Part shown: piece by piece, positions 1-64,000 of the stretch
How the letters are laid out: each line of letters begins with the position of its first letter
Numbering within the stretch: the stretch's first letter is position 1
Assembly (NCBI GenBank): GCA_054600435.1
Contig: BAAIJX010000014.1
Span: 62,001-126,000, forward strand
DNA: 64,000 bases
DNA from: Neophaeotheca triangularis
Taxonomy: Eukaryota
Reading direction: 5' to 3'
Translations under genes and position numbers: made by a program
Notes under the pieces: generated by a model
Databases searched by the model: none
What the model saw: the letters and a program-made list of their open reading frames with translations, nothing else
What the model was told of the DNA's origin: nothing

Positions 1-3000
1 AGCACGTGGTTGCAGGTGATGGTGAAGGGAGAGGTTAATATGTGCAAGGCATGTGCTAGGGGTATGTGGAGATGCTTACCGAGCCTGTGATGTTCTTGTG
101 AAGATGTGCGCAGTACCAATATTCGAAATACTGTGCGGTCGGTTGTGGTTGGTGTTGTTGTTTGTTTGCAGAAATTGAAGAGGCTGGCGTCGTGTCAGTA
201 TTTTGTAGGCAGGCGCGCCTGAGCTTGAGGACCGAGCTTTCATTCACACTTCTGCCAAGCTATTAGATACGACCAATGACGCTACCTGACGCATAGACTC
301 ACCCAGAGGCCTACTCTCAAAGCAGGTGAGGTCGTCCCGGTATCCCCTTTCGTTGGCTCACATTCACATAGCAGTATGTCGGCCTTGGCAATATCAGTCT
401 TCGCTTCAGGGGCCCGTACTACTCCGGAGCCGGGATCTGAACACTACACGGGGTCTGTTAGCATTGCCAGCATCTTATGCTTCGACTAGGACATCATTTA
501 CCTATACAATATGCTAGCCGAGTCCCTGCATTAGTGTACAGTCTCAGGAGAACTCTCCGAAACTGCCTCCTCATGTTTCAGCTGCTCGGCCCTCTGCTTC
601 ACAATCTCCCAGCTCGTGCGTACCGTGGACACTAACGGCATACCCAGTCATGAGGGTAGCTTCTCCATTGGGAACGTCGAGTACGAGTACTCTCCTCTTA
701 TCAAGCCATTGTCAGCGGTCATCGCACTTAGTCGACGCATTCTCCTTGCCCATCAAAATTCAAGCAGGGTCCCACATCCTCTTCGGCAATCGAGTCCATT
801 CGGCACGGATACTCGAAGGAGAGGCGAAGCAAGAAGCGAATGTAAAACAAAAGCATTGCCTTGAACAGCTCGTGTGACCTACATGTATAGAGCACTACCT
901 TAGCTTTCCCAAGCAATCTGTAGAAAGTTAGGGGTTTGCGATGCCTCAAAGCCTCGAATGGGGCCGTAAAAGAGGATCAAAGCACCTCACAACGTGCTAA
1001 TTCCCAATGCCAGGCAAGTGGCATGTTTCTGACTTTCCATCCGATGCAAGTGTAACGTACCGTCTGCCTCTCGACAGTCCCGTGCGGTGATGGCTTAATT
1101 GATCGAGTTGCTGGTTTTTGTACGGCAAGGCCAAGTTGGACCCAGTTTGCCAGAAGGATACTCGACCAGGTGATGGAGACACCTTCGTGAGGTGATTAGT
1201 AGCTGATAGTACTGCGCAATTATTCCGCACAGCCATTCACAAAAGAAGAAGAAGATTGAGCAAGAAGCCTGGCAGCGGTCGTCTTACCGAATTCGCCTTC
1301 AATGCTTTATTTTTTGAAAAAAAAAAGAAAGAGAATAAAAAAAGCGCAAAAAAGATCGCTCGAATCACCGTGGATGGAACACGAATTCGAACTGTAAACA
1401 ATCGGGGGTAGTACTCCGTTAGCTCCAAAGATACGGGCCTCTAGTTCGCGCCGTATATCCCTCTGGTTAAGAGCCCGATGGTTTCCCGCTACACCATATC
1501 TCCACCACAGAGATTTGGGTATGGCATGCTCTTCTTCGAGGGAAGAAGAGACCTAGGCGGATTGTTATGTCATCTTTTGGGATGTCAAATATATTGACTG
1601 GGGTTATGTCGCATCTTTTGCAATATTCGAGGTTCGTAGGTGCCTGTGTAACACGTGCTTTCGTCCTCGACGTCATGGGCAGGCACTCTGAAAGCACACC
1701 GCCTTCGTGCACTGCCCATCCGCTGCGACAGCTTTGACCTTCTACTACCGGAGAATTGTCACTGTCATGCAGTGGCGCTGTCACGAATCTTTGCTCTACC
1801 GGTTCCGGGGGCACGCTCCTCAAGTCCTTACGATCTTTGTTCTCCAGAGTTGCCAGCTTGGGGGTTCCTCTGGCAGGATCCGAGAGAAGAGTCCAGGAAG
1901 CAGCGAACAGCATACTGCGACTTCCTAGGCGTACAAGCCATCGGATCCCGGATTCCAGTACATACCTACGGTAAGTTTCGACTGAGATACACACTACAGC
2001 GCGCAATAATCATAGGTGTATGCTAGGTGGACTATTCAGTCGTACTTGCTTCCTCTTTGGGATTCGGCAGAGCAAACACTGTAGTGTAAGCGCATACTCT
2101 TCGCGCACGCCATGGGATTTCGATAGAGCGCTACCCAAGCCAGAACCTTCTGCGCGGCTTTCACTCGCTCTACAGTCCGGCTTCCTCGGTGACAATTTGG
2201 AACGAATGGCTGGCCGCGTTTGTATCTGGTTTGCTTGACCAAGCAGTGGCTTCTCATCCCTGCATTACCTGGAAATGCGGCGGCAGTGGGCCACTTCCTA
2301 TTCATCGATCCATTGCTCTTGCACTAACGTCCTGTTGTTGTCTTCGGATAGGATTGGTTTCCTCGGGTCCGACGTCTCATACATGTTCTCGGCAAATAGG
2401 TAGGCAACGGTAGGTAGCAGGCGGGCTCTGATTGCTTCTGAGCGCTTCAACTAGAGGGAAGCGAGGACGATCGGCACATGCGCAAAAGCGCTCTCGTCGT
2501 TACTATATAAGTCCAATCCGAGCATCCAAATGATCTGGTTGAATGTTGACAAACATCAACGTTGCTTTCCACCAAAGAGGCATCGCATCCCAAACAGGAC
2601 GAGCTGAAGTCAAGCTGAGGCTGCTTTCACTTTCCCCTTTCGGTTCAACGGACCCACATCCCTACTAGTGGAGGTAGCTTCAACTCCATCCTCCCGCGAA
2701 GACAACATTCATCATATCCGAGTCGGGAAGAAACACGCAAATAATTCCCCGAGCATTTTGGATTCCATGGTATGCCTTGGAATGGCGATAGACGGAGCGA
2801 AACGGCCGCTTACTTGACAACCGCCCGTCGCTTTCGCCAGTAGACAAAGGTCAAAGTTCCATCCGCTCACGGGACCAGATACCCCGAAGGCGGAGACGTC
2901 TTCAACATGAAGTAGGTAATCGCCCGACGGTCTTTAGATGACGTACCGAGCTCTGGTTCCTTTGAATTGAATGGATGAGATGCAGTTGATAAAGTCCGGG

Positions 3001-3115
3001 CGTCCATATAATAATTAAGCGTCGACTACACATATATCAAAAGCCGCGGAAGGTCTACAAAACAGCAGCATCTTCCTCGTCAATCATCCAGCACCACACA
3101 CCCCTCAAAGCCAAC

Positions 3116-4162
3116 ATGTCCCTCCCCAAAACCCTCCCCCTCCAAGCCGCCAACAACACCACCATCCAAATCCCCTCCGTCGGCTACGGAACCGCCGGCC
3201 ACAAAGGCACAGCCAAAGATGCCACCCTAACCGCCCTCCGCATGGGCTACCGGCACCTCGACTGCGCCTGGATCTACGGCGTCGACGGCGAGATAGGCGC
3301 CGCAATCCGCGAATCCGGCGTACCGCGATCCGAACTCTTCATCACGACCAAATTCTGGCACCACTTCGGCCACCCGGACGACGTCGAGCTATGCCTGGAC
3401 AAAATCCTACACAACATGGGCCTGGACTACGTAGACCTCTATCTCGCCCACTGGCCCATAGTGAGCAAGAGCCTCGGCCGCGAAGCGCTGGAGAAAGCCA
3501 CCACAGGCGACCCGAGCACCACCCCAGCACACCAGCGAGGCCAAGCAACAACCGCCGACGACAAGCCCATCCTCGACCACACCCACAGCACCTCTGCCAT
3601 GGCCGCGTCCGCCGGCCAAACCGGCACCTTCCTCCCCACCTGGCGCGCAATGCAATCCCTCGTCCACAGCGGCAAAACCCGCACCATCGGCGTCTCCAAC
3701 TTCTCCGCCGACGAGCTCGGCGAAATCCTCTCCGCCGACCCCGTCGACCCCTCGATCCCCTTATCCTGCAACCAGATCGAAGTCCACCCCCACCTCCCGC
3801 AAACCGCCCTGCTCGCCTTCTGCCGCGCCCACAACGTGCTAGTGACGTGCTACTCCCCCTTCGCCGGAGCACACACGGTGAAGGGGGAGGAGTCTCTGCT
3901 GCAATCCCGCACTCTGACGCGGCTGGCGGACGAAACGGGGTTGCAGAAAGGTCAGCTTTTGCAGAGTTGGGCTGTGCAGAGGGGGACGGTGCCGCTCGGG
4001 AAGAGCGCGGATGAGGGGCGGATGAGGGCGCATCTGGATGTTAGGGTTCTGGAGGAGGGGGTTATGAGGGAGTTGGATGGGATGGCGTTGGAAGGGGGGA
4101 AGGGGCGGACTTGTGATCTAAGAGGGGATTGGGGGGTGCCGGGATTGTTTGGGGGGGAGTAG
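3116..4162 (+). CDS. Aldo-keto reductase (single exon, 348 aa)
   Basis: IPSVGYGT, GYRHLDCAWIY, LFITTK, YVDLYLAHWP (D-Y-K-H tetrad), IGVSNF, NQIEVHP. Confidence 0.93.
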   Translation: MSLPKTLPLQAANNTTIQIPSVGYGTAGHKGTAKDATLTALRMGYRHLDCAWIYGVDGEIGAAIRESGVPRSELFITTKFWHHFGHPDDVELCLDKILHNMGLDYVDLYLAHWPIVSKSLGREALEKATTGDPSTTPAHQRGQATTADDKPILDHTHSTSAMAASAGQTGTFLPTWRAMQSLVHSGKTRTIGVSNFSADELGEILSADPVDPSIPLSCNQIEVHPHLPQTALLAFCRAHNVLVTCYSPFAGAHTVKGEESLLQSRTLTRLADETGLQKGQLLQSWAVQRGTVPLGKSADEGRMRAHLDVRVLEEGVMRELDGMALEGGKGRTCDLRGDWGVPGLFGGE

Positions 4163-4671
4163 GGGTGGGGGTGTCTTGGCACCGATAGTGGAGGTGGCTA
4201 GGGTTGTGGTGTGTGAGGGCTGGTTTATTTGCTTAGGACGAGTCGGCAGTTGTCCTGGTGTGTATGGCATGATTGCAGCAGTGCCCGGCCCTTTGGTCCC
4301 ACGGTCTCAAGCCTACAGCAAGGAGACGCAGACGTTCTCCCATCAGTCCCTAACGGCGTGACAGAACAGATATCAACGTTCGATTAAAGATACACTATAT
4401 ACCCATCCACCCACTGGTCTGCACGATACTTGTATCGCCATCGCCCTCAAAAACTACGTAGACCGGCTGTCCACCTCGTCAATTCACAGCGAGCAGACGA
4501 GGGGGAGGGAAGGAAAACGGAAAGGATAGACATCTCGCTCAGGATCCGCAATTTTTGTACCAAGCCACTCGAGCCCATATCAAAAGCACAACCGCTCCAA
4601 CCGCAGAATACGACAAACCACTCTTCCCACCATCCACCCACGCAACCTAGCCATTAACCAGTAAATGAATC

Positions 4672-6169
4672 TTACACCCTCTTTCCCCTCCCCCTGCCCA
4701 AACCTTCTTTTTCCTCCTTCTCAACCCCCTCCATAGCCTCATCCTCCAACTGCCTACTCGCCTGAACCTCATCACTATCCTCCGCAGCCAAACTCATCCT
4801 AACCTTCTTCCTCCCGCGCGCCTCACCCTCATCATAAGCCTCCCCAGCGTCCAAATCTCCACTATCCTCATCGCTCGCACTCGGCGGGCTGGCGTTGCGG
4901 GAATCGCTCAAATTGCGACGACGACTGCCTTGCATCCAGCCCTTAACACCACCGATCAGGCCCATGGCGTAGCCGGCCGCGAAGTCGGAGTTGCGGCTGC
5001 GGCCAGTGCCAGTCGGGGTGGCAGTGCCCCCGTTGTTGCCGCTTGGGGTGGGGACTTCGAGGTGCGAGAGCTGTTCTAGGGCGTTGGGGATTGGGCTCTT
5101 AGCCATGGAAGCGCGAGAGGGGGTGCCGCGGCCGGCGGTGCCATTGTTAATGGAATTGCGGGTCGAGGGCGCGGGAGAGGATTGCCGGGAAGGTTGCCAG
5201 AATTGGCGGAGCTCTTTGCCGAGTTCTTGGCCCGTGGTGGTCCAGTTGGTGCGGATGGTGTCGCGGAGTTCGTCAACGTGGCGTTTGATGTCCAGCTGGT
5301 TTTTCTTGAGCCACGAGATGTTGAGCTCCTGTCTGCTGGTGCCGCGCTTGAGCTGGCGCGCTATGTATTGTTCGTAGTCGCGGACGATCTTTGTGATGAT
5401 GCCAGTGGTGCTGACACCTTCGGTACGTTGGGTGACGAGGAACTGCCCGCGCTCTTTGATAGGTTTGTAAATGTCGTCACCTTCGCTGGCGCCGTAGGGG
5501 ATGTCGTCGTGGGCTACGTAGTCGATGCGGTGTTTTTCCAAAAACGGCACGTTGATGACCCACGGGCAGTCTTCGACCACCTCATCGACCCATTTGCAAT
5601 GGCGGACCGACTCGGCACGTTCTTTGGCCGAAAGGACAGTCAATCCCTTCCGCTTATGCGTTTCGCCGTCGCCAGTCACGCCAACGATGAGGTAAGTGTT
5701 GGGGAAAGCGGATTTGGCCTGTTCGAGCTGGCGCATGTGGCTGTGCAGAACATTCTTCGTCAGCCTTGACCCTCACAGCGAGGCAATTGGACAGGATTTC
5801 TCACCCGAGATGGAACAAGTCAAAGACGCCATCAGCGTAGACTCGAACCATGCGGTCTTTCGGCGGTTTGTTGGTCTTGTAACCGCCCATGGGATCTACA
5901 AGTCCGGCCTTGGGCACAGGGGCCATCCTCATATTATCGGCTTCATTGTTCTCGCCCGCCTCGTCAACAGTGCCGGCGCCGTTGGAGGAGGCGGCGGCGG
6001 CGGTGCTACGCGTCGACCGTGTGCGTTTGGGTGGGGATTCTTTATGCTCGAGCACGTCGTCCAGGACGGGGTCTGCCATGTCCTCGCCCAATGCATCGCG
6101 GGAGTTGGCTTGGGGAGCATCGGCGGTGGTGGAGGGGAGGGTGGAGGCGCGTTTGCGTTTGGGAGCCAT
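4672..6169 (-). CDS. PCT1: Choline-phosphate cytidylyltransferase, 2 exons (intron ~5741-5805)
   Basis: RVYADGVFDLFHLG|HMRQLEQAK (HxGH spans the intron), RTEGVSTT; start MAPKRKR at 6169; GTGAGA...CAG splice joins the two ORFs. Confidence 0.93.
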
Positions 6170-6551
6170 TGTTGGTGTTGTGATGGACGTGGTTAGAGCG
6201 GGTTTTGGGTGGTGAAGATTGCTGCAGTGGATGGTAATGGGAGCTCTAGAACTGGAACATTTGATGGAGATGATGCGCGGGTGAGGTAAGCCACGTGGGT
6301 CGACGGCTAAGTTAGTTAGGTAGGTAATGTGATAGGAAGGAGCAATGCGGCGATAACAATAACAACGTAGGTGAGAGTATTCGCAGCACACACAGCGACG
6401 ATAGCAGTGATGCAATAAGTTGGTAGTAGAGTAGAGGAAGAGACAATGGAAGTTGGAAAGAAGTGCGAATACTAACAATAATGAGGTAGAAGATGGCCTC
6501 GACCTGGGACGGGAGATATTGCCCAAGCTTCTTCCAGCTGTTCAAAGTGTG

Positions 6552-6590
6552 GAGAGAGAGAGAGAGAGAGACACACACACACGCACACAC
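6552..6590. repeat. (GA)n(CA)n compound microsatellite
   Basis: Directly visible upstream of PCT1. Confidence 0.9.
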
Positions 6591-6954
6591 GACCTGGGCA
6601 GCCACTCCTCATCCCTGAAATGGCCCTCGACCAACTTTTGCCCCAGGCTTGGCACACAACGTCAGGCAGCATGCGCGCATGTCAGCATGGATGTCACTGT
6701 CTATTCGAATGGTCCAGAGCCAATTATTATTGTTTGAATCTTGCCGACCGTTTGTACAAGGTACCTACGCAACCCGGGCAGTGATTACCAGGGTCAGTCG
6801 TGCCCAATTCACGACACTACCGGTACTTCTTTCCCGGCGACGACAAGACAGTATCAAACGATCGCTTTCATTAAACGTTACGAACGCTCTCAACCAGCTC
6901 CCACAAAAAGACCAACTCGCCGCTCGTAAAATACTGAATGTGACGACGACGAAG

Positions 6955-7002
<48 letters not shown>

Positions 7003-7013
7003 GCAGCAGCAGC
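6955..7013. repeat. (ACA)n followed by (GCA)n microsatellite
   Basis: About 15 ACA units followed by CAG units; explains the poly-T/V/C/L shadow ORFs. Confidence 0.95.
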
Positions 7014-7413
7014 CAGGCCAACATGCAATGCATCCATCGTAGAAACTCGTGCAAAGGGGGAGTGGGTGGACAAATTCGAAGAAAGAAAAGACCAGCGCGC
7101 TCTCGAAGCCCAGTAAGGTAATGGAACCGGGCGAGCCGCGTGACGAAGCGGAAGCATGTATGGTGACGGACGATTGTGAAAGAGGGATGGGCAGTATAGG
7201 CAGGTTGTTGTGAGAAAGAAGCGGGCGGACGGACGGGCGGCTCAATCTCGTGTATCTTTCTCCTGGGTATCAATCATGCGATGCAATTGCTGTGCTAGAT
7301 CCATGCCGTCGGCGGTGTATGCGTGTGTGTGTGCGTCCGTCTTTGCGAGCCCTCTTTTCACCTTTCCCGTCCAATCACTTCCACCAGCACGCGCAACGGA
7401 CGCCCTTGCTCCA

Positions 7414-9367
7414 CTATTGCAGAGACTTCTCCGCTTGGTTGATGTCAAGACTGTCGCCCGGCCTCGACCCAGCTGAAGCGCTCGCTGCGCTGCTACCCTC
7501 CGTCTTGTCCTCCTTGTTCGCTTGCGGCCCCGGTGTCTCCTCTCTCGCGCCATTGGTGGTGGTTGATGAGGACTCGCTCTGCCCCTTCTTGACTTGCTCC
7601 GCGAGATCCTTGTCCTCGTCCTCGCTCGCCTCGCCGCGTTCGTCCATGTCGACGTCGCCGTCTTCGTCGCCATGCGTGTGATCTGTCAAAACCTCAGTAC
7701 CATCCCCCAAAAGTATGATGCGTCCAGGCCGACCTCCTAGCATGCGCGTGCGCTGATCCATGTCCATGTCATCGTCGTATGGCGAGTCGTCGAAGCGATG
7801 AGAATTGCCGGGTCCCCTAAACTCGGCTGGTTACGTGAAAAAGGTATTAGCTTAGGAACTGACTTTGCAACACGCCTGATCACCCACGAGTGGGAAGGAG
7901 CGACCGAGCTGTCATGTCAATAGGTACTGCTAGGGTATCGAGGATACATAGGGTATCCGTAAGGAACAACGTAAGAATCAAGCATTCATGATCGAACGTG
8001 GATTGGGCTCGGCGGCAGGGATGAGGATCAAGACTTGCCGTACTCAGGAGGTGCGCAAGGCCCATCTCCATTCGCGACGCGGTCGCCAATCATGTTGTAC
8101 CACTCCTCCTTTGTCTTGCCATTAAGAAGCGCAATAACAACCATGGTCATGTTGTCACAACCCACTCCGCCAGTCTCGCTGTTGGATGCAAGGCAGTTGT
8201 CCATCATATTCTCGCAGATTGAGTGAAGTTCCTGTTTCGCAGCAATACCTCTCCTGACGAACTCGATGACGGCTTGGGAGGACTGGCAATCCCAGATACC
8301 TATTCAACAGTCAGCTGTGTTTTGTGCAGTGTTGTATCGAGTGTCACAACATACCGTCACAAGCAATGACCAAGAACTCGTCGTCGTCACTGAGCTCGTG
8401 GATGGTGACATCGGGGAAAGCGGTAACAATTTGCTGCTCTGGTGGAAGGTCTGCGCTCTTCTTGAACTCAAAGTCGCCAATGGCACGGCTCAGGGCGAGG
8501 TTGCCATTGACTCGGCCAAAGTCGACGAAGCCGCCAGCCGCACAGATGCGTGCCTTTTCGCCCTCGTTTTGCGGTTTGTGGTCAAATGAGAGAGGCTTTG
8601 CGCGACCCTTGATACCGAGTACCGATCGAGAGTCTCCAGAGTTGCCCTGCCCAGCTTGTCAGCAAGTAATCTCAAGCCAGTCAACCGCAATGCTTGTACG
8701 TACCACATAGACTTTGTCCTTTGTGATGATGCCGACAGAAGCGGTGCAGCCAGAGACTTCTTCCTCGTATTTGGGATCTGCACAATCGTCGAGTCAGCTC
8801 ACAACACTCCCCACACGACAACACGTCTCGCAGATACGCACCACTCAAGATAGCCCTATCGATCGCCAAGAATCCATCCTTGAGCGCCTGCTCGAAATTG
8901 TGCTTCTTGAAAGCCTCCTGCTTTGCGATAATCTTGTGCAGGTGCTCGCCAGTGTAGAGCGCCACTTTGTCACCTCCGTGCCCGTCGTACACGCCGAAGA
9001 AGGATATTCGCACGTCGGAAGCGGCGGGCTTCAGCTCCTCGTCACCTTCGAGGGCCTGTAGGTCCAGAACGGCGGCGTGCGCGTCTTCCATGCTGATTCT
9101 CCAGCCCTGCATGGCGCTGACGCCAAAGGCGACCCGGTCATCTTGGCCTTCGTCGGAGTTCTGCAGTCAAAGAGTACAATGTCAGCGTGTGTGTCTTGTA
9201 TACATTGTATGGACTGACGATCTTGGAGAGCGTCGCCGAGGCATATGAATTTGTGCGTGCGCTTATTGCCACCGGAAAGCGCCCGATTTGACGAGTGTGC
9301 GCTGAAAGAGGACGACGCGAGGGCCACGTACCTTGTCCACCACGGGCTCCGACAGTGTTTGACCCAT
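7414..9367 (-). CDS. Protein phosphatase 2C, PTC2/PTC3 type, multi-exon; last intron is GC-AG (7827-8038)
   Basis: [12 protein letters not shown] start, [45 protein letters not shown], acidic tail with [12 protein letters not shown]. Confidence 0.92.
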
Positions 9368-10087
9368 GTTTGCGGCGGCGAGGTTGTGTGTGGTGAAGGT
9401 GAGGTTGCAAGCTTTATGCGAGTTCGAATTGTAGAGCAGAAGTGGGGAGGGTTGTTGGTCACCGAAGGCGGGCCAGACGCGCTCTCGGTCCGTGGGGGTG
9501 GGAGGTGGTCGACTGCGGAGGGCGCGTGCTCGGAGAGGGGAGGGGGGGTGGTAGAGGAGGTGGTTGTAGGGCAACGGTAAGGTATGCGGACAAGCAAAGG
9601 TGCTCGTCGTCAAGAATCGGTAAGGAATTCGCTGTGTGTACGAGAAGGTATTGAGGAGTAGTGAAAAGGTCGCGTGTGTGGTACGGTAAGGCAGAGACGC
9701 TTCTCAGCCGCCTGATGAGGCAGGAGATATGGACCTTGCACCCAACACCTCACATAGTGCCTCTGACGTAGGTAGCCTCTCAATCCGGCTTGCCCTCCAT
9801 GCCCGTGTTGCTAGGTTACCTAGGTAGGTTCTCTTCGACCTCACTTCATCGAACAACACCATTTCCTTGTGGAATAATGTTTCATATGCTAAAATGCGTA
9901 TATCCCCCGAACATGATCCATAATGCTAGACCATTAAAGAAATACACACGTATACAAACAGGAACATCCGTATATCTGAGAGCGCCGCTGAGTAGCAGCA
10001 ACAAAGGATAGCACCCACCTTCGTAAGACTAGACAGACAATAGCTAACTTGAGGCGAAAGGTTGCCAAATGATCAAAACCCTTTTTT

Positions 10088-10672
10088 TTACCAGTTAACA
10101 TCATCGAAATCACCCCAATCTTGGCGCCTTCTCCCAACGTAATAATCAGGTGCCTGGCGCGATCTCCTGCGCCTTATCTCGTCCTCTCGATCCAAGGAAA
10201 GAAGGACATTCGCCCTCTCGAGCATGAGATCGGCCTTTGCATCCAATTGCCGCTGCATTCGCTGTGCGTCAAGGTCGTCAGGGTAAAGAAAGTTTTCGTA
10301 GAGCAATACCCGCACCCGGTATGTTGGATCCGCGTGCAATCTATCGACGTCTGAGTATATGATGTGAAGGCCGCCCCGACAGCGATAGCCTTCATCGTCA
10401 ACTTCCCAACCGAAACCCTGATTACACTTGAAGGGCAGAACCGCGATCATGTCGTAGTTCTTGAGGACCGCACCGCCCTAGGCCGCGGCTGTTTGGCGGC
10501 TGACCCCCGGGCGCCCATTCTCATTCGGTGTATTGTTCCAGCTCGAAGGACCAGCGGTCGAAGGTTGCTCGGTGCCCGGCGGCCCTTCCATACATGGTGG
10601 CTGGTTGCCGCCTTGCTGGCCTTGTTGGCTAAAGGGCCAGGTAGGGAAGTTGGATGGGTTTGATCCAGACAT
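10088..10672 (-). pseudogene. Paralog of 11318-12085 with one in-frame TAG (10478-10480)
   Basis: ORFs 10478-10672 and 10088-10450 share a frame: RQTAAA*GGAVLKNYDMIAVLPFKCNQGFGWEVDDEGYRCRGGLH; aligns by eye with the neighbouring gene. Confidence 0.72.
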
Positions 10673-11317
10673 CTTGGTAGGTTTGTTGATATAATGGATT
10701 CCATGGGTTTGGGGGACAGGTAAGTTTGGTTGTCGATAAGTATGTGGGAAGATGAGATTGGTTTTGATTTAGAGTAGGAAGAGGTCGAGGACAGTAAGAG
10801 CAAGGTAGGCCTGATTTATAGTAAGTTAACGTGGTATGACTCGAAGCCATTTGAAAGACGGTAGGCTGAACTGTTATTGTTCGTATATTAGCAGCTGACG
10901 TTGTTGCAGCTACTGACGAGATCATGCCCAGCTAGAACAATCGTTGATAATACCCTTCGACGCATTATGGCCGTACACGATGTAATTGCTGAGATATAGC
11001 GTGACGATAGGTATTTGCGCTAACTGTCGACTAAGATCCCATAGAAGGCAGCGCGAAGCGTATACGACGGACTGCATCTTAAGCGGCAAACTGCACAAGG
11101 AGAATGAGCATTAATCAAGCGAATGGAGAACGGACAATCATATGAGGAACTCGTATTAAGCTAATAGAAAAAACGCCGAAGCCTGGAGCCGCCTTTCCCG
11201 CCATCCATGCCATGTCAAAAACCGTCCGAAATCTGGGAAGCGCCACCTTGTCGCTGGTCAACATCCAATTGGGGACGAAGCCCCAACCCTAGATAGCCAG
11301 TATCCAAGCTACCTATT

Positions 11318-12085
11318 TCACAATCCACCGAAGCCGCCCAGCCCGCCATAGCCACCACCCATCCTGCCGTGACCACTACTCATACCGCCAAAGCCACCGC
11401 CCATACCGCCTCCCAAGCCGCCGAAGCCATCATCCATCCCACCAAAAGCACGGAATCCGCCCACCCCTCCATATCTCCGCTCCATCTCCAACTGTTTGGG
11501 GCTTGGCCCAATCCGACAATACACTTTGTAACTAGGGTCCGCAACCCATCTATCAATATCCTCATGCGAGATCCAATGAGCGAGGCGGTTGCACCTGTAA
11601 CCTTCCTCTACGAGGTGCCAGCCATAGCCCATGGGACATGTGCTGATTTGGGCAATCAGGAACTTTACGCGCTCGTCGAATTGATGTAGAGCTTGCGGCC
11701 CTTGGGAAGCAGCTTGGCAACGAGCGGTGCCTCCCGTTATTGCTGTATCAGTCGTCGTTTGGGTCGTGTTGTTGTTGATCTGGTTGTAACCATATCGACC
11801 GTAGTGCGTCTGAGCTGGGAGCGTTGGGTTCCGCTGGACCGGCTCAGGGGTGGTTGGCGGTAGCTGTTGCTGGGGTGGCGGCGTAGGAGCGGGCTGTTGG
11901 TCGTACTGCTGTTGAGGCTGGGGTGGTGAGGCAGCCTGGCTAGCAAGATTGGTCGAAGTCGTCGTCGTCGTCGACTGCTGGCTCTGCTGGCCCCAGCTGT
12001 GGGAATCATGATGGGAGCTTTGGCCCGGCTGCTGGGAGTTGGAGCCTTGCTGGTTGAAGAAAGGGTTGTCGAAAGGGTTTGACAT
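11318..12085 (-). CDS. Hypothetical protein: Q/P/T-rich N-terminus, CxxG[YF]xW-x5-GYRC-x4-H module, Gly/Met/Phe-rich tail
   Basis: Uninterrupted 255-aa ORF, accaccATG start context, paralog immediately downstream. Confidence 0.8.
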   Translation of the reverse strand: MSNPFDNPFFNQQGSNSQQPGQSSHHDSHSWGQQSQQSTTTTTSTNLASQAASPPQPQQQYDQQPAPTPPPQQQLPPTTPEPVQRNPTLPAQTHYGRYGYNQINNNTTQTTTDTAITGGTARCQAASQGPQALHQFDERVKFLIAQISTCPMGYGWHLVEEGYRCNRLAHWISHEDIDRWVADPSYKVYCRIGPSPKQLEMERRYGGVGGFRAFGGMDDGFGGLGGGMGGGFGGMSSGHGRMGGGYGGLGGFGGL

Positions 12086-13126
12086 GGTGGATGCTGTGGT
12101 ATGAATATTTGGGTATTGATCCGGTCGAAGCTGAATGTGGGAGTAGTAGAAGATGTGTGTTCAATTTGAGAGTATGTTGTTGAGGTGATATACATGTTGG
12201 TCGAAGAGTGGCCTAAAGATATAGCTAGCCTACGCTATCAGGCAGTTACTGGAAAACTTACTTCATTGACTGATAGAAAGCCATTATAAAGAGCGAACAT
12301 GGATTACCTAGATAGGCTTTCTCATGCCTTGCGACGTTGCCCCTATAAGCATTGGCTGAGCAAGCAGCAAGCAGCAAGTACATCATGTATGGCAGGTAGT
12401 TCGAATAGCGGCTGGTACAGTCAAGCAATCATCCTACGCGTGCTTCAAGCAAGAATTGCGACGGTGATATTCACCATACGGTCAAACATTCCGACTGACA
12501 GTTATTTGGCTAGTACTTGACGACTAGCAAATGGATACATACAGTGGGTATCGTATGTCGTCGCTGCTAAGGGTCAGAGTTGTGGTACTGGAATGCGTTC
12601 CTGTCTGGCGGGAAGCGATCGGCAGGAAAGCAGCCGATAGGCGCGCAACGAACCAGCATGACCCCTGTTGCTTGCCCTGAAGTTGACTCCATACAACAGA
12701 AGCCCCTCGTCGTGCTCGTCCAAGCCAACTCCTTGATCTTCACTATTCTTTGGCTCAGGCACTGAACCCTGCAACTCAATTGCCACACAAGGGAGATCTA
12801 CCGGTATGCTGGCACTGGAGAACTCCTCCACGGACTCTGATCTCAACGCCTCAGCGTCAGTCTGAAGCTCGCGTGCTTGCTCCATCCTTCGAGAAACAGA
12901 TACCGTATACAGGGGCCAGCGTCAGCATACACCCTTGGGCCGTAACACAGCAGCAGCGACAGCCTCATTGCCAGCAAGCGGTGACCGAAAGTTCGTCGCT
13001 TCAGTATGACAACCTCGCCGTCTACCGCATCTGCCATTACCTCTCTCTCCACCACCCAACCATAAAACCCATTCCCTCCGACTTGCTGTTGTAAACACAG
13101 AACCCCCTGCCACAGCGCCGGCAGCC

Positions 13127-16100
13127 ATGCCGACCGCTACTCCTGCGTCCCCTGGCGCTCCGACTCCTAGAGCACACAGGCCTACTGCGAGCAGTGGACA
13201 TAAACATACTCCGTCGAACGGCCAGTCTCGCAGTTCTACTCCCAAGCAATTGGCGAATGGAGTCAGGAGTTCGAAGGTCAGGGGAGGTGCCGAGGCCGGA
13301 GATGGTGGTGGTAGGGTTGAAAGGGCAGACCTGGGGGGTAGAGGAAAGATGCCGAGCAAAGACGGAACTGCTCAGAGAAATGCAAAAGAGGTGGAAGGGC
13401 TGAAGGATTATGTGAGTTACACTGTTCTCGTGCGGTTTTATTGTTGGCATGGTGTTGGCGTTGGTGCTGAAAGAGCTTTAACATATATTCAAACGTTGGG
13501 CTCTCGAGACATGTCTTAGACAATGGCAGTGCCATTTTGCAACGCAGACCGGCGGGATTGCTTTTGTCCCTTGGCCCAACGACAGTACTACTAGCAATGG
13601 TCCAAAGAATACTAGCTGACATATCGCAGCAACTCGGCGATTGCGTCGGCCGCGGCGCCTTTGGCAGCGTCTATCGCGCTCTCAACTGGAGTACCGGCGA
13701 AACGGTAGCAATCAAACAGGTCCGACTCGCTGATCTCCCCCGAAGCGAGCTCAACGTGATTATGCAAGAGATCGACCTGCTCAAGAACCTTCATCACCCG
13801 AACATTGTCAAATACCACGGCTTCGTCAAGTCTCACGAATCACTCTACATCATATTAGAGTACTGCGAAAATGGCTCCCTTCATAGCATTTGCAAGAACT
13901 TTGGCAAGTTCCCGGAAAACCTGGTCTCGCTCTACACCGCTCAAGTACTGCAAGGACTCCTCTTCCTGCATGAGCAGGGTGTCATACACCGCGACATCAA
14001 GGGCGCAAACATTCTCACAACCAAAGAAGGACTTGTCAAGCTGGCTGATTTCGGTGTTGCTACCAAAGCACAAGGGTTGGCAGAGGGGAGCGTTGTCGGC
14101 ACACCGTATTGGATGGCCCCTGAGGTAATTGAGCTATCCGGCGCAACAACAGCAAGCGATGTCTGGTCTCTAGGATGCACTGTCATCGAACTTCTCGACG
14201 GGAAGCCACCCTACCACAAGCTGGCGCCAATGCCTGCGCTTTTCCGTATCGTCAACGACGACCATCCACCCATCCCTGAAGGTGTCAGTCCGCTTGTACG
14301 GGACTTTCTGATGCAATGCTTCCAGAAAGACCCCAATCTGCGCGTCACTGCTAAGAAGTTGCTGAGGCATCCTTGGATAGTTAGCGGGCAGAAAACGGAT
14401 GTCAAGAAACCGACAGAATACGATGAAGCTGTCAAAAGTGTGCAAGAGTGGAACGAGGCTCTAAAATCATCACCACCCAACGGCAATGCTAGCAGCCGGA
14501 GAGGCTCTGGAAGAGCAGTATCCAGAAGTCCAATCCCTCCAGTCAGGCATGAGGCACCGTCAAAGAAACAGTACGAAACGCCTGCTGTGTCTAAGAAGCC
14601 ACTGCAGATTGGGCAGAGGAAGCCAGAACCGACTGCTCTTTACCAATCACCAGAAGACGAAGAGAAGAAGGACAATTGGGATGACGATTTCGAATCTTCC
14701 ATCCCTCCTTCGGCCCTGAAACTCCCACATCTCCGTCCACAGGACAACTTCGCAGGTCTTTTCAGCGCAGAGAAACTGAAACAGTATGCTAGCATGGACG
14801 CTCTGCCGGAAGAGGGGAGTAAAGTAGAGGACTGGGACGGCGAGTTTGAGGGTGACCTGACTGTTCGTTCAACCATGCGTCTTGCTAAAGGGGATGCAGT
14901 AGAAACAGTGCGCCCGTTTTACCCGCCTCGCACCTCATCCAACGAGATCAAACACCATCCGCCTCCGCAGCATCTAGCTCCAGGGCAAGCGCAGAGAACC
15001 AGGTCGAAAGCCGACCACGAACGCAAGATTTCCCGAGATTCGCAACCCAGGACACAGATTCTGCGACCCGCTGTATATCCTCCTACTCCGGCTCAATCGA
15101 AGCCCGCCCCTATCGTGAAGAAAACTGTCCACCCGAAACAAAGTCATGTAGAGGAAGATGAAGATGATTTCTCAGACCTTGTGCCTGTCGATGAGGCAGC
15201 TTTCCTAAGACGTCTTGCCTCTTTCTCACCCAAACCGACCGATATCCGGAATCTGCAGACTCGAATGGGTGGCAGTGTGCGGCGAGTGCCTTCACAGAAT
15301 GTTCACGACGCCGCTGCTATGCGCAGGACGAGAAGTTCGCTCGAGATTCAGAAGTATGCCGAAGTCGACGAGGATGAAGATTTTACAGACCTCTGTTTCA
15401 AAGATGAGGACGAGACGCCCGTAAACTTGCACGCCAACAAGCCGGATAGCGAGCCTTCCGGCTCCGAACGTGGAACCCTCAAGCTCATGAACTCTAAGCT
15501 CAGTAATGGATCGTGGCTTGGCGACGAAGAGGACGAAGACGATCCGTTTGCTCAGCTTGAAGAGGAGCTGGACGAAGTCGATCTCGAGTCCAACGTCGCT
15601 CGTGATAAATACGCCAGACTCTGCACGCTCGTGGAAGGCCTGGTCACTGATCTCAAACTCAGCCAGCCTGAGGACATCCTTTCAGACATTGTCGAGCAGC
15701 TGTTGCAGATTTTGTTCGAGGGCCCAGATGTAAAGAGCGTTATTGTCTCGAGCCACGGCATGCTACCCATCCTTGAAATTCTGGACACCTGCACGCGACC
15801 CTACACCATCCTTCACTTGCTGAAGATATTGAACATCATCATTAGCAACAACGTCGAAGTGCAGGAGAATCTTTGCTTTGTCGGCGGCATACCTATCATA
15901 TCAAAGTTCGCCCACAAGAAATACAGCTCGGATATTCGGTTGGAGGCCGCAAGCTTTGTACGCATGATGTACCAAACCAGCACGCTCACTCTGCAGATGT
16001 TCGTCAGCTGCGGCGGTCTGAACGTACTCGTCGAGTTCCTCGAAGAAGATTACGATAGCGAAGCTGGTCGCGAATTGGTCCTCGTGGGGGTTAATGGTGT

Positions 16101-17796
16101 TTGGAGCGTATTCGAGCTACAGGGACCAACACCCAAGAACGACTTTTGTCGTATCTTCTCCCGTAGCTCGGTGCTATACCCGCTGTCACTGGTCTTGAAT
16201 CGAGTTCTGGACGAAGAAGGCGAGCTAGCGGAGTTAGTCGAGGGACGTATCGTCAACATCTTCTTGCTCTTCAGCCAGGCGGAAAATCACGTGAAAGAGA
16301 CGGTGGCGGACCGCATGGTGCTCAAGACAGTGTTGAAAGATCTTAAACGCATGAGTCCAGTGCACCAGATTACCATGCTGAAGTTCATCAAGAACTTGTC
16401 TATGCTCGCCACCACGCTCGATGCTCTACAAAACAGCAATGCCATTGAAGTGTTGACTGATTTGTTGGGAGCGAGTATGAATGCGAAAGTGGGCAAGCAT
16501 TGGCGTGAGATCAGCAATCAGGTGCTCAATACCATGTACAATCTCTGCAGGCTGTCAAAGGCCAGACAAGAGGATGCCGCGCTTTCAGGGGTCATACCGC
16601 TCCTCCAGCGAATCGTAAAGACCGAACGGCCTCTGAAAGAGTTCGCCCTACCTATACTCTGCGACATGGCGCACTCTGGTAAAGTCGGTCGAAAAGTCCT
16701 TTGGCAAAACAAGGGTCTAGCATTCTACGTCAGCCTCCTCGCAGACCAATACTGGCAAGTAACAGCCCTGGACGCAATCTTCATCTGGCTACAAGAAGAA
16801 ACCGCCAAAGTCGAAGAGCAACTCCTTTCCAGCGACGACTTCCGCGCAGCAATCGTCTCCTGCTTCAACGAAAGCAAGGCCGATGCCTTCGAGAACCTGC
16901 TCGAGCCTCTTCAAAAACTCCTTCGCCTCAGTCCCCCCATAGCCGCCAGTCTCGCCCACCCAGACCTCTTCGCCCGCACAGCGCAGAAGCTCCTCACCAG
17001 GAAACCCCTGGTCCGCCTCAACCTTCTGCGCGTCATCCGCAGCATCTGTGATGCAAGCGACGAGCAAGGCGCGCTAATCCGCTCCTACAACCTCCTCGAC
17101 AGCGTCACCGACCTCGCTCTCCACGACCCGGCCATCCTCGTCCGCGAACTCGCCAACGAACTCGTCAAGAGCTGCGAATACACGGCCGTCGCTCGGCGCA
17201 GCGCCCTGGACACGCGACCCATGCGTCGCAGCTCAAGCTCCACCATGACGCCCCCACCCCACAACAACCCCTCCCTGCCGTCTTCCGCCAACGACCGCGG
17301 CGCCCGCCCAGGCTACTTCGACCTCGCAGGCAGCTTGGAGATGGCGCGCTCTCGCCCCGGCGCCAGCGGTGCTCTGCCCTCCTCTCCCTACCGCCCCGTC
17401 AGCCGCGACGGCTCCGGCAGCAGCAGCACAAGCCACACGGGCCTCTCAAGCCACCACACGCCCACGACTTCCGCACCGGGAGGAGGCTGGAGCAACAACG
17501 TCAGCGCCGCGGCGAAAAGCCGGCTTCCGCGAACTAGCACCGCGGCGACCTACAACATCGCTCCACCCTCATCGTCGTCATCTTCTTCACGCGCCGCTAG
17601 TAGGTTGAGCCTGCTACCCACGAGCAGCGGGCTAAGCCGGCAGAACAGTACCGCGGGCGGCGGCGGCAAGGGCGAGAATCTGACTCCTACGCATGCGCCT
17701 ACGTCGCTGAGGCCGACTTCAAGGCAGAGTGCTGCTGCTGTTGCAAATGCGAGACGGAGGCGGCAGACTAGTGGTGGGGAAGGGGGGAGGCACTAG
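13127..17796 (+). CDS. CDC15: STE/Cdc15-family septation kinase (SepH/Cdc7-like), intron 13412-13629
   Basis: LKDY|QLGDCVGRGAFG, HRDIKGAN, DFG, GTPYWMAPE; long helical C-terminal region (QENLCFVGGIP, GPTPKNDFCR). Confidence 0.92.
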
Positions 17797-18560
17797 GGGG
17801 AGAGGGAGTTGCTGAATCCAGGTGGAGAAGCAGAGTGAGAGGGTTTTCGTATTTATCTTGGAATCGTCTTTGAAAAGGAGAGTGAGGGGATTTCTTTTCG
17901 TCGGTTTCAGCGAGGCGTTGAACTTTGCCGCCTGTGTGGGATAGGGAATGGGAGGCTGCATATGGGATTTTTTCGGTACCGGGTACGGGAGCATAGCGAG
18001 GGCGTCTTTTGTGCATTTCTTTTTGTCACTGGGAGGGGATTTTCCCTAGTGCGCTTACGGACGACGAGCTATTAGTTGTCGAGCACTTGTATCGAAAGGC
18101 TTTGAGAGCTATATATATACTTTGAGCCGTTTGGCGCCCTTCTTGCGGTCTTTATAATCGCTCTGACTGGGACGTCGTGTGAAGCTTTCCACTGCTTTCA
18201 GGCGTTGCGTTGGCTTGGGTTTGTCCGTCTCCGTCACTGGCCCTTCGTTGGGTGTAGCTTTCGCGAAAGCCCCGGGTGTTTGGGGGTTACGACTGGGCGT
18301 CACTGCTGGTGAGAAGCGGGACGGTCGTTTCATAGGCGTTGCAATTGGGTCACGCGTGCGGTATTCTCGAGAGCTGACCGCCCGTTTCCGCCAAAGATAG
18401 ATACCTCGAAGCCGGCGAAACCTGCCATCTTCGAACCGGCAGCGGTCAAGTCCTGCTAACCGCGGTGCTCTGTGGTAAGGAACCGCGCCAGGGACGTTGG
18501 AAAGCAGAGTTTGGACATTGCAATTCAGCTGCGTAAAGCCACTGCTTTCAAGACCGCCTC

Positions 18561-19889
18561 TCAATCGTCCAGAGTCCACACTTTAACCTCGCCGTCGTCT
18601 CCCGTGCTGACAATGACTTCCTCGTCCTCGTGTCTCTTCCCCTTGTCCGCTCGCGGTGCCCAGATCACGTGATTGATCTCGAAGACGTCGTGTGCGTTCT
18701 CAAACTCGGCGATGACGACCCATTCGGTAGGGGTAGGGGTAGGGGCTGCTGCTGCTGCGCCGTCAGTCATCACGACGTCCTCATCAGCCGCTCCATTGCT
18801 CTTGATCGCCGTCCATTGCTCTTCGTAGACGACGATGCGGCCATCACTGCCCGTGCTGACGACTCGTCCGGTCTTGCGACTCCAGCTGACCGCGTAGACG
18901 GCTCGTTCGTGTACTTGCGGTAGCCTTCCCTCCTCGATCCAATCTTCTTCAAAATCGGTGTTCTTCAGAATACTCGGCATCCTGCCCTGACCAGTGGGCG
19001 CGGCGGGCTTATCCTTTGGGATACACCGCCACACCCTGATACTCATATCGTCACTAGCTGACAACAACCTCGACCCGGCCTTTTCCCTCGTCTCCACCAA
19101 AGCCTTCCTCTCCCCTTCATCCACCCCCTCCCCACTACCCGCAATCTTCCCCACCCTCTGCACCCCCTCAAACTCCACCCACCACACCGTCCCCTCATGG
19201 CCCCTCAACAAAGCACAACAAGCCCAATCATCCACATCCTCCCTCCACAACCTAACATCATCATCATAGCTGGCGCTCGCCAACAGCGGCTCCGCAGGGT
19301 GCCAAGCAACACACTTGACATCGCCCTCATGCTCCTGCAACACAGCCACCGTCTCCCAGTTATCCTCCTCCAGCTCCTCCCAAATCCACACACTCTTGTC
19401 CCGCGAACAAGTCGCAAGCAAGCTCTCGGCATCCCCCTGCGCCTGCGCCGCAAACGCCAGACTCTTAATCTCCGAATCGTGCCCATCCAAAACCACCGAG
19501 AACCTCCACTCCTCCTCGTCAGCATCCGCATCCGCATCCGCGTCCCCACCCGCCAGCCCGGCCGTGAAATCCGTCTCCACGGCGGCACCCGCACCCACTC
19601 CCCCTTCCTCCCTCCGCCTCCAAATCCCAGCACTCGCGTCAAAAGACCCAGTCGCCAAGACGGTTTCCGTGCCGGGGCCGTTGGGTTTCCACGCGCAACT
19701 GCGGATCGAGCGTTTGTGGCCGCCGGAGATGGTGGATTGCAATTGCAGCGTCGCGAGCGAGTAGACGCGGACGGTTTTGTCCGAGCAGGCGGTCGCGAGG
19801 ATGGGGAGGTGCGGGTGGGGCGTGGTGAGCCAGGTGCGTGAGCTCGAGGGAGGGGTGAGGGAGGCGAGGGGGTGGAGGGTTGGCGGCAT
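18561..19889 (-). CDS. CIA1: WD40 cytosolic Fe-S assembly protein
   Basis: GHKRSIRSCAW, LATGSFD, LATCSRDKSVWIWE, QEHEGDVKCVAWHP, LASASYDD, AHDVFEINHV. Confidence 0.93.
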   Translation of the reverse strand: MPPTLHPLASLTPPSSSRTWLTTPHPHLPILATACSDKTVRVYSLATLQLQSTISGGHKRSIRSCAWKPNGPGTETVLATGSFDASAGIWRRREEGGVGAGAAVETDFTAGLAGGDADADADADEEEWRFSVVLDGHDSEIKSLAFAAQAQGDAESLLATCSRDKSVWIWEELEEDNWETVAVLQEHEGDVKCVAWHPAEPLLASASYDDDVRLWREDVDDWACCALLRGHEGTVWWVEFEGVQRVGKIAGSGEGVDEGERKALVETREKAGSRLLSASDDMSIRVWRCIPKDKPAAPTGQGRMPSILKNTDFEEDWIEEGRLPQVHERAVYAVSWSRKTGRVVSTGSDGRIVVYEEQWTAIKSNGAADEDVVMTDGAAAAAPTPTPTEWVVIAEFENAHDVFEINHVIWAPRADKGKRHEDEEVIVSTGDDGEVKVWTLDD

Positions 19890-20816
19890 TGTGGGCGGGC
19901 GCGGCTGGGAGGGTGGTGGTGTTTAGTTGTGCTCTGCTGCGTTAAAATAGGGGAGGGGAGATACTGTTGCAGGTTGTTTGAGCGTGATGGTAGTGAGACG
20001 AACGGTGGATGTTGCTAGGATGAGGTGGTGCGTTTGGATCAAGATTATCGTTGAAGAAGAGACAGACGAAGCACAAGTACCCCACCTCAAAAAGTCGTCC
20101 GAAGTGCTCCCGATGCCCATCTGAAGTGAAGTCATAAGATATGCCCAGACTTCAACCTTCAGGTTGTCTCAGCGTGCACACCTAGGCAGACCCAAATAAT
20201 AAAGGTAGAAGCTAACGTCACCTCCCACGCACCGGATGTATGGATAAACTCCAGGCAAGCAGACATCAGGTAGAAAAACCAAGTAATTTTTTTTTTCTAA
20301 AAAGAAAGATAGCACGAGTCCAGCAACAAACAACCAAGCCCTCCACTCCCTCCCCACTTGAAAAGAGAAAGAATCAAAACAAAACAAGCCAAGGCTACAA
20401 ATCCAGGGGTATCTCCAACACCATAACCCAAGAATAAAACCCCACACAACCCAAAAGACTCCCCCTTGAGCAAAAAGAAAAGACCCTCTCTCCCTACTCC
20501 CGCACAGCATGCATGCATCAACCCCCCCTCCCCCGAAACCCAAACATCCCAGCACCAAGAAAGTACACGGCTGGCCGCCAACGCCTTGCTAATCTACAGA
20601 AAGAACTCTTGCCCGAGAGAGGAAATGGTGAAAGTGATAAAAACAGTCGGGATGATAGAAAATGATGACCGTAGCTCCCGCAAGCCAGCCAGAGACCGCC
20701 GTAGACGCGTCGGGAAAGACATCACGTAAAACCCGTATCCGCGCAACGTCGAGTGCCGCGCGCTCATCACAGCTGCCCGCCAAATACAGACCCAACGAGG
20801 GGGTGCAAGCTCTCTC

Positions 20817-23800
20817 TCAAGCGCTGTTATCGCCCGCCCGCTTGCGGTTCGGCGAAGGCGCCACGGCGTGGCCGTTTTCATCCGTAGCCGTGGTCGCGGT
20901 TCCAGCCTTACTGTCGTCGCTGCCGCTGCTGGCCTCGTCGACCCCGCGCGCGCGGTTGGGAGTCGTGCGAGCCAGGACCGCGAGCGCTGGGGCTGGAGTC
21001 ATGTCCGCGTCTTCGTCCGCCGGTGCTGCTGTCGCTGGGGTAGTGATGGCTGGGGCTAGGTGGCTGTGTGGCTTCTGGTGGTGTTGAGGCTGTTGTATTG
21101 GGGTTGGCGCGGCTTCGAGGGTTCGCAGACCCGTGGGGAGCCATTCGCTCGCGGCGGAGTAGATGGCTTGCGTGACGGGCTGTGGTTGGGATTGGTCTGA
21201 GGTTATGGGTGTCGCTTGCGCGGGTGGGGGCGTGGTGTTGTCGGATTCGAAGAGCGAGGAGCGCGGCGAGGCTTGGGGGATAGGTTTGAGGTAGACCAGT
21301 GGTGACCAGACGTGCCAGTGTAGGACTACCATGTGTGTGATGCGGTTGACGAGGTCGGTGTCTGGGTCAGAGAATTGAGAGTTGTGATAGGCGGGATTAA
21401 GAACCGCGCCGTAGCTGGAGGGTATAGCTGACATGGATGGGAGTGCTACCGGGGGCAGCAGAGCATCCTGCAACTCGAGAGGAGAACGACGGACATTTGC
21501 TCTGACGCCGGTCTGTAGTTTGGGAACGAGGCGGTCGCTGAGCTCGTTGGCGCAATTGGTGAAGGTGGGAGATGTTTGGCGAAATTCGTTACGGAGGATG
21601 TGCTCTGCCAGGGTAACAAGCATGCCGTCAAATTCGCGGTCCTCGACATCTGAGATGATGCGCACAATTTCTACCGCAATGTTCTCCAGATTCTCCTCGT
21701 GGCCGGCTTGAATGCCGATGATAGCGTTGAGAGACTCATGCAGCCGGTGCCTCGCGGTTGCAATCTGGGTTTGTGTCGTAGTCTGATCCACAAGGGCCGC
21801 CAGAGTATGACAGCAGACCTCATGATGAATCATGCCACGAAGCTCGGCTTGGAAATTCCGTAAACGATCAAAGTCGAGATACCAGACGTGTGGAAAGGTC
21901 TGAGGGAACAACTCCGTGGGCATCCCTGACATCAACTCGCGAAAGATGCCTGCGGTGAGGGCCTCTGTCGCCCTCGGTAGATAGCCATCCGAGCCCATTC
22001 TCTCCATCTCGATCTCCAACCATGCCCGAGAAGGATCTATATCCAGCTTGCCAATATCGATGCGCTGCTGGTTGTAACGTCGGTGAAAGTTCAACGTGTC
22101 CTCGATGAAAAGCGGCCGAGTCTGACGGATCTGGTGGTTGGCAACGTCCAGCTTCATCGCCTCGAGCAGATTGAGCAACTTCCTAAGACCTTTCACCATG
22201 ATGTTGTGATCCCCAGCCGATACCCCTTTGCAGAATGTCGCATGCATATCGTCCACGACGCCATCGCGCATCGGAGCACAGTGCTTCTTCAAAACCACTC
22301 TCATCCAGTCCGCTAACTCGACCAAGTCGCAAACCCCATTCCTGATCTCCTGCATGATCAAGAAAACATCCAGCCTCTCCATGATCCTCCTCTGATCCGC
22401 CTCGGGCACCAAAGTCTTGAGCACATCCCGAACTGTGATAAAGACCATGGGCAACCTCTTCTGACACTCAACCGACGCCCTCGCCCAATACGAACCCTCC
22501 GGCTCCTTCTGAACACCAGCCAAGTACCCGTTCCGTTCCAGCAGGGCATGCTGATACATGAACAGCTCCGCCTCGAGCGCCTTCCAATAAATCTCAGCCT
22601 CCTGCATCTTCTTCTTCCCCTTTTGGCCGTCGAGGTTTGGACGAAAGTGCAGCTCGCGATCAAAATTGATGTCATGTCGGAGACGAGGGTTGTTGACGAT
22701 CCTTTGCATGTCCAACTCGCCCAGGGAGCCAGTAGTAATCGGGGGTTCTAGTGATGCTCGCTCGAATGACAAGCTCATGTCAAGACCGCGAGACGCTGGT
22801 ATTCGGTCGTCGAGTATTTGATATATGTGCGAGAGGATTTGTTGTTGTTCAGTCTGCTGATCTTCCTCTGCTGTTGGCTCGAGTCGCCCGCTGTCGCTCT
22901 GAGTTGATGGAGCTGTTGTTTGATCAGACTGACAAGGAATAAAAACAGATCGCCGCATCCAGTCGTGAGAAGATGCTTGTTTGCTTGTGCAGTCGTTGCA
23001 ATCCTGGCCTGTAATCGCCGAACTCGTCGCCGAGAAGCTCAATGCAGCAGTACTAGGTTGTGTGTCGTGAAGCCCAGTTTGCTTCTCTACACGCTCAATG
23101 CAAGCCTGATCTGTGATGACAGTGCTATCTGCCGAGAAGTCCGGAACGGCGGCAATTGGTAGTGTGCTGCCCGGGGGTAATTGGTTGCCTGCAAGGTCGG
23201 CCTTGTCTTGCTGGGTGTTCAACGGGCTGTCCACAGAGAAGTCAAAGTTAGCAGCGCAGGGTCGGGAGCTGTCGAATGATAAACGCTCTTCTGCGCGGTT
23301 GCTGCTCTGCCCGTCTACAATCGCAGTGGCCTCGACCGAGAATTCTGATACGGCAGGCAGAGAGTTTGGTCTCTCGCACGGAAACAATCGCTGGCCCCCG
23401 GCTTCGCTATCTTGCTGACCTGGATATCTCGATCCTTCTGCTAAATCATCCACATTAGCAACGAATTGCTGTGGCCTCTCGAATGGTGCTTTTAAACTTA
23501 CTCGCAGTGTTGCCTGTAGCACTTGACGACTTCACCGAGCTATGCAATGCAGGTTGAGGTGCTTCCCGTGGTAGCGGCCTAAACCCTGAATCTTCCTCTA
23601 GAGTTGAGACAGTCGACGAAGACTCCCAGCTATCCCGAGATCGCAAATGCTGGTTTCTCCACCGACTTGCGGGGTGGGAGAAATTTGCTGTGGCACGCGA
23701 CGCAGCTTCTGGTGACTCGCGGGCAGAGGTAGGATGGCCTGGCTCGAGAGACTGATGCTTCTGGAACCCCGAGATATCCACCTGAGCTCCTGATATAGGC

Positions 23801-24990
23801 CCTTGAAATCGCAATTCGGTAGGCTGGTTGCTTTGCTGAGGCGAGAGGTCGAATGCAAACGCCGACCAATCGTCCAGGGGCTGGTTATGCCTTTGGAAGT
23901 GGGCTGCTAAAGGCCTTGATGTCGGATTCGGGGAGCTCGACCAATGGTTGGCAACTTGTTCCTGCGTTGTGGGTTCAGTGTCCCGAAGATCTGGTATGGC
24001 CGAGAGCTCGGATGGGTTGGTAGAAGGTCCTGGATTAGGAGAGTGGTATGAGCTGTTTAGATTACTTGGTTGGTGCTGCACTTCCGAATGGCTGATGGAT
24101 GCAGGGGTACTAGTCGCAAGGTCCGGCGAAGCGCTCGGAAGTTGTTGGTAATGGCGCGTTCGGTCCCGAGAGCCTGACGTAAGGCGTGAAGATGGTTCCC
24201 CCGTGATGTCTTCGTCGTGTGATGTGAGGCCTGTTGCTTGCGGATTTGAGATGGCCCAGACACCCAGTGATGCTGCTCGTATGCTGGATTTACTGCCTGG
24301 CGCACGCGCTGTCGCTGGATCCTTTCGAGCCTTGAAAAGCTTACGCCCAGGGGTTGGTTTGCTTCGTGGACTCGGTCTGTCTCCGGCAGAGTTTGTCTTT
24401 GATGGCTCTTGGTTGTCGCTTCCAAAGTTTGTGGCTGGATAGGTGAAGTTTCCTTGATTTGGGTAGTGTGGAGTCGTTTGATGGAGTTGCCGTAAGCCTG
24501 TTTGAATAGTTGACTTGGACAATACGCTGGCCGCAGTCACTGACTCGTCTCCGGTGACGTGGCACACAGCCTCGGAGGACGTGTCTCCTGAGAAGTTGCT
24601 CGTGCCTGTTTCCCCGTCGCAAGCCGTATTATACCCTCTCCCGGAGTCAGAACCGGGTGATGTTGCGCTCGCTCTGTGGTCATACGGCGCTTCTCGAGTC
24701 AATGGTACGCGGCTTCGCTGGCTCGATGAATGCCGCCTCGATGTCGTGTGTGGTGCAGTCTCCTGATGACTTTCTACACATTCACAAGCAGATGTTGTAT
24801 CGAACTGTGGACCCGTGCTTATGCTCGAACTCTGGCCCCGTCCGCGCCCAATGTGGTTTGCTATTGTTCTCCGTTGCCTCGAGGCATCCGACGTGGTATC
24901 ATTCACTACATTCCCCTGAACCACAGCTGTTATAGACTCGGTGCATGTGCTCGAGCCATTCCTCACATGTCTTTCCCGCTCTTGATCCAT
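20817..24990 (-). CDS. SOK1: T-complex protein 11 / SOK1-like protein with a long disordered N-terminus; intron 23441-23501
   Basis: PPITTGSLGELD, NPRLRHDINFD, HCAPMRD, LEAMKLDVANHQIR; a GTAAGT..GCTAAT..TAG intron fuses the two ORFs in frame; first ATG at 24990 (start uncertain). Confidence 0.85.
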
Positions 24991-25820
24991 CCTTGAGCCT
25001 GCCCACAGCGCTCCCTCGGTACTGTCTGGAGATGAAGATGCTGAACAAACCGCCCCTATCGGATTGAGGGCTAAGATGCGGCTGATAAAGAAAGAGGTAA
25101 AGCTGCTACGGACAGCGCAAAGGTCACCTAGCAGGACTCTTGAGTGGCTACGTGTCGTCGGCAAACAAGGAGTAGAGCTGTAGGAGTCGTGTCATGCGAT
25201 GAAGCGAAGGTGTAGCAAGCCACGGCAGTATTTGTGCGACCAAGGGTTGGTTGGCTTTGCGGTTACCGGCAGGCGTGTGGTGGTTCAGTGTATGCAATCG
25301 TTGTCTTTGTACGTCTTTGCGCAAAACCAATGAGTGACGAGGGGTTAGTCGCTTTGTGTATGACAAGGATTAGCGAGAGTGTGTTGGAAGCAGCCTCCAA
25401 CGGTAAGGAAATGGTTAGAAAGAGCGTATGTGATTGATGATGGAGGAGCAGAAAGAGGGAAGAGGAAGGGAGGTGGAGTTGAGAGAAAAGAAAGGCGCAA
25501 GGGTGAGGGTGAGGCGTCGGTGTCGGGTATGTGGCATGCAGGAACGGGTAAGGTAGGTACGGTAGGTAGGTAGGTAGGTAGCATGGGATTTATTAGCAAT
25601 ACCTGATAGCGATGCATAAGGTACCTACATAGGTAGTGTAGTACTTATTCCAAGGGGCTAAAGGGTTACAACTTGCAGGTGAGGTGTAGTCCGAAAGCAG
25701 CAAGGTTTGAAAACGAGACAAGTCTTTCCAAGGTTAGTTAGACTGGTAGGAGGTAGGCATGACGTCCGAAGGAGTAGTCCGTGTTTACTACTGTAACTAG
25801 TCAAGTGTACATAAGTAAGT

Positions 25821-25821
<1 letters not shown>

Positions 25822-25860
<39 letters not shown>
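25822..25860. repeat. (AGT)n microsatellite
   Basis: About 13 perfect units. Confidence 0.95.
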
Positions 25861-25864
<4 letters not shown>

Positions 25865-28800
25865 AGCCTTATAGACAAAGGAAAGGGAGAAGAATGAGAG
25901 GGGATAGTATGCAAGATGCAGGAGTCGCATTCCTCAGGCCCGAGAGCCCGGGAGACGGCCAGGTGCATGAGGTTGAACGTAGTACCTAGTGTGAATGAAA
26001 GTAGGTATACTATACGTATGTACGTACTGTTTGAGGTGACCATCCAGCAGGTAATGTAGGTAGGTAGGTAGGTGGTGGAAGGTTGGTAAGGTACAGTACA
26101 GTCCTTGTCGTGATTGGAGTGGTTGTAGTAGTGATTGTAGTAGTGACTGTCGTGATTATTGTCGTCCCTGTAAACGTTCGCTCGACGGACGCTTCACCGA
26201 TACCCGTGCACGCTTGCAGGGGCTTACCGAAAAGACGGAGCAGACTTGGCGCATTCGGCCCCGTTTTAACCGTTGGCCCACTTGTCCAGCGTTCAGCCTC
26301 ACTACTACTAGTAGTACTAGTACTAGTACACTACTGTACCTTACGAGACCAACACCCACAACAACAACACCTCTTCACCTCATCACCTCATCACCCTGCT
26401 CTCCCTTCCATCTCTACTTCATTTCACAATATATATATATATACCTACTTAACTAACGTATAACTGATAATCAAGGCATCCCGCCCCCATTTTCTAATCC
26501 TCCTTGGCCCCGTGTCCATTCATGATCGAACCCGAATACCCACTGCAACGACATGCATGCACCGGACACCGAGATTTACCGCTCGCAGACGATAGCATGG
26601 CCCTTTGCACGAATGCACCCTCTATGCAACCTCCCTTTTTCGGCTTTCTGCTCCACGCCCAAGCAATATAGCATTTGGACAAGCATCGTCTTGGGAACCG
26701 ACTCCATGCGAGCCATGAACTACTGCCGACAGTCTAATAAGTATATATAGCATCGTGCCGGGAAACCTTCAATGCCAATGCCAATGCAGAACCATCTACT
26801 GCTACTGCTACTGCTACTGCGCCGCGAGACGTCAAGTCCGAGAGTTTTGCTTGCGCTAGTCCATTTTACACTGCAACGGTGCCAGGAGACTTGCAGCTCG
26901 CTATCGAGCCTGCCGATAAGGCCGCCTCTCGGATGGGAGAGATATCACGACCAAACTGTTCCCTGGGTTTACGACAGTCCATCGGATGCTCATTGTAAAT
27001 GTCATTGTTCGATCCTCGTACAATAGGTGAATTGATCGGCTCTACAGAAGAGCCTTTTGCATCCCATCACTCTGACGAGCAATCCAGAACTCAATAGCGA
27101 CCAAGCCTCGACACCGAATCGGTACCTCAACTGGCCAAGATCCAATAATGCTTCTACACTTGGGACATCAGACGATTGGAGCGATATTTCTAACTACATA
27201 CAGACAGTCGTGTTACAACAGAGCAAATACAGGGCATGCAATCGTTACCGGCACCCATCGCCGCGCTTTTCGCTTTGCTGCCATTGCTTCGAGTGGTGGG
27301 TTTCCCTCTGAAATACGTAATAGCAGAGCAGAGTCAAAATTCCGCCGCAACTAAGAACCAAGCACCGCCGAACAACACCGTTCAATTCTCGGAATTACAT
27401 TCTCAACCACGCTACCTCTACAGCGAAAGAAGAAAAAAATCCTCGATCGAATCAAAGCCTGAAAAGTAGTATTCCAAGCAAAGACCGTAAAGTCCATCCT
27501 TCCTATAGTGCAGTTCAAAGCACCCGCGCTAGTCACTAGCTACAAGCCCGCCTCCGACACCAGGAGCTACAGCATACCGAGTCACTACCTATTCAGCTAC
27601 CTGCGACCCTTTCCCTCAACGCACTCCAGCATCAGCACGACCATCACGCATCCTCAACGTCAGCCTCACCCACAGCTTCCCTCAGCCCCCCTTTGACGTC
27701 CACGAAAGCTTTGCACGCCCCATTCCACAGCGTGTCAGCTGTCCGTTGCATTCCCACGCAGCAACCGCACTCACGAGCCTGATGCCCTCCAATAACAAGC
27801 CCCAGCACTCCTCTCCCCCCTTTCAACCTACGCTTCCCCCTCGGAGCCGGGCGTAAGCTCCAAAATCCGGCAGATCCAGCTCAGTAAGTACAGGTACCGC
27901 CCAAGACATCCATCTCGCCCGACAGCGTCACGGCCACGGTCCCCAAGCCGCTAGCGTCCGTAAAATACTTCTAGCGGCTTCTGACCTCGCACGCAAACCT
28001 CGACCACGACCGCCAAGGCTAGCAGGTGCTGGAGGGGTGCTGCAAGCCAAACCGAGCGCGCGAAACCCGCTCGTGTAAGCGTGATAGTTCACACGCACTC
28101 GCGGCCAAGCATCGACACGAGTGATCAAGACTAGCCGATAGCGCGGCGAGTCTTCGCGACAAAAGAATAACAGTCCTTCACTTTGCCAAGAATGGAAAGG
28201 CAAGCAGGCTGCACGCACTAGCGCTGTGGCATGGCAAGTTCCAACACGCAAGTGCGGCGTCTACCTTTCTCTTCCCTTCCTTCACCTGTAGCACAGCACT
28301 ATTACAGCGGAAATCACCACTGCTGACCGGACGACACCTACTCGCCGTGCCCTGATCCCCTCTCCTCTCATCCCACTGCCCAGCTCACTCCCCCTTACCT
28401 CACAAACCCAGACCCAACCACCCACTTCGGCCCCCCGATTTTTACAAAACCAAGCTCGCCGTCCAACCCACTCACTCCTAACCACGAAAGACCGCCACTA
28501 CTCCCAATCCCAAACCCCCGACTAGATCGCGCTCGATCGAAACCACCACACACAGCGAACACAACTCTAGTCTCATTTTCCACCACCGCACTTCCACCTC
28601 CGCACTCCCCATCTCTCAGAATCCTTCCCAGCCGTGGCAGGCGATCCCTATAGTAGTCGTGCCCAAAACCCAGCCTAAACCGAGCCCAAACCCAACTAGC
28701 CCGCGCGGACGTACGTGCGTGCGTGCGTGCATGCAAGCACAAAGCAGCGTTAACGAGCACCCCACACGACCCGATCCCCCACCCGTCGGTCAGTCGGGGC

Positions 28801-29575
28801 TGTAAAGCAGCGAGGCAAAAAACAAAGACCCCCCCCCCCTCTGGCGGCCATCTCGTCTCATCGAATCTCGTCTCAAAAGAGGTAGTAGTTAGAACCCCAA
28901 TAAACTCGAAAGGTGTACTCCCCGGCGTCCGAGGCTCCGGGACAAGCGACTTGAGCCTTTCATTTCTTCGACGCGCTGCTCTTCTTTCCCTCTGCAGACT
29001 CTGGATGCGGATCCGCTGCGCTGTGAGTGCCGGGGTTTTTTTTTACTTTTTGGGAACGATTGTCTTGATCTGATGATATCTACGTGGTGTTGTAGAAGGG
29101 GCTGTGGGGGTATGTACTGCTGTGCTTGTGGCGGTAGGAGTAGTAGTACCAGTACCAGTACCAGTGCCAGTGCGTGTAGCAAATGTAGTTACAAACAGGA
29201 AACAAGTCTACAACATAACCCAACGACTTCAAACTCCCAGATCGAATCGAGTCCCAAGATGTCCCAAAAAAGACAGCAGCCAAAAATAACAAAAAAAAAA
29301 AAAAACCAGGTATATACTAGCACAACAACAACAGACATTCCCACGACAACTACGACCGCGGCAAGACGAGTCATCACCCCTGTCCAGTCCATTGTCAAAA
29401 CAATAAGTCCCTGCATACTGCCGCGTCGAAAACTCATCGAGACCTGAAAATCTAGTCGGGAACCGTGACATTTCGTTTTGACAAGCATGTACCAGATCTA
29501 TACCCTACTGTACTCCACATCCAGCCCTACCGTGCCAGCGCACAAGCTCACTCACGTAGAGGAGAGAGAGCTCAT

Positions 29576-31643
29576 CTACTCGGCCTTGTAAGCCTGGTCA
29601 TGACTAGCAATGGCCCTGCCACTGGGATCCGTCTGCTTGCTCCATGTGGGCGTCCAGCGCATAACCGTCGAAGCGCAGTATGGCGGGAAGTGCTCGTCGA
29701 ACATGGTGCGGTACCAGTAACTATCCAATAGAACAGAATTAGCATCACAGTTGGCAAGACTAAAGATGTGACAAGAGACGGGAAAAGAAAAGAATGGGGA
29801 GGGTCAAAAGGAAAAGAAGGGGAAAAAGAACTTACGCTTCCTTTGAGTCAGGGATGTCGTCACCCCATTGCGGTTTGTCCTTGCGAATGGTTGCTTCGAC
29901 CATTTGTTCGTCCGAGACCATCTTCTTCGCTTCGTCCTTGAGAGCGTCGATCCAGCCGTAACCCACACCGTCGGAAAACTGCTCCTTCTGTCTCCACAAG
30001 ATATGCTCGGGCAAGTAAGGTTTTTGACCAGGTTCACCCGTAGTGTCGAAAGCTTTGCGCAAAATATGTTTCTCAATGCGGCCAGTCTCCTTGCTGATCA
30101 TCTTCTCGGATGGATCGATGTTCATGGAAGTATCGAGGAATTCTTTGTCCAAGAAGGGCACGCGTGCCTCAACGCCCCAGGCGGAAGTGCTCTTGTTGGC
30201 GCGCAGGCAATCGGCCAAGTGCAGATTCTTGACTCTACGTACGGTTTCCTCGTGGAAGGCCTTTTTGTCGGGGGCATTGCCGAAGTAGAGGTAGCCGCCG
30301 AAGATCTCGTCGGAGCCTTCGCCGGAGAGGACCATTTTGACGCCCATTGCTTTTATTTTGCGGGAGAGCAGGAACATGGGGGTCGAGGCGCGGATGGTGG
30401 TAACGTCAAAGGTTTCAAGGTGGAAAATGACGTCGTAGAGAGCGTCTAGGCCTTCTTGGATGGTGAAGGTGAAGGAGTGGTGTTTGGTGCCGAGAAAGCG
30501 AGCGACTTCTTGCGCGGCTATGGAGTCGGGCGCGTTTGGGAGGCCGATGGAAAAGGAGTTGAGCTGGGAGAGGACGGGGACCGACGAAAGATGGTATTCT
30601 TCGTCAATGCCGGCGAGCTCTTCTTGTTCGCCAGATCCGGTGTTGGTGACTGAGGGCGTGCCGTTGACGTAGCCGTTGGTGCTGGGAGTGTTGGTGCCGG
30701 AGTTGAGAAGGGCTTGCTGTTTGTTGTATTCGCGTTGCAGGCGGAGAGTTTCGCGCTGAGCGATGGAGGCCACCAAAGAGCTGTCCAGACCGCCGGAGAG
30801 GAGCACACCGTAGGGAACCTCTGCCATTAGACGCTTCCTCACCGATCGCTCAAATGTCTCGCGTAGCAGCTTCAGGTCGAGGGGGGTTTCCGGCACATTG
30901 GAAGGCTCCATCAACCATTTCGGTGTGTAGTACCTCGACAGAGAGTCTGTCTTGCTGTCGTAAACATGTCCAGGGGGGAAAGCTTGGATATCGTCGCATA
31001 CGGGGTGCAAACATTTCAGCTCGCTCGCGAAATATACTGCCCCCGGTGTTTGGGAGCTCCTGCCCATGTAGAAGGTGGTGATGCCAATAGGATCTCTCGC
31101 TGCAATGAGGCGGTCTTGCTTCTTGTCGTGGAGCACCCATGAGAACATGCCATCGAGGTGTTTTGGCGCGTCAATGCCATGCTCTTGATACAGGGGGATG
31201 ATGACCTCGCAGTCGGAATGGGTCTTGAAGGGGTAGGGTTTGGATAGATGCTTTCGCAGAATCTTGTGGTTGTAGATTTCGCCGTTGACCGCTAGGGAGA
31301 TGGACTCGTCTTCGCTGAGGAGAGGTTGAGAGCCGGAGTCTGCGCGCGAAGGGGTTAGTTGGGGGGCTTTGGGATGTCAAAATGAAGGGGAGGGGGGGGA
31401 GGGGGAAGGCATACCAACGCCGACGATGCTCAATCGCTCGTGGACCAGGATAGTGTTGTTGGCAGTATGGTTTCCGCTCCAATCGGGACCGCGGTGCTTG
31501 ACCTGTTTGCCCATGCGAATGGCAGTAGATCTGAAGGCGCCCACATCAGGGTGGCTATAGCTTGGTTAGTAATGGAGCGGGGGGAGAGGAGGGGGCGGAG
31601 GAGGGGGATTGCCTCACCAATGGCAAGCGAAGATTCCACACAT
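29576..31643 (-). CDS. ASN1: Glutamine-hydrolysing asparagine synthetase, 4 exons
   Basis: MCGIFA start (Ntn Cys), [49 protein letters not shown] near the C-terminus; three canonical introns. Confidence 0.95.
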
Positions 31644-31752
31644 GGTGAAGACAAGTTGGGGGGATGGAGGTAGTGTGTAGATTTGAGCGAATGTAGCAAG
31701 TTAGGGTGATAACAGAGTAGTTATGTATGTATTTACACTGCTCTCTAGCTCG

Positions 31753-31759
31753 TGACTCA
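31753..31759. promoter_or_regulatory. Gcn4/CpcA-type element TGACTCA
   Basis: Perfect consensus 110 bp upstream of the asparagine synthetase start; this gene class is under general amino acid control in fungi. Confidence 0.65.
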
Positions 31760-31809
31760 AGAAATTCGACCAGAGGGTTGGCAGTCGTCCCGCGCGCCCA
31801 CCAAACTTC

Positions 31810-31875
31810 CTTATCGGTTCAGCGGTGTCGGTCATGAGGACTGAGCTATCTTATCTAATCTGATCTTATCTAATC
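31810..31875. promoter_or_regulatory. Cluster of GATA-type sites
   Basis: CTTATC at 31810 and CTATCTTATCTAATCTGATCTTATCTAATC at 31846-31875. Confidence 0.5.
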
Positions 31876-32469
31876 GACTCACAAATCACCTTAGTCCCTT
31901 ACCCAGGTAAGGTGTGTCAATAAATAATGATTAATGAGATGTGGCTGCAGTCTGCCTCGGCCCGTCGATCATTCAATGCAGGGCGGACGGCGAACGGGCG
32001 CCCTAGCGACGGGTGTAGTTATTTACCAAGCTTACGTATGCCCTCGCAGATAACTAACGTTCCAAGGTTACCTTACCTTATTAGGTAGAGGGAGGTAAAT
32101 ATCCAGAGCTTCCAGCGTCTGTCCCGTTTGTTTGTTACAACTCCCCTCCCCCCCGTCGTGTCGGGTCCAGATCGACGACATCTTATCCATACATACGCCC
32201 GCCTCGTATTAGCAACAACACGAGTCTGACCACCTTCATTGCGACCACGTCACCTACACTAAATCTCCAAGTGTCACGAGTCGCCGGCCGCACAGCCATA
32301 TCAAGGCATCAGTCTATTGATAATTAAACGCAAAGCTGCTACCTAGATCCAACAAAGAAACGCCGAGCGCCATACGGATAGCGGCATACATTACCATGCT
32401 GTGCATATAACCTCAATGAGCACCGGCAGCAGTAGCATTTTCACCTACCCCTACCAAACCCTAGAAGCC

Positions 32470-35208
32470 ATGCGGTCCGCTCTGGCAAACGTCGTACAAC
32501 ACCGACCCGGTCGATCACGTTCAGCGTCCCTATCGACCGTTCCACCGGCAGAAACATCCAGCGACTATCTACCCCAACTCGCATCGATAGCGGCAACAAT
32601 CCTTTACAAATCACCCCTACCCTCACCAGCTGGTCTGCCAGTCTACATACTCAATGCTGCAGCTTTCCCAGACGCCTACGAAGTCGATTACGATTCCTTA
32701 CTTCCATACGTGCTAGCACGATTACCTGGAGAGGACGAATTGCTCAGTGGGACCGAATATGAGATCATACTCTTCGCTGGTGGTCAACCAGAGGGTGCTA
32801 CGGTGGCCAAGAAGCAAGGTCCTGGCGTTGGTTGGTACATTCAGGCATACCACGTTTTGAGCCGCGCTACGAGGAAGAAGTTGCAAAAGCTGTACATCGT
32901 GCATCCGCGGGGATGGGTGAAGGTGTTGATCGGCGTTTTTGGGACGATAGTGTCGCCCAAATTCAGACGGAAGGTCGTTACGGTCAATACCATCAGTCAA
33001 TTGGCGCTGCAGCTACCGATTGAGAAGCTATTGATCCCCCAAGCGGCGTACTTGCATGACCGGAAGTTCTCGCAGGATATTTACGCGCCATATGCCACTG
33101 GTCGAAGAGCTTTTGGTGCGCTGCATCCCTTGCCTAAGAACATGGTCACAGGGGAGACCAGATTGCCAAGAGTTCTGCGTGAAGCGACGACGTTCCTCTT
33201 GATGCCCGTCAATGTCAAGACCGAAGGACTGTTCCGCATTCCACCTCATTCGATGCTGGCCGGTATCCTAAAAGAAGCTTATGATCGTGGGCAAAAGTAC
33301 ATCATCTGGAGGGAAAGAGATGCGACAGTTGTGGACCCAGGACTCAACGAAGCGTTGCTTGACGAAGTACGACCGGAGGATTGCTACAGCGTGCATCTTG
33401 CCGCTTCACTCATCAAATATTGGTACCGCGATCTGCGAGAGCCAGTCTTCCCTGAAGCGAGCTATGAAAACCTACGCGAGCGATACAGTGACCCGGCCAG
33501 CAAAATCACACCAGAAGATCTTGTCGAGATGCTACTACCGCAATCAGAGATATCACCCGTCTCTGTCGCCAACCGAGAGATTTTGATGCGACACCTCCTT
33601 CCAATGTTGTCAGAGGTTGCAGCCCACGAGACAGAAAACAAAATGTCACCTGAGAACCTGGCCATTTGTTTCGCCATGACAATGGTCTGTGGATCTAATC
33701 AGCTGGAAGACGCAAAGATGACCAATATAATCCGCCGCATCCTCCACGCAGCCATCGAGTCATGGCCGATTCTCCGAGAAGCCACGGGCTTGTCAATAGA
33801 ATCCTTCGAGGCGGACCTTCAATCTCCTGCGGAAGCCATCGATTACGAAGATCCTCTTGAGACAGGCAGGCAATTTGCCGACAACGGAAAGTCAGAAGTC
33901 GAAATCGACGACGAAGGCCACCGCATCGTTCTGTCTGACTTCGACGATCCTCCTACCCCATCAGGGATAGCTTCAAACCCCGTCTCAGCGAGTTCGCGAA
34001 CTTCGGCGCCTCCTCTTCCCAAACGGCCAAGCAGCTCCCTAGGCATCCCCTGGGCTTCGGCACAAACCAATGGCGTCATCCCTGGCCCGCACTCACCATA
34101 TCAAACCTCAAACTCCACGACCATGAAGCCCCCACCCCTCCCACCTCGTATCCCATCGAATTCCACCAACGACTATCCCACTGACCCCGCCTCCCTGGTA
34201 TCGATGGCCGAAACGCTTCGTCAAAAACCCGCACCGATAGCCCCTATCCTCCCAGCTCTCGACACCAACCCCAACCTCTCGACCGAGAAAATCATCAACC
34301 CCACAAGCACCACAAGCACCACAACGACAAACCTCACCCACACCGCCTCCAAAGCCTCCGCAACCTCCACAACCTCCAACCCCCCTCGCTACTCCAGCGT
34401 CTTCGACTCTGACGGCCGTAGCATTCTCCACAGCACCAACGGCAACGGCACCAATGCCCTCGCAGACTCGCCCAAAAGCTTCACAAGCGTAGCTGACGGC
34501 TTCGGTTTCGCGCCGGAGCTACGTGAAGAACTCGGCCGTATCGGCAACGAAGACGACCCACCACCTCCGTCTCAAGCCGCACTGCAAGCTCAGCAGCCTG
34601 AGAAATCCACCAACGGCTTCGCATACGAGAAATCTAGCAACTTCCCAAGCGAAGCCGCTACCGAGGCTCCTGCTTCCGCAGCTGCTATCCCACCCGAATA
34701 CCTTAGCGTCCCTAAGCGCAAGGCCGTTAGCGGCGGGGCTCCGGAACTCAAGACGTGGACGGAGGAGAGCCATTCCACTGGTAAGCATGGCGATGAAATT
34801 CCCGCTGTGGATCTGGGGGCTAGTGGGTTGAGTAGGATGGGTTCGGAAATTTCAGGCCCGGGTGGTGAAGTTGGCGGTGGTTTGACCGCTAGTGGCTTTG
34901 GTGGTGCGTCTTCTGTCGCTGAGGCCGGCGAGGGGTATTGGGCTAAGGTTGCTGCGCAGAGGGCGTTGAGTGGCCGGAAACCCACGCCTGCTTCTGCTGC
35001 TGCTGCTACATCTACATCTACGATGGTGTCTGGGCCCACGGCTGACAGCGGCAACACGAACCCTCCCACCGGCGAGACAGAGACTGGCGAGCTAGCTCCT
35101 ACCGGATTTGACGAGCCGCAGACCACATCCGAGCCCGCAGGTGTAGGAAGAGGCGAAGCGGGCCCGTCTGCTAAACCCGCCGCTGCTCTTGCTGGGGATG
35201 AGGGATGA
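32470..35208 (+). CDS. Divergent CRAL-TRIO (BCH) + RhoGAP protein, Ecm25-like
   Basis: KKLQKLYIVHP...SPKFRRKV; TEGLFRIPP arginine finger; NKMSPENLAICF; Pro-rich tail. Alternative start at 32416. Confidence 0.88.
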   Translation: MRSALANVVQHRPGRSRSASLSTVPPAETSSDYLPQLASIAATILYKSPLPSPAGLPVYILNAAAFPDAYEVDYDSLLPYVLARLPGEDELLSGTEYEIILFAGGQPEGATVAKKQGPGVGWYIQAYHVLSRATRKKLQKLYIVHPRGWVKVLIGVFGTIVSPKFRRKVVTVNTISQLALQLPIEKLLIPQAAYLHDRKFSQDIYAPYATGRRAFGALHPLPKNMVTGETRLPRVLREATTFLLMPVNVKTEGLFRIPPHSMLAGILKEAYDRGQKYIIWRERDATVVDPGLNEALLDEVRPEDCYSVHLAASLIKYWYRDLREPVFPEASYENLRERYSDPASKITPEDLVEMLLPQSEISPVSVANREILMRHLLPMLSEVAAHETENKMSPENLAICFAMTMVCGSNQLEDAKMTNIIRRILHAAIESWPILREATGLSIESFEADLQSPAEAIDYEDPLETGRQFADNGKSEVEIDDEGHRIVLSDFDDPPTPSGIASNPVSASSRTSAPPLPKRPSSSLGIPWASAQTNGVIPGPHSPYQTSNSTTMKPPPLPPRIPSNSTNDYPTDPASLVSMAETLRQKPAPIAPILPALDTNPNLSTEKIINPTSTTSTTTTNLTHTASKASATSTTSNPPRYSSVFDSDGRSILHSTNGNGTNALADSPKSFTSVADGFGFAPELREELGRIGNEDDPPPPSQAALQAQQPEKSTNGFAYEKSSNFPSEAATEAPASAAAIPPEYLSVPKRKAVSGGAPELKTWTEESHSTGKHGDEIPAVDLGASGLSRMGSEISGPGGEVGGGLTASGFGGASSVAEAGEGYWAKVAAQRALSGRKPTPASAAAATSTSTMVSGPTADSGNTNPPTGETETGELAPTGFDEPQTTSEPAGVGRGEAGPSAKPAAALAGDEG

Positions 35209-35722
35209 AGGTTCCTCAGGCTGGAAACGAAAGTCTTTGCACAGACAGCAGAGCACGTTTTAAGAATCTAGTGATTTAGCCGATCGATTGCTGTGGCTTC
35301 GCCCTCTGCGCTACTCATTCGTTGCCAATGCTTCGAGCCGGGACGGGACTATTTCCGCGCTGCTTTCCGCCCACTGGGTCACTCAAACTTTCCCTTTGAA
35401 AATCGGATCAACCGGCTGTCGAGAGCTACTAGTTCATTAAGATGGTTGTTGAGGCTTCGAATTCTGCGAGCTGGAGCAATACGACATCAATGCACTTGCC
35501 GGACTCGAGGTATTATCTTCCCCGAAGTTAGTAACGCCCTGAAACCCGGAGACGAGCGAGGGGAGTTTTGCAGACCTCGGAGGGCGTAGATTGTTGAGGT
35601 TAATTGAAATGGACAGATGTGTTGTTTTTTGCACGTCTGAAGGGGCTGGAGGGTGGGAGCCGCGATTGAGGGAGTGGCAAGAATGGCATTATTTATCGGG
35701 ATGACTATCGAGTCTCAAAAGG

Positions 35723-36932
35723 ATGGCTGGAAGAGGTTCCGCAGGAAGGGCAGGGTTATCACAGGTGGAACAGGCTGCCTCAAAGAAAGCACAGGGCGTA
35801 TCTTCTAGCGACTGCTTTGAGTTGGCCGATGTGGCCTTCGCATCATCTCACAAGACCACAAGTAAAGTCGGAGACCCACAGCCCTTGCTGGGCTACTGCT
35901 TGTTGCCTCTGGAGCGAGATGGCCGGCAAACATGGTCGGGTTCCGTAGCCCTGCGCGAATATTACTCGGTCCAGCCAACAAGGTGTTCCCTACAAGCTCC
36001 CAATCATATTGATGTCGTGGCGTATACGGGGGCCGGAGGGATCCAACACGGCATCTCCTCGTGTACACCAACGTTTGTCACGCTTAAAGGCGCGACCTCC
36101 ACTCAAGAGCTCTGGTCCGTGCGGTTCGATCGAGAACTGGTGGAAGGTAGGTATCTGCGGTTCTATCGTAGTGTATCAAATGGCGCCAGAGCTACTCGGA
36201 CACATTGTAGCTGGCAGTCCTTCGACAGGAGTCGCCCTGGTCGTGCCTGCATATCTGGTGCTGAACGATATAAAACAAAGATGGGACCCTAGTGCCGCTC
36301 TCGCAGACGATGAAGCGCGCACCGCATTGTCGACGCACCGCAGCCAGAGCACTATCATCTCCAATCACATTGATCACACTGCAGTCGCAGCACTCATTTG
36401 CAGCGCCTTGTATCTCGTGTTTCTGCCGGTCATTGTTCCGCTGGTTTTGTTGAGGCATACTGGTTATGCTCGTCTTACCATGCTGGGTGTATTGGTGGCA
36501 GTAGCAGTCTTCCTGTATGCCGCAGGCCTCCAAATAGAGTTCACGGACGCCCCGAAACGCGGTACTGACGAAGCCGTACAACCGGCAGAGGATGCTGACG
36601 AAGCCGCACAATCGGAAAAGGCACATTGGACTCTGACCATCAACACGGAGCAGCGAGACTTCTCTCTAAAGTTCCGTGGCAAGACCAAGTGAGAAAGATT
36701 CTGGAGCAAGCAGGGGCACGGCAAGACTGCGCGCGATACGGGACCTACATTCATGGACGATGTTACGGATAGTAATATGCTGCCAAATGGCCTGACAGTC
36801 GGAAGTCACGAAAACCAGGAGGAGGGGCAAGTCATAGACTCCAAAATCGGAACGCTCCCCGCAAATTTCGCGCGCTCGCGCGTTCCGTTTTGGAGTCTGT
36901 CGAGAGGGGCAAGGGGAGGGGATCGTGTTTGA
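35723..36932 (+). pseudogene. Disrupted fungal hypothetical gene with a protease-like G-x-CGS / GHIVAG region
   Basis: AGGT duplication at 36145-36152 shifts QELWSVRFDRELVEG|ICGSIVV..LLGHIVAGSPSTGVALVVPA; a further in-frame TGA at 36690-36692 is followed by about 80 open codons. Confidence 0.6.
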
Positions 36933-37501
36933 ATGTCGGCGTTGGGCGATCAGGGAGATGTCTAGGAGCCTAAGGCTAGATTGGCGGTACCCTCGCTCTC
37001 ACCAGTGGCATGACTTCCTAATTGGGCAATGGCAATGACATGGTAGTATGGCGCCCGCCTTGGCGGGAGCGACATCGCAAAGCTCTCCCAAATTTGGTGG
37101 TGTGGTGAATCCCCGGTCCGATCGAAGGGGGAGACTCGATCGGAGGTGGAGAGTGAATAGAATTTCCCCCGGCGAGTCTGTCGCTGTGTTGAGCTTTTGA
37201 GTTTGGTGCTGCCCAAGGGAGTGGAGGTTGGACTGGACTCTGCACTCGAGCTGTCTACAGCCCGTCCCGCAACTGAACTGCGAGACAGGCGATGGAGTTG
37301 AGCCAGGAGATTTGAACTCAGAAAAGCGTCCACATTTCCTTCCGCAGCCCGACAAGAAAGAAACGGCATGGCAGGCGTGCAGTCTTGAAAGCCAGCAAGG
37401 GCTTTGACGTACATGTTGCATTTATAACTATCTATATAACCCCGTGCTATACAACTTTTTCCCCCCTGAAATTTTCACCACAACAGCACACCCAAGCCCC
37501 T

Positions 37502-38908
37502 CTACTCGGCCTCAGCAGGCACCTGGTACCCAGCCTCGGCCAACGCATCCTTGAATCCTTCAAGCGCCTTCTGGATATCCGTACGCTTTGGATCCGTAAC
37601 CGAAACACCCATATGCCCGAACCGCACATATTTGGCAGCAATTTCCTTGTGCAAGCCGCCGGCGAAAATGACACCCCTGGCGATGAGCTTGGGCAGGACG
37701 TCCGGCGGGGTCATGCCGTCGGGCAAGTAGATTGCGGACATGCCGTTGGCCTGGTTGGCAGGGTCGGAAGCGAGCTGCTTGAGCCCCATTGCGGCGATTT
37801 GTTTCTTGACTGCCTGGCTGTTTTCGCGGTGGATGCGGAAGCGGTCTTCGAGCGAGCCGGCGAGGATTTGCTTGAGGGCCGTGTTGAGAGCGTGGATGAG
37901 TTGGGGTGACGGGGTGGCGAAGTACGAGGGCTTGCCGGCTTCGTAGTTTTGCATAACGGGGATCCAGTTTTTCCAGCTGGCGAAGTAGGTTGCTGGCGGG
38001 GATTTGCGGTTTTTGAAGGATTCAATGGCTTTGCCCGAAGCCATAACGATGGAGAGGCCGGCCGGGCAGCCTATGGCTTTTTGGGAGGCGGTGATGACGC
38101 AGTCGAGGCCCCATTCGTCGAAACGCAGTTCTTCGCACCCGACGCTGCAGACGCCGTCGACGACTACGAGGGTCTGTGGGGAGACGCGCTTGACCATGGC
38201 AGTGAGGTCTTTGACTTCGCTGAGGACGCCCGTGGAGGTGTCGGTGTGGGTTACGGTTATGACTTTGTAGGACTTTTCTTTCAACGCCTTCTCGATCTCG
38301 GGGAGCTGAGGACGATCGCCAATGGGGGCTTTGAGCTGGGTTGCCTTGACGCCGTACGCCTCGAAGCAGTCTGCAAAGCTGTCGGCGAAGTAACCGGTGT
38401 GCAGGACGAGAGCGTTGTCACCAGGCTCTGTGAGGTTGGCGGCCACCTGATCCCATCCCAGAGTACCGGACCCGGAGATGATGAATGGCTGAGCGTCTGG
38501 GGAGCTGGAAATGAAGAGCTTCCGCAGCATGGTCAAAGTCTCGCCAAACAGCTTCACGAACGGGGCGGAGACGTGGCTCTCGCTGTAGTGCGACATGCTG
38601 TTGAGGACCTCATCGTCGAATTCGATGGGCCCCGGGATGAGGAGGGTCGGGTGGGGTGCTTGGCTGGACATGTTGGTCTTCTTCTCTTCTGCTTCAACGG
38701 GGTTCTGTTGCCTGTCCTTTTCCGCTTGATCGTCTTGCTGTTTCGTCTGAGTGCTAAAGTGTCGACGAGAGTTGGGTTGGATGGGGTTGTAGTCGACGTC
38801 GTCGCTGGGGCTGCTGTTGCGCTCGTGGGAGAAGGGAGTGTTGAGGGGGACTTGAGAGTTGTCGGTAAAGTGTCTGGAGATGAGGGAGAGACGGTCTTTG
38901 GGAGCCAT
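37502..38908 (-). CDS. AGX1: Alanine-glyoxylate aminotransferase (class V PLP enzyme) with N-terminal PTS2
   Basis: LLIPGPIE, GSGTLGWD, VTHTDTSTGV, VVDGVCS, TASQKAIG (PLP lysine), YFATP, RFGHMG; RLSLISRHF follows the first AUG. Confidence 0.93.
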   Translation of the reverse strand: MAPKDRLSLISRHFTDNSQVPLNTPFSHERNSSPSDDVDYNPIQPNSRRHFSTQTKQQDDQAEKDRQQNPVEAEEKKTNMSSQAPHPTLLIPGPIEFDDEVLNSMSHYSESHVSAPFVKLFGETLTMLRKLFISSSPDAQPFIISGSGTLGWDQVAANLTEPGDNALVLHTGYFADSFADCFEAYGVKATQLKAPIGDRPQLPEIEKALKEKSYKVITVTHTDTSTGVLSEVKDLTAMVKRVSPQTLVVVDGVCSVGCEELRFDEWGLDCVITASQKAIGCPAGLSIVMASGKAIESFKNRKSPPATYFASWKNWIPVMQNYEAGKPSYFATPSPQLIHALNTALKQILAGSLEDRFRIHRENSQAVKKQIAAMGLKQLASDPANQANGMSAIYLPDGMTPPDVLPKLIARGVIFAGGLHKEIAAKYVRFGHMGVSVTDPKRTDIQKALEGFKDALAEAGYQVPAEAE

Positions 38909-39375
38909 GGGGAGTCGACGTAGGTCTCCTACTTGTAGTAGAGCTGGCCGGAGTCGCAGCGGGGCACGAGGCGCGCGAGCGAGAAGGCGGGGCAAATGGG
39001 ACGCCAGCTTGACGGCGATGACGAAAACGATGGAGAGAGTGGACGGGAGCTGCGGTCAACAGGAGGTAACGTGAACTTCCATTAACTCTTCTTCACCTTC
39101 TTCCTGCTGCTTGCTCTTTTGGTCAGTAGTGGCGACTAACGTTAGCTGAACCCGAAAGAAGCTTGGAAAGTGGCATCTGTTTTCCTCTAACAATAATTCT
39201 CCCCCCAAAAGCGAAGTCGGGGGGAGCTTCTCCACAAGGGCCGTCGGCAGTTCTTCGTTGACGACAAGCAACGCCGGGAATAAATCAATCAATTAACAAA
39301 TTAATAAAAATAATACCAACTTGGAATTGTATTATACCTGATCTGTTTCATCAGAGTCCTTGCTACACCCACTCT

Positions 39376-41435
39376 CTATGCCAACAACAAGATCCCAGCA
39401 ACGAGAGCACTCCACGACCCAACCAACGAGCCACCAGTCCCGTCAGCCCCGCCCTCATAAGGTGCCGGCATTTGACTATGACTAGGGTTAGGAGAAACAG
39501 CACCATTCCCATCCCCAGCCGCCGAAGTCTGCCCAGGATACGCCGAAGCCGTCGCGCCCCCAGTGGCAGTCGCAACACCATCACCACCCACAGTAGCATT
39601 CCCCGGTAGCGGCAACGCCCCACCACCGTTCTCGAGAACAACATTCCTCACCCTCTCCCAAAAATCACAAACCCCGTAATCGCCCGTGATCAACGCGTTC
39701 GCAGAACTGGCGCCATCCTCCGCAATCACGCCCTGCGCGCTCGCGACAATGGAACCAGGGTCGTCCTCAAACGGTTCGTTGATGGCGTTGTTGAAAGGCT
39801 GCCAGTCACTGCCGGGCTCCCCGTTGGCGGCCATGTTGGTCCAGAAGCCGACGAATTCGGCGCTGAGAGCGCGTTCCGAGGCTGTGAAACTGCAGTTGCC
39901 GTTCGGTAGTGGTTGGTTCTCCGTGTTGCCGAAGATGTAGGGGATTTCCGCTGTGTGAGCTGCGCCGAGCAATGGGAGACCGTCGACGGAGATGCCTTCG
40001 AACCACGGGCAGGTGGGTTTTTGGCTCCATTGGTAGGAGTAGGCGATGCCATTGTTGGCGGCTGTCGCGCGCAGGGCGTTGTATGTTGGGCATATGAAGT
40101 TGGACTCTGTAATTACCCGGTCGAGGGCGCTGAAGGGCGGGAAGGCCGTGTTGTTGAAGCTTGAGACTGGGTAGCGGTCGAGGACCAAGGAAGCCGCGGG
40201 GCCGAATTGGGCTTGCATTCTGGCGGTGTAGATTTCTGGCGTGATAGATGTGGGAGATCCGGCCGACAGAAGGATCAGGAGAGTCCCTTCGTTGGAGTCT
40301 GGGAAGGCACTGATTAGTTTCGGGCTGGCTAATTGGTAGTGATGCACTCACTCCAGCCCATGATAAAAGGTACTTGAGCGCCCACGTCGTTCGGCTGGAC
40401 TGGAATGATATCGCCGTCGACAATGGCGCCCCAGCCGTCAAAGACGTATCCATTGTAAGAGGGCACGCCGGTTGGAGGTAGGGTAGCGTTGAGATCTGAC
40501 ACGTCGAGGGACCTCAAACATTCCGCCTACAGGCTGTCAGCATCGATAGTCCACCAGCTCAGACTTGACATAGACTCACATCACTACAACCAATGCTTTG
40601 GGCCCACGATGCGCCTTGAGCGTTTGCAGATTCGGCCAATGGGTAAATACCTCCAGCCCCGGACTGCGCAGCACCCCCACGGATAAGGGATGAGATCCCA
40701 GGCAGAGTACCAATGGCGTAAGCATCGCTTGCTCCAGCAGACTCGCCGAACAAAAGTACCTTGGACTACGAGCGCGTCAGTCGACCGTCTTCGTAATCGA
40801 TTTTATTCGTGAGACTTACAGGATCGCCACCAAAAGATTCGATATTACTGTGAACCCACTCAAGAGCGAGCAGCTGATCTTGAATTCCCATATTTCCTTG
40901 AATGCCCTCATCACTATACGCCAGAAATCCCAAGGGACCCAAGCGGTAAGCAACATTCACTACAATTGAGTCAGTGGCGAGATTACAGCCATCATAAGTT
41001 GGGTTGTTGATGCTGCCAGCGCTGTTGCCTCCCCCATGCAACCATACTTTGACAGGGAGGTCTTGAGCATCGGCTGGCACCCAAATGTTCAAGAAGAGGC
41101 TAGTTAGTTAATTAGTATCAGTATAGAGTTTTCGAGACCAGTATTTGTATCTACCAATCCTCGGAGGCGGCTGTATCTTCAATGAAGCCGCTGAATTGCG
41201 GACAGATTGCGCCTTGCTGGGTAGCGTCACCTCCCAACTCGCCTTCGTACGGCTGGGGCGGGGCGAAACGAAGGTCACCAATTGGGGGATCTGCGTAAGG
41301 TATGGCGTAATAGTAAGAAGCGTTAGAGGATTCACATTGCCCACCCTCGAGAAGGCTGCCGTTGAGAGTTACTTGCGCCGTGCTGAAGGCAGCGAAGAGT
41401 GCTGTTGAAGCCAGAGGCTTAAAAAGACTGCCCAT
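39376..41435 (-). CDS. Secreted type-B carboxylesterase, 5 exons, probable GPI anchor
   Basis: Signal-like MGSLFKPLASTALFAAFSTA; SEDCLFLN across an intron, WLHGGG, YRLGPLGF, GESAG, NEG, AAHTAEI; Ser/Thr/Gly linker and hydrophobic C-terminus. Confidence 0.88.
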
Positions 41436-42321
41436 GGCGTCGTTGAAAGACACTTGCTGTTGAAAATGGAACAGCCCGTCGCTGAGAAACTCATAGCATC
41501 GAGGTGCGACCTATATGTAGACGCCGCGTAGGCCTGCTGTCATGCTCCGCACATACTTACTGTAAGACGACGTAATTCGTGCTTTCAGCTCCTGCTTGGC
41601 TGCACATTGTGATATTCGGCGTCTACAAACAAACGCAGTGGTTTGACAGAGACCTGCTGGTAGATGCTAAGACTTTTGACGTGAGGGGTTGCAGGCTTCC
41701 AAGGTTGCAGCTGACGGGACACCCGGGACGGCCTTGGAAATACATGCTGGGCTCGATACGCCTCGCTTATTTGGACTCTGCGCTTGGTCCTGTTGGACCT
41801 CTGGTAACCGAGTGAATATAAGAGTACCGCAACAGGATGGCACCTGAACGAGCATGCTGCGATAGGCATTCCCAATATGCAACCTCTGGCTCAATGGTCT
41901 TCTGGTTGATGGTGGGGTTGCATCTCGCGTCAAGACTGCACGTCGTAGCAAAGACCCAGGCAAGCCAGGTCATCCCAAGGGCGATGCAGGTAGATTAAGT
42001 AATTTGTGCATTGTTCGCAGAGAGGCATCCTTGCATTCTGTTTGAAAAGATGTCGTAGTGTCGTGAAGCTTGACCGCCGCTCCGTCTTGAGGGACTATCC
42101 ATTTGACGGTCGTCGAATGCGTGGCCAGCCAAGCTCTAGCGCGAACGGTCATCAGCCAATGGCAGTAAGCACCTTGTTAGCGCGCTTTGCTTTATCTAAT
42201 CTAATCTATCTACCAATTCCAACGCGACATCGCGTCTCCTCCTCGAGGCATCGTTCCAACATCGTCTCGAGAACAACAACCCTATTACTCCAAGTCGAAA
42301 GCCAACTCCACACCGAAAACA

Positions 42322-43077
42322 ATGCTCTCGACCCTCCCAGCCTGGCCCAGCAGCAGCCCACCGCTTCCCCACCAACCCCTAGTCTCCTCGCCACTCTCCC
42401 CTCGTAGCGCGAACCCCCATGGCCGGAACCGCTTCACCATGACCTCGCACTCCTCGCCCTCGGACAAAACCACAACAAATGCACAACCCATTTTCCATTT
42501 CCAAAATCAGCAACCCAAAACACCGTTCTCTCAACGCCCGATCAAAAAACACTCCTCCAACCTCAACACCTCCGCGCTCAAAGACAAACGCCGCAACCTG
42601 TTCCTCCAGAACGTCAAAGCGCGGGGCGACGACAAGCGCTTCGAGAGCCGGGGCGTGGATATCATGCGTTTAGACTTCCTGCAGAGGCAAAAACAATGGG
42701 AGGCTGAGCAAGCGCGGCAGGCTCCTACGCTTAAGGCCGAGGATGTGGATGAAGAGGAAGATGAGGCTATGGGGGAGGATACGGATGAGTTGCCGAGTTT
42801 GAGTCAGATGTGGATTGGCAGTCAAAGGGAAGAGGATCGTGCGGAGGAGATTGCGAGGTTGGAGAGGGAGGAGCTGGATGCGTTGTTGGACTTGATGCCC
42901 CGGGCAAGGGAGGGACAGGGGGACGGGAATATGTGGAGCGATGATGTTGAGGATGAATACGACGGCGTGTTTGAGGAGTTGCTGAAAACGGATGAGGCAG
43001 GGCGAGCACAGGAAGGGGACGTTCAGCGGGATCAGCAGGGAGCGCGCGAGGGTGACGAGGCGATGGACATGTCGTGA
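42322..43077 (+). CDS. Hypothetical fungal protein (basic helical middle, acidic C-terminus)
   Basis: 251-aa ORF, acaATG context, SSPLSPR and KRRNLFLQNVKARGDDKRFESRG look like conserved blocks. Confidence 0.75.
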   Translation: MLSTLPAWPSSSPPLPHQPLVSSPLSPRSANPHGRNRFTMTSHSSPSDKTTTNAQPIFHFQNQQPKTPFSQRPIKKHSSNLNTSALKDKRRNLFLQNVKARGDDKRFESRGVDIMRLDFLQRQKQWEAEQARQAPTLKAEDVDEEEDEAMGEDTDELPSLSQMWIGSQREEDRAEEIARLEREELDALLDLMPRAREGQGDGNMWSDDVEDEYDGVFEELLKTDEAGRAQEGDVQRDQQGAREGDEAMDMS

Positions 43078-43426
43078 TGGCATTCTGGTCGGTCGCCTAT
43101 GGTTTGGGGCATTTGAATCTTTAGCGAGGCGTTGGTGGCTTTTTACCCTTTTAACAAAATTGGAACGTCAGATCAGCACGCACATTGGCGTGGATTAGTG
43201 TAGCTACATGGTGTCGGAGCTTCAGAGCATTTGCTCAGCACAGAGCATAGCGTGCCGCAGCACGAGGTCCCAATTTCCCCATCCATGCAAATCATGCCCT
43301 CATTTCATCGGTCTCAGCTAACTCATGAAAACCTCAGACTCGCCAAAACGCCACGCTAGTGAAGACGCAAACCCACAAGCAGAACCTTGATCCTCCCACC
43401 CCCTCCACTAAAAGCTCCCGTACCCA

Positions 43427-44029
43427 CTACGGCGCCTGATTATCCCTCACAACCTGTTTGACCTTCTTCTCATACGCCGCGCGATCCTTCTTGAACAAAT
43501 TGTACGCATCAGCTTGCGCAGGACTCTCCGGGTTGACCTCATCCAGCAGCGTCTGAATCCCCAGCAAGATCTCCTTGATGGTGATGGCGGGTTTCCAGCC
43601 CTCTTCCTCGTTCAGAATGGAGAGGCAGACGGTTCCGGAGGGGTAGACGTTTGGGTGGAAGAGCGGGGGCACGAATTTGCATTTGGGGGGTTTGGTGGGG
43701 TATTCTGCGCGGTGTGATGTTAGCTTCGTCTTTGTTCCGGTTTGCTGCAACGAAGAGTGAAGGCTGGAGCTCACCGTCAGGGAATTGGACGTCGAGCTTG
43801 AAGAGGCCACCAGCCCAGATTGTGTTGTCTTTTCCCGGAACTGAGCAGTCCCAGCGTTGCAGGTCGAGGCCGCCTTGGGCGTTTTTGATGGGGCGCGCGA
43901 CGAAGCCGAAGGGGTGGTCTTTGCGCCATTGCTTGCTGGGAGGGCGTTAGTGAGTGAATCCATGTGTGGTTGGAAAGAGGTACTCAGGGCTTACCGCTCC
44001 TCTTGAAGACGTGAGATAGTGAGCGACAT
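43427..44029 (-). CDS. UBC9: SUMO-conjugating enzyme E2, 3 exons
   Basis: [46 protein letters not shown]. Confidence 0.95.
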
Positions 44030-44545
44030 CTTTGGTGGTGTTGTTGTTGTAATTAGGTCGAAGCTTCAGAGTGGTAGTTGTATCTGACGTGGTTGTTTGG
44101 TCGCTTCAGAGGAAGTGGTACATCCGCTTTTGTGATTGTAAAAGAGTCGCGTGACCTCTATGGGGAGACAACAAGAACAAGTGAAAGGTCGAGAAGCTTC
44201 CTTATGAGTTGCGACAAAGCTACTTTTACCGCGAACAAGGCTGGCGGCGTCGAGGAAGAAGTCAACCTTGAACAAGTGATGAGGTGCAGTGTTGCCTGAG
44301 GTTTTTGCAAGAACGCCGACCGTGACCGGCTTTGGCTTCTAGACTGGTCCGTGCTATCGATTGGCATTAGGTAGACCTCGGTGACATGATAACACCACGT
44401 GGGTCTCGAGCTCGAGGTGTCGCGACTAGCCACAGGTATTCACAAGTTGGAAGTGCCATGAGAAAGGACTTCAAAAGAATCGCTCACCTTACAATCTTAC
44501 ATCACCTTTTCAGCATCAACGACTGTTGGACATATCGATCATAGT

Positions 44546-45635
44546 ATGGCAGAGCACCGCAAGGAAGAGGTGGAGACGGCGCCAGATCCCGATGAGGACG
44601 ACCTGGACGATCTTGACGGTGAGTAAGGCGAGCATAACAAGATGTCTATTTACATACTTAATCATCTCCTTTTCAGATGTACTGGACCAATTTCATCCTA
44701 AAACGGCCCCTAAACCGGAAGCCTCCACGACAGCAACAACCACAGCACCCACCGCTTCAGGACCAGGCAGACCCTCACAAGATGCTCCAGGTGGTCTACC
44801 AGGTGGTCCAGCGACAGCAGGGGGTGTGGACGACGCTGCCATGGCGGATATGCTGAAAGAGCTCGACTCAAACCCTGAGATGACGAAACAGCTGGAGGCC
44901 ATGCTCATGGAAATGATGCAAGGTCAAGGGCCACCCATGGACGGCGCAGCTGGCGTTCCGCCAAGCACTGCCGGCGCCGCAGCACAACCTGCGACTTCAG
45001 CGGCCCAAGGGAGCACCAAATCTAGCGCGTCAGCATCCGCAGCAGGCAAGGAAGAGAACTTCCAAGACACCATCCGAAAGACCATGGAACGGATGCAGGC
45101 CTCGGGTGAATCAGCCAGTGCAGCGGCTTCGAGCTCCGCCAATGCGCCTTCGGCCGAGGATGCCATGCTTGCCGAGATGATGAAGCAGCTGGGTGCTGGA
45201 GGCGAGGGCGGAGAGGGAGACTTTAATTCCATGCTCATGTCCATGATGACTCAGTTGACCAATAAAGAAATCCTTTACGAGCCTATGAAGGAGCTGCATG
45301 ATAAATTTCCTCGGTGGATGGATGAGAATAAGGATAAAGTTTCGCAGGAAGACAGGAAGAGATATGAGGAGCAGCAGAAGCTTGTTGGCGAGATTGTTGG
45401 GAAATTTGAACGGCCAGGGTATACGGATGAGAACGAGGCGGATAGGGAGTATATCGTTGAGAGAATGCAAAAGGTATGTTAAAACCTGGAAGCATTGGTT
45501 GATTGCAACAATAAGGCTGACTCTATGATTCAATAGATGCAAGCTGCAGGCTCACCACCTCCAGATCTTGTCGGCGATATGAATGCTGCGCAAGAGGCTC
45601 TCGAAGGCATGGACGCTGGATGCCCGACTCAATAG
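44546..45635 (+). CDS. PEX19: Peroxin 19, 3 exons (introns ~44619-44677, ~45474-45537)
   Basis: DEDDLDDLD|DVLDQF, LTNKEILYEPMKELHDKFP, MQK|MQAAGSPPPDL, terminal CaaX motif CPTQ. Confidence 0.93.
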
Positions 45636-45762
45636 TATGAATCGACGGCATTCTGTACAGGTTGGAGACACGGTTCGATACCCGCTAATGACGAGCGAGG
45701 AATACCTGCCCTCGAGCCTCCCAATCACGACATCCCCATGATTTCAGTCTGCACGACAAACC

Positions 45763-46215
45763 TCACATCGGCGCAATAAACGTACACTCACACTCATACC
45801 ACACCCCCTTCCCCGCCAAACTATCCACCCCAATCAACGTATCCGGCGGCGGTGGTCTCTCCCCTTCAGTAGCCCTCCACCACTTGACAAAGATCTCCCC
45901 CCTCTCGTTGAAGTCCTCCTCGCTCAAATCCATCATGCGAACTACATACTGCCGGTTCGAGACCATGTGCTCCTTCTTGACGCCCGCCGCTGCCATGCAC
46001 GTATCCACGTTCTGGAGCGCTTGATGCACTTGTGCGGCGAGAGTGGGAGCGTGGGTTACGTTGCCGGAAGCGTCGCGTTGTGCGCCTGTTTGCCCTGCGA
46101 AGGAAACTAGGCGTGTTGTGGAGGAGATGGGGACGCTGCTGATGTGAGAGTACGTGTGGGGTTGGGGGGACATGGAGGCCGGGCCGTAGATTTCGACGCT
46201 GGGGGTTGGGGCCAT
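45763..46215 (-). CDS. RidA/YjgF/YER057c family protein
   Basis: YSH..., VSFAGQTG, AQVHQALQNV, PPDTLIGVDSLA, YECEC. Confidence 0.82.
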   Translation of the reverse strand: MAPTPSVEIYGPASMSPQPHTYSHISSVPISSTTRLVSFAGQTGAQRDASGNVTHAPTLAAQVHQALQNVDTCMAAAGVKKEHMVSNRQYVVRMMDLSEEDFNERGEIFVKWWRATEGERPPPPDTLIGVDSLAGKGVWYECECTFIAPM

Positions 46216-47553
46216 GGTTGTGGGTGGGTGGGTGATTGTGATTGAGTGATTATGGCTAAGTATTGATGGCGTTCTGGCTTTCCGGCAAATCGCGACTACT
46301 GGGTAAGATATTCACCAAGGCAAGCATTAATAGGAGCCGGGGTGGCTGGAAATCTGCACGGTGAGCTCAGCCCTGGAGGCATTGCATCACCGGATGACGT
46401 CTGGTTTCCTTAGCCCTCCCGCCCGGCCTTCATACTCCCGTCGTGCCGAGACGGCAATTTTGACCTCACGTTCCCGAATAGGAAAGCGGACAAGAAGTTC
46501 ATCCAAAAGGAGCGTATGACCTCTCTCCAACAGGAAACGCTCCTACACAGATCAAATCTCACTTTACCAACGACTTTGGCTCACACTTTTGGCTTACGGC
46601 CTGCCTCCATCATGTAGAGTAGCTTACGCTCTTCAAGACTTCAATTGCCCCTGTTCTCCATGAGACCATGACACATACAGGCTGTGGATCTAAAGCATTA
46701 TAATTATTAGCTGCATGACTGGTTCCATTCATTACGCTGCGTTACCGAATCACCTTTTTGGCATCTCATGAAGGCCCCACTCGGCATGAAAATCTTTGAT
46801 CAATCTACTACCGCTTGACTGGTGAAGCGCTGCATGACTGGCGTCCGACATTGTGACAACACCTCGATCTAATCGGATCTTTTCACCACCTGCATTCCCA
46901 GCTCGTCGATCAACCCTGGAGACTTTGCTGGAAGGTACCAATACCACGGTTCGCCACAACACACGGTCTCGGGCCCCCCGTCCCATTGAGAAGTGCAGCG
47001 TAGTACGTGCAGAGCTGGAGCAGGCTTTCAGATTAACCAACCTCCTGGTATGTTGCTTGACCAACCGAAGTGTTTCGACAATTGCTCCGAGTCGGACAGC
47101 GTCACAGCGAAGTCCCATGCGGATCTAGCAAGCGAACAGTCTCTCACGCCTTTCCCATCCGGGAATGTGCAGCTTTGGGAAACTGTAAACAGCGCAAGGT
47201 CTCCATATATTCAAACGGTTTGGGTCGAGCTGATTTCCCCTTCGGGCGAGCGTTGGAAGTAGTTTGCGCTTTTGTCGAATCAAGACGTCGAGTCCATCTG
47301 AGATCGACCCTGCGAGGTTGCATCGTCGCACTGGATCTTCAAGGTTGGGACTTCGATATGGGTCTCATGATGCTCACTGGGTTTTTTGCGCAAGGCCGAC
47401 GCGTTGCTATTGCGATGCTGTGCAGCCTGTGCTGGGTATTAAGGTAGGTCGAATGCGCCCTCCTGCAATTGCGGTGGCAGCTATCGCGGTTTTCTATCCC
47501 TCCGTACCCGCTCTACTTTCTATCCAAGCCACCTCTTGCTATCACTGTTCAAT

Positions 47554-48732
47554 ATGTCACCTTACGAGAAGGAGAAAGAGCTTGATCTGGAAGCCCAGAC
47601 AGGTCCGGGTTTTTCGGAGGATCACGACAAACACGACAGTGACTCCGATGACAATGACGAAGAGGTCGGGCATAAATGCAAGCCGACTCTGCATGACCAT
47701 AAAGGCTCACTTGGTGATAAGATGCGGGCAAAGGAGAAGCAGAAGGAGAACAACAGGGAGATAGACAGGAAGAACATCAAAAAGTTCTACAAAAAACAAA
47801 AGAAGCAAGCCAAAAAACACTCCAAATCCTGGAAGAAGCACAAGCGAACCGAATTGGAGGTGTTTCAACGACTTGCCGGTATTCGATTCTTAGGGTTTGG
47901 AGGCGTTCCTCTGCCCGACCCTAAAAAGCCTGCCTCGAATGTCTGGGATGACATCTTCCGCCCTTCCAAGGCCTCCGAACAGCGTTTCCATAATCGTGGA
48001 CTCTACGATCGCGCTCATAGTTTGGACGTCAGAAACCGGGTCATGCACAGCCTGACACGATACATCTCTGCTGGCTTGTACGTCGTCCAGATTATCATTG
48101 CTGCTACCTTGACAGCGATCTCAAGTCGGGCTGGCCAGAATCCTGGATCAATCACAGCTCTGAGCGGCGTCAATACCGTGCTTGCGGGCGTTTTGGCATG
48201 GCTGACTGGACAAGGCTGGCCTGTACGTTTCAGGCGTGGCCGCGATCAGTACCGTGGAGTGGTCAAGGCAATCGAAGCTGCCGAGCGCACGTTCGCGGTG
48301 ATTGACTTTTGCGAATGGGAGGAGGGTAAGAGGCCAGACCCCGTCGCCGAGTTCCGCCGGCTGCAGAAGATGTTCGACGAAGCGTTTGACGATCAAGTCG
48401 CCAATTACCCCCAGGCGCAGAACGATGCCTCGGCTGGAAAGATGAAAGACAAGCAGGAAGGATTGCAGGCCAAGGTCGAGAAGAATAAGAAGGAGAAGCA
48501 ACAAGAGACGAATGCCTTGAAGGAAATACAGGCCAAATTGGATGAAGTGAGGTCGAAAGCACTGCCTCGGATCGTCGTGGGCGGTGGAGATGCAGCTGCG
48601 CCGGCCGCGGCTGGTGGTGATAGCAAACCGGCTGAGCCAACCGCTGGGGACCAGGCTGTCGATGGTGGAAATGGGGGAGGCGATGCAGAGGCGCCGGCTG
48701 CGAATGTTGGCAACAGTAAAGTACCTGAGTAA
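47554..48732 (+). CDS. Two-TM protein with a fungal SLATT-like domain, Lys-rich N-terminus and coiled-coil tail
   Basis: YVVQIIIAATLTAIS and ITALSGVNTVLAGVLAWLTGQGWPVR match the recalled fungal SLATT pattern (Q-x-x-x-x-A-x-LTA ... N-T-x-x-AG-x-L ... G-x-G-x-P-x-R). Confidence 0.7.
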   Translation: MSPYEKEKELDLEAQTGPGFSEDHDKHDSDSDDNDEEVGHKCKPTLHDHKGSLGDKMRAKEKQKENNREIDRKNIKKFYKKQKKQAKKHSKSWKKHKRTELEVFQRLAGIRFLGFGGVPLPDPKKPASNVWDDIFRPSKASEQRFHNRGLYDRAHSLDVRNRVMHSLTRYISAGLYVVQIIIAATLTAISSRAGQNPGSITALSGVNTVLAGVLAWLTGQGWPVRFRRGRDQYRGVVKAIEAAERTFAVIDFCEWEEGKRPDPVAEFRRLQKMFDEAFDDQVANYPQAQNDASAGKMKDKQEGLQAKVEKNKKEKQQETNALKEIQAKLDEVRSKALPRIVVGGGDAAAPAAAGGDSKPAEPTAGDQAVDGGNGGGDAEAPAANVGNSKVPE

Positions 48733-50149
48733 GCTGCAGCGATAAGACAGCAACCACCGAGGTCTTTCATGTCGCTGTCCTACGTCCACACACCGAGGTT
48801 GTGTATGCGGACCCGAGTCGTCCTCGCCTGGACTTCTAGATCCTGCGCCATGACTTCTCCAGATTCAATAAGTCGACGAAAATCACCCCATGGGGCTGCA
48901 TCTGCTCTCCGGTTAGCTCCAGGGTGCTCAGACCACGACTAGCAGGGGCTGGATCGCCTATCTCAACCGCATCGGTCCCTGCTTCATCGCCGAGCTTCAT
49001 GGCGACAAAACGAGGCATTGCTGCTGCCTGGAGTGGAAAGTGGTATGAACGTTAACGATCTATGGTATTAATGTTATCGAGTTTTCGAATTCCTCCTGCA
49101 ACACCTTTCCCACGGCATGGAATGTTTCGTGCAGGGTCATGATTTTAAAGGATCGGCAGCAGGGGAAAATGCGCAAGCGGAGAGGTGTGAAACGTGCCAC
49201 TCTTGTCTACGCTTAACGCCTATCACACAGGTCCCAGGAGCCGCGGCCTTGACTGTGACGCCCGGCGCACTACTTGGTAAAGTACGGAGCAATAATAATG
49301 TCTAGGTCTTGTTAGATTGATTGAAATGCATGCCTCAGGCAATCACCCGCATTTTTAATACTCTAAGCGACTCGGCAGACATGCCAAGTACCTGGGGCGC
49401 TTGGCTGGGTAGTGCACGACACGACACAACATCCCAACCAATACCTGACAAGGCAGCCATCAGTACGCACAAGTACGACGCCTCACGGTACGGTATTCAA
49501 GGCTTCTTCCAACGTCAGATTCGGACGAACGAGAAGCTCTTCCAGCTCCAAACAGCCGAGGCCTACCGCCAAATAGCTGGGACGCTGCGCTGCCCGATGG
49601 AAATCTATCGGACTAGTACTACCCTGGTGTTGTCGCGCGTGCAGTCGCATAATCCAAGCAATACTAAGGGTTGGCATTAATAGCGCCATCACCTCTGTGC
49701 CACGCGCGTGCCACACGAGTGCTAGGGGAATGCGTAACCATGATTGGTACCGCCCTACTGCCCTCCCCACACTATCACTTCCCCAAGTCATACCCCGGAC
49801 GCACCACCCCGGCGGGCCACCTTCCAGATGCTCTCTTGAGTCTCTTCCAAGGACTCGCTTAGCCTCCCAAGACCAGGGCCACTCTATGCCGCTGCATTCT
49901 TCTACCCTATAGCATTCTTTGTTGCTATTTGCCTCCCGAGATGCCTCGGTGCTTTCGCAAACAAAGCCGCCCAGATGCACCTGACCGCTCGTTCATATAT
50001 CTGTCTTTGTTCGCGTCCCATGCTGTTCAGAGGACCCACCACCGGTCGAACTCTTCCTTTTCCCGCTATTGACCTGGCCTCCTGGTATCATTACTCCAAC
50101 CTGAAGTGTCACCTCGTCCTCTCCTCAGACCACCAACTCCAGAATTACC

Positions 50150-52025
50150 ATGGCGCTCAGCTCAACCAAAGAAGACATTGTGCACCTCGAGAAGAGTGCG
50201 GCCGCCGATACAAACTATGACAAACCTCAAGATGTGGGTGAGTCCCTCGACGACGACCCAGTCTACTCCTACAAGGAGCAGCGCAAGATCATCCACCGCA
50301 TCGACCGGCGTCTCATCACTATTTCCGGCATCATCTACATGAATAGCTTGATGGACCGCTCCAATTTGCCCAATGCCAACATTGCAGGCATGGAAGATGA
50401 TTTGGGCCTCGTTGGGAACAACCGATACGTGAGTGGCAGCCAACGCGCAGCTTTTGCACCTTTGATGACCTGACTCTCGGTCGTAGGCCATTCTTTCTTT
50501 GGTCTTTTTCATAACCTACACCATTTTTCAGCCACCAGCAACCATCCTCACTCGTACTTTCGGCCCTAGGATTTTCCTTTCTTCCATCTGTATTGCCTGG
50601 GGTTTGGTGATGGTAAGTAGGCTGCCTGACGGCTCGTTTGCGGTGGAATCAAACTGATGTTCTCTTAGGTCGGCTTTTCGTTTGTCGACGAATGGTGGGA
50701 GCTTGTCCCACTGCGTCTCGTGTTGGGTGTTTTCGAAGGTTAGTGGAATCGACCGACCTTTCAGCCTCCAAACTAACTAAGAAATCAGCTGCCTACTTCC
50801 CTGGTGTCGTCTACTTGATCTCGACCTGGTACGCACGCTATGACATGCAGAAGCGTTACGCTGGATTCTATGCTCTCGGTCTTGTTGCTTCGGGTTTCTC
50901 CGGTATATTGGCCTTCGGTCTTCAACAATTGGATGGCGCAGGTAAGTAAAGCTGCGATGCTCAAATGTTGGTCTGATTTGTTCTCTAATAATGATCAGGC
51001 GGTCTGGAGGGTTGGCGTTGGATCTTCCTCGTGTTCGGATTGACCACTGTAGCCGCCGGACTAGCAGGTTACGTTTTCCTCGTCGATTTCCCCGACAAAG
51101 CTCTCAACAAGAAGTACTATGGCTTCGTCAACAAGGATGAGATCGCTTTCATCCTCCGTCGTATCAACAAGGATCGAGACGATGCCAACATGGAGCCGTG
51201 GAACTTCAAGAAGTGGATCGGCGCCGGGAAGGATTGGAAAATCTGGGTTTTTGCTCTGCAATTCTTGTGAGTCAACATAATGCTAGTTGTCGTTGTGAAG
51301 GTTGCTGACCAACTGACCACGTAGCTCGCTCACCTGTCAAGCTTACTCATTGGCGTACTTCCTTCCCATCATTCTCCTGTACACCTTGGGCTTCAGCGTC
51401 GGCGAGTCCCAATTGCTCACCGCTCCCCCATATGCCTTTGCCGGTATCGTGATGATTGCTGCTGCCTGGTTCGGCGACAAGTTCCACGTTCGTGGGCCAA
51501 TCCTCGCTACTCTATCCGTCACTGGTATTATCGGTCTAGCGCTCTTGGTAAGCTCTGTGCTGCAGAACCTCTCCTCTGACCTTACTTACACTCACTAGGG
51601 ATGGACAACCCAACCGGGCGTTCGTTACTTCGGCATCTTCCTCGTTTGCGCTGCTTGTAACGGTGGCATCCCAACAGTCATGGCCTACCAAGCCAACAAC
51701 ATCCGTGGGCAGTGGACTCGGGCCTTCGCCTCTGCGACCTTAGGTACGTATCGCCGAGACTGGCCTCCCCGTCCCACTAGCAACAACGCGACTAACCTTA
51801 CTCCCAGTCGGTTTCGGCGGTATAGGCGGTATTGCCGGCTCGACCGTCTTCCGCAACGAAGACCGGCCCGACTACCACTTCGGCCTAGGTTGGTGCATTG
51901 GCTGCAACATCCTAATCATCACCACCGTTGCCATCAACACCTTTGTGTTCAAGCGCCAGAACAAGAGGGCCGACCGTGGCGAGATCGTCCTCGCAGGCGA
52001 CCCCAATTTCCGGTACACCATTTAA
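50150..52025 (+). CDS. MFS transporter, anion:cation symporter (DAL5/TNA1-like) family, 8 exons
   Basis: RIDRRL, MDRSNLPNA, YLISTWY..KRYA, GLEGWRWIF, LTAPPY, AYQANNIRGQW, FRYTI end; seven GT-AG introns. Confidence 0.9.
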
Positions 52026-52823
52026 GTTTACGACAAGCTCGGTTATTTGCGATCGCCCTGCTACGGAGGATATGATACGTTTGAAGAGCAAGCGGAAACA
52101 CGAGCTTCGTCCTTTCACTCATAAGGTCGCTCGGTCTGGTGTAGTCTCTAGCTTTTCAAATATGAAATCTGAAGATTTGCAACTTTTTCCGTGCCATGTT
52201 GTGCTGCTTTGGTCACCAACAACGCACATTCTCCCCGGTAAAGTGAAATGCCGCGTTCCAAGCACGAATTTGACGGACACACACTCCGTTTCGCTCGACG
52301 TCTTTGTAGTCAGGTCAACGTATCGAGTTGTAACGGATTCATATACAGTAAGGGAGCCTCAACTGCCCGAGACATCCATAACTTTCTTACTCGTCTGTCG
52401 CCGTGAACACACGGCGAAATCCTCGGATAGCATGAGGGAGAACGGCAGCTATCGAGTGCCTGTCGAGGCTGAATAGAAAGCTCCGCGGTTTGGGACGAAA
52501 AACTTGGGTAGGCCTGCCCGATCGGGCAGAGTCCGAGGGGACGATTGTGTAGGATGCATTACGTAGAAGATCCGCACATGGGAATATACATGTCAAAGCC
52601 CCTTCCGGATTCTTAAGAATCCCAAACACAGCCCTCGAGCGCCTTCTTCTCCCGCCGCCGTGCTCTGCTGTCCTTGCTCAACGACTCGGCTTCGCTTCCC
52701 TCTCAGATTGCTGGCAGGCTGTAGGTGCCGTCCAACTCGTCGGTTTCGTGGTTGATGGACGCTCGGCGTAGTGCGAGCCATTTCTTCCGAGGGTGCTGGC
52801 GCTTTACCTTGAAGCCTTTTGCC

Positions 52824-53985
52824 TCAGTCCTGCGTCCCGCGTGCCGACCCAGGTACCGAGCTTTGTTGGTAGTGTTGGTCCATCTCACTTTCGCGCTGGC
52901 GGAGGGCGTGGCCCCTTCTTCCCCGCACTCCCCGGACTCGTCGCATTCACCGGGTGCTTGGTGTAGGGGCCTTTGGCTCGTCGTTGGCGGGAGGAAGGAT
53001 GGTTGCGGTTGCTAACTTGGCGTCGACTAGACTCTTCGCGACCGTGCTGGTGAGCGCATATTGAATCTTCTAGGCCGCGAGCGTCTCGTCGGTCTCCATA
53101 GCCGTAAAGTTGCCGATGCGTTCTAGTGTATGCAAAGTGGCATCCGTGACCTGTTCATCAGGAAAGGCTTCCGTAACGGTGACACTGGTTCCTCAGGGAG
53201 CGATGAGCGCTGGAGTTTCGTTGGATTGTTGCTCGGTGCTATCTGCAGAGGCGGCCTGTTCGTCTGGCGCCACTCGTTCAGACTAAACATGTCATCAGCA
53301 TCGAATGTAACAAGCAAGACACAACAGCCACTCCCTCGCTTACTCGCACAACCAACGCGCCATTATCTTCCCTCTTCTCGGCCGTCAAGTACTGTTCTTC
53401 AGGCCAGGCGTACGACCTAGGGAAGTAAATGGTCCAACTGCTCGACCAATAAAGCAGCCTAGCCAGGCTAGCCGCATCCAGCTGCCAAACCCTATCCCTC
53501 GCCTCGCGCGAACGATTGCCAGCGTACTTTTCAGCAAGCGTCCAGGGCATCTTGAACCCCTGGTCCATGCGCACGTACCCGGGTTTCGCCATCACTAACC
53601 CGCCCTCGAGCGTCAGAGGTTGGTACGATCCTTCGGGTCCGTGATCAAGTTGTATCCTGTCTGGGGCCATGGGGAAGAAAGACAGGCGGTAAAGATCGTC
53701 GTTTTTCGTGGACCAATGCTCGCTTAGTGTCTTGCCGCCCAATCTCGTCATGATCAAAAAGGACATGTAGTCGGGACATTCCTTTTGGCGCGAGAGAACC
53801 AATATCGGATGGTTGTATATCCCTCTGTGCGCTGGAATTTGGCCTTCGTAATCATACACTACTACTGGCGAAACGGACTCGGTGGTTCCCTCTTCCGTTG
53901 TCCTCGTGATGTCTCGTAGCCGTGGAAGCCAAAGTATCCGACCCTGGACGATGTCGGTTTCTTCTATACGGACATTGGGACGCAA
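52824..53985 (-). pseudogene. Probable disabled hypothetical gene (GRILWLP...YNHPILVL...FLIMT type)
   Basis: No in-frame ATG before the upstream stop; intron 53283-53343; the second exon frame reads protein-like but has stops at 53193, 53070 and 52947. Confidence 0.5.
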
Positions 53986-55480
53986 GGGAGATGGGGCTCG
54001 GGAGGAAAGACTCGATGATGGAGGGGCTGGTGGTGGTGGTGGTGGTGCGGGGACAGGTGATCCTCGGGTGCTTCGGGGGCCCTGTGAAAAGGCGGTTGGT
54101 AGGTGTGCTGATGCTGCAATGGTTCGCCTCCTCTGGCCTCTCCCACCGCGAGAGATGGTGAAAGCAAGAGTATTCTCTGCGAGTAATTTGGCAGGCTGCA
54201 GAGACCGCGTTTTCGAGTAGGTTCACGACGAAGTCGCTTGTCGAAGGTGTGGTCCTTCAAGTGCAATGACAGGTCGATGACGGTAAGAATGGTATATGGT
54301 ATCTTCCTTTCCAAGATCGGCAGGACTTGTGCGATAGCGTTTGCGGTTTAGGAGAGTTTAGAAAGGTCGGGTATAGAAAGTTGTTGAGGATGGCGATGCT
54401 AGGGGGTTGGCGGGGCGCGCTTGCCCTTTTCGAGACTTGGGGAAGAGGAAGTGAATGAGGCTTTTAGCGAGGGGAACCGGGGTTTTGTTTATATTTCTTG
54501 ACCTGCAACTTTGCATATAGAGGTGGGTGATGCGAATGTACTATGTATTGCTAATCTCCTTACCTTAATGATGGCATGGAGGCTTTGTGATATACTTGCA
54601 GGGACATTGCTCAATGCTCGTACTTTACAAAGCGTCCAGCATGGGACCATGCTCCCCATTGCTACGCCTGGCGAAGTTGTCTTGCTGCTTGACTTGTGTC
54701 TTGCTTGAGATTCCTTTCCCCATGCTGCACGCGAGCCCTCTTATCTGTCAGAGCCTGAGCTTAGTTGGTCACAAGGAAGTCGTTTGTAACGCGGCCATTA
54801 CAGGCATACTCTTTCTCCAGGAAATTTGGTGTCTGCGATGGGAAACGCAGACTCTCAAGCCCCTGGTTCATGAGGGTTGCTTTTACAGCAGTCTTGATAG
54901 CGGAGACGAACGATACCCTGGACCAGCTTTCGATGGAAAAAAGGCGTTACCAGCAAGTTTCCTCTACGACAATGGGTCCCGTGGGCCCGCAACCCGAGAC
55001 TCAGAAATGTTCTTAGAACAGGGGGCTGCCGAAGACCATTAGAGGGGGTAAGATGTCTCTTCGAGGATTTATGCCGAACAATTGGGCATTGTGTCTAGGG
55101 GATTAAATTTTCAAATGGCAGTGAGTTCTCTTGTTCTTTATTGCGGCCCAATCAGCGGCTCTGTTGATGATAAAAGTAACCGTGTATGCTCAAGACGAGA
55201 CTGGCAACGACATGAATACGATCGCTTGAAGCGCATCGAAGTTGTTGTTGTCAAGGGGAACATCAGCCCATACCACACGGGTGAGGTCGGGGAAACGCCA
55301 ACGGCAAGATCCGAGCTTCGTACATCGACATCTCAAGACAAGCAGCTACAGAGGGAGCTTCACTTACCTTATACACGCCAACTCAGAACACAGAAACTCT
55401 TTCCACTCCACCACATATTCAAAGGTATACAGCTCAAATACCGCATATCTTCCATATGGACACTAATTGCATGCGAACAG

Positions 55481-55831
55481 ATGCTCGCCCGCGCCGCCAT
55501 CCGTGCCCCTCAGACCGTCGCCCGCCGTGGCTTCTCGACCACCCGCGCTCAACTCGGCTCTCCCTACCACTACCCCGAGGGCCCGCGTAGCAACATCCCC
55601 TTCAACCCATTGACCAAGTTCTTCGCCGTCCGATACTGGGGTTTCATGGGTAGGTGGACTTCAGGAACAGCGAGGAGGACGGTACATGGAATACAGGCTA
55701 ACGGGATGGACTAGCTGCTGGATTTTTTGCGCCATTTGGCATTGCTGGTAAGTGAAAACGAGAGCTACGACTGACTGTAAGGGTAGATGCTGACGTGTTG
55801 GACAGTCTGGCAGACGAAGAAGAACCAGTAA
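55481..55831 (+). CDS. COX8: Cytochrome c oxidase subunit VIIc (yeast Cox8-like), 3 coding exons
   Basis: Presequence MLARAAIR..RRGFSTT, HYPEGPRSNIPF, GFFAPFGIAVWQTKKNQ. Confidence 0.9.
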
Positions 55832-56179
55832 GGGTTAGGACGGCTGAGGGCGCGGAGTATCGGGAGCAAGTTTCAAAGTCGTATAGTTGGAAGGATAGCG
55901 TTGTACAATTCAGACCTCGTCGCGATAATACACCAAGGCAATTCATACTGTGGCCGCAAGGCATACAGAGAGGGCATATGTGCGACAGTCAGAGGTGCAC
56001 GTGACCTGATGAGGTCTCGCTTAAAGCGCGCTAGTCTCTTCTTGAACATATAAATTTGAAGGGTAAAACCAGGCGTCAATTATTAAACCTCATGCCTACA
56101 AGTGGTTACCTCTTTCGTTCGAGTTGCTGTCAATTGTATCTGTCTAATGACCTGAGGCTTCTGCTCGAGCGCAGTGAAT

Positions 56180-59100
56180 ATGCACAATCTGGTGAACACG
56201 AGACATGCAATCACAAATTTCGAAAGCGAGGCATCGCCACTAACGGCCACCACCTGGGATGCGACAGACGACTCGCTAATACTGGCTTTTGGACCCTCGG
56301 AAACCAGTCCAGCTCTCACACTCCGTCGTTTGCCTGCGGATGGAATTTTGCCAAGCGACACAGTTGCGATAACCTCTTGGGACGCCCCTTCTCCGAACCC
56401 TGACCTACCGGTAGATCGAATTCTTGATCTGCAGTACTTCGCGGACACACGAACAGCATGCCTGGTGTTGGAAGGCGGCGACATAATAGTCGTGCGCGAA
56501 GAGCCTCAACCGGATGAGGAATTGATCGAGATTGTCGGATCAGTCGACGCAGGAATTGCCGCCGCTAGATGGAGTCCGGATGAGGAATTGCTCGCAGTCA
56601 CCACCAAAGCTGATACCGTTTTGTTCATGACACGGGCGTTCGAGGCTACTGCGAGCATCGAGCTTTCTACCAGAGATGTCGAAGTTTCCAATCACGTTTC
56701 CGTTGGATGGGGTAAGTCGGAAACGCAGTTCAAAGGCCGTGGAGCGAAGGCGCTGCGGGATCCTACCGTTCCTGAACATATCGATGCGGGAATTCTGAGC
56801 CCGTTCGATGATGGAAGTTGCACAATCAGCTGGAGAGGCGACGGTCAGTATGTAGCATTGAACAGTATTTTGGAGTCAGAACCACAGCGGCGCATCATTC
56901 GCGTTTACTCGAGGGAGGGTATTTTGGAAAGCGTGAGCGAACCGGTCGACGGACTTGAAGGGGCACTGAGTTGGAAGCCGAGCGGTCAGCTTATTGCCGG
57001 TATCCAGCGCAAAGGCCAGAGCGTTGATGTCGTCTTCTTCGAGCGCAATGGTTTGAGACACGGAGAGTTCAGTCTTCGCCTGTCCGAGCAAGAGGCTGAA
57101 AGCGTGGGATCGTCTATATCGCTCAGCTGGAACGTCAACTCATCTGTCCTGGCTGTGGCCATGCAGGAGCGCGTCCAGCTCTGGCAGACGAGCAATTATC
57201 ACTACTACCTCAAGCAAGAAATCCAGAGTGGAATGATCCCAGCAGCCAGAGCGGTGTCGCATAAATGGCACCCTGAGCAAGCTTTGCGGCTTGCTTGCCA
57301 TACTACAGGAGCCCTCAAGTCTCTGGCTTACGCTAGTAGCGCCAGCGTGGGCTCATTGCTCCCTCCCAGCGACCATGGTCTTACTGCAGCGATCGATGGC
57401 AAGCAGCTCAAAATCACAGCACTTCGAAACGCCAACATTCCACCTCCTTATGCACAAGAGACACTAGAGATGGAGCAGCCGGCATTACACGCAGCGATGA
57501 ACAAGTCTGGTGGAATAATCGCTGTTCTACACGCTCGCAGTATCTCGCTGTACCGCTGTGGTGTTGTGCAGAAGCCATCCAACGGCTCGGAATTTGTCGC
57601 AAAGTGTGAACTTGAAGCTCTAGAAGCATCTTTCAGGCAGGTTGCCTTCTGCGGAGATGATACTCTCGTTGTGCTTGGAAGCGTAGCCAGCAGTCCTGGT
57701 TCAATCCTGACCATGTTCGGAGTGGACGGGAGCCTCCGCCGTCAAATATCTCTCGAGCGGACCATGACCACCATCACCCATCGAACGGATCACGACAGAA
57801 TATGCTACGAGGATGACAAAGGCGCCGTATACGAGTTGGAACCCAGCTTCGATGCTTCTCCCGCAATGCTCGCCACACTCCCGACAGCATGTCCGACCAT
57901 TGCCGTCTGGCAGCGAGAGGATCATTCCATCGTCTTTGGACACACCTCGAGCGGTGTTCTACACATACGGAGCGCCGATGCAACGCAGAGCCTCAAGATA
58001 TCGGGCGTCACTTCTTTCCGGGTCACTTCAGAGCATCTGGTTTACACTACCTCCCAGCATCTCCTGAAGTTTGTTCATCTGCAGTCAGCAGCGCTTGATG
58101 TCCCCCTGGACGAGCCGGAGAAGGACGAGCGATGTCGAAACGTCGAGAGAGGAGCAAAACTCATCACGGTCATGCCAAGCACCTTTGCTTGCGTACTGCA
58201 GATGCCGAGAGGGAACTTGGAAACCATCTACCCAAGAGCTCTAGTCTTAGCGGGTATTCGAACCTGCATCACCAAGCAGAATTACAAGAAAGCTTTCTCG
58301 ATATGCAGAGCTCGAAGGGTTGACATGAACATTCTATACGATTATGCGCCAAAACAGCTGATCGAGAACGTTGATGCCTTCCTGACACAGGTCAAGAAGG
58401 TGGAATATATTGACCTCTTCCTCAGTTCGCTTTCTGAGGAGGATGTAACGCAGACCATCTACAAGGACACACTCAATGTTTCAGGATCAGACAACCTCGC
58501 TCACACCCAGGCTGCTCAACCGCTCCAAACTATAGCTGGCTCGAAGATCAACCGCGTCTGCGACGCATTCTTGGATTCTCTTCGCCGTCACGGTTTCGAG
58601 CGCTTGCAGAATATAGTCACAGCGCACGTTAGTAAGAATCCTCCAGACCTCGAGGCCGGTGTAGGTCTTGTCTCAGAGCTACGCAAAAACGAACAAGACA
58701 AAGAGCAGCTCGAACAGGCTATCGAGCACATTTGCTTTCTTGCAGACGTCAACCAGCTCTACGACACTGCACTAGGTCTGTACGAGATCGAGGTAGCGCT
58801 GCTGATAGCACAGCAGTCGCAGAAAGACCCTCGCGAATACCTACCTTATTTGCAAAGCTTGCACGACATGGCTCCCTTGAGGCAGCGATTTTCCATCGAC
58901 AACGACCTCAAGCGATATCGCAAAGCTCTGAGCCATCTAAATGTCATGGACGAGTTTGAGGAGTTGCAAAACTACACAATCAAGCACGAACTCTACAGCG
59001 CAGCAATCGACCTCTACCGCTACGACAGCAAAAAGGTTGTCGACCTCATGAGACTCTACGCAGACTTCCTCAGCAGCCGCAACAGATACAAAGAAGCCGG

Positions 59101-60100
59101 CATCGCCTTCGAATTCATCGGCGACTACGAGCACGCCTACGAAGAATACCGCAGCGGCAGCATGTGGCGCGAAGCCCTGGCAAGCGCCGCCCTTGTCCCC
59201 GTCGCAGCGGAAAAGCTCCACACAATCGCAAGCGACATGGCCGAAAGCCTAACGGAAAGCAAAGACTTCGCCGCCGCGGCGACCATCAACCTCGAATACC
59301 TCTCCGACCTCCCCGCAGCCCTCAGCCTCCTCTGCAAAGGCCACCACTACGCCGAAGCCCTGCGCACAACCTCCCGCCACAAGCGCCCCGACCTTTTAAC
59401 CTCCATCGTGGACCCGGGCCTCATCGACTCCTCGGCAACGACGACGGAGCTCCTGGCGGAAATGAAATCCCAGCTCTCGGCCCAACTGCCCCGACTGAGC
59501 GAACTGCGGCAAAAGAAGCTCGAAGACCCCATGGCCTTTCTGGACGGCGCCGACGGCGGGGACGGCGACGTGCCGGACAACATCTCCCTCGCGCCCACCG
59601 ATGCCACGACCTCGGCCGGCACGTTCATGACCCGCTATACCAACCGCAGCACGGGAACGTTGGCGACGAATGCGACGCGCAAGACTAGTAAGAACCGACG
59701 CCGGGAGGAGAGGAAGCGGGCCAGGGGCAAGAAGGGCACGGTTTATGAGGAGGAGTATTTGGTCAATTCCGTCGGGAGGCTGGTCGAGAGGGTCAATGCC
59801 GTGAGTGAGGATGTGGGGAATTTGGTAGAGGGGCTGATGAGGCGGGCGATGAGGGAGCGGGCGGTGGCTGTCGAGGGGGCCATGGTGGAGGTTGTGGAGG
59901 TTTGCAAGGGGTGTTTGGAAGAGGTGTTTGCTCCGGCGGCGCAAGTGGTGCCCGGGGGAGATGCTGGTGGCGGTGAGGCCGAGGGCGCTGCTAGGCCGTG
60001 GGGTGGGCAGGGTGTGTTGTGGGAGGCGCTGTCGAGCTCTTCCGCCAAGAAGGAGGCGCCGGTGCTCAAGGCTTTTGAGAGGCTGAGCTTGCTTCGTTGA
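56180..60100 (+). CDS. ELP1: Elongator complex subunit 1 (single exon)
   Basis: WSPDEELL, VSVGWGKSETQFKG, FFERNGLRHGEF, LQMPRGNLETIYPR, SQKDPREYLP, RKRARGKKGTVYEEEYLVNS. Confidence 0.96.
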   Translation: MHNLVNTRHAITNFESEASPLTATTWDATDDSLILAFGPSETSPALTLRRLPADGILPSDTVAITSWDAPSPNPDLPVDRILDLQYFADTRTACLVLEGGDIIVVREEPQPDEELIEIVGSVDAGIAAARWSPDEELLAVTTKADTVLFMTRAFEATASIELSTRDVEVSNHVSVGWGKSETQFKGRGAKALRDPTVPEHIDAGILSPFDDGSCTISWRGDGQYVALNSILESEPQRRIIRVYSREGILESVSEPVDGLEGALSWKPSGQLIAGIQRKGQSVDVVFFERNGLRHGEFSLRLSEQEAESVGSSISLSWNVNSSVLAVAMQERVQLWQTSNYHYYLKQEIQSGMIPAARAVSHKWHPEQALRLACHTTGALKSLAYASSASVGSLLPPSDHGLTAAIDGKQLKITALRNANIPPPYAQETLEMEQPALHAAMNKSGGIIAVLHARSISLYRCGVVQKPSNGSEFVAKCELEALEASFRQVAFCGDDTLVVLGSVASSPGSILTMFGVDGSLRRQISLERTMTTITHRTDHDRICYEDDKGAVYELEPSFDASPAMLATLPTACPTIAVWQREDHSIVFGHTSSGVLHIRSADATQSLKISGVTSFRVTSEHLVYTTSQHLLKFVHLQSAALDVPLDEPEKDERCRNVERGAKLITVMPSTFACVLQMPRGNLETIYPRALVLAGIRTCITKQNYKKAFSICRARRVDMNILYDYAPKQLIENVDAFLTQVKKVEYIDLFLSSLSEEDVTQTIYKDTLNVSGSDNLAHTQAAQPLQTIAGSKINRVCDAFLDSLRRHGFERLQNIVTAHVSKNPPDLEAGVGLVSELRKNEQDKEQLEQAIEHICFLADVNQLYDTALGLYEIEVALLIAQQSQKDPREYLPYLQSLHDMAPLRQRFSIDNDLKRYRKALSHLNVMDEFEELQNYTIKHELYSAAIDLYRYDSKKVVDLMRLYADFLSSRNRYKEAGIAFEFIGDYEHAYEEYRSGSMWREALASAALVPVAAEKLHTIASDMAESLTESKDFAAAATINLEYLSDLPAALSLLCKGHHYAEALRTTSRHKRPDLLTSIVDPGLIDSSATTTELLAEMKSQLSAQLPRLSELRQKKLEDPMAFLDGADGGDGDVPDNISLAPTDATTSAGTFMTRYTNRSTGTLATNATRKTSKNRRREERKRARGKKGTVYEEEYLVNSVGRLVERVNAVSEDVGNLVEGLMRRAMRERAVAVEGAMVEVVEVCKGCLEEVFAPAAQVVPGGDAGGGEAEGAARPWGGQGVLWEALSSSSAKKEAPVLKAFERLSLLR

Positions 60101-60437
60101 TCTCGATTGGTGTGGACTTCGTGTTCGATGCGTAGCGTGATGCTGGTAGCGTGATGCTTAGCAGGTGCCTAGTCTACAACGTCTTTCTACAGCTACACGC
60201 AGCCCCTCTCTCCCCATTTACCTGACACTGCGTGCAGAAGTCCCACTTGGAACCGGGTCTTCAAGTACATATCAGATCTACCACGCGCCTCTACTGTGCG
60301 AAAAACGGTCATGTCTCTCAACGCCCTCGATCACATGTACCTGTACCTCCCTCTACGATCAACAAAGTCCCAGCATCGATTTCCAGACAAGAGCAGTCAG
60401 CCCGTCTCGCTTGGATCGACATAGCTATCCACCTTGC

Positions 60438-60459
60438 AAAAAAAAAAAAAAAAAAAAAA
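60438..60459. repeat. Poly(A) tract between convergent genes
   Basis: About 22 consecutive A residues. Confidence 0.9.
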
Positions 60460-60833
60460 CCGCCGTAGTCGTCTTGAGATTGAAAGCATACCAGCACTGA
60501 GCTTGAAAAAGTACGAGAAACTCTATCTGCATCGAACGAATCCCAGCAGCCGGCAGCCCACACAGCACAAGACCGTAAAAAAAACAAAAAAACAAAAAAC
60601 AAGAAGACAGCAACAAGTGCCGAGCCGGTAAACATCTCAAGCACGCACGAGAAGAGAAAGAAAAAGAAAAAGAAAGGCAGAACAAGCACACCCCTCCTCC
60701 CCAACACTGCTCGCACAGCCGCCCCGGTCGCCGTCCCACCTCCCGAATTCAGCGTCGCGTGCACACTAATGAGAGGAAAAAGCAAGAGAGAAGAGAACAA
60801 ACGAAAAACGAAACACCACGACACGACCAAGCC

Positions 60834-62613
60834 TCACTGCCTCAACTCCACCCCAATACTCCACAAATACTCGCACCGATCCAACTGCTGCTGGGAAATC
60901 CCCTCCATCTGCGTCTCGCCCGTCTGGAACATGATGCGCTGGTAGCGGTCCGCTTGCGTCCACTCGCGCCATTGGGGACTACAACACGCGAATGCCTGTG
61001 TCAGTAAAAAGAATACCGGCAGCAGGAGTTGACGTGGGTGGTGGATTCTTACCTCCCGGGTGCACGCAGGGTATTGGGGTTCTTGGTGCGGATGAAGCTG
61101 GTCCAGTAGCCTTGGGCAACGGCTACGATGTCGTTGTTGATGCCGCCAGGTTGGTAGGAGTCGGGGGCGCCGCCGTTGGTGTTGGCCGGGCCGAAGATGG
61201 CGTTGACTTCGATGGTGTGGGAGACGCCTAGACCTGCGTGCACGGAGGGGGACTCGCAGTTAGCTTGGACTATGGTGAAAAGATGAGGGGGAAAGCGGAT
61301 TCGTTACCTTCTTCTTGCGCGGGCGGGTCAATGACGTTCCAGCGGTAGTTCCAGTTGCCGTAGACGCTGTAGTTGGCGTAAGTGTCTGAGATGAAGATTC
61401 CCGGGCACGTGTAGCGCATTTCGCCGTAGCCTTGGCTCAGCTGACGCCAGAAGCGGCCGCTGTTGGGGAACTCGGGAAAGTCTTCGACCGGGTACAGACT
61501 GTCCCAGACGCTGAGCTGCTCGGAGGTGATTAGGGGAAATTGGTCTTTGATGAAGACGTTGGAATCGTCGTAGCTATTTGTGTCTCGGGGAGTGAAGATG
61601 GTGCCTTCGTTTGTCGTATCGCCGGCGAGCGCCGGGACGTGAACGAAATTGCCGTTGGCGTAGGCGGAATAGGTTACTTGGCGGATGAAGTCGTCATCGA
61701 TGACAGGATTGTACATGTACAACGGCGGGTTTAGGGCTCCAGGGAAGGGGGTGTTGAAGTTGATGGCTTGGAGATCTGTCGCTGATAGGCTGCGGAGGCA
61801 GGATAGGGTGTCCCGGTAGGAAGACTCGCAGTTTGCCCGGGCAGCTAGGAGATCGTATTGGTATTGGGATTCGTCAACTGTTCGAACAGCGGCGAAAGAT
61901 TGTGATTCCGCTGCTGTAGCGTGAAAAAGGCCATCATCTCGTCCGCCATAAGCGGTGGATTGGAGGTTGATGCTTGCGGCACCGGCGCTGGCGCCCCCAA
62001 TGGTGACGTGGCCGCTATCCCCTCCAAAGAGATGAATGTATCTCTGCACCCATTCGAGGGCTTTACGCTGATCCTTGAGGCCATTGTTGACGCTTCCATC
62101 GTTGAGAACTTCCTGGCTAGCTAGAAATCCATAGGGACCGACACGATAGTTGATAGTGACGACGATCAGCTCCTTGTCGCCAGCTTCAACCAGTCCGGTG
62201 CCATTGTAGTTGGGATTGCTGTTCGCATTGAAGCCGCCACCCTGGATGAAGAAGAAGACGGGCAGTTTAGCATCCCAATTCGTCCCCGAGGGCGCGTACA
62301 CATTCAAGAACAGACAGTCTTCTTGCATATCGTCCGTAGGGGGCCCGGCGTTGGTCGCCAGACAAATCGGTCCCGGAACGTCCGCTCCGACGACATTTTG
62401 GTTGTAACCATGGCTTCCAGGCGGGTCTTGGGGCTCACGAAACCTCAAATCTCCCACGGGAGGCGCTGCGTAACGCACTCCGAGCCACTGCGTGATGCCA
62501 TTCTGCAGGGGAGTACCACGGTACGAGGTGTATCCTAGATGTACCAGTGGATCGACGGCGTGGACAGTCTGCCAAGTGAGACAGCCAGCTAGGAGCAGGT
62601 GAAGGGAATGCAT
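60834..62613 (-). CDS. Secreted type-B carboxylesterase/lipase, 3 exons
   Basis: Signal peptide, EDCLFLNV, IQGGG, NYRVGPYGF, GASAG, TNEG, VSHTIEV; introns ~61234-61307 and ~60979-61052; ends IGVELRQ. Confidence 0.9.
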
Positions 62614-63569
62614 TGTGAGGGAGTGTACGATGCGCTATGCAAGGAGGGACGACGGTACAGTGACAACAGTGACAAGGGAGGGGGGGAAGGGTATTACCTT
62701 GCTTTGATGTCCTGCGAACTTACTGCCCTTGCTCACCCTGTCCGTCTGAGACGGTCGCACTTGACCTACCGTCTCGTCTCACCATGACCCGTTATCCTCA
62801 ACTGCCTCAAGAAGGAAACCTTGGAAGGCAATCGTGCAGCGAACGCGGTTGCCCGGCGGAGATGTGGCTCCCAAGTCATCTGTCCCACGCACGAATCGGA
62901 GGACAAGTACGAGCTGACTAGGTAGGAAAAACGATGAGAACGAAGACAGATGCGCTGCCGTCGAGATGCGCGTGGTCATAGGTCATGGGGCGGCGATGGT
63001 CTCCGGAGATCTTCTCCAGATCTATGCGCGGAGGGGACAAGGGGAGGACGGATGCGTGCAAGCGGAGTGACGTTGGAGACAAGCAAGCGGTGTCGCTCGG
63101 CGGGGGCAAAGCCTAAACTGTTTAGGCTTCGGGGCTTTGTAAGATGGAGGTCTGTAGATATCGGGCAGCGAATCTGCTGGAGGTAAATTGACGACGACGT
63201 AAGTGCTTGCCGCTGGGTAGGGATTTGGAACCTGTGAAATAGAAACCTTTCAAAGGGAAGAGGATGGGCAAGCTCGTACGCTTGGCCAGCGCTTTGCCTC
63301 GCGTCAGTACTTGCGCCACTAGGTACCTAGCAGCATACCTAAGTACGTAGGTAAGTACCACTTTCAAAAGGAAGCAATCACAGCAGCCGAAAGAGCGAGA
63401 CCAAGAGCAAGAGCATGTGAAAGGGGCAGTCCCCTCGGCAAGCGTACTCCAAGTGGTGTTCAAGCCCAAAGCTCACGCAATCCTGTACTCTATCGATACA
63501 CTTGCTACAAGCCCTGCCCTTCCCTTCCCACGACCATCTCGTACAATAGTAATAACACGACCCTAAAAA

Positions 63570-63962
63570 ATGCAATCCTACAAGCGTCTGAAACATCCCA
63601 ACCCGAAACCCAGAAATGTTGAGCACCCCTCACGCCCCATTGCAGCACCAGCCGTGATGCCGCCAGAAGCCGAGTCGCTTCCCGATACGCCGCGCTCGAC
63701 AGTCGGGCAGCCGGTAGACTACGTCGGAAACGCCGGAAATAAGAAGGATCGTCTCAGGCAGGATGCGCGCATTGCTTAGGAGTTGTTGCGAAATGCCGCC
63801 CGTGAGGTGAGGGTTGCTGCGACCTCGATGAAGCGAAGCCTAGGCAAGCTGCCGGAGAACGCGCCGAGGAAGCCGATAAGAAGAAAGTTGATGGAGGAGA
63901 TTGAGGACCATGGAGACGGTGTTGTGAGAGTTCGGGTTGGCGAAAGTAGAAGTGCAGGGTGA
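63570..63962 (+). pseudogene. Small orphan ORF interrupted by one in-frame TAG (63777-63779)
   Basis: RLRQDARIA*ELLRNAAREVRVAATSMKRSLGKLPENAPRKPIRRKLMEEIED continues for 60 codons after the stop. Confidence 0.4.
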
Positions 63963-64000
63963 CGAGGTTGGATGCGGTTGCATTTGGAGCGGGTGGTGGT

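Follow-up and report, generated by a model that had tools for sequence, protein, structure and literature searches.

The systems closest to the one described here come from fungi, plants and mammals. The 5' leader of Pgd1, the 6-phosphogluconate dehydrogenase of U. maydis, encodes a PTS2 that is reached by non-AUG initiation, and this has been tested experimentally (Kremp et al. 2020, PMC7214817). In the dual-localised aminoacyl-tRNA synthetases of fungi, a leaky start—a weak AUG or a near-cognate codon—adds an MTS and is followed by a strong in-frame AUG, and weak AUGs and near-cognate codons have been swapped repeatedly in the course of evolution (Wallace et al. 2020, PMC7049704). For near-cognate starts in the Pezizomycotina, the nucleotides at -3 (A) and +4 (G) are important (PMC5487733). 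In watermelon, the first in-frame AUG of a heat-shock protein of 70 kDa adds a plastid presequence, and the second exposes a PTS2 (Wimmer et al. 1997, in PMC3798809). Mammalian AGXT is targeted variably, to mitochondria and/or peroxisomes (Danpure 1997, cited in PMC3798809 and PMC4585086). In Magnaporthe oryzae, AGT1 was shown to reside in peroxisomes, and the appressorium depends on it in order to function (Bhadauria et al. 2012, PMC3338719).

Our literature search found no paper on a PTS2 or a non-AUG start for fungal AGT. The words 'aminotransferase' and 'glyoxylate' are absent from both the main text and the available supplement of PMC7049704, and 'peroxisom-' from its main text; AGX1 is unmentioned in the main text of Monteuuis 2019 (PMC6582344). 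A peroxisome-enriched, pex7-sensitive 'aminotransferase, putative' of Histoplasma (KAG5294259.1; PMC13343957) was set aside, being a protein other than AGT; the orthologue is KAG5298338.1. Neither that accession nor the word 'glyoxylate' occurs in the supplements available for PMC13343957, whose raw tables are kept under other gene identifiers; the study thus lends no support here and is weak counter-evidence.

The window, by which we mean the whole stretch of 64,000 nucleotides that was analysed, carries on its minus strand an intronless gene for a Dothideomycete alanine-glyoxylate aminotransferase (AGT). From stop to stop its frame occupies 37502..39055, or 517 codons, of which 49 lie 5' of ATG 38908, where an earlier note had put the open stretch at about 50. 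Another frame, 38754..39092, is also open, for 112 codons. In the G+C-rich DNA found here, an open frame by itself is no more than chance would provide, and it is by comparison with relatives that the observation gains significance. Pfam Aminotran_5 (PF00266) matches residues 155–469 of the 517-residue frame (E 4.6e-22), and the best relatives are 70–74% identical over 97–99% of the query, many of them being named alanine--glyoxylate transaminase in UniRef. By these matches the gene encodes a class-V aminotransferase of the AGT family, with activity on glyoxylate and alanine presumed from the names of family members. The protein ends in -PAEAE. Direct inspection of the minus strand found every sequence feature reported in the earlier note in its place (Table 1).

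Table 1. Features of the AGT gene, by position in the window
Feature	Positions	Strand	Remarks
Upstream in-frame TGA	39056..39058	-	Closes the frame; no in-frame ATG from here to CTG 39007
Start 1, near-cognate CTG	39005..39007	-	Context gtcaagCTGgcg; A at -3, G at +4
33-codon basic, acid-poor extension, putative mitochondrial-type presequence	38909..39007	-	Composition; relatives
Start 2, ATG in weak context	38906..38908	-	Context ctccccATGgct; C at -3, G at +4
PTS2-type nonapeptide R-L-S-L-I-S-R-H-F	38867..38893	-	Residues 6–14 from ATG 38908
Conserved block V-P-L-N-T-P-F-S-H-E-R	38819..38851	-	Directly after the PTS2
R-H-F-S (within R-R-H-F-S), R-x-F-S/G type motif	38753..38764	-	Sequence; relatives
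Start 3, ATG in strong context	38669..38671	-	Context accaacATGtcc; A at -3; first core codon
Class-V aminotransferase core, through the stop codon	37502..38668	-	Pfam and relatives; without intron

The peptide that begins at ATG 38908, M-A-P-K-D-R-L-S-L-I-S-R-H-F, has its PTS2-type nonapeptide near the N-terminus; counted from CTG 39007, the same residues are numbers 39–47. The strict PTS2 consensus is R-(L/V/I/Q)-x-x-(L/V/I/H)-(L/S/G/A)-x-(H/Q)-(L/A) (PMC4585086), and a variant of it permits F at position 9 (PMC3338719). The earlier note had read the nonapeptide as a PTS2 of the form RLx5HF. That reading agrees with the variant and with conservation in relatives, but not with the strict form, which is matched at every specified position except the ninth, Phe. 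Among 182 extended relatives, 121 have a signal of the strict form (most commonly R-L-S-L-I-S-R-H-L) and 144 one of the broad form. Six residues of the signal (R55, L56, L58, S60, R61 and H62) are invariant in our alignment of 17 rows, A1, as are L71, T73, P74 and S76 of the block that follows it. Judged by these sequences, the putative PTS2 is conserved across the Pezizomycotina.

Ahead of this signal, CTG 39007 stands in frame and in good context, as had been claimed for it, and the 33 residues from the CTG to start 2 contain 7 Arg, no Lys and a single acidic residue, Asp. The same bias is found when the extension peptides of relatives are pooled (87 R+K versus 4 D+E in 472 residues), in contrast to the pooled linker (149 R+K versus 152 D+E in 1,112 residues). 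Presequences are N-terminal, rich in Arg and nearly devoid of acidic residues (PMC4585086). The helical moment of the window leader is 0.86, calculated over 11 residues and uncalibrated. Models and ORFs of relatives carry L-A-A-P-x-L-x-R-R-L-L..R-x-P-P upstream of the PTS2, with no conservation farther 5', and the Ala that follows the CTG-Leu is invariant in A1. The extension is longer in the window than in relatives, at 33 residues versus about 12–27.

R-x-F-S/G motifs are typical of presequence cleavage sites, the processing-peptidase motif having Arg at -2 or -3. R-R-H-F-S lies some 85 residues from the CTG and, as a cleavage site, would imply a long presequence; in 74 of the 182 extended relatives, the pattern R-x-[FYL]-[SGAT]-x occurs no more than 45 residues ahead of the core Met. 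The basic, acid-poor composition and the conserved R-x-F-S/G motif together suggest that the leader may go to mitochondria. The third start, with a peptide beginning MSSQAPHP, opens the catalytic core just as had been proposed: its Met (M129) is invariant in A1, and 22 of 25 lineage groups share the A at -3 that gives the window's own codon its strong context.

Those groups derive from the DNA of relatives, for which we used 80 metagenome loci out of 435 confirmed matches; 68 have the anchor motif, and 40 distinct loci plus the window were sorted by eye into 25 lineages. Site 1, the position that matches CTG 39007, was located partly by searching for CTG-GCN, which makes its assignment partly circular; 18 lineages have CTG there and 3 have ATG, and in 4 the site was not found. 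All but two of the CTGs (16/18) combine A at -3 with G at +4. At site 2, which matches ATG 38908, 14 lineages have CTG, 10 have ATG and one has GTG. Every CTG or GTG at this site (15 of 15) is preceded by a purine at -3 and followed by G at +4, and a pyrimidine stands at -3 in half of the ATGs (5/10). As a control, CTG was counted at four further conserved Leu positions, where it makes up 21 of 89 instances (0.24). Against that rate, CTG at site 2 in 14 of 14 has P of about 2e-9 if lineages are independent, and such P values overstate independence because the lineages were grouped by eye and share ancestry. In 13 of the 25 lineages, the stretch from the nearest stop upstream to the PTS2 lacks an in-frame ATG; the stop lies just one codon before ATT-CTG in two loci (L034 and L039), and six codons before the CTG in another (L013). 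In the Sordariales, each of the three starts is an ATG, the first two in weak context and the third in strong, and annotated proteins begin at the first. The relatives thus show the open frame, CTG codon and basic bias that the earlier note had suggested looking for upstream, and the CUG extension it proposed recurs with its frame conserved as protein, its codon and Kozak context conserved, and ATG in place of CTG in some lineages.

Three observations concern sequence at or above the extension. In one locus, L010, the first 81 nt contain an in-frame ATG and bear no relation to the 1.5 kb of DNA upstream of L007, with which the locus is 90% identical; the join falls immediately behind the site-2 codon, where the contig ends, and we set L010 aside as a probable chimera. 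Similar artefactual reads have been described by Kremp et al. (PMC7214817). A coding exon farther upstream, spliced onto the extension, was also rejected: the codons before the Leu are those for I, K, N, T or D, none ending in AG, the 5' sequence is unconserved, indels there break the frame, and the candidate intron would be only about 23 nt in L001 and about 27 nt in the window. Finally, relatives possess a conserved non-coding motif, CTGCA(A)GGTAC, farther upstream. It is absent near the window gene, and the window as a whole contains 12 matches (<=2 mismatches), versus 16 expected by chance.

Five close pairs were compared at the DNA level. Between sites 1 and 2, all 7 gaps are multiples of three, as against only 4 of the 19 gaps that fall within the 90 nt upstream (Fisher P 5e-4). 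Substitutions per site number 0.076 in the extension and 0.18 upstream, and between site 2 and the core they fall on the three codon positions as 24/14/80. The comparison with relatives as a whole shows that the family's extension is protein-coding, and that its start-codon positions are conserved while switching between CUG and AUG. The contrary reading, that no species translates anything 5' of ATG 38908 and that a DNA or RNA element of the leader is conserved instead, can appeal to the upstream motif just described and to a CTGGC motif that persists out of frame in one lineage. We consider it extremely improbable: indels keep the frame, residues persist although their codons vary, some lineages have ATG in place of the CTG and annotated proteins that start there, and the PTS2 region is strongly conserved in the 13 lineages that have no ATG with which to start it.

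The extension could be translated for some purpose other than mitochondrial import: to tune the PTS2, by masking it or by affecting the binding of Pex7 or its co-receptor, to set stability, or to supply a start for the PTS2 form where site 2 is not AUG. The PTS2 directly adjoins the extension, which in some lineages is only 12–15 residues long, and because site 2 is CTG in 14 of the 25 lineages, the CUG upstream could offer a further opportunity to make the PTS2 form. Composition argues otherwise, being that of a presequence, and the start signature that site 2 retains for itself (a CTG, ATG or GTG codon with G at +4 and a purine at -3) speaks for a distinct product; mammalian AGT, moreover, is mitochondrial and/or peroxisomal (PMC3798809, PMC4585086). 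On this evidence we regard a non-mitochondrial role as unlikely, and a mitochondrial destination as the better account of the leader.

Conservation is not uniform. The earlier note took stops or frameshifts in close relatives as evidence against the extension; in the five close pairs the indels between sites 1 and 2 are in frame, but in one lichen-type lineage (L017–L028; 12 loci, 4 distinct sequences) the frame is lost, ATY-CTG-GCG being kept one base off the frame of the PTS2. Either this lineage has lost the leader, or the motif serves a different function in it, for instance as the start of a short overlapping ORF. From the loss of frame in L017–L028 and the lack of site 1 in 4 of 25 lineages, the leader appears to be dispensable in some lineages. 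The window itself differs from its nearest relative, L001, with which its extension is unalignable past the first ~13 residues; the gaps, of 8, 2, 3, 4, 10, 10 and 5 nt, are not as a set multiples of three. Because the window extension has diverged from L001, is longer and includes an Asp, the constraint is one on the family rather than on this lineage: the conserved codon and context and the coding signature hold for the family and, for the window's own lineage, weakly.

This divergence, together with the loss of frame elsewhere, is what might be expected if the upstream frame were a relic in this species, with translation from AUG 38908 or only from 38671 and the CTG disused; site 2 of the window is a real ATG, and so the PTS2 form needs no CUG. 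Yet the CTG has kept its context (A at -3, G at +4), the 33 codons are intact and keep their basic bias, and no out-of-frame ATG occurs between 39007 and 38671. A relic seems to us very unlikely.

The scarcity of out-of-frame ATGs extends to the relatives. From site 1 to the third ATG, 27 loci (6,900 nt) contain 3, compared with 81 in an equal length after it; counted in any frame, leader ATGs in 23 loci number 14, versus 36 expected under a Markov-1 model. By these counts the leader is evidently kept free of out-of-frame AUGs, which fits the leaky scanning that the earlier note had put forward. The isoforms might instead arise mainly from alternative transcription start sites that yield long and short mRNAs. 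Mammalian AGT has alternative starts (PMC3798809, PMC4585086), and in some fungal genes transcription starts lie between alternative start codons (Wallace et al., PMC7049704). Separate mRNAs would not need the depletion of out-of-frame ATGs, however, nor the compensation seen between codon strength and context, both of which scanning leads one to expect. We judge transcription starts quite unlikely to be the main source, while noting that they and leaky scanning can coexist.

Transcript data for the locus come from metatranscriptome contigs X1–X4 (small shares), which span only 37507–38864, with nothing on 38865–39700. The farthest-reaching, record 3 of RNA-library contig X1, runs from 38219 to 38864, ending 193 nt upstream of the third ATG. 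No splice joints were found in these contigs over 37507–38864. A search downstream of the CUG for an RNA hairpin, of the kind able to aid near-cognate starts, found none (z +1.2).

The reading towards which we lean is that a single mRNA bears three nested in-frame starts, and gives rise to a form with a presequence-type leader, a form with a PTS2, and the bare enzyme. Ribosomes scanning the mRNA would use these starts in turn. A minority would begin at CUG 39007, which is near-cognate but has the best context of the three, and make a product comprising the 33-residue basic, acid-poor leader, the PTS2 and the enzyme, with mitochondria as its probable destination. A larger share would start at AUG 38908, in its weak context, and the PTS2 thus placed near the N-terminus would allow Pex7-dependent import into peroxisomes. 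The remaining ribosomes would arrive at AUG 38671, whose context is strong, and produce the bare enzyme, which might stay in the cytosol, or enter peroxisomes in partnership with a PTS2-bearing subunit. Initiation at each start, the ratio of the products and all of the destinations are what we infer. A broader proposal is more tentative, and we hold it to be possible rather than probable: that AGT of the Pezizomycotina is an ancient three-step translational divider, in which codon identity and Kozak context have co-evolved at the two upstream sites to fix the shares of mitochondria, peroxisome and cytosol. If such a divider exists, shifts in the stringency of start-codon selection (through eIF1/eIF5 levels or stress) would re-partition glyoxylate metabolism across three compartments without a change in transcription. 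The swaps of CUG and AUG, with their compensating contexts, would form a natural series relating the strength of a start to the shares of the organelles.

Annotation does overlook the long forms, as the earlier note had surmised for the CUG form. The database model of the window gene is the 389-residue form that begins at ATG 38671, and 26 of the 119 listed relatives likewise begin at the core Met, losing both signals; the models of other relatives have been extended to unrelated upstream ATGs. With gene models so inconsistent, predictions of localisation for a key glyoxylate enzyme will be wrong in many fungal genomes.

How, then, does this gene compare with the systems introduced at the outset? 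AGT1 of M. oryzae belongs to the same fungal orthologue class. It was localised by means of C-terminal residues 340–385, which end in QKA and were taken as a PTS1, full-length fusions having given no signal, and that study considers neither an N-terminal PTS2 nor an alternative start (PMC3338719). The watermelon protein shares with the layout proposed for AGT an organellar presequence directly ahead of a PTS2, with an internal start codon between the two; it differs in being from a plant, in the plastid destination of its leader, in that both starts are AUG, and in the lack of a third. The fungal tRNA synthetases resemble AGT in the order of a weak start and then a strong one, in the swapping of weak AUGs and near-cognate codons, and in leaky scanning, which for AGT is proposed; they differ in having two products, mitochondrial and cytosolic, and no peroxisomal signal.

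Pgd1 is similar in further respects. It too is an enzyme of metabolism in which a PTS2 is conserved upstream of the AUG that was annotated, many species lacking an in-frame AUG for it, and its near-cognate starts yield a peroxisomal isoform beside a cytosolic one, an arrangement that for AGT we propose from sequence. Whereas Pgd1 uses a tandem AGG-AUU and has two destinations, AGT has a conserved CUG and two stacked upstream starts, the outer of which adds a presequence-like leader, and in the window the PTS2 form begins at AUG. If our reading is true, AGT would be the second enzyme, after U. maydis Pgd1, with a PTS2 made from non-AUG codons. We know of no earlier case in which two stacked upstream starts place a presequence-type leader before a PTS2.

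Mammalian AGT begins at AUGs and has alternative transcription starts. Like the fungal gene it belongs to the AGT family, and for both the same pair of organelles is proposed, with an N-terminal leader included or left out by choice of start. Unlike the mammalian enzyme, whose peroxisomal signal is C-terminal, of PTS1 type, and follows the PTS1 route (PMC2120593), the fungal one would depend on an N-terminal PTS2. Since mammals re-target the same enzyme between mitochondria and peroxisomes by these other means, the two arrangements would represent convergent evolution on one metabolic problem.

The gene is an intronless alanine-glyoxylate aminotransferase (AGT) with a class-V aminotransferase domain (Pfam). 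Its best matches among the database proteins listed are Dothideomycete alanine-glyoxylate transaminases, for example those of Elasticomyces, Recurvomyces, Teratosphaeria and Hortaea, 70-74% identical to the window's 468-residue form over nearly the full length. The earlier note read the gene as three stacked starts: a CUG with a presequence-like leader, an AUG with a PTS2 (the nonapeptide R-L-S-L-I-S-R-H-F), and an AUG without a signal. The frame and all of its landmarks are present on the minus strand. We term the codons matching the CTG and the first ATG 'site 1' and 'site 2', and the peptide between them the 'extension', or leader. The first 33 residues from the CTG include seven Arg and one Asp. 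A second frame is open for 112 codons across the same stretch, and so the open frame by itself is little evidence.

Features of the window gene and its upstream region
Feature	Position	Strand	Remarks
Open reading frame, stop-to-stop	39055 to stop at 37502	minus	517 codons
TGA bounding the frame upstream	39058-39056	minus
CTG, site 1	39007	minus	context gtcaagCTGgcg
ATG, site 2	38908	minus	context ctccccATGgct; opens M-A-P-K-D-R-L-S-L-I-S-R-H-F
V-P-L-N-T-P-F-S-x-E-R block	38819-38851	minus	adjoins PTS2
R-R-H-F-S	38764-38753	minus
Third ATG	38671	minus	context accaacATGtcc; opens core MSSQAPHP
C-terminus, -PAEAE	37505-37522
Upstream ATG	39082	minus	gene's own frame, closed by the bounding TGA eight codons on; if transcribed, a short uORF that terminates 48 nt ahead of the CUG
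Further upstream ATG	39176		opens a 17-codon ORF in a different frame

Gene callers do overlook the CUG form, as had been predicted: the database model of the window gene is a 389-residue form begun at the third ATG. Among the 119 other relatives listed, 26 models start at the core Met, 32 at a Met that lies at most 16 residues ahead of the PTS2, and 29 extend further upstream; 32 are partial or do not match the search motif pattern. PTS2-bearing extensions occur in Dothideomycetes, Lecanoromycetes and one Lichinomycete (Peltula), in Leotiomycetes (Diplocarpon, Rhynchosporium, Lachnellula), in Sordariomycetes (Neurospora, Podospora, Chaetomium, Coniochaeta, Xylaria, Hypoxylon) and in Eurotiomycetes (Aspergillus, Penicillium, Talaromyces, Histoplasma, Blastomyces, Paracoccidioides, Cyphellophora). 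Many other lineages have a frame break directly after S-M-S-H-Y/F (L015, L017, L030, L032, L034, L037, L043, L060, L063, L071 and others), suggestive of an intron at a conserved position; the window gene and its nearest relatives, L001 and L014, have no intron there.

Relatives' DNA came from metagenome contigs scanned with a 17-row protein alignment, which gave 435 confirmed matches and 80 retained loci (L001 to L080). The anchor I-P-G-P-I/V-E-F/Y is present in 68 of the 80, and a recognizable PTS2 in 48 distinct loci after removal of duplicates. Eight were left out because the contig end was reached or the sites were unclear (L010, L043, L044, L055, L058, L073, L075, L080); the remaining 40, with the window, were sorted by eye into 25 lineages.

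Several observations bear on whether the extension is coding. Those database models that reach upstream share the sequence L-A-A-P-x-L-x-R-R-L-L..R-x-P-P..F-K-L-A-P-K-D/E-R-L-S-L-I-S-R-H-L, ahead of which they have none in common. The residue matching Met 38908 is Leu in many of them, and a few have Met in place of the first Leu (e.g. P0009, with MAAPQLFF..). In the 17-row alignment, the shared L-A is matched in the window by the CTG-Leu and the Ala next to it; this Ala is invariant. In thirteen of the 25 lineages the frame from the nearest upstream stop to the PTS2 contains no ATG; this stop lies one codon before ATT-CTG in L034 and L039, and six and twelve codons before the CTG in L013 and L001, respectively. 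We compared five close pairs (L006/L007, L003/L056, L062/L063, L071/L077 and L015/L019) for coding signatures. Over the 90 nt that precede site 1, 4 of 19 gaps are multiples of three, with 0.18 substitutions per site (codon positions 19/28/29); between sites 1 and 2, gaps keep frame in 7 of 7 (Fisher P 5e-4 for the contrast), with 0.076 substitutions per site (4/6/11). From site 2 to the core there are 0.107 (24/14/80), a marked third-position excess that is present also in pairs without ATG at site 2. These patterns mark the family's extension as coding, with coding beginning near site 1.

Frame breaks, which the earlier note named as a sign against its reading, are absent from the extension in these pairs but do occur elsewhere. 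The window's extension is longer than in every relative compared; it is alignable with that of L001 only over roughly the first 13 residues, with gaps that break frame. In a lichen-type lineage (L017-L028; 12 loci, four distinct sequences), ATY-CTG-GCG is shifted by one base relative to the PTS2 frame and opens a 9-20 codon ORF overlapping site 2; this lineage has either lost the leader or converted the start to an upstream ORF. In L010, the first 81 bases (L010:1-81), with an in-frame ATG inside, are not related to what lies upstream in the 90%-identical L007, the break falling directly after the site-2 codon, at a contig end. They may be an alternative first exon; probably they are an assembly chimera. 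Ahead of the extension, before site 1 or site 2 and in differing frames, L001, L003, L005, L006, L007 and L011 share a conserved DNA motif, CTGCA(A)GGTAC, which is read as L-Q-G-T in database models P0010, P0012, P0015, P0035 and P0036. The motif is probably an element of the promoter or the leader; no copy was found near the window gene. In L001 it is preceded by the hexamer CCTCGG, a putative fatty-acid regulator site.

The near-cognate codon is kept along with the frame. Site 1 is CTG in 18 of the 25 lineages, ATG in three and GTG in none, and was not found in four; 16 of the 18 have A at -3 and G at +4. Site 2 is CTG in 14, ATG in ten and GTG in one, and all 15 near-cognates have a purine at -3 and G at +4. 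Four other conserved leucines, as a control, use five different codons, with CTG in 21 of 89 (0.24). Under lineage independence, CTG in 14 of 14 at site 2 has P of about 2e-9, a value that, like the other start-codon figures, is an upper bound on significance because the lineages share ancestry and site 1 was located partly by a CTG-GCN search. Translation of the family's extension from a conserved CUG appears likely.

The region is also depleted of competing starts. Between site 1 and the third ATG there are three out-of-frame ATGs (27 loci, 6,900 nt), versus 81 in an equal length directly after it. Leader DNA of 23 loci contains 14 ATGs in any frame, nearly all of them in-frame site-2 codons, versus 36 expected from its dinucleotide content; the window has only 38908 between 39007 and 38671. 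At the third ATG, -3 is A in 22 of 25 lineages. Where site 2 is ATG, -3 is a pyrimidine in five of ten lineages, the window (C) among them; where it is CTG or GTG, -3 is always a purine. Sordariales have ATG at all three starts, with T, T and A at -3, respectively, and the annotated Chaetomium, Corynascus, Podospora and Cladorrhinum proteins start at the first (e.g. MVLLPEVSRSLFRRLRVPASMPRQ..ARLSLISRHL). No RNA hairpin was found downstream of the window's CUG. RNA-library contigs from near-identical organisms span 37507-38864, and one extends 193 nt upstream of the third ATG, which is therefore probably internal to the message and not at its 5' end; the libraries possibly contain DNA, and contig sets X1 and X2 are a single sample.

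Turning to the signals themselves, the window's nonapeptide fits all specified positions but the last of the extended PTS2 consensus, as quoted by Kunze and Berger (PMC4585086). There the window has F, most relatives L; F is permitted in the form given by Bhadauria et al. (PMC3338719). Among 182 database relatives whose core Met is preceded by 45 residues or more, 121 match a strict PTS2 pattern and 144 a broad one, and the predicted PTS2 is likely to be functional. The adjoining V-P-L-N-T-P-F-S-x-E-R block is conserved as strongly across Pezizomycotina classes, and may serve as a contact for the receptor or a co-receptor, or as a spacer. Many relatives (among P0123-P0222) end in -QKA, -KKA or -AKGL; the window protein ends in -PAEAE, and therefore the N-terminal PTS2 would be its sole recognizable peroxisomal signal. 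The anticipated basic bias extends to relatives: site-1 peptides from 23 loci contain 87 R+K and 4 D+E in 472 residues, versus 149 and 152 in 1,112 residues of linker downstream of the PTS2. The motif R-x-[FYL]-[SGAT]-x, presumably a candidate presequence processing site, is found no more than 45 residues from the core Met in 74 of the 182 relatives. Site-1 peptide composition matches the description of presequences in PMC4585086, and on that likeness the chances that the leader is mitochondrial are roughly even.

We envisage a single mRNA scanned by ribosomes from its 5' end. A minor share would initiate at CUG 39007, yielding leader, PTS2 and enzyme, for the mitochondrion; a larger share at the weak AUG 38908, yielding PTS2 and enzyme, for the peroxisome; and the remainder at the strong AUG 38671, yielding bare enzyme that would stay in the cytosol or be imported with a PTS2-bearing subunit. 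Judged from sequence, this entire picture is, for the window gene, slightly favored.

Parts of it have precedents. In U. maydis, a PTS2 isoform of Pgd1 is made by non-AUG initiation (Kremp et al. 2020, PMC7214817). Two AUGs of watermelon Hsp70 yield a plastid leader or a PTS2, in a paper that also lists mammalian AGT (Ast et al. 2013, PMC3798809). M. oryzae AGT1 was localized via a C-terminal fragment ending in QKA, taken as a PTS1 (Bhadauria et al. 2012, PMC3338719). For Pezizomycotina near-cognate starts, Ivanov et al. (PMC5487733) emphasize A at -3 and G at +4, and the balancing of codon strength against context in AGT resembles the compensation described for fungal dual-localized tRNA synthetases (Wallace et al., PMC7049704). 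The available portions of Kremp 2020, Ast 2013, Bhadauria 2012, Ivanov 2017, Wallace 2020 and the main text of Monteuuis 2019 do not mention the enzyme's N-terminal signals, and a full-text literature search found no paper on them. Dual targeting by alternative starts is known, and the window gene is a probable variant of it; the novelty lies in the enzyme, in a presequence-type leader and a PTS2 being stacked behind two tunable starts, and in how deep the conservation runs.
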